DNA from: Cirrosporium novae-zelandiae
Lineage: Eukaryota
Assembly: GCA_026023565.1 (NCBI GenBank)
Contig: JAPETS010000021.1
Span: 372,001 to 436,000, forward strand
DNA length: 64,000 nt
Direction: 5' to 3'
The notes under the pieces are model-generated. The model saw only the letters and a program-made list of their open reading frames with translations. It had not been told where the DNA came from and did no database searches. The number at the start of each line of letters is the position of its first letter. The stretch's first letter is position 1. Shown here one piece after another: positions 1-64,000 of the stretch. The translations under genes and the position numbers were made by a program.

Positions 1-1693
1 GACTAAGATTTCTTGCGGATAATTTTGACAGGTCGAGGTGTAGAAATGGAATATCTAAGTAGCCAGAGCCTAAAACTTCTCGATATTGGTCCCAAGAATT
101 TGATACGATAAAGCTCCAAGGGTTTAACCGTAGACAGTCCTCAACTAGATGGGATATATTTTCCATGATCGGAGCTAGAATTCCTTCCCCTCGGTCGGAG
201 TCCGAGAGGAGCTTTTGTAATAGAATTTCTGATAGGCTTCGGTTATATTTACGATAACCACTCAACTCTTTCCAATAGATCCGTAATAGCAAAAGCCAGA
301 CAGGTAATTTATCATCACTGGAACGTTCAAACGAGACCAAGAGCCATTCAAGATAGTGATCTTGGTCTACAAGGTGTTCAAAGTATAGATGTGTAGCTAG
401 TTTTAAGCTGGAATCCATGAGTTAAGCCTATTGCACTGAAACTAAAATAATGTAGGACTACTTACGTATACTGAATCTTGGTACGCCAATCATTTGAGCC
501 ACAGCAGGATATAGCATTCTCGACTGACTGTTCAACGCAGATCGTCCAATCTCTGATCCATTTGGCATCTCCGCCTTGAACGAAAGTACCACTAGCACCT
601 TTACGACGAAATGCGCGAATTTCATTGGCGCCAACGCACCTTGCCAGCCATACAGCTCTCGCAATAGGAATACTTTTACTTAAACAGTGATCAAGTAAAC
701 CTTTTCCTCTGATACCATGTGGTATCGTTCGGCTAAGCCGTCGAAGGGGAACTACAGGGGAGGCAAGATCTCGAAGCCAAGCTTCACGTCTGCTATCGGT
801 AAGGGTGACTCGCGGGGGCGGTTTGAAAGAGGAAGGCTCTATAACTCGACCTTGCGAATCCCTTTGTTGCAAAGCAGCAGAAAGCAAAATGGATAGATTT
901 TGTAATCCAGCCTTGTGTTTCAGATTACGGTATATTATAGGTCTTGCTGTCGAGCACTCATCGTTGGAAACTTTTATCTTGTCGTAGAACCCTGTTTTGA
1001 TAACCTGATCGTTGAAAGTGTCCTCAAGGGTTTCTCCAGTCCACGGTGAGAAGTCGGTCGGCTCTTATAAAATAGGTATAGTTAGTGATACTGATAAGAT
1101 AGAAATCGGAGGGGGCTATAGATCAACATACTATTTCTACGATACTGTGGCGCAATTAATGGCATCTCAAAGACGAAGGGTATTTGCGGAACTTTACCAC
1201 GTGGTAAAGTCGTGTTTTCTTTAACTTTAGGCTTTTGTCTTTCCGGTCCGGATGTAAAAGCCCAAGGATGGCTCGGTAATGGTGGAAGCTCTTCTTCCTC
1301 TTGGTTTTTGAATATATCATCTTTGGGTTTCCAATCCTGGCTAGTAGATTCTTCGCTATATCTGGCGAGATGTTCCTCGAAGGTCCATCCAGGCTTCCTC
1401 GCTGAAGGGCCCTTAAGACGGTTTGTCCGGGTAATACTGCCCAATGTGCTGGTTGGAGAAGTTATCATTGATGCATCTCGGGAGTAATCAACTTTTTGGT
1501 GTTTCGGCTGTAGGTGAACTTCATAAGCGATTATATCTCCATCGGTCAAGTCTATTACGGGGATTTGCCCTGGAGTGAGCGTCGAGGATTCCACCCTGTT
1601 CCGTGTAAGCTGTCTAGCGGTATGCTGAACCCCTCTAGCAGGTTTAGAGGCATGATATCTCTGAGTTCCCGGTAAAGAAGGATGACTTGTCAT
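1..1693 (-). CDS. MED12: Mediator kinase-module subunit Med12/Srb8, N-terminal part; spliced; runs off the window's left edge
   Basis: Med12 domain motif FKPPPRVTLTDSRREAWLRDLASPVVPLRRLSRTIPHGIRGKGLLDHCLSKSIPIARAVWLARCVGANE in ORF 462..887. An upstream exon encodes PTDFSPWTG. ATG at 1693. Confidence 0.9.
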
Positions 1694-2007
1694 TGCATGG
1701 ACATTATGCGCAGTGATGCTGATTTGGGAAGTAAGGTTAAGAACGCTAAGCGCGGGCCCCGAACCAGCAAGCGCCCAACAGTGGTGGAACCCAAAAATAA
1801 GAGTAAGTACTGTACATCAGTCTCTATTTTCTATTTTTCTTAAAGACCTCGCCCAAATATTGAACTGCAAAAATCGAGTTTCATTTTTGCAATTTGTATG
1901 TTACCAAGTAGATCCTCCTAGTTTTAACACTACTCTAACAGGTATTAGACTACATTACCTCCTATTCATTCAAGCTTCAAGACCGCTTATTGATAATCGT
2001 CATCATT

Positions 2008-2758
2008 ATGGCTACACAAAAGAACATGCGTCGGGCGGATCTCGGTGGGTCTCTGTCAATTAATGTCATTATAGAGTACATCATGCTCAAATATTCAATA
2101 GTGATTCCATATGTTGAACCTTCTAAGGATGAGTCAAAGTCTGATTTGAGTGGTGAGCAAGATATAAATTTAGGATGTTGTTGCTATCTTAACAAAGCTT
2201 TCCTAGGAACAATGTCAAGCACTCTACCGATGGCAGCTGTAAGTAGTTTCCTGTGATTTCAAGAATATAAAAAACTAACAACCTTTCAGATGTTTACCAG
2301 AAATAAGTATATCCAAAACAATAATCATAAACTTAGAGTTTTCTACTAAATAATTGTCTTGAAGATCAATCGCATGGTTTGCAATTTGAAAGCCCTTAGT
2401 TTAGATATTCGAACTCACTTTTATAGGGCTGCTGTGTTTGTATCCCTCCAGAACTGGCTTGGAGAGACAGCAGAACAGAAGAAAGGCTCGAGTACTCCGG
2501 GGTATTTTGGATTTGGCATGTCGAGTAAGTTGACTGGTGGCCTTTTAATTTCAACATACTAATCTAACTGTGAACTCCAGTTATGTCTGTCGTGGTGGTA
2601 TGTAATACCATCCTGGATCGTTCCAACTTCATGTTGGGATTCCGAATTCTCTTTAGTGCTTACGGAATTTGCAGACATATCTTCCTCTGTTTTTGCCGCC
2701 GCCTGCGAATCGGAGGGTGACAGCGACAGAAGCTCCAGGTCCAATTACGCTGCCTTAA
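2008..2758 (+). CDS. PAT-complex Asterix / YPR063C (UPF0139)-like small ER membrane protein, 8 exons
   Basis: Manual splicing of 2008-2044, 2102-2152, 2207-2238, 2290-2306, 2365-2376, 2427-2524, 2581-2597, 2675-2758 gives an open frame: MATQKNMRRADLVIPYVEPSKDESKSDLSGTMSSTLPMAAMFTRNKSIAWAAVFVSLQNWLGETAEQKKGSSTPGYFGFGMSIMSVVVTYLPLFLPPPANRRVTATEAPGPITLP*. All introns are GT-AG. Confidence 0.8.
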
Positions 2759-3143
2759 ATTTGTAGTCATGATGGTGTCTATGAAATGTTAGAGAGTCGC
2801 TACTACTACCCAAATTTCCTATACTAGAACCAATAGCCTCGATACCTTTGGAGTTCTCGACCTAGGGTGTTAAAAATAAAAATCCTTCGTTTAATTTTCT
2901 CTCTCAGCCGTAACTCGACGTGGAAATATTTATGTGGATCAAGCTACTTGCATGTTTACGAAAGTTTTGTCTACATTTTACACTTAGCAAGGTTCTATCT
3001 TTAAGAAAAGTGCCGCCATCAGATATCACGCCAAAATAACAAGGAGAACAATGGGACGTTATGGTTTAAAAGTATACAAATCAATGTTCCATTACAGTAA
3101 ATGGTATGGGGAAGCAACTTTTCTTTTCTACATTGTCTTGCTA

Positions 3144-3986
3144 TTATTGATCCTGGAATTTCTCGTCTTGGTCAACGTTTTCTTGCTCCTCTTTTACTCC
3201 ATTTGTAGCCCATACTCTGCTGATACACAATTCAAATGGTCCCGGGATCCTATTGGTCAACCCAATGCCCACAGTCCTAACTTTCTGTCTTAACATTTCC
3301 GTCTGGGGCTCCACAACAAAGCCATGATTTGTTCTCACAAATTCGTGCCACTTGATCAACACAGTCTCCCATTGTCCTGGCGTCTTTGCAAATAGCCGGT
3401 GTTGGTGCAAGTCTGTAGCTACTACTGAGTCCGTCTGCACGTTCACCAAGTATTTTCTCCCGTCAGATTTGATCCGTAACGCAAGGTATGTGTAACGGTC
3501 AATATCCCAGTAGGACTTTCCAAAAATAGTTGAAGGGCGGTCCAAGTTTCTCCAGGCAGCATAACCTGTTCTCTGAATATCTGGTCGGTTTGGTGGTAGA
3601 TCAATTGAAATGCTACCATAGAATTTTGCATGCGCAGGTTCGCTGGCGCAGCTAGGGACATGCTCTAGAATAGAATTCGAGAACCCCCCAGTAGAAGCAT
3701 CCGAGAAGGTTTTACAGGCTTCAACGGCATCCGAGTCGGTAAAGTCGAGAAGATATAACGGCTTTGTAGGCGCTTTCAAGCCTTCCATAGACAGAGCTAG
3801 AAGGAACTCTGGGTCAGCTATGGACGGGACGGCATGAAAGCCCAACCAACGTGAAGGATTCAACGAAGGGGAAGAAGACGATATCTTGTAAGGGAAACAC
3901 AACGTACCAAATTTCGAAAGTCTCTTGAATTCATCGAGACTGCGTCGGAAAAAGCCCGCATTCAAGCATTGTGCAGAGGTTCTCAT
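3144..3986 (-). CDS. CIA30: Complex I intermediate-associated protein 30 (CIA30/NDUFAF1)
   Basis: Motifs SDASTGGFS, RTGYAAWR, YLALRIKSDGRKYLVNVQT, LHQHRLF and GPFELCISRVWATN. Probable in-frame 111-nt intron at 3797-3907. Confidence 0.9.
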   Translation of the reverse strand: MRTSAQCLNAGFFRRSLDEFKRLSKFGTLCFPYKISSSSPSLNPSRWLGFHAVPSIADPEFLLALSMEGLKAPTKPLYLLDFTDSDAVEACKTFSDASTGGFSNSILEHVPSCASEPAHAKFYGSISIDLPPNRPDIQRTGYAAWRNLDRPSTIFGKSYWDIDRYTYLALRIKSDGRKYLVNVQTDSVVATDLHQHRLFAKTPGQWETVLIKWHEFVRTNHGFVVEPQTEMLRQKVRTVGIGLTNRIPGPFELCISRVWATNGVKEEQENVDQDEKFQDQ

Positions 3987-5067
3987 ATTGAGGATATTAA
4001 ATAATAGACGAATTTAATAGATGCAAGAACCTAATATTCAAGTTAGAAGGATAACAATGCTTGAAATGACCCAGTTTTAGTTCTTTTGGATAAAATATGA
4101 GGTTCCCAAGGAACCCATGATAACATCAGATAAGATCAAGTTACCTCTAAAGAATGCATTTCTTCATCATTCTTCCTCTGACATCAAATTAAGAATTGGT
4201 CCGAGCGCAACTTTGAATGTCGCGGTAAAATAAAACGAGTAGTAAACCCGATGAAGAACCGGTGTATTATGGCAGAAATAACTAGAAATAACAGTCTCAC
4301 AAGTCCTATGATGCACACATTAAACAGCACATGATCCAAAAAAAGCGTCCAAAGTTAGAGGTCAAAGATGGTGTAGGAGTGGTAACGAACGCTGCAAAGG
4401 CACTTCATGTCAATCATTAAAAACATATTCTAATATGAGATGATGGAAAATGACACTATCAAGTTGCACAGTCAATTCCAAAAGCCTCCTATGTCCCACA
4501 GCTATGTTTATTCTTTTGATGCGTGGAAATGAAAGTGACCTAAGGGAGGTCTTCAAACAAAATCTATTTTCAGTGAAAATCCATCTGATTTATAACCCAA
4601 CTTTACTCCAAGGCCTCCCTCTCCGAAAGCTTGGAGAGCAACAATCTGTTTTGGATAAAAATTAATTTAAGTTATAATCTGATTTGTTTGAAAGTTTAGC
4701 CGCTTTTATTCCTACCTATTGAGAGTAGACCTATGCCTTAACTAAAAGCCTAATTGCTTCCCTTTCTCTATTTTCATTGCGAACCGAATCATCGGTCTTA
4801 GCTTTAGCGTACTCTCCACCAGCGACACAAATTTTACCCTTCACCTTCCCTATTCTCCTCTTCACCTTCCTTCTCATCACTTTCTTCCTTGTCTCTTCTT
4901 AACTTACCCTCGATAGCATCGAGTACACCCTTGCCATTCTAGTAATCTCCTCCCCTCATCCATATTCTGCGCCACTTTGCCTTCAATCTGAAGTCCCTAA
5001 GCCAAAGACATATTTTCATCTGAGGTCTACAACATTCATCTACAATATTAATCCTTTATTATCCACA

Positions 5068-8000
5068 ATGGAACATAATACTCCTAATAAGGAACCAGGT
5101 GATAATCACAGCGTTAAACCTCTTCCCATAATGCCTAAAACTACTCCGGGCTATGAGCCATCACCAGCAAGCACCTATGGCGAAACTATGGCTGGGGGAA
5201 GCTCACCTATCACACCTTTCGACGACGCTCAACGAGGTAAGTTGATTTATCTTTCAATCTTTACGTCGCATCCTTATCTTAATATACACGCATTCGTTTT
5301 TACTTCCTCATGTTCCATTTCCTTGACCTCGATTCTTCTCAAGATGTCCAAGTTACAATCTAGCCTGCTAAACTATACTCTATCGAATGTTTTAACTTAG
5401 ATACTGTTTCTAATTTTGATTGTGGGTGAGGGAGAAATTTGATGTGAATTTTTGTTTCATGAGACTGCTGAATCTTCAACTGGTTTAACTTTCTCATGGC
5501 TACTCGATTTTCAAGGCTACTCAATTTTCAAGGCTACTCAATTTTCAAGGCTACTCAATTTTCAAGGCTACTCAATTTTCAAGGCTACTCAATTTTCAAG
5601 GCTATTGTTTTCTATTTCTCTAAAAGTTGATCTTCTTTGCCTAAATTTATGTTCGGACATCTTCGCCCCTTCTCTTTGATCTGTCATTATTTTATTGCTC
5701 ACAACTTTCGACCCAAGGATCTCAAAGATCTGGTTCTAATATCTTCTCATGCTGGGTTGATATAACCCTGGCGTTGTAGTGGTAATTTCAAATTATTTAC
5801 TGACCTTCATTTTTGCAATAGACTCTTCTCCCAAAACTACTCGGTCCTTCAATGCCCTAAACCTTAACAATCGCTCGTCTCCTGGCGGAAGTATTCGAAG
5901 TATTCCTGGTCATCGATTCAGCGACAGCAGTCATAATATTACTGTTCCTAGCTCTCCTTCCAATCATGCACGAGCTCGTGGATCTACTAGCGCTTCCTTA
6001 AGCTTTATTGACTCTCCGACCCAGCTCCTTGAATGGCGTTCGCGTAAGAATGCTAATATAAGCCCTACTGAGTTAGAATGGCGAAGAAGTGTGAAAATTA
6101 CGGAGTCAGGACGCGAGAATCAACAAGATGACCCTTTCATGTCTCCATCTCATGGCAGTCGCCAAAGGCTAGCAGCAGCACATGAAAGCACCCCAAATTG
6201 CAGGCGAATTTTTGTACCCTGCCCATCGGAGACCGCTGGGTTGTCCTCGTCGGATAGTAAGATAAATAATAACCAGGATGAAGCAACACTGAGAGGGCCT
6301 ATATTCTCTCCCCGTGAGGATCGAGCTAAACAACAAGCATCTTCTGAGAATGCACAGGGGCTCTTCCCCCCGGATGCATGTGTCTTCGTCGCTAAGTAAG
6401 TGTCAATGATTTGATATCTCGTGTCCGATATTATATTAATATGTTCTCTAGCCTTGCCTCCTCTAAGACAGATGACCAACTAGAGCACTCGGTCCGAGAC
6501 GTTTTCAGTCAATACGGAAACGTCTACGTTAAAATTCGCCGTGATCAAGCTGGAATGCCTTACGCCTTCTGTCAATATGAGGTAATGATCAGTTAATCTT
6601 ACATGAATCAACTAACAATCCATGCAGAAAGCGGAAGATGCAAAATTAGCGATCAATGAAGGTCGGGGAATCGTTATCGACGGTCGTCCTTGCCGCACTG
6701 AGCATGCCAAAGCACCCCGTAAGTATATTCTTGCCTTACTTTATATGTGCTCACAATAGATCTTTTTGCAGGTGCAGTCTATCTAACTCGAGTTACTGGC
6801 GGCCCCATTACTGAGAGGGAAGCACGGGATGTGCTTGAACTCTACGGTGCGATTGAGGAAGTATGGCACCCAAGTCCAACTGACTCGGTAATTTATCGTC
6901 TCCCTGAAGGAATAATGATTAGATTTCACTATTTTCAAGATTGCCGTGATGCCCAGGCAGCTCTTCGGGACAATCAGACCTGGAGACTGGAGGCCCCCCA
7001 GGTGCCAGCTGAACATGCAATGTGGAAGGCGAGGCGTGTCTCTGAATCGCCATTCTTTTCTCGATTAGCTGCTCGCCGTAATCAAACAAATAGCCATCAG
7101 CTCACAATACCCCCAGCAAGAGATCGTCCGAATTTTCGGGAAGGTCTCAGCCGACACAACTGGGTTACGGTCAACCATGTTCCTGAAAATGTCAACGAGA
7201 CCGGAGTTGCAGCAATCTTTGGTATGTTTGGGACCATTGCGGATATCGAGATACAGTCTGAGAGCAATGAGACCGGTAATATAAACTAGAATTTATTCCA
7301 AACCTCTGTCTAATACTTAGCCTCTAGGGATGAACTTAGCCAATATCGAATATGAAACCTATGAGGCTGCACGGCTAGCCATTCAAGAGAACGTAAGTCA
7401 CGAATTCAAACTGCAATGCGCGTTTCAACCCTAACTAGCTTTTAGCATCCAGAGTACTGGGGACACCCGATTCGTGTTAGCCCTAGGCCGATTCACGGTT
7501 TCCAGGCAACGCGGGGACGTCAGGAACTTTCATCCGGCAGTCCAAATGGTCAACCTTGTGCACAGCCATCTATTAGCCATCTTGATCAAGGTTCACGGGT
7601 ATCAATGACCAGGCGTCGCATCTACTCTCATCTCATGAGTCGTGCCTATACCCTAGGCCTTTCGCGTGAAGAAGCACTTGCAATTTTGGACCTTGAAGCC
7701 ACATATAACTATCCACCCCGTAGCTTCTATGGTGGTCCAACAGGAGCATACGCACAGCTTCAATATGTTCCTTCAATGAATTACTGGGGCAATGGTGCAA
7801 TTTCAACCACGCAGAACAACGTAGGAATGATAACATCAACCAACGTCCAACCTCAACATGCTTATCATCCGGGCCAATCATATATACAAAGCAGTCAGGG
7901 ATCTCGGCCCTCCGGAGGCAATCATCTTAGTATGGTTGCACGTCGCTTAGCGGCACATCATATGGCTCAGGCTACCGCAAACGTCAGTGCACAAAATGCC

Positions 8001-8216
8001 CAACAAAGTCAAACAGCAAACACTTATCTATCAAGTTTGTATTTGCCGAGCCCAAACATAGCACCCGGCTCAAATGGGCTGTACATCCCATCAGTTTCAT
8101 TAGACCCTACTCAAACCTTAAATGCATTCACATTTCAACAGAATAACCAAAATCAGCAAAACCCTGCTCAGAATCCTCCACATATTCTAAATGCAGATGA
8201 ATCATCTAAGCTTTAA
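5068..8216 (+). CDS. Three-RRM RNA-binding protein, Rim4/Msa1-like, with Q/N-rich low-complexity C-terminus; multi-exon
   Basis: Spliced RRM1 (FPPDACVFVANLASSKTDDQLEHSVRDVFSQYGNVYVKIRRDQAGMPYAFCQYE), RRM2 (6770-7000) and RRM3 (7150-7490). The tail includes FQQNNQNQQNPAQN. Confidence 0.7.
5498..5604 (+). repeat. Tandem minisatellite, 17-bp unit GGCTACTCAATTTTCAA, about 6.3 copies
   Basis: Directly visible. The first copy has one A>G change. It lies inside intron 5237-5821 of the RRM gene. Confidence 0.95.
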
Positions 8217-9864
8217 CTACTTCCACACCTCTTCGACGGCATTCAAGCTCTTTGAGTTCAATGGTCAATCGTGTCACCTTGTGAACAAGAACATCGAAAA
8301 CCCCTTTCCAAAGGAATCCCAACGATCCTGAGTCAGATAAAATACCGTGTCTCGTGAATGGTCCTGCCTTGCAAACATGTTTCCCTCCACAGTCATCCGA
8401 GAAGCGAGAACTTTTTTTTTACGAGTTGTGTACGATACTTATCTGGGTGTTACGCGAGTACGAAGCTCTCATAGTGTATAGTTCACTTTCTCTACTGCTA
8501 AACGCAGATTTTCGAGCTCCTAGTTGCCGAAAAGAGGCTGCCTAGACCGCCCTCTCCTGAACTAGCTTGCTTTATTCTCAATCTGTTATCGAACGACAAT
8601 CGTACCCATTTTCATAGCACGTCTTGTATACTTATTCTCGATATTTTTTTCGCTTAGTCATTAATCGCTTCAGTATGTTGACCCCATTTATGCTCCCAAA
8701 TAATCCAGTGGTCATCGTCGCTAACATTGACTCCGTCAAATTAGCATCTGGAGATACCGGATCTATTCGAGTGAGTATATGGTGGCTTTATCTGAACTCG
8801 GTGTTTACTGCCTAATACTACGCTAATACTCCAATGAACTATCTCTCCTATGTCTATGGCCGTGTTTTGTCCTTTTAATAAAAGTCGAACATTCCTTATT
8901 CACAAAAGTTTTTCGCGGACGAAACGCAATAAGTTCTTTTTTACTTCTAACTATATTCACTCCTTCATTTCTACACAGATGATGTTTTTAGTAGCATCAA
9001 CAAAAATGTCTTAATTGTATTATGGGTGTCCAATGGTCAATTTATTTGCTGAAGCTCGGAGAATATTGACATAAGAAGGATGTTCATGATACTATTGCAA
9101 TGTTGAAGATGTGTGTATCTAGCCTTCGGCCTCGCCCGCCGCTATTTGAGCTCTTACATAGATTCAATTTGAACGAATACCTGAATTCCTCGTTCTTATC
9201 TATTAGATATTTTGAAAGTTGCGACCCTCGGAAATCTAGGCGTTGCCTAAAAGATCCTATAATTTTGAACGTTTACGAACTCAGTACGGGATTTAGGTCT
9301 GGGGAAGCATCGGTGTAAAAATCTAGCAGTATTATAAACAATAAAATATTCCGTCTTTCTTGATGTCAGCATGAACGACCTAAACTTAAAGCTTTCAGAG
9401 CCAATGTGATTACATTGAATCAAAAGATCTAGATAGGCAGTATGGGATTAAATTACATTCTCTAGGGCTTTCCTTTGTCTACAACACAACTCTACTATAA
9501 ACACTAAATAATCCCCTAAAATATCGCGAACCTACTTAAATTTTATCCCAGAGGGAGCATATGGGCTTTTTCGGAATGTTGAATCCGTTTTTATTCTATC
9601 CGGGTTTGATTTTTTGTTTGCAAAGCTAAGGTAGGTATCTATGAGATTTGTCTATAAGACTAATGCTCAACTAATGGACCCTATCCATTCTATAGCATTT
9701 TCATCGTTTATACTTTTGAACTTTTAATGTGTATACCAATGTTAACAAGATGAGAAAGGGGAAAGAAAAGAGGGTATTCGACCGGAGGGAGCACAAGCCA
9801 TTTGAGAAACAAAACAAGTTGTCATCGTTTGGTCAATATCGAGTTGAAAGGAATCCCTGACCAC

Positions 9865-11198
9865 CTAAGCCATCCGTTCCTGCCCCGTGTCTCCCATTCG
9901 ACTTCCCCACGCACTCTACGTTCGCAGGTTAGTCACCCTTCCAGATAGGACCTCTTCAGAAGCACTCACCACATGTAAAGTGAAGAGAGCATAGTACTTA
10001 ATCAACCCATGCAAATACCCGAAAACGATCGTCACAGGGATCATAAAGATATCTGAAGGATGTCTTGCAAAATGAGGGAGAAGCTTAGTCACTTTGGTAA
10101 TCAGTAACCAAAACAAAAAGAGATGAATATACCGCCGGCGGTCATTAGCATCTTCGATACTAGTGTAAAGAAGAAAGAACATAAGGAGGTCATGAATGAG
10201 AGAGTGCGTAAACATGGAGAAGTAAAGAGAATATACACACCAGAGTTGTCTGCGCCAGACGTGACGCTCGTAAATCAAGCTTGTAATATTGCTGCGCCAA
10301 TTACTTCGAGCCCATCGCAGACATTGATGGAGAAACTTGGGGTTTGTTTCTAAGGTTGTAAGAAGTTCTGCCTCCCGAGCAGCCTGTATTTGGATATTCC
10401 AGGCATTCGAAACCAAGAAACGAGTCACGTAGTTGTCATCGTCCGGCTTCAGTTGCCTCCCGAGCCACCTTTCGTTGGCGTAACCCAAGAGGAATTCATT
10501 GCTCTGGATTATTCCAGTGCGGATACCCGAGGTACGGCCGGATAGGCACGAAATTCCCCCGTCAATGTGGGAAGTCGCCGAAATTTCAAAGTTACGTCGT
10601 TCAATGTAGCAGGCTCCAAGGTACTGCCAGATCGTCCCCATCGTCCCCAAGTCATGTCTGTGTCGAACACACTGAAAAGTACCGACAGCCCCAACATTCC
10701 CATCCTCGAATGGTGCAAGAACATATCGTAAAAGGGTCTGAGGCCAAATCACATCATCATCAGCGAGCACAGTGATCCTTGTGCGAACTTTAGGGATAGC
10801 ATGGCACAGCTGGTGTCTTTTATTGGCGTAGCCAATCGATAGGACCTGGATTTGTGAGTCAATCGCTTTAACTAACCTGGCAAGTCGTTCTCTTTCAATG
10901 TTAACTGTGACAATCATAATTGCCCAAGGTTTTGTCCTGAGACAGCTGATGATGCATTCATGCAGTCTCCAATCATCTTCGACCCTACCAGTTGTTGGGA
11001 TAATAATGGTAACATCTTCTGGAAAGTATGTAGGCTTCTCTGGTAAAGGATAAGGTTTAAAGGTCCAGGACGACAAGCAATTAACCACAAAGCGGATATA
11101 TCGATAGAGCCTGGATACTTGTCAGCATTAATAAGTATATCTTCTTCCATATAGGCAATTTACCAGATAATTGTGAACAGACGAAATGAAGGAGTCAT
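9865..11198 (-). CDS. GT2 glycosyltransferase, Cps1-like (hyaluronan-synthase-like polysaccharide synthase)
   Basis: Motifs VTIIIPT, ADDDVIWP, SCLSGRT, DDDNYVTR and QCLRWARSNWR (QxxRW), C-terminal TM helices, and a spliced ending SAWGSR. Short first exon MTPSFRLFTIIW starts at 11198. Confidence 0.85.
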
Positions 11199-12271
11199 TT
11201 TGTCTGTTTATAAGTATCCTAAACAATAATTTCAGATGGGATTCTGGGCAATGACATGAAATATAAACACAGACAGACGCATCTGCATATTTTCATAGTG
11301 AATAAAGCTTCCATAGTGGATCAAGCTCATGGAGATAAGGATAAAAATCTTGTTAGTATTTGTGGTAGAGGTGCATATAAAGATGTATCTTCATTCACCT
11401 GAGTGAATATGGTTGACAAAGCTGCTTGCCTTAAGGAAAATATCTGCCACTGGTATTTCCTAATTAATTTACCTGGAAGGATCCCAAACCTCTTAAATTT
11501 TAAAGGCACTAGAAAAAATCGACAACTAGTCTAAAGCTCAGATAGTTTATGGACGGGTTGATTGAGTAATTGATTCATCGCGTGGCTGTATCTATTGTGT
11601 ATATAGGCCAATTCCCACTCGGATGTTCAGAACAGTCTTGGGCTTTTGACTATTCGATTGAGTTAAGGCACTTTTGTCCCATGTTCAAATAGATATCATA
11701 GATAATGCAGGCTGAAGTTTAAAATCCAAGGTGTCGTGGGTGCGAACGAACTGCAAATATATTTACTAAGTAGGACTGTAGCTAGTGGCGCATGGATCAC
11801 CCGACCATCTACTCGAGTATCTAATCTAAGCGTGGTTTAAGCTAGGATCTCTTGGAGCCATGACCCATGTCACATGGGCCATGTGCCATTGGTCTGCCAT
11901 TTCAAATTTCTTTTAGACCGCAAGGTTGCTTTTATTCTAGAAACGGAAACATAGTACAGTAAAACTCGGATGATGAAAGGTTACATTAAAGTTACCTACA
12001 CATTTTACCGAGTAAGACCCGTTAATACAATACTTTGTATCCACAAAGCACCAATGTAGTATGACAGGATAGTAAGTGGGCAGATGATCTAAAATAGGAA
12101 AAGGTGAGAGAAATTTTAATGCATAGTCGCTTATATATTTGTATATATTCCTCCCTCGCCTTTGTTGTACCTGTTGTATTCTATTTAACTCCAGCTCATC
12201 ATTAGCTTTTGCTTTCCGACTTCTTTGAGTTTCTTGCACCCCAACGTTATTGGATCGGGCGTTTTGATATC

Positions 12272-14713
12272 ATGGGACAGCCATCCTTCCAGGCTTCTAA
12301 TGCCATCATCTACTTGTCTTATGCGGCTTTTTTGTGAGTGACTTCGCATAGCTAGCCCCTCCTTCGTCTACAATAAAACGGATTGACCTAATTTCCTCTC
12401 ATCACAGGATTTCTGGGCTGTACGTTGCATGGCGATGGAGGCATCAATCGAAAAGCGAATTCCTTGCTAGCAATAGGACTCAGAAGGGTTAGCAAAATAA
12501 ACATGACGGCAATGCACTTGCCTTCTTGTTCGGACCTCATTGGCTTCAAGGTGACCCCATCACACTTAACCAGAAGCTAATATTCTCTTAGCAATACCAC
12601 TTGCCTTGAACTTTATAGCTTCGGGTGAGTGCATCGGCGCTCGCATTATTTGATCGCAAGAAGCGGCAGCAAAAGTATTCGATGAGACAAGGGCTGTCTG
12701 TCCATAGACCCTAGAAATATACGATATAGACATGGCTATACTTAATCTGGGAATTGTTAGAGAAGCAAGGTAATAGGTTCGTATACAAAAGCATTAACAC
12801 AACTGGAGGCCTTCGACGTATGTCCACTAAAATTCAATGTTCAATTGATGCTTTGTGTGATGTGTGGAGAAGGCCACTGTTGTGCGGCTCCACTACGGGC
12901 GCTGATTGCGGGCTATCTTCCATCGATCCAACTCCTAGAAATTATTAGGAGGGATCTAGGAAGCCCCTGCCTTTGCATGAAGCTGAGAATGTACCGTGAG
13001 AACTCGATCAAGTTAATGCTTGCGTGAGGAACGTGCTGCCGCTTCTAATCCCTAACCCCCCCTTTGTGTCTAGCTCTAGGTTCGCTAACCCAAATTTCTT
13101 TCCTCTTCAACAGCATTGGGGTCCGGGATTCTATTTTCATATCCTGAAATATCCACCATTGCTGGTGTACAAGGGCTTGTCATCTATGTACTTTCCTCGT
13201 CTCTTCCCCTGATGGTTTTTGGCTTCTTGGGCCCAATCATCAGAAAAAAGTGCCCTGAAGGGTTTGTCCTGACAGAATGGACTCGAAAGCGTTATGGCCT
13301 TATTACAGCTCTGTACTTGAGTACAATGACGTATGGACTGTTAAACAACAAACAAGCAGGTTTTCGTTTTTTACTAACTGGAGAACTAGGATAATCACCC
13401 TCTTCCTATACATGGTTTCCGAACTATCTGCTCTCCAGCAGATTATTACCGCTATGACGGGCTTGGACGGCCTGCCAGCAGTGATTGTTGAGTGCGTTGT
13501 TACAACTATGTATACATGTAAGAGTCATGTAACCCTAATTTCTCTATTTAAAATGCCAATTATTTTTTATAGCGCTAGGTGGCTTCCGGGTTTCTTTTAT
13601 CACGGATAATATCCAAGGAGCTATGGTGGTCGGGTTGATTATCCTGGCAGTCATCACTGTTGGTGCAGAGACAAAACTCGACCGTAGCCTTGTGGACTCC
13701 TCCGGCTTACTTGATGCTAGCTTGCTAGGTTGGCAGCTTATATACATCTTCCCGGTGGCCATATTAACCAACGATTTCTTCATTTCCGGTTTCTGGATGC
13801 GGACATTTGCCTCTAAAACCGATAAGGATCTCATGATTGGCACAACCATTGCCACTGTCGTCGTAACCATTATTCTCACCCTGGTTGGCACGACTGGTCT
13901 CTTAGCTGCCTGGACAGGTGTCTGGCCGGGAAACCCACCTCAGGATGGCTCTATCGCGTTCTTCCTTCTTCTTGGTCAACTCCCTTCCTGGGTTGTTGGT
14001 ATCATCCTAGTCATGACAGTCTCTCTCAGTACCGCTGCGTTTGACAGTCTCCAGAGCGCTATGGTTTCAAACGGCAGCAACGACATATTCCGCAACAAGC
14101 TTAGCCTATGGTGGATTCGTGCTGCTGTGGTTCTTGTCATCATTCCCGTCATAGTTGTTGCGCTTAAGAGCCCTAGCATCCTGCAAATTTACTTGATTAG
14201 CGATTTGGTAAGTGCGGCTGTGGTACCATGTCTTGTCATTGGCTTGAGTAATAAATGCTGGTGGTGGCGAGGGTTTGAGGTTGTTGTAGGTGGGCTTGGT
14301 GGACTCCTTAGTGTCTTCATATTTGGGTGTATTTACCTCGGAAACGCGAAGGATGGTGCTGAACTGCTCCTGCTGGAAAATGGATTGTACGGTGACGATT
14401 GGAGTGCTTTTGGTAAGTGTATTACGCCTTTGGTCTTCTGGCTTTCATTATATGCGGAACTAATAGCAATTATAAAGGTGCCTTCGTTGCCGCCCCCTTC
14501 GGCGGGCTTCTCTTCGGCTTCATGGCTTTGGGTCTTCGACTCTTTTTTCAGTACACACATGCAAGAATCAAGGGCCATAAATTTGATGCTCTTGATCGTC
14601 CGGCGTTTGTTGACCCATCTATCTATACCGCCGTACCGATCACAGATGATGATCGGGTACATGTTGTTGATGAGGAAGCGCCAAATAAGGTTGATGAAGG
14701 AGGAAGGTTCTGA
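12272..14713 (+). CDS. Sodium:solute symporter family (urea-transporter-like) putative thiamine or thiamine-precursor transporter; NCU01977-like
   Basis: Spliced MGQPSFQASNAIIYLSYAAF...IPLALNFIASALGSGILFSYPE...FLYMVSEL...GGFRVSFITDNIQG, with many TM segments. Contains an intronic TPP aptamer. Confidence 0.85.
12884..13042 (+). promoter_or_regulatory. TPP (thiamine pyrophosphate) riboswitch aptamer in intron 12625-13113
   Basis: Core GCTGAGAATGTACCGTGAGAACTCGATCAAGTTAATGCTTGCGTGAGGAACGTG (12982-13035) matches the TPP consensus CUGAGA..UACC..GAACU.GAUC..G.UAAUGC..GCG..AGGAA. P2 is ACGG/CCGT. The extended P3 stem comprises CTTCC/GGAAG, GATCC/GGATC and CTCCTA/TAGGAG. P1 is GCGGC..CAC/GTG..GCCGC. 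Confidence 0.9.
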
Positions 14714-15139
14714 GGGTTTCTTTGGCCACGACTAGGTATTGGGGGCTGTGGATGGAAAGTCTAAGGAGCAATATTGGTCTCTTAGAATGGAGAAGTGGTC
14801 CATTGAGATGATTGTGAGATCATAAATATAGACTGACAAAAGATTTCGCGATTTGCCGTTTTGTCGGCTGATTTGGACCAAGGTGACTAGTTAATATCAC
14901 AAATAGAAGATTATATGATAAATGTTTGAGGTATACTTTACTTTTCTATTTTACTCCGTTCAATATTATTTGCTCAACTATTTCTCTAATGTCATTTCCT
15001 TCATCAACCCTAAAATCAATGGACTAGAAAATATATTCCACACTTAGTTCAACTTAATTTAGGTATGGTTACATATGAATTAATATAATGGACTACGGAT
15101 CATATAATACATAGTCTACATTGTTCATGTTCAATTTTA

Positions 15140-16262
15140 CTACTTTGTCACATGATTTTCCTTCCTTTTCTTCAACAACTGATCTGGATTTGTCTCCTCT
15201 GTCGTCCCCCATACCTGCCACTCCCCCTCCTGGTGATTCTTTACCTTCCTTTGCAGCACTAGATACTCTGTAGCTACCACCTCCTTCCTTGAATTTGGCA
15301 TTGCCTCATCGTTTCTATCTAATGTCACTAATTCCTGTACTGACTGGATGCGAACCACCACTTGCCGTAAACCCCCACCCTCGTATGGAAGCTGCGCTGC
15401 TCTGTGGCTAACGATATGGGGTCGACCGTGGTATTTAACTAGTCTCCAGCGATATTTGAGATTTTTGGAGCGGGAGGCGATGCGTGTAGCTTGGGATTGG
15501 AGAAGACCGGGGAGGGAGATACGACTGAGAGTTGAAAGGTTACCCCTAAGGTTCAAGAAAATCGTGTTAGTCTAGGAATATTTCTATTTCTATTTGCACT
15601 TTTCTTGGTCTTGTTCTAATATTTACTGGAGGGAGGCGAGAAGGTTGATGCAAGTGGACTCACTCGGCTATGGCGGTGTACATCTTCTTGTGAAGATCCA
15701 AGGCGGTAGGCTTAACTTCGCGGTTACTGCGTAAGATTTTGATGGGAGGCTTCACTTTCATTGTCCATTTATAATACACCAGACTGTTGGCGGAGGTTCC
15801 AACGTTAGCTCCTGCTTTAAAGTGTTCTTGAGATGCTGCGAATGAAACAGCAGCGCCATAATCCATTGTGGTTTCACACCTTGCCAAATCAGTAGCCTTT
15901 GCCTTCCATTTTAGGTATGTTAATTTTGTGCGCATAATAGGCGCAGTAAAGACAGAGGGTAGCTTTCTGTTGTTGATGATGAAGGTGTCTTGATCGAAGG
16001 AATAGTTAGCTTCCCTGCTGGGATTGTTTAATTTCAAGCCCATAGATAAAGCAGACTGACCCGGTAGCATCCCAAAATCATACCCTAAACCCTTCGCTAT
16101 ACCCTCTTTTATTGTAGTTTTCGTGGACGGTACGTTTGTCGGCCGCGCCCAGCGGGCCGGGAATTGGGAGAATGAGCGGACATTAGTGCGGTAGAGTGGG
16201 GTATATCCCTTGCGGGATATGGAAGGCAGTGGAATTCGTCTGAAGAGAGGAGATAATGACAT
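15140..16262 (-). CDS. Mitochondrial Tim44-domain protein (Mba1/mL45-like), spliced
   Basis: Arg/Ser-rich presequence. C-terminal motifs LHKKMYTAIAEG, RQVVVRIQSVQEL and EYLVLQRK..GEWQVWGTTEE. Confidence 0.7.
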
Positions 16263-16626
16263 TGGAGAAGGAGGAAGGTATGGGGAGTGGGGTGAGGAGG
16301 GGGTGAGGTAGTACAGCAAATAATTAAAAGTACTCTGACGGAAGTTACAGTACTGTAAGCTACAAAGTTCCTCGTAGGGTTTTCTTTTCTAGATTTTTGA
16401 CTTGGTAGGCAGCGAGTCGGAGTCAACTCAATTCGCAACTACGACTACATTAGACTAATTAATGACCCAGGTTGCTAGTCTCCCTTAGGCCCCAAACCAC
16501 TCCTTCCTCTTTCTCCTCCTCAATACGCACACGACTACCCTTTATATATCAAGGTCTCTTTGCTCCTATAACACTTTACCACTTTACTTCCCTCACATGC
16601 CTTGATTATCCTACCTCATCACAACC

Positions 16627-17725
16627 ATTGCATTCATAACTTTTTTTGCTTCTTCTATTTCTCTTCTGGCTAGAGCCCAAACAACACCCCGCTCATTCCA
16701 TCTGGCTTCTCACGACCCCCCAGCTTATTCCGCCAATGATGTCCTTCAGCGGTCTCGCCCTCCTTCTACCGCAGCTCCGCCATTAGTAGCAACCTCCGCC
16801 GTGCACCCCCGCCTCGCCGTAATTCTTGGCGTGCCTCGACCGTATCATTACCCGCTACTGATATGTCGCGCCTTTAGTACTATCCCGGCGGCGTGGTGGG
16901 GGCTCCGGTGTGCATTCACCTTTCTTGCAGAATTAGTCTTAAAGGATGAGGATAAGGGGAGATGGAATGAGGAGAAGATATCGAGAGTTACCGAAGTGTT
17001 TTTAGCTATTCTCTGGGTAAGTTACGCTGCTGTTCTACGTTGGTCTGGAAACTCGGCCCCAATTGAAAATGGGAGAAGGCCCTAGATTCGATCAAATTTC
17101 TCTAATGTGAGGGGAATTGCAGTGCACTGCATCAGGCATACTCTCTTTTTTCTTTGCCGATTGTCTCATGTCTCGCTGGTACGTTATTGTCCTTGCTGTC
17201 ATATAACTGAGGTGGGAAGCTGGTGATTTATTCGGTTTGCGCAGGCTTATAAACTATACCCCTCCCGCAACAATTGTCCGACTCCTGACAACAAATGCTT
17301 TAATTGCATATATTACCTCCTGGGTGCTCTATCTCGCAGGAGCATCCCAAGACCCCCGCCTTCTTCTTCCAGCCTGGGTCTCCATCTCCACGGTATGTCT
17401 ACCTATCTCACTACCACCGTCTGAAGGATTTTTCTTGCAGAAGAGCTTCTGATTCCTAGCTCCAATTAAACTAACCATTATACCGTCCTGGCGCTTCGGT
17501 ACACTATAGACTCTCACAGTCCTCTACCATCTTACACAACGCAAGCTCAACATCAAGCGCGAGACGTATTTTTGCCTTGGCGTATTTTCTATCTGCAGCT
17601 TCATTAGCATGTGCACCCTCATGCTACAGTCACATTTGATGCGTGCGAATGATCCTGCTGTGCCCTTTTTTATTATCACACAGAAGGCTTTCAACGTGGC
17701 GAGGGAGCTGTTGAGTTATTCATAA
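16627..17725 (+). CDS. EOS1: N-glycosylation protein Eos1-like membrane protein; start codon uncertain
   Basis: Spliced HPRLAVILGV...TEVFLAILWCTASGILSFFFADCLMSRWLINYTPPATIVRLLT...LLLPAWVSISTTLTVLYH. No in-frame ATG upstream of the conserved region. Confidence 0.7.
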
Positions 17726-18886
17726 AAAGCCTTTGAGGATTACTCACAGTTAGCGAATAATTTCCTTGATATGAAACCTTACTGGTAGCGAGTAGGTTCC
17801 TGGAGGTTTACGGTATTCGATCTATGTTATAATTCATGAGATCAAGGCTAAAGTGCTCTCGCGCTCCGAGATAACGATAGACTTCGTTGAATTTGTCTTT
17901 ATAATCTTAAGCAATGAATGTTGGATTCATACATTGTCTTCGCGTACAACCTAAGAGAACAGAAATAGAACTGTCCTTCTACGTGTCTCCTTGCTATCCT
18001 TACATTCATATTTCCATAAAGAACCAAGCCATAACAGGGAATAAATAAACCACAACCAGGTATAGCAAACTTGGACATTCTCGCAACGAAAATGGTAATA
18101 ATGCCAAAATTAGGCAAGATCGTTGTCACGCTATGAAGGGGGACCCCTATGGACGTAGAAGAGACAACATATGTGCCGACCAGAGGTCTTGCTAAGATCG
18201 CAATCATAACCAACAAATAGCCTATGAGAACATAGAACATACTTAGAAGACCCGTATGCACCAAATATGTAAGGCTGGGAGGCGAGGACTTAGGAGAGTA
18301 GATACAAGTAGAGGGGAGATTGCATGAGAGCGGAAAGTATAGTATGCAATATCAGAATTGAGAAATGGGGAGGTGGGAAAATGGAAGAAGATATTAAAGT
18401 GAAGGTGTCGGTGGATGATGGCTAAGGGAGTCAGGAGGTGATCTATCTTATTGAGTGTAATAAGGAGAAGTCGGAGAAACAAAAACAAGGGCGAAACTGT
18501 GGATGAAGCAGAGTGCGAATCGTACCCTCTTCGACTAGATGTAGCCATCACACCGAATTTTATGCAGGGAGATCCGAAAGGAGGGCTAATGGGGCAAATG
18601 GAGCACAAAATTCCGTTTACCAACCTACAAAGCCATTTCGAAATTATTCAGGGGAGAAGCACTGCCAGCGCATGAACTGGGGGTTCTTAATAAGTCTCAC
18701 TCACCGTATACTGTCCACACTTGTGTTTGAATTGATGCCAATAGAAATTTCAATACTTGGCCTCGTTTGTATTCATTCACTTACAGGTCAATAATGTTTT
18801 GCAGATATTTTATCTTGTATTGAAATAGAGGTATTATGCGATGCCCCAATACGAAATTCCCGTTTCCAGCCACATATAGGTATCTA

Positions 18887-19876
18887 TCAAAAGAAAAGGA
18901 TATTCGGTGTTCTTTTCTCAAGATCTCCCGGTTGCCTCTGAACTTGCCTATTCAACAACTGCATCAAGGGTTGCTGAGTTTCTTTGGTGTCGAATATACA
19001 CCGTTTCTTTAGATCAATATAGGATGCATCTATTATTATTTGCTCGCAGTTGTCTAGTGACAGTGCATCTAAAGATTTGTTAGCTATTAAGCACTTCAAT
19101 GATGCTTTGACAGGCCAGATCCTACCAGCATCAATAAGATCCTTTAGCCTCGAAGGAGTTCCCACCGCAATTCCTATCCTAATATATTTTTAGTACTGGA
19201 TTTTACTACATTACTCAATTCGTGTAATAAGAAAATCATCGAATCATACCTCGTTTTCCTCACATATTCAATCGACTCTGCTAGCTTGACGTGTTTCGCA
19301 AATAGCTTCGCTACTAAGGAGGTCTTCGTCTGGAATTTTCGAAGTGCCCGAGTGATATCGCACACCCGTAAAGCTGCAGCAGAGATGTATAGTGTATGAG
19401 GAGAGCCGGAAAACTCCGAAGACTCTGATAGGGATGATATGCGATCAGGTCTAAAGTGTTCAAGGAAAGCGGGGAGATGATCCAAATCTCGTTGGTCTTT
19501 CCAAGTGCTTGTGTCTTTGAATGCAGATTCTGCTATTTTATTAGCCATGTTGTGATAATTATTAAGTGTTAACAAGAAAACACAAGGGACTTGACTGACC
19601 TGAAAGATACCGCTCTTCTAGTTCAACGGGACTAAGGTCCTTTTCAAAACGTCGAATGTTCTGAGCAATGTAATCCGCAAGCATTGAACTGTCCATTTGA
19701 CCGAATGGATATTCGGTTGTAGAGACATCGTAGCTCTTGTTCTTCTTAGGTCGTTTCTTACTAATTTTCTTCTTATTTTTGGTAGTTTTGGGGGTGTTAT
19801 TAGTCTCGAACTCAGGTTCATCGAGCTCGATTTCTAGTTTTCTCTTCTTGGAAACTGGAGAGTTTATCGGTGACAT
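18887..19876 (-). CDS. CMS1: Cms1, 90S pre-ribosome-associated protein
   Basis: Motifs DLSPVELEE, GSPHTLYISAAALRVCDITRALRKF, VAKLFAKHVKL, GTPSRLKDLI and IDASYIDLKKR. Confidence 0.85.
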
Positions 19877-20126
19877 TTTAAGGAGAAAGAAAACTTTAGG
19901 AGCGGTATCAGATATTGAGAGATAGAGCATAAATGGGCCTAGTTTGTGTAGTGGAAATCGATTCTGCTAAGTATAATTACTGTCCTCGGAGGAAAAAAAT
20001 ATTTAGGTAGACTAGTTTAAGCTGTCAAATTGGTATGCGGGGGTCAAGGTCTAAAATTAAGGTTATCTCAGCCACTAAATATACATAGTTAGACTATCTG
20101 CTAGCCTTGACTTAAACTAAGGTAGA

Positions 20127-20140
20127 GCGCGTCGACGCGT
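20127..20140. promoter_or_regulatory. Paired MCB-like elements (GCGCGTCGACGCGT) upstream of CENP-T
   Basis: ACGCGT at 20135-20140 plus an inverted near-copy, about 130 bp upstream of the ATG of a kinetochore gene. Confidence 0.4.
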
Positions 20141-20272
20141 TTGACTCCCATCAAAAGTACTATTACATATCCAATACAAGGACTTTGTATCAACAATATA
20201 AGTATTTTTTAGGAGGTATCTATTTGCTAATGATCTGAATCTGATGCACCTACTTTCAAGTATACAACGAGA

Positions 20273-22068
20273 ATGTCAACATCGCGCCGTAGGTCATTAT
20301 CAACGGCAGAAGGATACCCTCTAGGCAAGGCACGATCAAAGACACCTAGTCAATCGCTAGCAAATTCAGATGATGGCGAAACTATTACACCAAAGGAAAC
20401 CCCGGGTAATAACGTTCGTTCATGGTGACCCATAAACATTCACTTGACTATCTACTGATGCTCATGTTCGATAGCTGCGCCGTCATGCAGATCTTGTCAG
20501 GAAACCTTCCACACCATCCGGTCAGGCTTCAAGCATGGCGCCTGCTTCATTACCAAGACGTACCCCAGGGACAGGCCGTCGACAGCAACCAGGTTCGGCT
20601 AAACGACCAACAACTCCTCACGCAATGCGAGCACTACAGCAGCGTCGAGCTGCAGCACAGACTCCGGCAAGGGATCGTCGGCGAAGCGCGAGAATTGTGA
20701 AACATGGAACACCTAGAGATATTCTGAGAAACCTCAGTAGAGGTATATGTTGAAACTTCCCTTGACTCTTTGAATCATGTTGATCAATTTGCCTAGTACT
20801 TGCACCTGTATCTCAACCAACGCGGCCATCACCCATCGAGATGGAGAAACGGAAGCAATCAACGCAGAAACCTAGGATGCCGCTTGTTGATGATTTTGAA
20901 GAGGAACCTGATCCCCCCAAGCCCCGGCTCTCCTTGCCAATTGATCGGGATGAAGAAGATGAAGACAGCAGCCCAGATATGCGGCCACCGCGGCTCTCCT
21001 TGCTTCTAGATGAAGAACCGCAAAGGAGACAGTCTATCGAAGTTCCTAGGCGTGCTTGGATGGAAAAACCATTCGATCCTTTTAGGCGAGAGAGCTTGGG
21101 TTTGGGGCGGCAGAGTGGGAAATTTTCAGACCTCGAAGACCCTTTAACCTCAGACGGATTTTCCGGTGGGACGGACAGAGGGTTTGAAACCCTCCAGGAC
21201 CAAGATGGCGAGGACTTGGAAGATGAGAATACGATGGGCCGTGATTCTGTGGGCTATGGGTACTATCACTTGAACCAAATTTCACACGTTAATAAGTTAA
21301 CGGTGCTTTAGGGGTGATACCGAAGACCTTAGACGGGTCTTCCTTGAAGAATCGAACCGCAGGCAGAGTCGGCTTACAGATTTAGGTATAGGGGATCTTT
21401 CGGAAATACGAGACGACTCAACCTTTGCCTTCGATGCACCACTAGCAGATGACGAACAATATTTTACACAAGGCATGGGATCAAACATATTCCAGGAAGA
21501 CCAAGCTGGACATGAAACCGAGGAACTAGCAAAATCCAATCTCTTAAACGAGCAAGGGCAGCTTGGTAAAAGAAAGCGAAAAGAGGTAAAATATTCTCAA
21601 TATGGTATTCCATATCCTTCATTACCTGGTCCTCTCGTCAAGAAGCTTGCCATAAACTTTGCCAAATCTAGTGGAATTAGAAAGGCTAGGATGAGCAAGG
21701 AGACATCTGAGGCAATCAACCGTGCTACCGATTTCTTTTTTCGACAGGTTGCCGATGATTTAGAGACCTACTCTAAACATGCGGGAAGGAGGACTATAGA
21801 TGAGTCTGATGTTACAGCTTTGATGAGAAGGTTAGAGACCCAATCGCAAAATACTGAAGGAGAATAAGCATATTTTGTAAAGTCAGATGCTAATGTACAA
21901 ATTAGGCAACGTCAACTAGGTTCAGGGAGCACCCTTTTCTCCCTAGCGCAGAGGCACCTTCCAAGAGAGCTACTTCAATCTGTGCGCATGGAACCATCGT
22001 CAAATCTCTCGTTAAATCGAGCCCGAAGATCTGAACCAGTTGATGAGTCTGAAGAGGACGGGAGCTGA
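20273..22068 (+). CDS. Kinetochore protein CENP-T (Cnp20/Cnn1-like) with C-terminal histone fold
   Basis: TP-rich N-terminus (PTTPHAMRALQQRR, TPRDILRNLSR). Histone fold PYPSLPGPLVKKLA...FFRQVADDLETYSKHAGRRTIDESDVTALMRRQRQ...LAQRHLPRELLQ. Confidence 0.85.
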
Positions 22069-22255
22069 TATGGGACTAGATTGCCCATCCTCTTGAACCC
22101 TACTGACGGTGTACCAAAAGTTTGCTCTTTTATAATGTTGTTGAACCAATGTGCTCATCACCCAAAGCCTAGTTCTTACGAATCTTGGATACCGATAACC
22201 CTTCGAGCTACTACCTCAAATTTCGGCATGGAGTAAAATGCCCGCTAGAGTTTTA

Positions 22256-23449
22256 TTACCACTCCTTGTTTTGACGCACTCTACGAGTTATATCGGTTGG
22301 TGGCTTTCGAACCACCATCCAGAACATCCAAGCTGTAGCTGCTGAAAGAGCATACCTATTGATATTAGCTGGGATGAACAATCAAATGGCATCATGCGAA
22401 AGAGTATGTGTTCAAAGGGGGCGCATCATTGCGAGGGCAGCATTTACCATGTGAAGATATATTGGGCATGATTGTTCTTGAGGTTGACTTCGGCTGGTCG
22501 ACCGATCGGGATACCCTTGGCTTCGTAATCCATAGACCTTAAGAGGTCGGGCTCTTGCATGTTATGTCAATAGAAGCCTCTAAGGAAATATATCAAGGGA
22601 GACCTACCCATGGTTTCTTCAATCCAAACAGCCTGGCTACCCGTCAAATGAGCCATTTCCCCCACGTCTGGGAAATAAAATTCCCCAATGTCAGGCCTAT
22701 TCACTGGTGTAAATCTATTTTTCTTCCATGGTTCTCTTAAGAGCCCCTGTACTGTAACTTCGCTCTTTGGAAGACCTTCTGGCCGATCTTTCTGGTCTTT
22801 CAACTTCTTGGGTATCCATCCTCTGTTGACTAGAATCGTGCTACCTTTCCCTTCCCTTTCCAATGGTGTAACGACCAGGTATCCATTGTTACCATCATGC
22901 ATACGAGGGCCAATCAGCATTTCTTGATCATGGCGATAATGTCCGGTAGTATATACTCTCCGATAATCAAAGTCGGATATTGCATTAGGATCGATCTTAC
23001 GCGGTAACGGAAGAGGTTCTCGGACTAAGCGGTCTTCAAATCGCGCAACTAACTTTGTTTTCCAATCCAGGCGCTGAACCTGCCAGGTTCCTAGGGCAAA
23101 GGCAGTAATAGGCATAATTGCTATCACGCAGAGTTAGCAAGTTGTAACTTCCCGAAAGTAAAACCTCCATGAGACCCCTCTATAAGAGCAACACACCAAG
23201 GAAAGCAAGCCCAAACTTGTTATGCTTTTTACCCGTCCTAACAAGCTGCGGCGGATTATCCACAATCGAGACAAAGTCATCTCTATCGGCTGGATTACTA
23301 GTAAATCTCCTTTGGGGTCGGTTTAAACGTAGGCGGCATTGTGGGTTGATGTGGGTTCCCCGTAGACTGCGCAAAAGCTCTAGAGAAGGAACGGGGGGGT
23401 TACACCTTGGAGTAAAGCGCAACAGGAGTGGAATAGTTTGGAATTTCAT
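22256..23449 (-). CDS. SHY1: SURF1-family cytochrome c oxidase assembly factor
   Basis: Motifs FALGTWQVQRLDWK, ILVNRGWIP and NNHAQYIFTW; three introns. Confidence 0.92.
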
Positions 23450-23687
23450 GTTCGAAGTTGTGGCAGCATGTCTGCACTAATTACTACATTGAACTGAGTC
23501 TTGTAGATGAGCCGAAGTGTTGATGCTTTGATCCCTCGGTGGTTGGAGGTCGCAAACTCCGGAAGGAAGTCTGAGCCGCGGAACCAAGACCTGTGCGCGA
23601 AGGTTCCTGATAGCCTTTCTTTTTCTCTAGTATAAGAAAGTAACCAGGTGTCTTATACTTGTCCACCATCACCCGAACTCTGTAAAC

Positions 23688-25322
23688 ATGTTTTTCGAAG
23701 GCAGTCTACAAGATGGTATCAGCCTTGCCGTTCGCGAATCTAAGCTTGTTGTATGCTTTATTAAAGGTGTGACGGACTCTGTCTTGTATTATCAAGCATC
23801 AATGAGAGTAGTTTGCGGGGTATAGCTAACACCAATGCTCTAGATGACTTGGAAGAGAGCAAACGATGGGAAGAAGAATATTTGCAAGATGAAGAGGTTC
23901 GCATTGCTTAATTTCATCTGAGAAAGAGCTGGCTGACAACTTGACTATTTCAAGATAACACCTTCGCTAGAAGAAAGAGCGGTTGTCTTGCCTCTAAAGG
24001 CCCATTCTCAGGAGGCTGGGTTTTTAGCTACATTTGTCCCTGTTGACCAGATACCGACGCTGGTGGTCATTGAGTACGTTATACTCTGTACACTACAACC
24101 AGTGAGTTGATTTATGCTGACTGCCTCTTCTGTATAGAAATGGTCAACTCCGAGAACATATCCTTCCCGGAGCTACAAAAGACGAGTTTGTGCTAAGAGT
24201 TAAGACCGTTATCTCAGTTCGTGCTGCATCTCAATCCACAACTGCAATTCCAACCGATCCATCTCATATAGACTCTCACCCAGCACCTACTGGAGTATCA
24301 ACGAGGGTCCAAGAGATGTTGGCTGAACGAAGAATTCGTCTAGATGCTGATGTAAAGGCCAAGGAAGCCGCAGCGCGACAAGAAAAAGAGGAAAAGGCTA
24401 AGGAAAGGCGGAAGAAGCTGGAGGAGGAAGAAGAAGCGCAGGGAACAGTAGGAAAGCCGTTAACTTATGCACAACAAGTGCGAAAGCAGCGACAAGAAGA
24501 GAAGAAAGAGAGAGAACGAATACTCAAACAAATCGAGAACGATAAGCAAGAAAGGAGGGAAAGAGAGGAACGGAGAAGGGCAGCGGCTCGTGCTGAAGGG
24601 ACTAAGAGTAAGGAGGAAGACAGTACCAATACTGAGCAGAAAAGAGCAACACGCCCAGGAAAGAATTATTCGGAATGTGCAATACAAGTCCGTCTTGTTG
24701 ATGGAGGTAGCATACGCTCACGGTTTTCTGCCGCCTCTAATATTAGCAATGATGTTCGAAAATGGATTGACGAACAACGATCGGATGGAAGTATGCCTTA
24801 TACCCTCAAGCAAATCCTCACCCCGCTGCCAAATCGAACCATCGAACTTGGAGAAGAAGATCAATCCCTTCATGACCTAGGTCTCTGCCCTAACGCTACT
24901 CTTGTCATGGTCCCTGTCAGGCATTTCACTGAAGCCTATAATTCCAATGGGGGCGTTTTCGGGTTGGCTTCAAGAGGAGTTTCGGCTGGGTATAATTTGA
25001 TAAGTGGTGGACTAGGATTGGTTACTAGAAGTCTTCGCACGTTCTTAACTGCCACCCCTCAAAATATGGCCCCATTGGGCGAAGAGCCATCCCGACCAGC
25101 GTCGGGACCTCAGGAAGAAAGACGCAGTGGCACATCTTCTTCTACCGCATCTTCAATTCGAATTAAGACACTACGAGACCAAGAGCCTGAGCGAGATGAC
25201 CGCCAACTTTATAACGGGAATCAAGTATGTTTGCGTAAATGTTCTTTCTTAATCAGAGGACTAATGAAACCTAGCTGAATTTTGAACCAAACAAGGATAA
25301 AAAGGATGGCAAGGAGGATTGA
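23688..25322 (+). CDS. UBX-domain protein (Ubx7/UBXN4-like)
   Basis: N-terminus MFFEGSLQDGISLA (thioredoxin-like), a coiled coil, UBX motif IQVRLVDGGSIRSRF...LGLCPNATLVMVP, and C-terminal LYNGNQLNFE. Confidence 0.85.
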
Positions 25323-25647
25323 TATGAACTTCTGCTAGTACTTATTTCCGTTTTAAAACAGTGGTATTAGCAAGGCGTTGGTTGGGGGTCTCTTTAGTAT
25401 TCGATGGTATGGAGAATTGGACTACACAGTATCATAGGATAGTGTTTCGCGTAGTGGACCCCACTACTGATTACGATATAAATCAGTAAGATAACAGCAA
25501 GAGACTGGTATGATTATGCTGCCACCAGCGCTATGCATTTGATGACGCTAAAATACAAACCTATTCTGACGGGCATGATTTTCTGTTTCAGCTCTAGATA
25601 CTAAATACACGGCATTCATTCTCAGATTGCTCGGGGGCATCCATAAC

Positions 25648-26281
25648 CTAGTACTGACTGGCGGCTGCCTGGCATGCCTTCAGCTGTTCCAAGAACCACG
25701 AACATGTCTGCATGTTCCCATTGTTCTCATCCAAGCACTTTGTGAAGTTCTTCGCATCTATCTCGCAGCTTCGAGCGCCCCAAGTGTTGCTACTAGCATA
25801 GTTATCAGTTGGTTGGGAAGTGGCCGGAGCAGGAGCTGCCTGGTCTTCTGCGGGGGCAGAGCTGGAACCGCCGCTGAAGAGACCGCCTATAGCGTGCCCG
25901 ATGCTGCTTCCAACAGCGACACCGCTATCGAACAAGTAAGTCAGCCATTTTATCATTGCAAGGGCGACTTAACATAAGGCGGCATAGGCAATCACTCCTT
26001 GTAAATGTTCTTGGTTCTGTTTCCTTCTCCCGCAGCCTAGAATGTGGGAAAAGCAGAGCAACTTACGCAGCAGTGCTAGCCATTTGGCCAAACAATCCCG
26101 GACCCTGAGACTGAGTTGGTGCGGCCGGTGGAGGAGCTTGATGCGCGACCGGCGCTGGAGGGTGTGCAGCAGTGGATACGGGACGAGCTGATGCCGGAGC
26201 AGGCGGTGCGACGGTTGGCCGTTTTGGTGCGGCTGCAACTGGGCGAGAGGGAGCGACTGACCCACGGCGTTGACGAGGCAT
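25648..26281 (-). CDS. MIX17: CHCHD2/Mix17 mitochondrial intermembrane-space twin-CX9C protein
   Basis: GPGLFGQMASTAAGVAVGSSIGH and CEIDAKNFTKC...CSWFLEQLKAC. Confidence 0.92.
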
Positions 26282-26727
26282 TTTTATAAGAGTTGAGAGG
26301 ATATTCTTTCGGTCTTAGCTTCAGAGGATTGAGAGGAGTGATGTCGTGAGGAAAATGGAGAATAGAAATTGTTGAGATGGACGAATGGAATAGATTCAAA
26401 TGGATGAACATTCGGGATGCTAGGGGAGGCGGCCTATATTTGCATTTACTCCGATTGGTTCGTTGGCTCTTCAGGTGTAATCACACACCCACCACCAAGA
26501 CGCGATAGTTCTAAGTGAAGAATTTTACGTCTGAGGAATGTAAAGTAATCAAAAAGTTGAAAGCCATATATTAAACGTGTTTTCTATCTCAAACGCCACC
26601 AACTTGATAAAATACGTAGAGGGTATTAGCCATGTTAGCGTGGGGCAAACCGAGCAAGTGAAAATCACGGGGCCAACCACTTCTCCCATCTTGAATAAGG
26701 AATAACCTTGAGTAATACGACCGTCCT

Positions 26728-27494
26728 TCACTTCATTTCCCGCTTCCTACGCTTTGTTTGTTTTGAGCTTTGCTCAGATGAATCTTCTTCGGGCTGCTTC
26801 TTATTTTTCGAACTCATCCTACGCTTCTTTTTGTGAACTCCCCTAGACCCATAGGCCGACGTACCAAGGCGAGATTCTAAGGAGTTTTCTGGTAAATGGT
26901 GCGATAATATACCAGGAGCTTCGGAACCCGAGTTAGCAGAGGTCGAGTCGCTTGAATTCTCATTGGAGGAATCGTCTTTATTTTCTCTCTTGTGCTTCTT
27001 CGAGAGCTGTTGAAATTTCTGTTGGGCTTGTTTCTTTTCTTTTGCCTGTTGCTCTAGACGTTGGAAATCTATTCTCTTATTATCTGAAATAGCATGGTTG
27101 ATGATTCTTTTGGCTGCTTCCTTGTTGACACTGAGGGTTTCGCGTTTAGTATCCCCATTTCCATGCTCAGCAGCTTTAATCTTTTCGAAATATTGCTTCA
27201 CTCGAGTAAGCTCTCGGAATATTGGATGTTCTTTCGCATTAACACCTTGTAAGCGAATGAAAGCTATATTGAGTCAGTCATATATAATCACAGTGATGAT
27301 TAATTATACATACAAAAAAGGATAGACTCGATGGTGTAGGTCATTGTGACGAAGAGTTTCGCTTTGTCGAGTAAAGGAAGCTTAGAGCTAAGATCTGTCA
27401 ATGCATTCTGGAGCATAGGTTTCAAGGAGTCTTCCAGGTTATCAATATCATCATCAAGTTGATCCAACAAGCTTAAGGTATTCTCCACCTCCAT
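26728..27494 (-). CDS. RRP47: Exosome cofactor Rrp47/Lrp1 (C1D/Sas10 domain)
   Basis: LPLLDKAKLFVTMTYTIESILF..IRLQGVNAKEHPIFRELTRVKQYFEKIK, followed by a basic tail. Confidence 0.85.
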
Positions 27495-27890
27495 GTTTAT
27501 GAGAGATGCCGTAGGCGAAGACCTCTGGACACTTAGAAGTTGTTCCTTTCAAGTGGGAAAATTTAGATTTAGAATATGAGGATGAGATCTCCAGAAAGCA
27601 TTTGGCGATGGATATACCAGGAATTTAAATCTTTATGGATCAGTCAATTGTAGAAGTCGAGGGTGATAGAATTATGGAAGAAGAGACAAGAATTGTTTTC
27701 CATCATAGAAAAGTTCTAGTCTTAGAAAGTGGCTGTTATCGGCACACCCTACCCTCAAAGCTGCTTCACACGAAAGACCTACAAATGAAAGTCTACGAGT
27801 TCACACCCTTCTCCTCACTCTTCCAAATTTGTACATAACCCTTTTTCCTCTTGAACTCGAATAGGCAACAATGATAATTCCTAGGATCCC

Positions 27891-29384
27891 ATGACATTTT
27901 TTTCGGGTACAAGCGTCAATCTGCTTCGAATCAAATCGCCTCGTCCGCTTTTGCGGGTGCTGGGCCAAATTCAACCACGACATCCAAGATGTTTTAATGA
28001 AAACCCCCACTCAACCAATGTAACCGTAAGGGCCTTTTCCACTACGGATTCAGCCCTTTCCTGGTGGGCACCAAAGGTTCCAGCTGACGAGAACATTGAT
28101 CCTGAGCCCTCTTTCAGTGACGGAGATGCCAATCTTACCAAGCCAGATATCCTGCATACCAACTATGTACCAAGAAGGATTCATATATTGGGAATTGGAA
28201 ATGTTGGAACATTTGTCGCTCATGCCCTAGCTGGTATTCCTAACCGTCCGCCTATAACATTGCTTTTGCATCGACAAGTTTCCCTCCATCAATGGAACCA
28301 ATCTAATCAGTCTCTCGAACTCGTTACCCGTGGCCTTTCAGAATTCAGGTCAGGCTTTGAGGTCGAACTAAATGAGTGGAGAGATACCGAAGATCGCTCC
28401 CCAGAAAACATAGCACAAAATGATATTTGGGAATACAAGGATTCCAATTCTGACGCAGATACAATTGGGCTCTCGGAACTAAATCTGAACGATAAACAAG
28501 AGCCGATTTACAATCTCATAGTAGCAGTATCAACGCCCTTTACAGTCCGAGCCCTCCGCCCTTACAAGGATAGACTGGGTCCTCAATCTACAATCTTGTT
28601 TCTCCAAAATGGAATGGGCGTGCAGGATGAAGTAAACAAGGAACTTTTCCCAGACATTAAGACTCGTCCTAAGTACATGCTGGGGATAATCACTCATGGC
28701 CTCGCTGGCCGTCGACGGTACTCGGTAATTCAGCATGGCTTTGGAACCATGGCAGTAGGTCTTGTACCAAATTACCCGCTACAGTATTTACACAAGCCAG
28801 AGCTTGATGCTGAATCAATTTTAAAAAAGCGACTCCCATCGTGGACTCCTGTCTCCTCTCGTTACCTTCTGCGAACTTTGACACGGACACCATCTCTAGT
28901 CGCGGCTGGCTTTGCGCCGACTGATCTTGTTCAGCAGCAACTAGAGAAACTAGCCGTTAATTGCATTATAAACCCGCTAACCACTTTATTCGATTGCACC
29001 AATGGAGAACTTCTTTACGATTATAGTATTACGCGGGTCATGCGACTTCTCCTGGCCGAAATATCTCTTGTCGTCCGCTCTTTGCCAGAGTTGCAAGGTT
29101 TGCCAAATGTCAACATACGGTTTTCCCCCGAACGCCTAGAAACAGTAGTGGTCAGCGTTGCGGCAAATACGGCTCAAAACCATAGCTCGATGCTACAAGC
29201 TGTTCGGAGAGGCAAACAAACCGAGGTCAATTACATCAACGGATACATCGTACGTCGCGGCGAAGAGCTTGGAATTAAATGTGTTATGAACTATATGATC
29301 CAGCATATGGTACATGGTAAATCACGCCAACAAAGCAAGAGGATTGCAAGTGATATGCCTATCGAGGGTTACAACGACCCTTAG
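27891..29384 (+). CDS. Ketopantoate (2-dehydropantoate) reductase-family protein, probably mitochondrial (PanE/Cbs2-like)
   Basis: IHILGIGNVG Rossmann motif, LFLQNGMG, EKLAVNCIINPLT and NHSSMLQAVRRGKQTEVNYINGYIV. Confidence 0.88.
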   Translation: MTFFSGTSVNLLRIKSPRPLLRVLGQIQPRHPRCFNENPHSTNVTVRAFSTTDSALSWWAPKVPADENIDPEPSFSDGDANLTKPDILHTNYVPRRIHILGIGNVGTFVAHALAGIPNRPPITLLLHRQVSLHQWNQSNQSLELVTRGLSEFRSGFEVELNEWRDTEDRSPENIAQNDIWEYKDSNSDADTIGLSELNLNDKQEPIYNLIVAVSTPFTVRALRPYKDRLGPQSTILFLQNGMGVQDEVNKELFPDIKTRPKYMLGIITHGLAGRRRYSVIQHGFGTMAVGLVPNYPLQYLHKPELDAESILKKRLPSWTPVSSRYLLRTLTRTPSLVAAGFAPTDLVQQQLEKLAVNCIINPLTTLFDCTNGELLYDYSITRVMRLLLAEISLVVRSLPELQGLPNVNIRFSPERLETVVVSVAANTAQNHSSMLQAVRRGKQTEVNYINGYIVRRGEELGIKCVMNYMIQHMVHGKSRQQSKRIASDMPIEGYNDP

Positions 29385-29593
29385 GCATCAGACTCTACTG
29401 CCTACTAAGCTTAAGATATTAATATACTCGGCTTGGGTTTGAACAAGAGGCAGTGATGTTAAACCTTGTCGGTATCCGACCTCCAACTCAGTATTTTGCT
29501 AGCTTATGATTGGATTAAAACACTTGCTCTGTTTGGCAAATTTCGACGTAATTATATACGAGCAAGGAATACTAGATTTCAGGCATCGTCCCA

Positions 29594-31297
29594 TTACTTT
29601 TCATTTTGCTCGGCGAAGGAAAGCATATCCATTGTCACTCCGCCTGTTTGTGATGATGATGATGATGATGCAGAATACTCACATTCCGCAGATTCCAGTA
29701 GAACTTGAATTTGCTCCCATCTCTTCTTCAGCATAGTGAGCATGTGAAATGGAATATTTTTAGCTGATTTCTCAAGCTTCTTGAGAGCGTCGGAAGTCTC
29801 TAATCGGTATATATCTATCAACATGCGAATATGCCCATCTACAACTTGAGCTTCTTCTTCTCCTGTGTCTTCCCCTCGAATAAATTTTTTCCAACGTGAG
29901 GGGCTCCGACATCGTAGGCGCATAGCCACCTGAGTCCGATAGCATGCCCCATCTTTCGTCAGGACATAATTCCTATGTAGATTCATTAGCCATCTATGCT
30001 ATTAGAATTTGTAATCGAGGGGGTAATTCCCATATTATGCTGAGACTCCGAGGAGCGTTCAGTTATAGGGTTTGTGGAAGAGGAAGGAGGCTATCTGCTA
30101 GATGTCTTGGTAGCTTACCCAAGGTAGTTATGCTCCTCAAGGAGTTGACGGTCGGATTCACTCAGCATGGCCAATATTATGTCATCTAGATAAACTAAAT
30201 CCCATTTATTATTTTTCAGGATAAATCCATCTATTAGATATAAGCATACTATCCAGACTCCATTCGCCTCTAGTGTCTTACATTCTGTCCAGAGAAAATC
30301 ATTGTCATGACATCCGTAAGATACAAATAGCTCCTGTCCTGACTCTATTCACGTTACAATTAATCCAAAAAATATTTAAGGGCTTCAGTTAGTGTTACCT
30401 ACCATAATCTCGATCAGCGGTCATTGTAAATCCATCCTCCCCGAATGTAACTTGACACTATTACTATGTTAGTATTATTGCCGAGCAGTGAATGGAACAA
30501 CTCACGCCTTCATCAGCATGGTTGAAATAATCTGCGAAGGGGCAGAGAGCCATACAATCATCTCGATTTCGCACAGTATCATTTACCTCCCAATAGAATG
30601 TTCGCGTATTAACAAGGAGCCAGTAATAGGTATAGTCATCAAAGTTCGCATTTGGGAAAACCTTTCTAATGGTTGCAAAATCTTTTAAGAGCTTTCTTCT
30701 CTGTCGAACGAGATGGCCGGCGTTTGCCCTCCCTTTTCGGTTATAGCTAGGAAATTGACCCCAGCATCCTGATATTGAAGGCGGAAGGAAGCAGAGGTCC
30801 TGCTGGTCTTCGTCCTCCAATATATTGGAACCGCCCAGTGCTTTTCTCTTGCGAGGAAGAAGCTCAGCTGGTGTTTGAAGCCAGAGGATAGGCATTATCT
30901 CACGAAAATCCGCTAGGGACGGCCATACAGCTTGCCAACAGTGATACGATTCCAGAATCTCTGCTGGAGCCAGGTGAAGAAAAGCAGCTAACAGGCCATG
31001 AACAGTGATGTCATCGGAAAACTGTGCGGAGAATGATGTAGGTATGGAATCTATTGTAAGTAAAGCTGTCGCGGGAACATGGACAAGAACATCTCCGGCC
31101 TACGTTGGAAATTAGTTACTTTTACTAATAGAAGAGAATTGAACCATCTCCCCAACTTTTATGCGGTATTTGGAACATATGCCGATGCCTCTGCCAGTGA
31201 ACCTGGCTGGACCAACATTATGGATTTCCACACCTCGCTCTTGTGCCCATTGGCAGAAGACATCATGTGTGGGACCAGGAGGTGCAGCATCAGACAT
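29594..31297 (-). CDS. SET-domain lysine methyltransferase (ribosomal Rkm/Set11-like), multi-exon
   Basis: Motifs GRGIGI, WLLVNTRTFY, MALCPFADYFNH and spliced SYGCHDNDFLWTEYGF. Confidence 0.85.
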
Positions 31298-31653
31298 GTT
31301 GTATGATGAGTTGATGAATGAAAAAATTAGAGTGTCAGTGCCGTTCAAGGGTTAGTTGTATTGGCACGAACATTTTATCAACTAGTAGGATTGCCACGGT
31401 AATTAGAGTACATTAAAAAAATAGTACCAAAAAAGTAAATTGACGATAGATGGTCGTGGGGATAAGCTCATCGGGTTATTCATTGGGCAATTGGCACGGA
31501 TCACATTAGTCTTGATCTTCTTACCCTCGTGTGACCCGAACCCTCCGTGCTTTCAAAACCGTTCAGTACCACTAACGGGAGAAGCTGAACGAAACTGTAC
31601 CTCCTTATCCTATCCTTTAAAAATTTCAGACTATGCTCTCTCTTTCATAGATC

Positions 31654-32569
31654 ATGTTTACCGTCTCGAGACAATTACCACCAGTACTCAATTGCTCACG
31701 GCGAGGGCTTCCTTTACTCTACACCTGTGTCCGGCAGTTTTCCGTTCTTAATAGACCTCCACCGAACTATGAAGGTCATGTTCCTCTCACCCCTATCGAG
31801 CGAGTGGGCCTTGCGATAGGATCCTCGTTGGCGGCTTTAATCAATCCACGAAGAGGAGGTACAGTATATGTTGCCCATACAGTTCCCTTTACTTACTGAA
31901 AGTATAGACCTGATCGCCGTATGTGGTGAAGCTACTGCAGTTCCATATTTTATTTATCGACTTCGAAATGCTATGCTCTCTGATCCGACCGGTAGAAGGA
32001 TTCTACGAGACCGACCTCGGATCACTTCAAGAAATATGCCCATAGAGAAATTACGCAACCTTCCTGAAAATAGCGTCGGTAGAACTTATGCTACCTGGCT
32101 CGAACGTGAAGGCGTCTCCCCCGATACTCGGTTGCCTGTACGGTATATTGATGATGAAGAATGCGCGTACGTCATGCAGCGGTACAGGGAATGTCATGAC
32201 TTCTATCACGCGATTGTTGGTCTTCCTATCTTTTTGGAAGGAGAAGTTGCAGTCAAGGCATTCGAATTCGCCAATACTCTGCTACCGATGGCTGGTGGGG
32301 CTATGTTGGCAGCTTTCAAGCTTCCAACTGCTGGACGCAAGCGTTTCTGGAACACCTATTTGCCATGGGCTCTGAAGAATGGGTTCCAATCAAAGGAATT
32401 GATTAATGTGTACTGGGAGGAGGAATTGGCGAGAGACGTAGATGACTTGAGGGCAGAACTGGGAATTGAACGTCCACCGGATCTTAGGGACATACGAAAC
32501 CACATGAAAGAGCAACGAAAAGCTGCAAAGGAGGCTAGGGCAGGGTCGGAGGGACAGGATTATGTTTAA
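31654..32569 (+). CDS. COQ4: Ubiquinone biosynthesis protein Coq4
   Basis: [20 protein letters not shown] and [14 protein letters not shown]...[11 protein letters not shown] (HDxxH-x11-E). Confidence 0.95.
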
Positions 32570-32760
32570 AACGTTTGTAATACCAGGGTGGGACACTCGT
32601 CTTCAATCTTAAATGACATCAAAAGGAGTACACAAGGGATTAGGCAATCAATAGGTTTTTGGCATCGGCTCATAATTTCGTGAACATAGAAAATGACTTG
32701 TCCGTAAAACGCCTGGCCTATCGGACGCACTATCATCTCTCAGACCAATATCTAACTCAT

Positions 32761-33331
32761 TCACAAGTCCAGCAAGTCATCGTCGTCATCATCCCAACCT
32801 CCCTTTCTCCTGCTGATGACAATTTTCGCTTCTTCTTGGTGATCCGCAACTGCATTTAAAAGCTGTTTCAGTTGATCCTCTGTAACCTTCTGTCGTAACT
32901 GTCCCGTACGTGCCATCATAATCAACCTGTTCTCTATATCTATAGCCCTGGACTCTTTCACCATGCGTATCCGTCCCAGTCGGTCGGCTGCATCGGGCAG
33001 CAAGATCTGCGAGAGCATAGTTTGACGAGCTTCGGCTATAAGATGTGAGACCTTAGGCATAGGATGTGGTGGTGCAGAGTATTACCTTCTTGCTGTCTAT
33101 CGCACTGTCAACATCTGTAAATATCGTTGACCGGATAGTTTTGAAACCTACTTCCTATTGTCTTCTTGGGGAGCTCCTCCCTCACCCAGGCCACCTGCCT
33201 GGCCCTGCAGTTGAGCCAGGCGAGCTTTCCTGATCTATAAGCGGGGTTAGTAATGGTCACGTCAATATTGGGACTTGGAGATTCCGTTAGAGGCGTGGGC
33301 AAATGACCTCTTCTAAGTCGGCGTCTGACAT
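32761..33331 (-). CDS. PDCD5/Sdd2 dsDNA-binding-domain protein, multi-exon
   Basis: Spliced MSDADLEEIRKARLAQLQ...MLSQILLPDAADRLGRIRMVKESRAIDIENRLI...DDDDDDLLDL. Confidence 0.9.
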
Positions 33332-33858
33332 GGGGCACTGTGCTACACTGTGAACGTGCTTGTAGGTAGGTGGATTTCGAATGATTTGGCGATTAAGATA
33401 GAAGAAGAGCTGCGTAGGTACGTAGGTACGTAGGATGTTACAAGAGGCGGGGAAAGGTTCAAGGATCGCTGGTTAGGATTCTAATTTCTACCGTGTACTT
33501 GCCTAAGGCGATAAGGGATGAGGTTGAGCTCTATCGTTTTTAGATTAGGTGTGCAATTTCGTAAGCATTATCCAGGGGATTCTACCTCTACATAAGTTAA
33601 GTAGTAAAACTAATTAATGACTTGTTATACAAAGAGGGTTAAATTTCATCTTTCCTGGTGTGTAATCTTACCCAAAGTACTTTTCGGGATCACTTTGATC
33701 ACCATGAGCACTTTGAGCACTCCGAACACTTGTGGGTTCACCAAGGGTTGCCCTAGCCATTCGGCTGGACAAATTGCCGATCCGCTGCTTGCAGGCGCCC
33801 GAGGGGCTATCCGAAGAACCCAAGACCCTATGAGGAGTGATCACGGACCAGCAATTCT

Positions 33859-33890
33859 CATCAATTCCCATCAATTCCCATCAATTCCCA
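33859..33890 (+). repeat. Short tandem repeat (CATCAATTCC)x3
   Basis: Directly visible in the SEC2 upstream region. Confidence 0.8.
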
Positions 33891-34457
33891 GGCAAATAGG
33901 GCAAATAGACAAACCCCCCCCAGGCGGTTCCCAGCACGAGCTCTTTGCTGACGACCTTTCAACTTCATCATCTTTCTCCATTAGTCGCCCTTGGGCCCCC
34001 CAGTTCCAGGAACCATCCAACTCAACTAAACTGCATGCCGCTGCCATTTTACCATTTCACCATTTCACATATTACTTTTTCCAATTCCCAATTCTCAATT
34101 CCTCGAGCATAGTACTCGTTCTAATTAGTTTCATCATATTCCTTCCTTCTTTCTTTCTCTCTTTACCCTTTGCGATTGACCCGCATATAATTCCCCTAGT
34201 CACATCTTCCATCACCTCCACCATTGGATATATACAGTATACCTCATTGCTGTTGCCATCCATGATATCGCTCGTTTGAAATTGGTGAATTAATTATGGC
34301 ATAAGTCGGTCTTAATTGCAGTTTTTTTGAATGCCTTCTCTTCGGAATTATCCTATCGCTTTGCACGTTCCCGTCCTCATAATCTCCATCCATCAGTTGT
34401 GGCTACCGTTATCAACTTCATTTAGAACATAGCCATCTACGGTGGCTAATCGTCAAG

Positions 34458-36673
34458 CTGGCGGAGTAAGAACCTCTTTCTCTATATTGAAGTCGCCTTA
34501 GCAATTTAATGCTATCTTTAAAGGCGCATAATTACATATATACAAGAAGTCTAACGGCATTTCCGAATAGTCATTCAGCCTGGGTCTGGAGCCATCACGG
34601 CCTCCTAGTCTCACCCCATTCAATCGCCCAGCATCTTTCACGGCCATCTTCACGACCATCGACACCAAGGTCAGCATCTGCTCAACCATCCATTAGCCGA
34701 ACAAGGTCAATCCCAAATTTTTCTAGCATGGCTGCCGTTGCTGCTCTTCCGCGACGCGATGATGGTCATCTTTCGCCTTCGTCGGAAATGCTAAATACTA
34801 TACCGGATCCGCGGAATATGAGTACACCGTCCATTATCGCAAAGCCTGGTTCATCATCTTCACATCATCCTGATCTTAGCAATGAAGTTGCCGCTCTTAG
34901 TAATAAATTGATTAATGCTATTAATCATCAAACCGCCCTGGACGATAATCTTGCTGCGGCACGACAAGAATTAGAGAATGCAAGGGGTCAGATACGCCGA
35001 TTGGAGCAAGCAGAACGAGAGCATGCAGAACTTATTGCAACCGGCGCTTTACTTCGCAGGGAGGATGTAGATGAGGAACGATCGATATGGAAAGCTGAGC
35101 TCGCTGAGGAGAAGGAACAGAAATCTATTATAGCAAGGGATAAGAAGAAAATAGACCAAGAGTTGGAAACCCTTACGGCGGCTCTATTTGAAGAAGCGAA
35201 CCAAGTAAGTTCATATGTAGCTTATAACCTTCTGCCCACGTCTAACTGTGTTAGATGGTTGCAGCTGAACGCAAAGAACGTGATAAAGTGGACCGGAAAA
35301 ACGACCAATTAAAATCACAGATAAAAGATATGGAAACTCTCCTTACTTCACATCAGGAACAACTAGCAGAGCTAAAAGCGGTTATGCAACAAATGAACGT
35401 TGATCGTGACGAAACCGAGAATACAACAACTACCTCAACCGCACCCTCGACACCCGCTTTCCCAAGCCAGGACAAGGACAATATGTCCAGATTCCTCGAT
35501 GCTCTTAACCTATCTCCAAATACCCCCGGAGCATATGATATTCCGCCCGCACCTCCAACTTCCTTCTCTCATTTATTACATCCAATATTACGGACAGACA
35601 CTCAAGCATATGATGAATTCCGCTCTCTACTTCAGCTTTCCCGCACTTCCGCTCCTCCTAGCCGAGTATCTAGCGGTTCATATAGTGGGCTTAATGTCAT
35701 GAGTTTGGCCGGCTTTGGTCATAATAAATCTTCCAGCAATCCTCCTTCGAATGCGTCAAGCATTTCTCTTGCCACAGCTGTGGGCCTTGGCTCGTCGCGT
35801 TCAACACCAAGCTCTCCGAACGCTAATAACAGCAAAGAAAATTCAGGGGTATCTGCACCCCTTAAAGACACCCAGTTTTACAAGAGAGCAATCGTGGAGG
35901 ACGTTGAGCCAACATTGAGGTTAGAACTGTCTCCAGGCCTCTCCTGGCTTGCGAGGCGAGCTGTTATCAGTAGTATTGGTGAGGGGAACTTGGTTGTAGA
36001 GCCTATGCCTCCATCGCTGAAGAAATATCACTTCTCGTGTGGCCTCTGTGGAGAATATCGGAAAGGCGAAGACTATGAACGTGCCCATCGTATTCGGACA
36101 AACGAAACTGATAGCGCCTCTCGTTATCCCCTTTGCCCATTCTGTCTAAATAGAGTCCGCGCTACCTGTGACTATATGGGCTTTCTCAGAATGATTCGAG
36201 ATGGACATTGGCGTACTGATGGTGCTGGCGGCGAGAAGGCGGCTTGGGAAGAAAGTGTGCGATTACGAGAACGCATGTTTTGGGCCCGTATTGGTGGTGG
36301 GGTTGTGCCTGCGTTTCTTCAGGGAAAGGAATCCCCGAGGAACTCGACGACTGATGATGACAAGCATACTCATGAAGTGCAGAGGATATCTCCTAACGAA
36401 CCTTCGCTCAATGGAGAACGATCGTCGTCAAGTGAAAATATCGATCCGTTTAAGTCTAATGAAAAAAGAGCCTCGATTGGCAACACGGTCATCTCGAAAA
36501 AAGAGATGGCAAGGACATTAAATCCTCGAATTACGGATGCGAGCAATGTTGTCGGTGACGACCCCTCAACTGAGCAACTAAAAAGCAACTTGCGGGATTC
36601 TCTCAAATCGAATATCTCGGAACGAAGGGTGTCCCTCAACAGTGATAAGGGATTGTCCATCACGATTCCTTGA
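34458..36673 (+). CDS. SEC2: Rab GEF Sec2; first ATG at 34728, proposed CTG start at 34458
   Basis: HPDLSNEVAALSNKLINAINHQTALDD, ELETLTAALFEEANQMVAAE (Sec2 coiled coil), EDVEPTLRL, and a Cys cluster CGLCGE...CPFC. Confidence 0.9.
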
Positions 36674-37333
36674 GATGGCGAGTTGGTTCGATTCAAAGTC
36701 AATAGACAGTTAGCGGTTAGTCAAACGCCTTAATTGCTAGGGCTATCATATTTGTTTTTAAACACACCATATTTGTCGAGCTCAATGCTTTGATGAATGA
36801 TTTCCATGATCATTCTATAGGAAATTATGTACAATAGTTCTATGTTATTCTCAATTAAGTGAAAATTAATATTAGAAAGATGTTATTCAGATCCATATCA
36901 TTATTAGTGTGGTAATGTAAAGTATTGTTCCGTATCAAAAGTAGTGGGTACCTAGTGGTAGGATGGGAGGTAGGCCCTCACCAAAAGTTACGTATGCACG
37001 CCAAGACCGAAAGCTTCAAGCATTGCGGGAACGAGATCTGGCCTATTTCTCCTTGAAGCCAAATATAGACTATCGTCTCTAGTTAACCATCTCCTTTGCG
37101 CACATTGTCTAGAATTGTACTTCCATACCTTTGGTTCATTCTTGGGTTTACTTACCCAGGAAGGAGAAATGATCAATTTCCCAGTCACTCGTTCCTCGAA
37201 CCTACGAACATAGCGTTCGACCTTCCTTTATCAACTACGTTCCACTTCGCAGTGCGTCTGCTGTTTCTCGACCTTTCCGTTATCCCTTCAACAATTTAAC
37301 CCACCCTCTCTTCTCGTTCTCTTAGCCATCACA

Positions 37334-40300
37334 ATGGCTAAAAAACACTCAAACTACCTTGGGGTGGATCCAGCTTCTCGAGGAGGTAGAGCCCCCGCGA
37401 GGTCTAGATCACCTTCTCGATCCCCCTCAAGATCTCCTTCCCGTCGCAACCGCAAGAAGAACTACTCTAAGCCAAAAGACTATACTTCTGATGGAGTAAA
37501 CGATAATGATATTATGCTATTGCCAGGTTCAGATTTCAAGCTTCTTGGCTTGCTGACTCTTATGGCGGGGGTTGTACGACTGTTCAGAATCTACCAGCCC
37601 TCAAGTGTAGTTTTCGATGAGGTCCAGTAAGGAACTACTACTTCCGCCTAGGATAAGGAATCCTGCTAACAGTTGGCTAGCTTTGGAGGTTTCGCATCAA
37701 AATATATCAAGGGGAAGTTCTTTATGGATGTGCATCCTCCCCTGGCGAAATTGCTTATCACTCTCGCTGGGTGGCTGGCTGGATTCGATGGAAACTTTGA
37801 TTTCAAGGATATTGGGAAGGATTATTTGGAGCCGAAGGTCCCATATGTGGCCATGCGACTGCTCCCTGCTATCCTTGGGATCTTGACTGTGCCTACTATG
37901 TTCCTCACCCTGAAAGCTTATGGTTGCCGGACATCTACTGCTACGATGGGAGCTGTGCTAATCATATTTGGTGCGGACTCACTGTAACATATGTCGCTTG
38001 TTCATGTACTAATGATAGTCGACAGAAAATGCCTTAGTCACCCAATCCCGACTAATTCTCCTTGATTCGCCTTTGGTGATATTCACTGCTTTTACCGCAC
38101 TCGCCTTTACATGCTTTTCGAATCAACAGGAACTCGGGCCCTCGCATGCTTTCGATGGTAGCTGGTGGTTCTGGCTTGTAGCAACAGGCTTGGGGCTTGG
38201 AGCTACAGCTAGCGTCAAATGGGTTGGTTTGTTCACCATTGCCTGGGTTGGCACGCTGACCTTGGTGCAATTGTGGGTTCTTCTAGGGGATTATAAGAAT
38301 GTTACACCTGTATGTCTTCAGGCCGCTTCCATTGCTGATAACCGAACTAATTAAATGTTTATAGCGACTCTGGTTCAAGCATTTCTTTGCTCGTGCATTC
38401 TGTCTGATTATAATCCCAATTGCTTTTTACGTTGGAATGTTTGGCATTCATTTTCTCTGCTTGGCTAATCCCGGTGACGGTGATGGATTTATGTCTTCGG
38501 AATTCCAAGCTACCCTGAATACTAAGCATATGCAGGACGTCCCGGCTGATGTCTTCTTCGGAAGCCGAGTGTCCATCCGTCATTTGAACACTCAAGGTGG
38601 TTATCTACATTCCCATAATCATATGTATCCCACAGGTAGTACCCAGCAGCAGATCACCCTATATCCTCATAAAGACGAGAATAATGTCTGGCTTCTCGAG
38701 AACCAAACACAACCAGAAGGACCTGATGGGCCAATTTCTGGATATATGGCTTGGGATACCCTGGACCCCGAATATATTTACGATGGTGCCACTCTTAAAT
38801 TATACCACATTACTACCGATCGCCGCCTACATTCTCATGATGTCCGCCCCCCTGTCACTGAAGCGGACTGGCAGAATGAAGTATCTGCATACGGCTTCGA
38901 AGGATTTGATGGTGACGCCAACGATCTATTCCGAGTTGAGATTGTGAAAGGAATGTCTGAAGGCAAGGAAGCAAAAGAACGCCTTAGAACGATCCAGACG
39001 AAATTCAGACTCGTTCATGTGATGACTGGTTGTACATTATTCTCCCACAAAGTGAAATTACCAGATTGGGCGTTTGAACAACAAGAAGTCACCTGCGCTA
39101 GGGGAGGAACCCTTCCAAATAGTGTCTGGTACATTGAGCACAATGATCATCCCAAGTTGAATGAAACTGCAGAAAAGGTTAATTACAAAAACCCTGGCTT
39201 TTTGGGGAAATTCTGGGAATTGCAGAAGGTGATGTGGACAACAAATGCTGGACTTGTCGAATCTCATGCTTGGGACTCTAGACCCCCTTCGTGGCCTGTT
39301 CTTCGCCGAGGAATCAATTTCTGGGGCAAAGACCATCGACAGATTTACCTACTTGGCAATCCGATCATTTGGTGGTCATCTACCATTGCGATTGCCGTCT
39401 ACTTCGCCTTTAAGGGGATTTCCCTTCTACGCTGGCAACGGGGATACAAGGACTACCAGAATGTCAATTTCAAACGTTTCGATTATGAGATTGGAAGTAC
39501 GGTTCTTGGTTGGGCTTTCCATTATTTCCCTTTTTACCTGATGGCAAGACAGCTTTTTCTCCACCACTACCTGCCAGCACTATATTTCGCAGTCATGACC
39601 TTATGTCAGATATATGACTTTGTTACTGCCCGAATTAGTACAATTGGCCTGAAGCAGAACCCAATTGTAGGCAAGGTTGGAATTTTAGTATTTCTTGCTA
39701 CAAGCATCGCAGCATTTACTCTATATTCGCCATTGATTTATGGAAATCCTTGGACCCAAGGTGCTTGCAATCGGGTGAAGCTTTTTGACACCTGGGATTT
39801 TGACTGCAGCACGTTTCACACCGATGTAAGTCCAACCATACCTCAGTGGAAGCCACCAGCTCGCCGTCGTGGTCGATCATGATTCTACCATTTTGGATGC
39901 TGACTATCCCTGTAGTTGAGCCAGTATTCCCATGAGATTCCAATCCAAGGGACTGTTGAACAGACCGCATCTCAGAGTCCCCAAGCGAAATTCGAGGGGC
40001 AAGCAGTACAAAACCAAGAACCTCAGAAAGAGAATCAAGTCACGCCTCCAGTGGTCTCTCAACAAGTCGTCCTCAAGAATCACGAAGAGCGTACAGAGTA
40101 CCGGGATGAGAACGGCAATGTCCTCAATGACGAACAGGTCGAAGCCTTGCGTGGTAAGGTCTCTTTCCAGACAAGGCATGAAACTAAGACTAGGCTCTTT
40201 GATGAAGCGGGCAACGAGATTAAAGGCGAGTTTAAACTAGGTGAAGGAATAGCACCACCACATCCAGACGTCCATGGAGGAAATCCAGAAACGCCGGAAA

Positions 40301-40440
40301 AGGCAGGGGAGTCTTCTCAGGGCAAAGAAAAACCCGTTGAAGCTTCTGCAGAGGATGAAGCAGCCAATGAAACAAAAGAGGGTAAAGAGAGTGATACGCC
40401 GAGACCTGCCAGCGAAGGCAATGAGGCTACTGGACAATGA
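37334..40440 (+). CDS. PMT1: Dolichyl-phosphate-mannose:protein O-mannosyltransferase, PMT1 subfamily
   Basis: VVFDEVHFGGFASKY, DVHPPLAK, MIR domains (GGYLHSH, LHSHDVRPP), LFLHHYLPALYF, and a long acidic tail. Confidence 0.92.
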
Positions 40441-40988
40441 TGGACAGATAGGACATAGGAACGGTAGGTGTTAAGGCTTCAGCTGACAATTACCACTTTT
40501 GTCTTTCTTTTGTACGGTTCTTTGTGAGGTAGACTAGGAGATGGAGGTCTAGAGAGGCTGGAATCGAGAAAAGTTTATAACATAATGCGAGTGCAGTTGA
40601 ATGCGATTATGAATGTTTTAAATGGTCTGATCAAGCATACTCTAGTGTTGCAGCATACCCCATTATGTAGACATCTACGCCGTAGACAAAATTTACTACT
40701 AGCTACTAACTCATATCCGTCGATTCGAGTCTCAATTGGAGCATAAGTTCTACCTAAATGTTACACGTACACTATTGGAGACTGCAAGTCATGCTAATGG
40801 TCTCTGGAGAGATAATCTTGCTTCTCAGCCCAACAGGTTCCCAACTATTCCTCTTAGGACTATGCTGAGTATCAGACATTTTAGAAGGCTCAGGTCTCGT
40901 TTATGTCTACATGCAGTGCATTGTGTATGAACTATTGACAAATGTAGTAGGGTTACGATGGCAGTTCAAGAAAAAGGCCATAAATTGC

Positions 40989-41704
40989 TTAAACAATGGA
41001 GAGATCACCAAATTTTTCCTATTTATTGGGTCAGTAACAGTTTCATAGCTAGTAGCGTTGCTATTCCTCCGTACCTTGTAACCTGGTGGCATCCATTTGC
41101 CCTTCTTGATCATCTCCTCGACCTTCCTGTCGACGTCTGGGCGAACAGCCGCAACATCATCCTAGATCATATATCAGCCATTGTGGATTAGTATTGTTTG
41201 AGAAGTTAACACGTACAACAGTGAGATCCTCAATCGGTCTAGCCGTTTCAATGTTCTTCAAGGTCTTGTCCAGATCTGCCAACTCCTCATCCACCTTCAT
41301 CTTGGTCTCTTCCGCGTTCTTGATAGCTTGGGCCTCAAATGCCTCAATTGCTTTCAGTTGCCTGCTGACATCATATGTTGCTGGCTTGAACGCCTTGAAG
41401 TGATTTTCGATTTCGTCTACGACAGCTTGGTTCTTCAAGATGGATCGGTAGTGAGAGAAGTCGACGGTTTGGGCTTGTTCGGAGAGAACCTGAACCTTGC
41501 GGCGAGCATCATCGTTGCGCTTTTTGAATGCCTGGAGCGAAGCTGCAGTTTGACCACGGAGAGAGAGGGACGTGGCAACTTTGGTCCAGTCAACTTTGAG
41601 AGCGGCGGAGCGCTAAGGAAGTTGGGAAGGTTAGTTACTATCATTTTACTAGTAGGTATTCAAGAAAATATTCATTCGATTAAACTACTTACTCCTGCAG
41701 CCAT
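40989..41704 (-). CDS. ATP7: Mitochondrial ATP synthase subunit d
   Basis: Spliced [11 protein letters not shown]...[11 protein letters not shown]...[20 protein letters not shown]...[33 protein letters not shown]. Confidence 0.93.
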
Positions 41705-41897
41705 TGTGATTGTGAGTGGAGTGGTTTTTATTCAAAGATTAATGAAGCTTGTGGATCGGCCGGATTGAGGGATGGGATTCATCGAGATGTTGAAAGTAGC
41801 GTTGCACGTGACTGCGGCTCGATACTTGGATGAAATCAACCTAAATGTTATAATTAATTAATCTACTTTCGAAAAGATATCCTTATAATTGATACCC

Positions 41898-41919
41898 TAC
41901 CTACTTTCGAAAGTAGGTA
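41898..41919. repeat. Perfect 22-bp palindrome TACCTACTTTCGAAAGTAGGTA
   Basis: Self-reverse-complementary. A partial copy, ATCTACTTTCGAAAAGAT, lies about 35 bp upstream. Confidence 0.85.
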
Positions 41920-42207
41920 CTTAACTATTATAACATATGAAGAGGTCTTTTCACAAATGGGAAGCAAGTGTTTATTCTCAAAGAGAATTCATAGAATGGT
42001 AAGAAAGCATTTGGACCTTTCAAGACGAAATCAGACTCTAAGCCGTAGGAAGTTCGAGTAAGGGGGCATATCTAATTATTCGTAAAAAATATATTATATC
42101 GCGGCCCGTTCCACAATAAACTAGATATTGTCGACAGAAAAACCCTCATTATCTAGCCAACAGTAAATACAATCCCCGCAGGAGCCATTCATGTCCAGTG
42201 CAGTCAT

Positions 42208-44220
42208 CTAACTCATTAGTAGCCTGACAGCCCATCGCACATTCAACGTTCTTAAATCACTATAATGTTGTCCCACCCCTAAGAATACCACCGGAATCCC
42301 AGTTGCGAAAACCATACTGACTAAAGTGCCTATCATCTCTCCCACAGTATCGCACTTACTGATAATGAAACCATCCAAGCCTCTACCAGCGCCGAAAGCG
42401 GTGTTGAAGTTCCTTGCTTGCGCTACAGAGTCTGTACCTACCAATGCTTCTCCAACCATGAAAATTTTATCTGGGTTAGCTAATTGTCCGAATTTCGCTA
42501 GAGACGACATGAGACGAGCGTCATTATGCCGACGTCCAGCGGTGTCAATCAGTACGACGTCAAATTTATTCTCCACGCCGTAAGAAACAGCATCCCGGGC
42601 GATGTGTGCTGCATCCTTTCCATATCCTTTCTGGTATAAGGCGACGGCATTCGCACCTAGTCCTTCACGAAGACATAGTTCTGAAAGGTTGCGAGCATGT
42701 ACACCGAGCTGCTCAACAGCACCAGATCGGAAGGTATCACAGGCAGCAATGAGGACGCGATAGTGGTTTTGGAGGAGGAAGAAAGCGAGTTTCGAAAGGG
42801 AGGTTGATTTACCAACACCGTTGACGCCAACAATGGACATGACGTAAGGACGGCTGCTCTTCCTAGAGCTTTGAATTTCATGTAAAAGGTCGAGGGATGT
42901 GGAAGGAGTAAGAAGCTTTTGAAGAGAGGATTCCATGGCGCTGTTGACGGCTGTGGAGATGGTTTCGAATGAAGATGTTTTCATGCCGAGGAGTTGTTGG
43001 GAAACCGCTGTACAAAGCTTCTTTGCTGCCTCCGGAGCGACATTCTTTCGTAGCAGAAGGTCCTCTATACCTTTCATAGTCTTGTCAAGGTCAGTCTGGG
43101 TAATTGTCTTCCCACCGACTAGACCCCTAAACAGGTTGTTGATAGTGCCAAGGCCAGACCCCACAATACCAGAGCTCGAAGAAGAGCCATCCTTGGCAGA
43201 TGCAGAGGAGAGGATATCATGCACTTTGTCATCAATTTCTTTGACCACAAATTCCCCTTTTCTTGTCCGTTGACCCCATGATTCTGCAGAAATACCTTCC
43301 ACATTCGCTTGCTGAGGTATATCATCGCCGCTTCCCAGTTCAGCAGAGTAATCCAATGTTATGTTCCCATCATCCTCTTCAGCGTAACCTTCTGCATTCC
43401 ATTTCCTCATTTTCTTTCCTCCTGATTTGGCAGTTTTAGATTTCGGAATTCTATTCTCTTCTCCTGATGAAGCATTAGTGGTAGGACTATTTGCCGCTTT
43501 GCGGGCTCGACGTGATTTACGTCCCGTTGATTTCGCTGTAAGTAGATGTCCTACAGTATTTGGGGTGCCTGGTCGTGACGAGTCTGGTGTGATGATTGGT
43601 GAGGCATCAGTTGAAACTGCTGCAATACCTGTTTTTACGATTCCTGGTATAGGTGGCGGTCCATTATCTTCTCTTTTGTCCACAGGGAGAGGAATATCAA
43701 TTTCTCCCAATTCCTTCTCGCTTTGCTCAACATCTCTTTCAGGCTCCAATTCCCGAACTTGCTGGTCGAAATATTGATCAAATGGGAATGGGGTAATAAT
43801 CGTATCCGGACTTGAGAGCCTGCTTTTGTATAAGTCGGTAAATATCGTCCGCACATTGTCCAGGAGTTTATCGATCCAAGTAAGATGTAGTAAAGACTGA
43901 TAGACAGCCTGTAGGGCAATTAGTTATAATTCCGGAAAAAAATATCAATATTCTGATGATAACCAGTAAGCGCGTAGACATACAACAAATATTAGGCCTA
44001 GGTCCTTTGCGGTTGTCCATTTCAAAGTGTACTTTTCTCTCTTGAATGGTGGAGTTTTGGTTGCGCTGGCATCGTTTGTCGCAATTGTAGTGGCGGGACC
44101 CTTTTCTTCGATAAAGACTTCGTTGATCAGGCTATTGATAATACCGGCTTGAACTGGAACATAAGATCGCGACCATAGAACGACCCCGGAGGTCGTGAGA
44201 ATTTCAAAACTATCCAACAT
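42208..44220 (-). CDS. SRP101: Signal recognition particle receptor alpha subunit
   Basis: N-terminus MLDSFEILTTSGVVLW; GTPase motifs GVNGVGKSTS, DTFRSGAVEQL, DTAGR and GVGQHYSDL. Confidence 0.95.
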
Positions 44221-44552
44221 TGTTGTCGTGATAGTGTTGAATGATAATATTATTGTGGACAAGAGTGGGAGGCGCAAAATGACGGAGGTCCCTGCTGGTC
44301 TCCGCAGATCTGGCATCAACGCTTGTTTTAAGGGCAACACAACAACGGCTGTAATCTGTAATGTAGCTCAATTCCAAACCACCACTATCCAAATAATCTA
44401 CCCAGCTACAACCAATACAGGCAATACTGTCATTTTCTTACTATACAGCTATCTGGCAGCTTCCTAACGCTCTTTGAAAAAAAAATTTAAACTCATTTTC
44501 TTCGCCCCATCCCCCCTTTGATGACTCTCTGAGTACTCAAAACTCAGACAGA

Positions 44553-45684
44553 ATGCAACGCGCCCCATATGCTCCTGCACCAGCACAATCCCCTCCACTG
44601 CACCATCCAGTGCCTCAGCATGTATCTACTGTTCCTATGATGCGTTCTCCCCCCCCACCATCGACCCAACCTCAGAGCGCCGGCTATGGAAATCCATACC
44701 AACCACAGCCTGCCCAAGGCGGCGGTAACTTCGGGCCCCCCAACTTTGGGGGTTTCATGAACGATACTACAGCACAGATGGGCTTTCAGGTTGGCAGAAG
44801 TGCTCTTGCTGCAGGACAAGAGTATATGGACAAGAATGTAAGCTGGGATGCTAGAATTGTCTCACTTGTTAGCTACATACAGTATCATTTGCTAATCCAT
44901 CTACTTATCAACAGGTTGGCAAATTTCTATCGGTTGCCAAACTAAAGTACTACTTTAATGTATCAAACTCTTATGTGATTTCAAAAGTTACTTTGGTTCT
45001 CTTCCCCTGGCGGCACAAGCCATGGTCCCGGCTACAGTCTTCAGTATCCTCAAACTCGAATGCCATATTTTATTTACCTCCTCGAGATGACCTAAACGCC
45101 CCCGATTTATATATCCCTGTGATGGCCTTGGTAAGCTACTGCCTTCTTCAGGGGTTGCTGGCGGGTATCCATGGCACTTTTCACCCAGAACTATTTGGGA
45201 CTGCCGCAGGTTGGGCACTTATGGTTATATTACTTGAATATGCTGCCTTGTGGCTTGGAATGTTTATATTGACCATCAACAACGAATCCACCTGGCTTGA
45301 CTTGATATCATACTCCGGGTATAAATTTGTCGGCTGCATTGTGACCATTGTGATAGGGGAGATTCTGAGTGGTGGCAACGGTACAAGTAGTTGGATTGGA
45401 TGGATAGTATTTATCTATTGCTTTCTCGCCAATGCCTTTTTCTTGGTAAGGAAAGCCGATTTGACATCACCTTCTAGATATTGCGAATGCTCAAATTTAT
45501 ATACTAACTGACACTGTAGCTTCGTTCATTAAAATATGTTCTTCTCCCAGACAGTACCAACGATGCCCGAGGAAGCGCAAGTTATACGATTGCTCGGTCA
45601 CAACGGAACAAGCGGACGCAGTTTCTTTTTGTTTATTCATACATTATCCAGTTCTTCTTCATGTGGCTATTGACTCGCGATTAA
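44553..45684 (+). CDS. YIF1: ER-Golgi transport protein Yif1
   Basis: LKYYFNVSNSYVISKVTLVLFPWRHKPW, PRDDLNAPDLYIPVM, YSGYKFV and FFLLRSLKY. Confidence 0.93.
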
Positions 45685-47365
45685 CGACGAAAACGGAGGT
45701 GCGGAGTGGCACCATATGACACGATGAATGTTGGCATTGGCTATTCCTTGAATAGTCGATTTATCAACTCTCAATTAACAAATATATCTATGAGGACCGG
45801 CAAGAACACAATCTACATTATAGGTTTACATAGGAACATTAATAAATTCAAGCAAATGATCCAAATTAAATTATTATGAGCTAGTTGAAAAAATGCGATC
45901 AAACAAGTAGGGTTGGTGACAATGGTTTGTAATGACTACTTGAAGCCACCCAGTTAGCATGAGAAGTTCACGGTGAAATGAAGAACTTAGAAAAATGGAG
46001 GATGTGTCCTCAGTGATCTTGGTGTAAAGCATGATCATACCCCGAGGGGTCAGTTACTATCTAGTGCGTGATGGTGTAATCATAGGACGGAGAGAAAGCA
46101 AATAAAGCACTGCGTACCTTGTTGGGGAAAATTCATCAGGATGACTTTGACGTTCCTATTATAATATCGTTAAGAAAGTCGATGGTGAGTTTGGTTAACA
46201 TTCCTAGTTGGTATATGAATAAAGATAGCCAAGGCCATCATAATATTGTGTAGAATATAGTCATTAAACATGCTGGGCGAAAAAATTCTATGGCCTAGAT
46301 ACCTATATAATTAGCCAAAGCCCTAGAGCAGACTTGGAAGGCAAATATTTGTTATTCATAAAAGTTCAGAATATGTAAGAAAGTGAATATCATAACCATG
46401 ACATCGTATAGAAACCCAGGCGAGAGCTTCACGATGAAATGGTCAATCGTAAATTACCGCATCATGAAAATAGAGCAATCAAGAAAAGCTGGAATGACTT
46501 ACTACTTGGATGTGTCGGCCCTGGGGGTGCTGTTCTCATGCCCATTGAACAGTTGCATTAATGTTCGCTCCAGCAAGAAATTCTGCTCAAATTCAGAGGG
46601 AACATCATGAAAATCCCTAGGTCGAAAGACTTGTTTGCTTTTGTACCTACTTGGAGTTGTTGAAGTAATGAAAAAGTTGGGGGGAAAGAAGTAGAGAAAA
46701 TTGCGCCGCAAGATATAAGCTTCCAGCCGGCGCTAATCCGGATAAGCTAACTACAATGGGCAGATATCGAGCCCTATTCCCACCCAGAACACTGAGAACT
46801 TCAAGATTTCTTGACTGTTAGGTTCAAGCGCCGACGACAATCATTTCCAGCAAATTCCCTTTAAAGGTATGCAATTCAAATATCTAACTATTCTCTATGT
46901 TCTTAACTAAGCGTGACTACAAAATCTAGGTATGCAACTTTTCCTACGCTGATCTCCCAACTCCTCTACCCCAGTCACTATTGTTCCATCAGCCATAAGA
47001 GATACCTTCATCTGGCGAGTCAAGACATCTAGGGAAGATAGCCATAGAAACATATAAGCCAAAAGCTGGCTGCTGTCTGGGCGAACCTAGATTTCTGTTC
47101 TGTCGTTTCCCAATCTTGCCACTGTTCCAACCCGCCAAATGTCTCTGTCATTGCTAGTCCTTGAACGTTTAGGCTCGCTGAAGAGTTGGAATGTTTCTGG
47201 AATGATGAAATATGAATGACTGTACTATGCATGATGGCCGACTTTCAGATTTGGTTTTGGGGGCCCTTCTCGAACTTGATTTCAGAAGCTTGGGAGATGA
47301 CTTGCTCTAGCTTTTTGCTTACGGTTTTCTTTCCCTTAGGCTCCGTCGAATACTCATCCGTCGCC

Positions 47366-48330
47366 ATGTCTCAAATACAGTTACACAACCCGTAAGTCTA
47401 TGATGCCCTTGTTTTTGGGAATAGTCGCTGAACAATTCAACTTAGGGAGTTCAAAGTAAACAGTTTTGGTCCTGAAATTGACTTCCATGGCTAACTAGAC
47501 GTTAATAGTTCGTGGAGGTTGGACGCATAGTTCTCGAGGTAATGATCGAGTGAATCTATATTTGCAATCTACTAACATGGTTTCAGGATGGCAAACTTGC
47601 TGCCATGTAAGAACGTCCCTAACATCTGTTGGTTAACGACTAACATTCTTCAGCATCCAGATCATAGACCACAAGCGTAAGTATTTCTATTATATCCTAC
47701 AGCTATCCCGAAACTAATAATATTTAGGCGTGTTACTGGAAGGCCCACAAGTTCCCCGAGTAAGTCGGTAACGGGTTTAATGTCCAACTCATTAATATTT
47801 ACTTAGCATGCCGCTGCCCTAAAAAACATCTCCCTCACCAAGGTGAAGATTGATAATCTTACCTTCGGTGCCCAGGTACTGTTTTATCATATATCGCGAG
47901 TTAGCTAGCTGGTACTGACTGCGAGCTATTTTAGCATGCGTCACTAGTCAGTAAATGGAAAGAGTCCAAAATAGAGGAGCAATACTCAAAGACACCCTGG
48001 GCCAAGCGGTATAAAAATGCATATCTGTTCCGCTTATGTGTAAGATAGCACAACTGATCAGCCGATAGGACCATTCAAAATGAGAAGAGGAGAGCCTTAA
48101 CCGATTTTGAGAGGTTCAAGGTGATGAAGTTGAGGTCGCAGGTGGGTGTTTCCCAATATTTCCTTGGCGGTTATTGAAAAAGAAGAAGAAGAAGAAGAAG
48201 AAGAGATATTTAATACTCCAGTTATCGCGCTACTTCCAAGAAAGTGTACACTGATATACCCTTTTCTCAGGCTCGATACGAAGTACGCAGGGCACACGCC
48301 ACAGTCCGGGCTGCTGCAACTAAGGCGTGA
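47366..48330 (+). CDS. RPL14: 60S ribosomal protein eL14, divergent, 10 exons
   Basis: Exons 47366-47391, 47446-47455, 47509-47538, 47587-47606, 47654-47676, 47728-47759, 47807-47875, 47935-48008, 48069-48141 and 48271-48330 give [48 protein letters not shown]...RRALTDFERFKVMKLRSQARYEVRRAHA. Confidence 0.9.
48180..48204 (+). repeat. (GAA)n microsatellite in the last RPL14 intron
   Basis: aagaagaagaagaagaagaagaag. Confidence 0.9.
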
Positions 48331-49082
48331 AGAAGCGGAAGCGAGATGAGCGAGGGAATTACAATTGTTTGCAAAAGCTATGCATAGGATGATTATTCTA
48401 AAGGTCTCAGAAATGGCGCATAGCAGAATATCCAATGGATCAAATTCCTACCTGTAGAAAAATTTATATCTACGGAAACGAGTGTGGTAGCCTTTTTCAA
48501 AATTGGATGTTCGATGTGCCTTTGAAATGTTATCTGTTAATTACATAGAAAAAGGTCAAAAAAGAAAACCATACAAAATGCTCTCCTAGCCTGCATTTTG
48601 CATTTCTCTTTTTCCTTGATACGTTCTACTATATAGTATCGTTATCGGAATCTCATATCCCCCGCCTTCTACAGTAGTAGGGCATAACCCTGATCAAGGT
48701 CAGATATGTAGCTCAGGAATCATAGCTATGACTCTTGAAATCCGGAGAGCCAGTACCAATTAATAGTGCATGTTGAACAGTTACATGTGTGCATATTTAG
48801 TGTTAAGTAAAATAAAGGTTTGAGAAGCATCATGCCCCAGGGTGGGAAGTTGCGCCCACAGATCGCCATCCCACACTGCAATTAGCGATTTTCAATAAAC
48901 TCGGCTCACAACCACCTCAACCTTGACCATCAGCGTTCTTTTGCCTAGATATCTTCTTCTCAGTTAAACTCAAGTATGTGTTTCCTAATCTCATACTTTT
49001 CAGCTTCAGTTACTCCCTTTTCCCCATCTCTAATCCTTCATGCTCTAGAAAAGCTAACCCCACTAAGTAGCCAAACATCAAA

Positions 49083-49948
49083 ATGTCGAATCCCCGTATA
49101 GAAGAGCTCCCTGACGACCCTCCCAAGAAGGCCGCCGAGGTTGAAGAAGTCTCTGACAGCTCAGACTCGGAGCCCGAAACTGGCGCTACTGAGGAGGCTT
49201 CTGGAATCCCCGCCGGTAGTTCCGTCACCGTCCACTCCCGTAATGAGAAGAAGGCCAGGAAGGCAATTGGAAAATTGGGATTGAAGCATATTCCGGGCAT
49301 CACTAGGGTCACATTGAGGAGACCAAAGAATGTGAGTATGATTTCGTATTTACTGGTAGTATGCTATGAGATTGGGAGTGGGTCCTATTTGGATTATGAC
49401 AGGAGGGAAAGCCTAGAACGATAGGAATAATTGTTGACGTGATATTATAATATCTAAATCCAATAATAGGACTAACTATCCTTGCCAACAGATCCTCTTC
49501 GTCATCAACCAACCCGATGTTTACAAGTCCCCCTCCAGCAACACTTACATGTAAGGCTCCTTTCCTAGTTACTACTTAGATACAATTCCGCCTCCAAATC
49601 TATTCTAATACCCTTGACAGCATCTTTGGTGAAGCCAAGATCGAAGACCTAAATTCTCAATCCCAAATGGCCGCTGCCCAACAATTAGCTGCGCAAGATG
49701 CCGCGTCGGGCGAACCACACACCCATGATGCTCTACCAGCCTCCTCTGAGAAGGGTAAGGAACCTGCCACTGAAGACAAGAAAGACGAGGATGAGGATGA
49801 TGGCGAAGAAGTGGATGATTCAGGCTTGGAGGCCAAGGATATTGAGTTAGTGATGGCGCAAGCAAGTGTGAGTAGGAAGAAGGCAGTCAAGGCACTGAAA
49901 GAGAATGATAATGATATCGTCAATTCCATCATGGCGTTGAGTGTCTAA
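49083..49948 (+). CDS. EGD2: Nascent polypeptide-associated complex alpha subunit
   Basis: [18 protein letters not shown]...[31 protein letters not shown] domain [24 protein letters not shown]. Confidence 0.95.
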
Positions 49949-50558
49949 TATCTGGGGATGTGGAATTGATAAACTGAAGAAATTTTTACGAGGATGGGTG
50001 ATAACTCTAAGGGGAAGGTGTTGAAGACACTGGTCTAACAAAGACCCACCAAGATAGCATTCGCTTTAAGAATGAAAATATCAGCATCAAAATTTATGAG
50101 TTGCAGATTCTAATTACATAGGCGCTAGAAAATAGCAACCGTCCGCAGCTACAGCACGTTGAAGTACTATCCTATCCACCTTTACATTGCCTCCAACACA
50201 TTCGTGAAAGAAATGAAAACTGAAGCCTCAGTCTTAAAAACTTGACCACTAGTCCAAGAATATTCAACTCGCACCTGTGGATTAGTAATGGTCTACCGGA
50301 TTTAATGTAAAAGACGGGCAAATACAAAAATGAGTAGCCTATAAAATTATAATATCCCTAAAAAGAGCTTCAGTGACTGAAATTAAAAGGTTGAATACCT
50401 TAAGGTATATACTTTTAGTTGGCACTATCTAGCTATCGTCTGACCATCATCCCATGCCACATAAAAAAGCCCCTAGCAAGCTTTGCGTCTGCATTACAAC
50501 AGTATTTATGTTCAGGTTTGAACGTATCGCCCCCTATCGCCCCACCAGAAATAGTCAT

Positions 50559-51507
50559 TTACAACGCAGCAACAACAACCCCCAAAGCTCCAAGCAGAGA
50601 CCCCCACCCAGCAACAACAAGAGTGTTCGCCGCACTGGTACCTGTAGAGCTAGAACTGGCAGCCGTTCCGCTAGCAGCAGAAGTAGAAGAGGAACCGGAG
50701 GAGCTGGAGCCATTCGCGTTGACAACAGCGCCCGAGATGGGAGTTGCGGTCACACCAGTGTTGTTTTTGCAAGAGGTATAGGTGGCGGCGGAGGCGGTTG
50801 CGGTTGTGAAGGTTAGATCGGCACACTGGGAGGAGAGGTTAAGTTATTATTGGGATATGTGAGAATGAAAATGTCTCTTATAGGCTAGCAGCACGTGTGT
50901 GAAATGAAGTATTTTGATGAGTCTGGGTTACAGGTGATGGACTAATTAATGTCCTGCATGAACATATCCTTAATGCCATCACGGAAGCAAGTTCCCAATC
51001 TCCAGGAGGTATTACTCATTTGATTTGAATAGCTCAGTTGCTGGGAGGGAATAACGAGAGTAGAGAGAGAATCATTAAACGTACATTATAAAGCCCACCA
51101 TTTGGATCCCCGTTAGTAATAACCTGCAACGTCGCATTCGTCCCATCCGTGATATTCAGGCTGCTCGGGATTTCAATATCTTTCATACAAAAAGCACCCA
51201 AGCCCTCTTCCTCGAATGTCTTTACTAAATTAATATTGAATCTCGATGCTGCTACGGCATTATTGCCCAATGCCAGGTTGACTTGCACCTCAGCCTCATC
51301 ATGGCCCATGGTCAGCTGAATGGGGAAGCTGGCAGAGCCGGAGGATGTGAGAGCGATGAGGGTGCGGTTGCTGGAAGGGGTGTTTTGGCTGCCACAGGGA
51401 CCGTTCACGAGTAAATCTTCATCAAAGCCGCGAGAGGTGGGGAAATCGAGTTTAAAGTGGGCAGAAGCGAGGAAAGGAAAGAGTAGGAGGGTTAGTGAGG
51501 ACAACAT
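50559..51507 (-). CDS. GPI-anchored copper-acquisition protein, BIM1/X325 (LPMO-like) family
   Basis: Signal peptide ending ASA followed by His1 (HFKLDFPTSRGFDED..GPCG); MGHD; GLGAFC; NATLQVITNGDPNGGLYNCADLTF across an intron; Ser/Thr stalk and hydrophobic GPI signal. Confidence 0.8.
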
Positions 51508-51698
51508 GGTTGCGATGTATAGAACTTGTTTTTTGATGGTATAGAGTAGAGATTTGGGTTTTAGAGTGGAGATGGCCTGGTAGTCAATGAAGGTTCAATT
51601 CAACATCAAAGGGTAAGTTATAGAAGGAAAACAGAAAGGAAAGAGGTTGACATGAAGATTTTTATGTTGGCATCAACCCCAATTGGCCCCAATTAGAA

Positions 51699-51816
51699 TG
51701 AGCAAGTTATTTAGCTTAAGGGCTTTTAATTAAAAGACGAGTATAAGGTAAGCATTAGATATGTATTATCAGATCCAACAGGAGGGGTATCCATAAGAGA
51801 AAGGAAAACTTGCTCA
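51699..51816. promoter_or_regulatory. Two CuRE/Mac1-like motifs (AACTTGCTCA) upstream of the BIM1-like gene
   Basis: TGAGCAAGTT at 51699-51708 and AACTTGCTCA at 51807-51816. Confidence 0.55.
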
Positions 51817-52312
51817 AAACGCCAAGTGGATTTATTATTCAATCTAGATGCATAACCCCAGTCTGATGGTTTTTCTATCATGTATTGACTTGTTTAGTAA
51901 ATCTGAGGTTTGAATTTAAGTCCAGTCCAAGGTTTCCCGACTAGCCTAGTCCGATCCAACTAGTGATGTTTTGACTCTTTGCTTATGTCAAAACCCGCTC
52001 ACGTTATCTACTATCATTGGCTCCCCCAAACCACCACACATCCTTCTTTTGACCTAAACTAACCTCCACCTTTCTATCGTGCTACCTAGTGCTACCCCAT
52101 CTGATCGCATTAAGATAACCCACTTCATAAAAGTTCGGTTCATGTGCAATAATAGATATAGATATATCAATATTATAAGACGTCTCTTACTTCATTATGC
52201 ATAGCATACATGCAACTCGGCACAATCGTATACATCATATCAAGCCCACTACTATTCTAAACTACTTGACTCCATTCCGTTAGGCCTCCCTAATATGCTC
52301 TATGGAACTTAT

Positions 52313-52968
52313 TCAGTGCTCCTCTCCCTGAATATACCGTCCGACTATTAGCTCTCCTAGGAATGTTCCCCCCAGTATAGATAGGAAATAGCCCACGTTC
52401 ATAGTCATGACGGCCAACATCCTAACACCACACATTAGTCCACACATCAATCAGGTCATTAAGAATAAAGAGCAACGCACAGTAGATAGCCCACACCTAC
52501 TATCACCACCACCAAACAGGCACGAGGAAGATCAACACTCAATCTCCATGGCCTTATCGGCCTCGAACTGTTTTTCACCACTCTGACATTTTCTGCAACC
52601 CCATTCGTAGAAAGCAGCAGTCCCTCCTTTGAATCCTGCCGATCTTGGAATCTTTCTGCGTCTGGCGTTTGCCCAGCCACTGTAATATATCTTCGTTGTA
52701 CGTCTCGATCATGCCATCGTTTTTCAACGACAGCTTTGAAACTTATCAAGGATCTGTAGATTAAGGCAAGAGCAATGAGGAAAATACAAGTCCCAGCATA
52801 TGCCCCAGTGCTTTGTGGTACCCAGTCAGAAGAGAAGAGTGTGCTTGATTGAGAATTGGTAAAGGCCATAGTCATTCCGGACATTGATCCGCCGGTGGAA
52901 GCCATGGTCATTGAAGAGGTGGTGGATGAGCCCATATCCATATCCATCTCCATGTGGTTGTGCGTCAT
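52313..52968 (-). CDS. Ctr-family copper transporter
   Basis: His/Met-rich N-terminus (MTHNHMEMDMDMG, MSGMTMAF), LFSSDWVP, YAGTCIFLI, spliced GYLLMLAVMTMNVGYF (MxxxM) and GTFLG. Confidence 0.92.
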
Positions 52969-53419
52969 GGTTCGGACGAAGAGGTGATGATGTGTCCTAT
53001 AGCCCTGACTTGATGATACGTAGAGGTGGTTAGGTGGTAAAACCACTACTTGGTAGATAAATCCGGAGTCGGTGGGAGAAATTTTCCAAGAGGGGAGATT
53101 GTATTTTTTGAATATTCCGTGAGGTACAACTCAAGTGCAGACAGAAGAAACAATAAGAACAATAAAGTTCGAATATCAATGGAACAATAGAAGCGAGGAA
53201 TCATGGAAAAAGGATGACTATGAATTTATGATTTATGAGAGTAAGCACCTTGGTGGATCTAGATATTAGGGAGTAAGTAATAGTGAACAAGGTAACTAAC
53301 TACCTAGGTAGACAGTATGTTTTACAGGAAAGATAGTAATTAACTAGTGAGCACTCCTCTGACGACTGTACTTGCCTGTACTGACTATGGTGGTTGTAAT
53401 CCTTGTTCTTTGTTGAGAA

Positions 53420-53452
53420 AACATGCTCAATCCGCCACACATTGAGCAAGTT
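53420..53452. promoter_or_regulatory. Inverted pair of CuRE/Mac1-like motifs in the CTR-FRE bidirectional promoter
   Basis: AACATGCTCA (53420-53429) and TGAGCAAGTT (53443-53452); an extra TGAGCAC at 53348. Confidence 0.6.
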
Positions 53453-53876
53453 TAGATAGTATGCTATTCGCTTAGTTATATTTAGTCTTTTAGTCAACAC
53501 CTTCCTTTCCATTTTTGTCCTACCACCCGTTGCTAGACCATGACAGCCATGATCGGTCCAATGTTACAAACTTATTCTTCGAGTACCATGACCTATCCCA
53601 CTATTCCTATTTATCATTACAAAAATTCCGATATCAAGAATGGAAACCCTTTTCACCAGACCATTGGCACTTTTTCTGCCCGCAATCCTGTTCATGTATC
53701 AATCCACTTTCCCTTGACTGAGCCTTATCGCTATTGTTTTTTTTTTTAAATTTCTCTATACTCTCCACTCTTCCAGATATTAGATATTGCTTACGGAAAG
53801 GATAGCTTATGTGGACTCCACCTACCCCACTCACTAACTGATCATCCTTGACATCACACTCTCCCCTCTCTCCAAG

Positions 53877-56327
53877 ATGAATATGTTAATGGACGATGAT
53901 GACTATACTGTGTACCTTCAACGGATGTTTTGGGTTGTGATTGGAGCTGTCATCGCATTTGCTGCTGCCATCAATATCCTTAACAAAATCATCTTTGTTC
54001 AAAGGTAAGCAAAGTATTTCATACTTTGATGCTTTTATAAAATTAATACCTGTTATCACTGTATATGGCTGTTCCGGGAGGATAGATCCTTAGCGAAGGA
54101 GGTGAGGATAACCTAAAATATTCCGGGTTATAATCTCGTTGGAGAGAAATCTTATGAAAGGGAATTCTAGAATATTATATCTCTTTTGTTTTTCTATATA
54201 ATAACTATCCATATGTAGTTATGGTACTCCATTCACGGATACAATATGCTGACTCGATGAAGGATATACCAAGCAAAAACCAATAAAGAACCTCCGGCCA
54301 GGCCCAAATCTCTGCTTTTCTCTACAATTGCGACAGCAACTGCGGTCTTGCGAGAAATAGCTAATGTCTCCTTTGCTGGGATCTTGTTTGGAAAATGGAC
54401 ATTCCGTTCTTTATCCCTAGGCAGAGTCAGTTTGATCTTGTCGAACTTAGTAATAGTCCTGGTTTTCTGTTTTTGGAAGCTCAATACCAAAGACCAATGG
54501 CAGTGGGAAGATGTAGGCTATCAAACCGGTCACATAGCCCTAGTCCAACTACCTCTTATTTTTCTCCTTTCTGGCAAGAGGAATATCATTGGGTTTCTTG
54601 TAGGATCTAGTTATGAGAGACTCAACTATCTGCACCGCTGGCTTTCAAGGATCCTATTCTTGACAGTCACGATCCATATGGGGTTCTGGTTCCGGGATTG
54701 GGACAGATATGATTACATCAAGGTCAAATTGACAACTGATGCCATCACCAAACGCGGATTTGCAGCTTGGTGCATTTTGATTTGGATTACCTTTAGCTCC
54801 TTTGCTCCAATCCGGCGTTGGAATTACGAATTTTTTGTAATCCAGCATCTTGCAACTTTCATTGGCTTTTTGGTCGCCGTTTATCTTCACATTCCTAGTG
54901 ATCATAAACTGTGGGTGTGGATACCCCTCGGGTTGTATATATTTGATCGCTGTGTGCGAACGCTCTTTGCTTTCTGGACTAATTTCATCGTTCCAAACAT
55001 TCTCCAACGCGGAAGTAGAAACGCACGTCCAACCTGGGGATGCAAAGCGAGCTTGACTCCTCTATGCAATGATACTACTCGAATCACCGTTCTCGATCCC
55101 CCTATTGGGTGGAAGCCTGGTCAGCATGTCTTCCTTTCATGTCATTCGATCCTTCCGTTGCAAAGCCATCCTTTCACCATCGCATCTATTCCAGCAGATG
55201 GCAAGATGGAATTTCTTGTTCGGGCTCACGGTGGCGGCACAAAACGTCTATTCAACCGTGCATTGAACCGGACCAGCCTTCCAAGTACTACCGAAGACCT
55301 CTATCCAACGACGAATGTGGCCCTTGAAGGTCCCTACGGCTGCATGCGTTCTCTGCACCAGTTCGATAGTGTAATATTCCTAGCAGGAAGTACTGGTGCG
55401 ACTTTCACCATGCCGTTGATGCGAGATATTGTTCAAGCTTGGAAAACAAAGTACGATTCCGAAAAGGACGGCCCTGCTAGTTTAAGGTCTCTTTTTACAT
55501 CAAGCTCAAAAAATGCCACGTGTACTCGTTACATTCGATTTGTTTGGGTTATTAAGACCCGAGCCCAGCTTGAATGGTTTGTAGATCAACTGACCGAAGT
55601 CATAAAAGTGGTCAAAGATGTATGGAGACCTCTTAAAACGGGCTACGACCCGAAGGTATCTATAGATATCAGCGTCTATATTACCTGCGATACCACATTC
55701 ACTTCAGAACTAAAACCAAAATCGAGCTCACCACTACATTACAGCCAAGTGCGTGAGGTTATCCCTCCCACCTCATCCTCAAGCACATCCTCCAAACCCA
55801 TCAATTACTCAGACGAGAAACACCAGCAACAACTAGAAAAACACGCGAACTTTCAGGATGACAAAATATACGACACAGGAACAATATCGATTGGTTCTGT
55901 CGCATCTGCCGCAGCCAACAACAACAACAGCCTAGGAAGACACGCCTGCGGTCCAGACGAAACCTGCTGCTGCACGACAACTATCTCCGACGACGATCAA
56001 ATATCCCCCGCTTCTCTGCGCGAGTGTCACTGCTCACCGTATACACCACCTTCACAACCTCCCCCAAAATACTCCAAGGAACAAGAACCAGAACCCGAAA
56101 CTCCCAAAATCTCCATCCCAATTCTAACGGGCCGGCCTGACATCACCTCTCTTATCTGTAAAACGCTTGAACAAGCATTGGGTGAGAGTGCTGTGGTCGC
56201 TTGTGGGCCTAGGGCATTAATTGATGATGCTAGGAATGCGTGCGTGGTGCTGAGTGATGAGAGGGCTGTGCATAAGGGGACGGGGGCGCAGGGAATTTGG
56301 TTTTGGGGGGAGGGGTTTGGGTATTGA
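53877..56327 (+). CDS. Ferric/cupric metalloreductase (FRE family)
   Basis: Heme His motifs LHRW..IHMG and IQH..LHIP, PGQH, HPFTIAS, EGPYG, AGSTG, FVWVIK and CGP. First exon 53877-54004 is spliced to 54263. Confidence 0.93.
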
Positions 56328-56843
56328 TGTCTTTCTTGTTGTGGTGTGGGGATTGGGATTGCATGAGTGGGGTACCGTTGGGGTAGGGAGAGTAGTCGGT
56401 TCGGCTTGTTTGGTGTTTGGGGGTGTACGAAGATGTAGTATAAATGTTTTCTTGGAGCCCTTTTCCTACTTGCTCCCTTGCTTGATTGCTGGCTTGGGGG
56501 GGAGGGCGTGAATATACACAAAAAAGATAAGTCAAAAGACTCGAGTAGTATAAATGAAAGAATGTAATAAATAACTAAAATGAAGTATTAAATTATAGCA
56601 AACATCTATCTTCGGCAATCAGCATTTTTCAATTTCCTATTTCGTTTTTAATTTTTTTTCTTCTCATTTGTATTCAATATTCTTCTGTCCTTTATTCTCC
56701 TTAAGTCCACCGACCCAACTCGACTCAACCTTATAGTAACTTTGTTGTATTTTTCCAGTCGCCTTTCCTTCTTCTTGCTCTTGCCTCCCTCCCCCCCTCT
56801 CGAGATGTCTCATTCCAGATATCGTACTTATGTTTTGAATTCC

Positions 56844-57506
56844 TCAATAAGTCCCAATAGTAGTTGTATCCTGTATCATCATTCCCCCGCCCCCGAGCGT
56901 AGTTATATCAATTCCATACCCCTCTACCACCTCCCTCATTTTCAACATCCATTTCCGCACAAGCGGATGGCGTTCCACATCCTCCAACCCCTGCTGCTCC
57001 TCCATCCCATCTACGCCTCCTCCATCACCCCCACCTTGCGACTGCATCCAAACCCACCTCCCCTCATCCGCAGCCCAAAACCTCTCTCCAAACAACACCT
57101 TCCCCCTCAACTCCTCCTCAGCACCCCTAACCAACCTCCCCATCTCTCTCACCTCCTTCTCCTCCTCCACTCTTGCCCCCACACCACTCAAATACTCCTT
57201 CCTCAACGCACCCAGAACCCCCCTTAGAACGCCTACGATGAAACCAACTCTCAACCCAATAGCCGCACCAAACGGAAACGCCTCGTCGAAACCGGGCTGT
57301 ACTGCTTTTGATTTCGCGAGTGCGGTGCCGTTGCGGTAGCCGCGGGTCGTATGAGTTTTTCGGAGGTGGCGGAGGGTGGGGGTGTTGGAAGATAGAGAAG
57401 CGGAGGAGGGGGTGGTGGTGGATGGTGGGGTGGAGCCGAAGATGTCATCGAAGAGACCTGAGGAGGGTGAGTCGGGGGGGGAAAGTGGGGGGTCTGGTGT
57501 TGGCAT
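56844..57506 (-). CDS. YAE1: Yae1-like protein (CIA pathway adaptor)
   Basis: LRKTHTTRGYRNGTALAKSKAVQPGFDEAFPFGAAIGLRVGFIVGVL (GxxxG repeat) and HPLVRKW. Confidence 0.75.
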   Translation of the reverse strand: MPTPDPPLSPPDSPSSGLFDDIFGSTPPSTTTPSSASLSSNTPTLRHLRKTHTTRGYRNGTALAKSKAVQPGFDEAFPFGAAIGLRVGFIVGVLRGVLGALRKEYLSGVGARVEEEKEVREMGRLVRGAEEELRGKVLFGERFWAADEGRWVWMQSQGGGDGGGVDGMEEQQGLEDVERHPLVRKWMLKMREVVEGYGIDITTLGGGGMMIQDTTTIGTY

Positions 57507-57902
57507 TTTCTTTTCTTTTCATTGATATTTTTAGGGTGGGATATAAAAGTTGTGTAGAGGAATTATAGAAAGGACTTTGTAAGAAAATGTAAATGATGTT
57601 GCTTAGGAGCTCGGAACTTATAAATTGATTAGGGTAGATCATGTCACGGGTATTAATGATATTGCACATAGAACTACAATAGTCTAGGTTCTTACTATGA
57701 TGTACGAATCCGTTTCTTAAACGATATTGCATTTGTGTAACTGTAATTATTACCGAACGTATACTTCCTCACCACATATCCAGAAACTTGAAGCATTCCA
57801 ATTATTTAATAAATCCGATTCCGACGACACCAGTCCTGCCTTTAATATCTATAATGTCCGGTTCTATTTGGCTATTATTTCCTTATCGTACATCCTAACC
57901 AT

Positions 57903-59941
57903 TTATCCTACTAGCCGCCAAGCCCGTAAAGGCAAACTCTGCAGTTTCAATACTGCAGGTCTGATATACATGTAGAAAGTGATCACTCCGAATATTATGC
58001 ATACAGCATTGGTAATTTGATAGCCGTCTTGAGAAATATCGCATGTCCCACCACCTTCAAGGCAGCGATGCTTCTCAGATTCCACAACACAAGAAAAGGG
58101 ACCAGTCAGAGGATCCGTTTTGAGATTCGAAGGAGAGGTAGTCGGAGGTGTGCAGGTAGCGACAGTAAAGAAATCAATAAGTTTGAGAACAAAGTATTTC
58201 GGGAAGGTGCCGCCGAGATTGGAGACACTGATAAAATGTTAGTACCAAATCTAGACTAGGAAGGCTTAGGAAGGACTTACGTCGCAAGCATGGTCATATA
58301 AGTTCCACCAATGACTGGATCTGCGACTCTTGCATGGAAGGCAGAGGAGGCAACGAACATGATGGTACTTGTAGATATAGAAAATATATGTTCGGCAATG
58401 ACCACAAGAACATACCATGTCGTAACTCCATCCTTGGGGAATATTATGACCACTAGCTGAGCAAAGGCCGCGGCTAAGAGCCGGCCAACAAATGACCAGC
58501 ACCAAAGACGCATCGGAGCATAACTCATGGACCATTTCCCTGCAAAGTACCCCAGGCCGATTTCAAATGGAAAATCAATCAATACCACCATCGCCATGTC
58601 CTCCTGGCTGAAGCCAAGGTCGAGTAGCTTTAAATTCGTTGCCGACTCATTGGCCTGGAATCCAATCTTGGCTATTAAATAGACAATAACAACAGTTTGG
58701 AAATTCTTGAGCTTCAAGATCCCTAACATACTCTTGTACACGTCCGCAATACCATCCCGCTCCTTTGTCCTCTCTTCTTTTTTCAGAATCGCCAATCCAA
58801 ATGTAATAAAGACATAAGCCCAACCCCAAAATGTAAGGTAACCGCCAAGAGTAAGTACTCCTTCATCACTCGGAACCGCTCGAAACCATCGATTGGCGAA
58901 GTCGGGGGAATTAAAGGCTAGAAAGACAGTATATGACAGAAAACTGCCAGCAGTGAGGCCGACAGATTGTGCGGTCGAAGCGTAACTTAGATTTGGCGCG
59001 GAGAGTAAAGTAAGGGCCCATCCATCAACCGCGATATCCTGAGTTGCGCATAAGAAAACGAGGAAGAACCACCACCACGTAAAAGGCCAGACGCCTGCGC
59101 CGCCGTTATCACCAACTAAGCTGATCATCCCATTTATTCTTCCCCCTAGGTAAATCATTCCGAACCCAGACAAGACCTGGATTGGCATAATCCAACTTTT
59201 CCGCCTACCTACTTTTGGACTCCATATTGCGTCCACGATGGGACTCCAGAGCAATTTTAACGAATAAGGATATGTCGCTAGTGAAAACACACCAATCTGT
59301 CCATATGACAGCTGTGACTTTAAAAGGAAAGGAACAGACCCATGGGCCAAACCCATAGGTATCCCTTGAAGAAAGTAAAGCATCACCAGTAGTAGAAAGT
59401 TTCTGCGATCTTGTCTAGGCAAGTCAAAGAAGCCATGGTTGGAGGGATCTGATGTCTGTGGAGTGGTATTTGGCTCTTCATCCAAAGTGAAACTGTCCCT
59501 GCTCATCAAGCGAGCTGTTTGTGCCTCAGAAGTTAATTCCATCGAAGGGTGCTTCCGTCGCAGACCTATATGAGAATCCATACTGCCGTTGGTGGAGGTG
59601 TCAGATTTTTCAGACAAACTCGACCTAGGACGGCCGAAGTTTTTTGCTTTGGATGAACGAGGGGCTCGCCGCATTTGATCACTGACTTGGGAAAGTGAAT
59701 TAGATTCGAGAGTGTGATGACGGGAATGAATGTGGGAGGATTCTGAAATTTCCTCGTGCATATATTGTTCGAAGTTTTCGTGGTTGGCTTGGTCCTGTAC
59801 AAGGGGTTCGAGCTCGATGTCTGTATTGGGCCGACTCCCAGTGGTTTGGTTCGAAAGATGATGTAAAGGTAACGATAAATCGGTTGAAGGAGAACGTGTA
59901 TGGTATGTTGAAGGAGGATTTTCAAGGAAAGGAGTGGCCAT
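57903..59941 (-). CDS. ER acetyl-CoA transporter (AT-1/SLC33A1 family, MFS)
   Basis: LYFLQGIPMGL, YPYSLKLLWSPIVDA, ATQDIAVDGWALTLL, DPVIGGTYMTMLATVSNLGGTFP and DGYQITN. Confidence 0.92.
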
Positions 59942-60414
59942 CCATATGTGGTGAGGGGGGTAACAGCAAAGTCCCCTCCCGAACTTGCTGCTACGCTGGC
60001 CTCAAGGCTTCCCTTAGTCAGGAAGGTTCAATCTTGATTGTTAGGAACTCGGACTTGACTACTGTAATTACAAATCAGTGTAAAATTCCAGGATAGGATA
60101 TAAGCAGGATAAAATAAATTTAGAATGTCATGTACCTTTCTTGAATATATCACGGTTCCATTGTTGAAAAGGTAAGGAAAAAGAAAATTGGGGTTCAAGG
60201 ATTACGATGCTAACAAAGGAAAGCAGTTCTTGTAAGCTTGATGCCTTATCTAGATCTCTTGCAGCCCCTGATGACGGATCACTGATGCGGCGGCAGTGGA
60301 TTCCTCTTTTTAAAGTTAAATTCATTTTACGTGTCTCACCCCGCAATGTAAACAAATCAATGAATTTCTATCATCTCATCATACATTAATATTCCATATC
60401 TACTATTTCCTGTC

Positions 60415-61407
60415 ATGTCTTCCATCATGGATTCTTCCGCTGTCATGGATGACACTCAATTAGCTGCCGACTCTATGGGTCTTGATACGCAACAAGAGCC
60501 AGGTTGGGATACCCAATTCGACGAGGAAATCCAGAGAATCAGATCGCAGAGTGTGTTACTTGTTTCTACCAATATCATTAATTGATGAGACTAACCATGT
60601 CTAGTCAAATCTCTCACCTCCCGTCGATCACTTCTAACATCTTCTATCCTATCCTCTCAACGAACTACTACCCTTCTATCACGTCGCATATCCCAACCGC
60701 ATCTTGCTGAGCATCCTTTCTTGGATCATGTAATCGATCTCTCCGCTGCGCAAATAAAGCATTCGACCCTCCAGCTCCACCGTCTATGTACCGGTTGTAC
60801 TACATTTCTCATCAAAGATCCTGATCCCAATGCTGTAGATTCAAACCGTGTCTTCGGTATTAGAATCGAGGTGCCTGTGGGCGACTCTTTTCTGCCTCCA
60901 TACTACATATTCCTAAATCGCCCGAGCACTGCATACAAGGGTTTACTCAAGATCCACCGACATACAATTCCCCCTGCCATTCCCCTAGCAATTATGGCAA
61001 AGAAATATCTCCCGTTCCCTGCAAGAGATACAATGCCAGAAAAAGCCAAGAAGCAGAATTTGGGTGGGTTAGTCAGGGAGGTCCGAAGAGAACTGGTGGG
61101 CTGGTGTTTGAGAAAACAAGCGGTGGAAAATTTAGACAAGAACCTAAGGGGAAAGCATACAGGAGGTGGTATTCTAAAGAATGTCAGTATCACAGACGCG
61201 GAAGCCACCTGCTTGCGGTTGGAATGGGAAGGGGGGAAGATGGCCAGGATCAAGTTATCAAAAAATGGTATCGTGAACAAGGCAGCTGTATTTGGATATG
61301 ATCAACTAAAACGGGATCATACATTGGAGAAGAATCTTGTCGATCGAGGCCTTTGTGTGAATGAACTTGTTAGGGTCTTGACAAGGGATATAGAGGGAAT
61401 ATCATAA
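60415..61407 (+). CDS. Kinetochore protein CENP-O (Mcm21/Mal2-like)
   Basis: HRLCTGCTTFLIKDPDP..VFGIRIEV..PYYIFL..LKIHRHTIPPAIPL..KKYLP, and LVREVRRELV; one intron at about 60551-60604. Confidence 0.8.
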
Positions 61408-61756
61408 ATTGACAGTTTCATGTGCATCTGGCGGACTTCTGTATTTTTATTATATACAACCTCAGTCCCTTGAGAGGCAGATCACTACAGTCATAGTGTC
61501 CACAGAGGTGTATGTGGGATTAATATAAGACACCCATCAAGGCAAAGGAAAGCACTCTTATCTGTGCTTATTCGTCCTTCAAACCACACCAGACACGCCT
61601 ATATCTGACCGCCCGCTTTTTCCTGCAGCTATCCAGTCAAAACGCCGGGCACATCCTATGCTCCGTTGACACAACAAACCCTTGGGTATCATAGCACTAG
61701 AAACAGCCAGTCTCATAACACATAAACGCCGTCACTGCCTTTTCGTCGCTATGAAA

Positions 61757-63303
61757 TCATTTTTCAGGGCTAAGGGGGGGTTGAACAAAATCAAGTTGTG
61801 GGAGTTTAGAAGATTCTTGGATAACGGTTGCCGGGTCCATCTTCTTTCGCAGTATAGCTTGTCGGACTATTGCTCGCTGCAGTATTCTCTCACGTTTCGC
61901 CGTAAAGAAACCCTGGAGCCCTTCATACTTCTTGCACAGTTCTGTTTTTAAGTTTGCACGCCGCATGTGGAAATATGTAAGGAGTTGCTCATGCTGCTGC
62001 TTTTGCCTAGTCTGGAGGTCTTTCTTTTCCAATATTTGTCTCTCGCGAAGTGAACTGATTTTTCCCTGCTGAGAAACCTCCATTGTATCACGAAAATGAT
62101 GCTGATTAGCCAATCTCTGCCAGTCAACTGAGGACGGAGACCTGGGAGGTTGATCAGGAAGCTGAGTTGGCGAGTGGCAATATCCTTCCATGTACCTAAT
62201 GCTTGCCCGACAAGCCTTTTTATCCCATTTTAGTTCCTCAACCAACTCTACTTCAGCATCATAATGGCGTTCTTCGAGTTTGCTAATAGCGGTCTCATTC
62301 TGTATTTTTATTAGCAATTATTGTGCGATGTCTATATACTACTCACTCGTTCAATTAACTCTTTCCTCTTTTTCTCTTCTTCTATACTCATTTTCAACAG
62401 GTCATGCTCATATTTCTTATCCAGTAATCTCCGGAACGAACATTCTAGCTTGTTGAGCTCTGTATGCTCTCGTTTGAGAACCACCTTCAACTCTATCATG
62501 GCCCGACTCTCTGGATCCCTTTGAGAAGTTACTGGATCATCACAACCAATAAATTCCTTTAGGAATAGGCTGCTCTCTTCATATTCCGAAGGTAGCGTGT
62601 CTGATTGTGGAGTGAAAGGAGTCGTAAGTGGTGTATGTGGTGATGTTGATCTGATAGAGGAGTCTGTATCCGCTTGAACCAAAAGTGGGCGAGAGTGGGT
62701 GAATGCCTTTTTCTTCCAGGGGCTGACCGTTTGTATAGGTGGGGCTGAAATGTCGACGGTCTCTTTCAATGAATTCAAAGATGAACCCAAGGAAGCAGGT
62801 AGCTTTCCCTTTCGAAAAGCAGAAAGCTTAGTACATTTCGCCCGTAACTTTGAAAGAGATGAGGTTGAAGAAGTAGTATAGACAGAAGATTTGGTTGGCG
62901 ATGACGGCTCGTAGGATAATGATAATGATGGCACACCATCCGACAGAACAGAAGAGAAGGGACCCGCAATAGTAGCAGCAAGCCCAGCGAGACGCATCTG
63001 AGCGATCGAAATTGACGGACCCTCTCGTCTGACCGGGTGAGTGGCAATTCCTTGACGAAGTCCAATATTTTCAGCCTGCATTACAAGTTCCTCATCTAGT
63101 TGGTCTTCGGTCATGCCGCTAGGAAGCCGGAGAACAACGGATCGATAGAACATATCATATGTAATGTTGCAACTGATATCGATAGTAGCTTCATTGTACG
63201 ACAGCTCATTATCAGTTGAAAAATATGTTTCTTCATTTGAAGGCGGCAAATCACAGTCATCCATGATAGGAAGTTGAGGAGACGAGGATCGATTAATATC
63301 CAT
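61757..63303 (-). CDS. Hypothetical protein: Ser/Thr-rich N-terminus, coiled-coil C-terminus; two exons
   Basis: Long ORFs 62332..63303 and 61757..62317 joined by a GTGAGT..CAG intron; LEERHYDAEVEL and IRYMEGYC. Confidence 0.65.
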
Positions 63304-64000
63304 AGCGATACATTGGCTTAGTCGTTGTGGTTGGCTGTTTAGTCGTCATTGGATCTACCAGTCTGCTTAGTCGTCTAGTCGTAGCCTTGTAAGTGCATCG
63401 GCGGAGCGGGTGGTTATCGATATTTAAGTTGGGTGGGTAGGTTGTTGTCAGCCGTTGGTGGTTGTGGGTATCTCATATATCATATCCAATCATTAGGGCA
63501 CAACAATTTTAAAGAGACGGAGAAAGAAATAATGTAAGATGGGTGAGCTCTAGCTAGTTAAATTAATTAAAAAGGGTCGGATTAAGAGACAGGTGAGCTA
63601 GTTAAGAATTGTAAATGAATCAATCAATATGCGCCTCTAACCAAAGAGAAATAGAATAGAACATTACAGAAAGATATCAAAGTGATAATTCTTTCTTCTT
63701 TGAATAACTGAGCAGCGTTTATCATTCTTCACAATTCTATCTTCTCAGACCTTGGTTCTCATGATAAGAGCTAGGTATGGAGAAGGAACAAGCTGTACAT
63801 TAATAAATGCCGGCGTTGAATGGCATGACGGATCTACAGAAGGGGAACGTCATTTGACGACACCACTTACTTTGACAACGGATTGATTTGAACCGCTGGC
63901 TAAAATTATCTTTAGGCTTTGTCCGCCAGTCCATCCGTCAGCCTGTCACTTTGCTCACCCTACCCTACATCCACAACCTTAAATATTGCCTCCTACGCCT

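Follow-up and report, generated by a model that had tools for sequence, protein, structure and literature searches.

The host gene and its third intron

The window, a 64,000-nucleotide stretch of Cirrosporium novae-zelandiae DNA, carries on its forward strand a seven-exon gene interrupted by an unusually long third intron. In-silico splicing of the seven-exon model (12272..14713, + strand) yielded a 531-aa open reading frame without internal stop. The gene and the landmarks of intron 3 are as follows:

12272-12333, 12408-12487, 12592-12624, 13114-13330, 13390-13517, 13573-14412 and 14478-14713, + strand: the seven exons of the host gene (in-silico splice)
12625..13113, + strand: intron 3, carrier of the predicted riboswitch, 489 nt, GTGAGT...CAACAG (sequence and in-silico splice)
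12625-12630, + strand: first donor (S1), GTGAGT (sequence)
12651..12653, + strand: in-frame TGA, kept upon internal-donor use or intron retention (ORF 12570..12653)
12818..12823, + strand: GTATGT, a further candidate internal donor (by sequence only)
13085..13089, + strand: CTAAC, likely branch point, about 25 nt 5' of the acceptor AG (sequence)
13112-13113, + strand: acceptor AG of intron 3 (sequence)

The predicted protein aligns end to end with proteins of 532-536 aa at 70-77% identity; for the 532-aa homolog P0018, the whole length (residues 1-531) is aligned at 77% identity. Over exon 6 the best protein matches are Teloschistales MAG proteins (81-83%), and proteins named 'urea transport' from Microsporum, Coccidioides and Paracoccidioides are among the relatives at 75%; these genera appear in the list given by Li & Breaker 2013 (PMC3597705). 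A Pfam search with four single-exon translations returned no family at E ≤ 0.1, and assignment to the SSF family therefore rests on the full-length homologs, which pass the PF00474 cut-off. Placed through these homologs, the host gene is an SSF-family transporter gene of the DUR31/NCU01977 type, NCU01977 itself being known here from published descriptions.

The source records name the homologs 'urea transporter'. Donovan et al. 2018 (PMC5997356) describe DUR31 as the ortholog of NCU01977, report that DUR31 deletion confers pyrithiamine resistance, and demonstrate thiamin transport by the family. By analogy with these proteins, the host would transport thiamine rather than urea, as an earlier note on this DNA had proposed.

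That note also placed a 489-nt intron within the coding sequence, and its boundaries at 12625-13113 were reproduced here. The remaining five introns of the gene measure 55-104 nt each. Of the orthologous loci examined, 61 of 80 are interrupted by an intron at this very codon. Read-through out of exon 3 ends after 67 aa, at the TGA at 12651 that the note had named, and the internal GT sites that it listed (GTAATA at 12770, GTATAC at 12781 and GTATGT at 12818) are all present at the level of sequence. A further candidate internal GT site lies at 12777. The CTAAC near the acceptor conforms to CTRAC, the fungal branch consensus.

TPP aptamer and the alpha-alpha' helix

Intron 3 contains a predicted TPP aptamer and two segments, alpha and alpha', that are complementary to each other:

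12884..13042, + strand: TPP aptamer (RF00059 match, MFE fold and ortholog alignment)
12884-12888/13038-13042 and 12891-12893/13033-13035, + strand: P1 of the aptamer (fold)
from 12894, + strand: P2 of the aptamer, followed by a long P3 (fold)
12983-12988, + strand: CUGAGA of the aptamer (alignment to the RF00059 consensus)
13003-13028, + strand: P4/P5 hairpin of the aptamer (fold)
12659..12671, + strand: alpha element, AGAAGCGGCAGCA, starting 34 nt past the first intron base, at intron position 35 (helix and consensus)
13034..13046, + strand: alpha' element, TGCTGCCGCTTCT, ending 67 nt 5' of the 3' splice site (helix)

The MFE fold of 12882-13046 is the canonical three-way junction of P1, P2-P3 and P4-P5 (-56 kcal/mol, z = -2.03), and the pairing of P1 gives exactly the aptamer limits reported in the earlier note. 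The covariance-model check suggested there gave a match of RF00059 to 12947-13048 with 38.4 bits, for which E was 1.1e-5 when scanned locally and 5.9e-4 when the entire window was scanned. This lies below the gathering score of 54.3, and a scan in gathering mode listed nothing for the window's aptamer. The shortfall is explained by P3, whose insert of about 75 nt leads cmscan to thread the 5' half wrongly. Among 17 scanned ortholog loci only L048, with a shorter P3 (36-nt insert), passed in gathering mode, at 54.4 against 54.3 bits, the other 16 falling below.

CUGAGA (J3/2), ACC (P2') and the GCG after P5 are the ligand-pocket sequences that contact TPP in the thiM and THIC crystal structures. 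In the window all three align with the RF00059 consensus, and an alignment of distinct orthologous aptamers shows CUGAGA, ACC, the P4/P5 core and GCG unchanging in 43/43. Every column that is invariant among these 43 aptamers is intact in the window. RNAalifold recovered P2 (5 pairs), P4 (4) and P5 (4) from the same set, three of these pairs with changes on both sides. About 10 nt 5' of P1, roughly half of the orthologs carry a semi-conserved GGT[A/G], which reads GGCC in the window.

Alpha and alpha' (12659-12671 with 13034-13046) form 13 perfect base pairs, the longest helix in intron 3. None of 1000 shuffles equalled its energy, and when 12592-13140 is folded by partition function without ligand, its pairs have a mean probability of 0.965. 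The element includes the consensus RGCGGYRRY as AGCGGCAGC (12662-12670). As alpha' covers 9 nt (13034-13042) of the 3' strand of P1, the alpha-alpha' helix and P1 exclude each other.

We examined the conservation of this arrangement in orthologous introns taken from metagenome contigs, comprising 48 unique introns including that of the window; 19 of the 80 loci were left out where there was no recognisable exon 3 with a GT at the expected place, or where upstream sequence was missing. The aptamer pattern was not found in L041. RGCGGYRRY occurs inside the first 110 nt of 36 of the 48 introns, and contiguous alpha-alpha' pairing reaches at least 11 bp in 32 and at least 9 bp in 38 of them. Median values for the alpha start (36 nt) and for the distance from alpha' to the acceptor (62 nt) were obtained from the same orthologs. 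Counted in register, the seven core alpha/alpha' positions are paired in 34/34 distinct combinations, with covariation at the flanks (position -3: GC 14, AT 8, GT 7; position -2: AT 14, GC 6; position +8: AT 21, CG 3, GT 3), and the paired fraction is 0.83 as against 0.27-0.63 after a slide of 1-3 nt. The alpha' duplex is matched by at most 5/100 shuffles in 32 of 47 introns, with a cluster mean z of -2.67 over 21 clusters. The strict consensus is missing from 12 of the 48 unique introns, and L034, L042, L053 and L069 lack a convincing alpha; the helix is therefore not universal. Taken as a whole, the comparative set provides independent covariation support for the alpha-alpha' model.

The predicted splicing switch and an invariant 9-mer

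Li & Breaker 2013 (PMC3597705) describe a long-range helix in NCU01977 between an alpha element (RGCGGYRRY, less than 60 nt past the first 5' splice site) and alpha', which is the 3' shoulder of P1. Their deletions and compensatory mutations show that splicing from S1 is driven by this helix, and they find expression to be repressed by thiamin. The intron in the window resembles that system closely. In both, a long intron with the aptamer splits the coding region of a gene of the same transporter family; alpha fits the consensus within 60 nt of the first donor; alpha' sits at the 3' shoulder of P1, and the pairing is continuous over at least 11 bp (13 in the window); internal GU sites, an in-frame stop and a long variable P3 are likewise shared. 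The differences are that the window's intron has 489 nt, against about 600-680 nt in that system and a usual 550-650 nt (PMC3597705), that its alpha' lies 67 nt from the acceptor where 'commonly <60 nt' is described (PMC3597705), and that it belongs to another, apparently lichen-fungus-like, lineage of Pezizomycotina and is described here from its sequence. The Candida parapsilosis DUR31 gene, for which thiamin-dependent splicing has been demonstrated, encodes an orthologous family member that imports thiamin; Donovan et al. 2018 (PMC5997356) deemed a long-range interaction unlikely in its 351-nt intron, whereas alpha-alpha' is clear in the window.

Comparison of the orthologous introns also revealed a second short conserved element:

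12775..12783, + strand: AGGTTCGTA, near-invariant 9-mer and candidate alternative donor AG/GUUCGUA, with its GT at 12777 (ortholog conservation)

Among the 48 unique introns, 45 contain the 9-mer, 43 of them exactly; it lies between unconserved flanks, 57-127 nt 5' of the aptamer. AGGTTCGTA is probably a conserved alternative 5' splice site that would serve as a donor. Pairing of the 9-mer with the aptamer was also considered and rejected, since the duplexes, at -6 to -12 kcal/mol, are weak and have no consistent partner. The motif does not appear in the main text of Li & Breaker 2013 or of Donovan et al. 2018, and supplementary figures S6-S9 of the former may already show it or alternative donors. 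Literature searches for GGUUCGUA/GGTTCGTA, with and without the riboswitch context, turned up no relevant paper among the matches listed.

Intron 3 is thus very probably a eukaryotic TPP riboswitch of the class named 'Type II' by Mukherjee et al. 2018 (PMC5882874), an OFF switch acting through alternative splicing in a DUR31/NCU01977-type thiamine transporter gene. What is observed here is that the sequence elements are present, that alpha-alpha' and P1 exclude each other, and that the arrangement is conserved and covaries among orthologs; the Neurospora experiments serve as the guide to ligand binding, to the direction of the switch and to the donors that would be used. At low TPP, P1 would remain unformed and alpha' (13034-13046) would pair with alpha (12659-12671), 34 nt past the first donor. 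The resulting 13-bp helix would loop out about 360 nt, the internal donors included, and bring the first donor (12625) near the acceptor (13113), such that the whole intron would be spliced out and the 531-aa transporter produced. At high TPP, the ligand-bound aptamer (12884-13042) would lock alpha' in P1, with loss of the long-range helix. Splicing would then use internal donors, most likely the conserved AG/GUUCGUA at 12777, or the intron would be retained; either outcome would keep the TGA at 12651 and give a truncated product of 67 aa. Non-productive splicing at high TPP, as the earlier note had envisaged, is most likely by analogy with Neurospora.

Possible additional pairing with P4/P5

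Two segments upstream of the aptamer are complementary to its P4/P5 region:

12636..12657, + strand: 'beta1', the element of the earlier note, core 12643-12656, complement of P4/P5/L5 at 13004-13026 (RNAduplex -22.8 kcal/mol)
12789..12798, + strand: 'beta2', AAGCATTAAC, 10-bp perfect complement of P5/L5 at 13012-13021, nested within alpha-alpha' (helix search)

Such complements recall NMT1 (THI5) and THI4, where, as summarised from Cheah et al. 2007 in PMC3597705, the intron is in the 5' UTR, the complement of P4-P5 lies across an alternative 5' splice site and the switch acts via uORFs; Li & Breaker 2013 (PMC3597705) likewise treat pairing through P4-P5 as the NMT1/THI4 mechanism. In the window, however, the intron lies in the coding region, the conserved helix uses P1, and neither complement overlaps a GT: 12636-12657 is without GT, and 12789-12798 begins 5 nt 3' of the 9-mer. 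We have therefore not filed the intron as NMT1/THI4-type; an auxiliary role of that kind may exist.

A composite switch of this sort is compatible with the alpha-alpha' mechanism, and we regard it as a tentative possibility. In addition to alpha-alpha', P5/L5 (13012-13021) would pair with 12789-12798 at low TPP, and this nested second helix would prevent folding of the aptamer and impede the internal donor AG/GUUCGUA (12775-12783) in the manner of NMT1/THI4; a point against this is that it does not overlap the donor itself. The helix is the second longest in intron 3 and has a pair probability of about 0.71 together with alpha-alpha'; a perfect 10-nt run arose in 17/3000 shuffles, and the best and second-best anti-P4/P5 duplexes were jointly matched in 5/1500. 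Pairing of P4-P5 to the S4 region has been proposed by Li & Breaker 2013 (PMC3597705).

The sequence of beta2 itself is not conserved in relatives. Complementarity to P4/P5 shows a mild enrichment when 21 ortholog clusters are taken together, with a mean z of -0.70 (Wilcoxon p = 0.019), and a reverse-complement control gave -0.18 (p = 0.54; paired p = 0.046 against anti-P4/P5), but the enrichment is weak and post hoc. Values of z ≤ -1.64 occur in 5/21 clusters, leaving 16/21 with no signal. In the four such clusters besides the window's the element lies 3' of alpha, and is therefore nested. About eight lineages share a CGCA-N-AG[C/T]A motif at intron position ~70-76, whose C/T tracks the aptamer sequence AAT[G/A]CTTGCG with one exception (L034). 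Against this, neither the position nor the sequence of the anti-P4/P5 element is conserved, and L071 carries a compensatory change in P5 without a matching change in any upstream element. The best duplex falls just 5' of the 9-mer in 11/19 clusters (chance 0.37, p = 0.049); as a control probe behaved similarly (9/19, p = 0.21), this clustering was found unconvincing.

The earlier note had instead assigned the switch to 12643-12656 and likened its pairing with P4/P5/L5 to the long-distance mechanism of NCU01977. The complementarity is genuine: 12643-12656 and 13005-13019 share GCATTA/TAATGC (6 bp) and TTGATCG/CGATCAA (7 bp), separated by a 1x2 internal loop and extensible by 3-4 outer pairs, and nearly all of the P4-P5 hairpin is spanned. 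Its energy was reached in 7/1000 dinucleotide shuffles of the upstream intron, and in 24/1500 with a slightly different probe, and thus exceeds chance, if not overwhelmingly. An element like it occupies the same place in one related ortholog, L009 (reached by 3/100 shuffles), and P4-P5 pairing has been suggested as the source of the residual thiamin response after alpha deletion (Li & Breaker 2013, PMC3597705). The type of riboswitch was recognised in the note, but its long-range helix was not, as the helix published for NCU01977 uses the 3' shoulder of P1 (Li & Breaker 2013, PMC3597705), and alpha-alpha' at 12659-12671/13034-13046 was absent from the note.

It is very unlikely that at low TPP 12643-12656 (up to 12636-12657), and not alpha-alpha', pairs with P4/P5/L5 (13004-13026) to unfold the aptamer and promote the first donor. 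The helix is missing from most close orthologs; in L001, L003, L005, L007, L008, L010 and L011 z lies between -0.25 and +0.25, with the best site elsewhere. Having no GT, the element masks no donor. It also crosses alpha-alpha' (in the order beta1, alpha ... P4/P5, alpha'), so that both helices together would require a pseudoknot in which linkers of just ~2 nt and ~7 nt bridge helices of at least 13 bp, which we judge sterically implausible; a nested partition-function fold gives it a probability of 0.0 as against 0.97 for alpha-alpha'.

Least credible of all is a decaying relic in a constitutively spliced intron on which thiamine has no effect in this organism: the sub-threshold Rfam score and the GGCC 5' of P1 would fit such decay, but all columns invariant in the 43 distinct aptamers are intact, P1, P2, P4 and P5 are all paired, the 13-bp alpha-alpha' helix is perfect, the conserved 9-mer is preserved, and the length of intron 3 among its short neighbours argues for maintained function.

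The alpha-alpha' switch belongs to a type previously elucidated in Neurospora, and the find, though correct, is an ordinary one. It adds a further fungal lineage, one with lichen-forming fungi as its nearest relatives in the databases, to the range of a well-characterised eukaryotic riboswitch mechanism; a literature search on TPP riboswitches in lichens gave nothing relevant by title or abstract. The find supports annotating the host as a thiamine transporter in place of 'urea transporter', which is of practical value for annotation and leaves understanding unchanged. The analysis raises the questions of why AGGUUCGUA is invariant and what the anti-P4/P5 complements contribute to the switch. 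In a speculative reading that we hold to be possible rather than probable, the NCU01977/DUR31 intron could be a three-element device of alpha, aptamer and the sub-optimal donor AG/GUUCGUA (45/48), to which movable anti-P4/P5 elements are added in some lineages; without ligand, these would engage in a further long-range helix and provide the route of the residual thiamin response in alpha-deleted Neurospora constructs. The second helix may be nested in alpha-alpha' in most lineages, the window then having a nested copy at 12789-12798 as well as a crossing one, the helix of the earlier note. If true, this would amount to more than the two-element device in print.

Host gene, intron and aptamer

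In silico splicing of the host gene model yielded a 531-aa ORF with 0 internal stops, of which residues 1-531 align with the annotated 532-aa homologs P0018 (77%) and P0004 (75%). The host gene introns are 74, 104, 489, 59, 55 and 65 nt in length. Because the ORF is open when spliced and the other introns measure 55-104 nt, the 489-nt intron claimed in the earlier note is judged real and exceptionally long within this gene. The in-frame TGA was confirmed at 12651-12653, and intron read-through leads to termination after 67 aa.

Features of the host gene, riboswitch intron and window (window coordinates; aptamer elements from the fold of 12882-13046)
12272-12333, 12408-12487, 12592-12624, 13114-13330, 13390-13517, 13573-14412, 14478-14713, + strand: host gene exons, modelled by eye, then checked
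12625-13113, + strand: riboswitch intron, 489 nt, GTGAGT...CAACAG
12659-12671, + strand: alpha, AGAAGCGGCAGCA, consensus RGCGGYRRY at 12662-12670; perfect reverse complement of alpha', 13034-13046
12775-12783, + strand: 9-mer AGGTTCGTA, in 45/48 unique introns (43 exact)
12789-12798 with 13012-13021, + strand: beta2, second anti-P4/P5 complement, 10 perfect bp
12884-12888/13038-13042 (GCGGC/GCCGC) plus 12891-12893/13033-13035 (CAC/GUG), + strand: aptamer P1
Between the P1 strands, + strand: aptamer P2 and long P3
13003-13028, + strand: aptamer P4-P5 hairpin
46364-46469, - strand: C/D-box snoRNA, Rfam Afu_514, full length, 83 bits vs gathering score 39

The exon-6 query recovered 392 proteins at E <= 1e-10 (7999 candidates scored). 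At 81-83%, the best matches come from metagenome-assembled, lichen-forming Teloschistales and are 531-532 aa long, and many further matches across Pezizomycotina are labelled 'urea transporter' or 'Na+/solute symporter'; Microsporum, Nannizzia, Coccidioides and Paracoccidioides are among the matches at ~75%. Three full-length homologs passed the Pfam SSF model (34.6-43.2 bits vs a cut-off of 22.8), and single-exon pieces from the window gave no Pfam match. According to the accessible portion of Donovan et al. (2018, PMC5997356), the clade of DUR31 and NCU01977 is distant from the urea/polyamine Dur3 proteins, and DUR31 deletion confers pyrithiamine resistance, i.e. thiamin uptake; the inference that thiamine rather than urea is the substrate was therefore right, and is already published for DUR31. 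The same portion places the C. parapsilosis riboswitch intron likewise after about 58 codons.

When the whole window was scanned in Rfam gathering mode, no TPP element was listed, the snoRNA (consistent with a filamentous ascomycete origin) being the sole above-threshold match. In E-value mode, RF00059 matched 12947-13048 with 38.4 bits (E = 1.1e-5 in a 1.2-kb scan), and over the whole 64 kb this was the sole match besides the snoRNA (E = 5.9e-4). The alignment is clean over the 3' half of the aptamer (CUGAGA, ACC, GAAC, P4-P5, GCG and GGA); its 5' half is mis-threaded into P3, as the true P1/P2 5' strand lies ~75 nt further upstream. When 12882-13046 is folded alone, the architecture is canonical (-56 kcal/mol, z = -2.03, 6/200 shuffles equally good), with P1 ends coinciding exactly with the aptamer limits proposed previously, 12884-13042.

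Searched with the exon-6 protein, metagenome contigs provided 80 orthologous loci (56-84% identity). A blastn match to the 3' half of the aptamer occurs in 66/80 (rows counted by us), and in 61 an intron interrupts the same codon position, identified by the exon-3 peptide followed by GT. Including the window, the set comprises 49 unique introns (229-604 nt), 48 of them with a recognisable aptamer. Two loci, L057 and L058, in which exon 4 and the aptamer were found but the exon-3 peptide was not at the expected distance, were excluded. Across 43 aligned distinct ortholog aptamers, CUGAGA, ACC, the P4/P5 core and GCG are invariant, and RNAalifold recovered P2, P4 and P5 (13 pairs, 3 with compensatory changes). 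Gathering mode was passed by 1/17 ortholog loci, L048 (54.4 vs 54.3), with a correct global alignment and a P3 insert of 36 nt. As this aptamer reaches the threshold, the sub-threshold score of the window aptamer is ascribed to the length of P3 stems in fungi rather than to a false match.

Pairing of alpha with the 3' shoulder of P1

For NCU01977 of Neurospora crassa, the accessible text of Li & Breaker (2013, PMC3597705) describes alpha as an element of consensus RGCGGYRRY, commonly <60 nt past S1, the first 5' splice site. Without TPP, the 3' shoulder of P1, termed alpha', pairs with alpha, which favours S1 use and expression; with TPP, alpha' is locked in P1 and internal donors are used, leaving stop codons. 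The window matches this published arrangement exactly. Its alpha-alpha' helix is 13 bp, with no longer helix in the intron, and its energy was reached by 0/1000 dinucleotide shuffles of the upstream intron. Alpha' shares nine nucleotides with P1, and alpha-alpha' and P1 are therefore mutually exclusive. The ligand-free partition-function fold of 12592-13140 gives alpha-alpha' a mean pair probability of 0.965.

The alpha consensus falls within the first 110 nt of 36 of the 48 unique introns, and contiguous alpha-alpha' pairs number at least 11 in 32 and at least 9 in 38; alpha starts at a median position of 36, and the median alpha'-to-acceptor distance is 62 nt. A fixed-register count covered 41 introns (34 distinct combinations), omitting L048, as atypical, and introns that lacked GCGG/CYGC cores or an aptamer (eight in all). 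The seven core positions are paired in 34/34 combinations, the flanks covary (-3: GC 14, AT 8, GT 7; -2: AT 14, GC 6; +8: AT 21, CG 3, GT 3), and the paired fraction is 0.83 in register vs 0.27-0.63 when slid.

Some introns depart from this layout. In L048 (3043-3650), the one locus with an aptamer above the gathering score, the intron measures 577 nt and the aptamer lies close to its 5' end, with 404 nt between aptamer and acceptor; both canonical alpha and AGGTTCGTA are missing. Short introns (229-233 nt) occupy the same position in L041 (497-763) and L053/L054. The L041 intron contains an alpha-like AGAGCGGTAGCG, yet the aptamer pattern was not found by regex, and the riboswitch may have been lost; L053/L054 keep a compact aptamer, with alpha and the 9-mer absent.

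Complementarity to P4/P5

The earlier note had instead proposed regulation by a helix between 12643-12656 and P4/P5/L5 (13005-13019). This complementarity is present (6+7 bp) and can be extended to 12636-12657 with 13004-13026 (-22.8 kcal/mol), an energy reached by 7/1000 shuffles, compared with 166 and 943/1000 for two control aptamer segments. It is unusual. The claim that it matches the NCU01977 mechanism failed, since that mechanism uses a different helix, alpha with the P1 3' shoulder; the accessible text of Li & Breaker (2013, PMC3597705) assigns P4-P5 pairing to NMT1/THI4. The closest relatives mostly lack the proposed helix, and only L009 carries a comparable element at that position. 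The best anti-P4/P5 duplex was reached by <=5/100 shuffles in 11/47 introns, compared with 4/47 for a reverse-complement control and 32/47 for alpha'. Given the order beta1 (the 5' strand of this helix), alpha ... P4/P5, alpha', it crosses alpha-alpha' with linkers that would be ~2 and 7 nt, and its probability in the nested ensemble is 0.0. Not in the cited mechanism, not conserved and crossing alpha-alpha', it is very unlikely to be the regulatory helix: the right object had been recognised, with its mechanism assigned to the wrong helix.

The beta2 helix is nested within alpha-alpha' (probability ~0.71). A run as long as its 10 bp occurred in 17/3000 shuffles, and the window's best and second-best anti-P4/P5 duplexes were jointly matched in 5/1500. 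With 47 introns collapsed to 21 sequence clusters, anti-P4/P5 pairing gave a mean z of -0.70 (Wilcoxon p = 0.019) and a control probe -0.18 (p = 0.54; paired test p = 0.046). Five clusters have z <= -1.64; apart from the window's, all four of them have the element downstream of alpha. CGCA-N-AG[C/T]A recurs as a motif in about eight lineages at intron position ~70-76, its C/T matching the aptamer G/A in AAT[G/A]CTTGCG with one exception. When these elements were tested for clustering beside the conserved donor, the control did equally well. The pattern, post hoc and not universal, is suggestive, and fits a remark in the accessible text of Li & Breaker (2013, PMC3597705) that the thiamin response left in alpha-deleted constructs might be due to P4-P5 pairing near a proximal donor.

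Alternative donors and class membership

In the unique riboswitch introns, 57-127 nt separate AGGTTCGTA from the aptamer downstream, and the flanks of the 9-mer are unconserved. It can be read as a donor, AG/GUUCGUA, which would be complementary to the U1 5' end at -2 to +2 and +5 to +8. Most likely it serves as a fixed and sub-optimal alternative 5' splice site, with U and C invariant at +3/+4. Its GT at 12777 was absent from the three donor candidates listed previously. No consistent aptamer pairing partner was found for the 9-mer, nor was it found in the searchable main text of the relevant papers. GGT[A/G], which may be a proximal donor, occurs ~10 nt upstream of P1 in about half of the orthologs; GGCC takes its place in the window (12866-12883), so this site is absent.

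At the level of sequence, all defining features of the 'Type II' class (Mukherjee et al. 2018, PMC5882874) were found, and the window intron classifies as a genuine TPP riboswitch intron of this NCU01977/DUR31 type, with TPP binding and thiamine-dependent splicing predicted. The mechanism class is already known, and the window intron adds another member.
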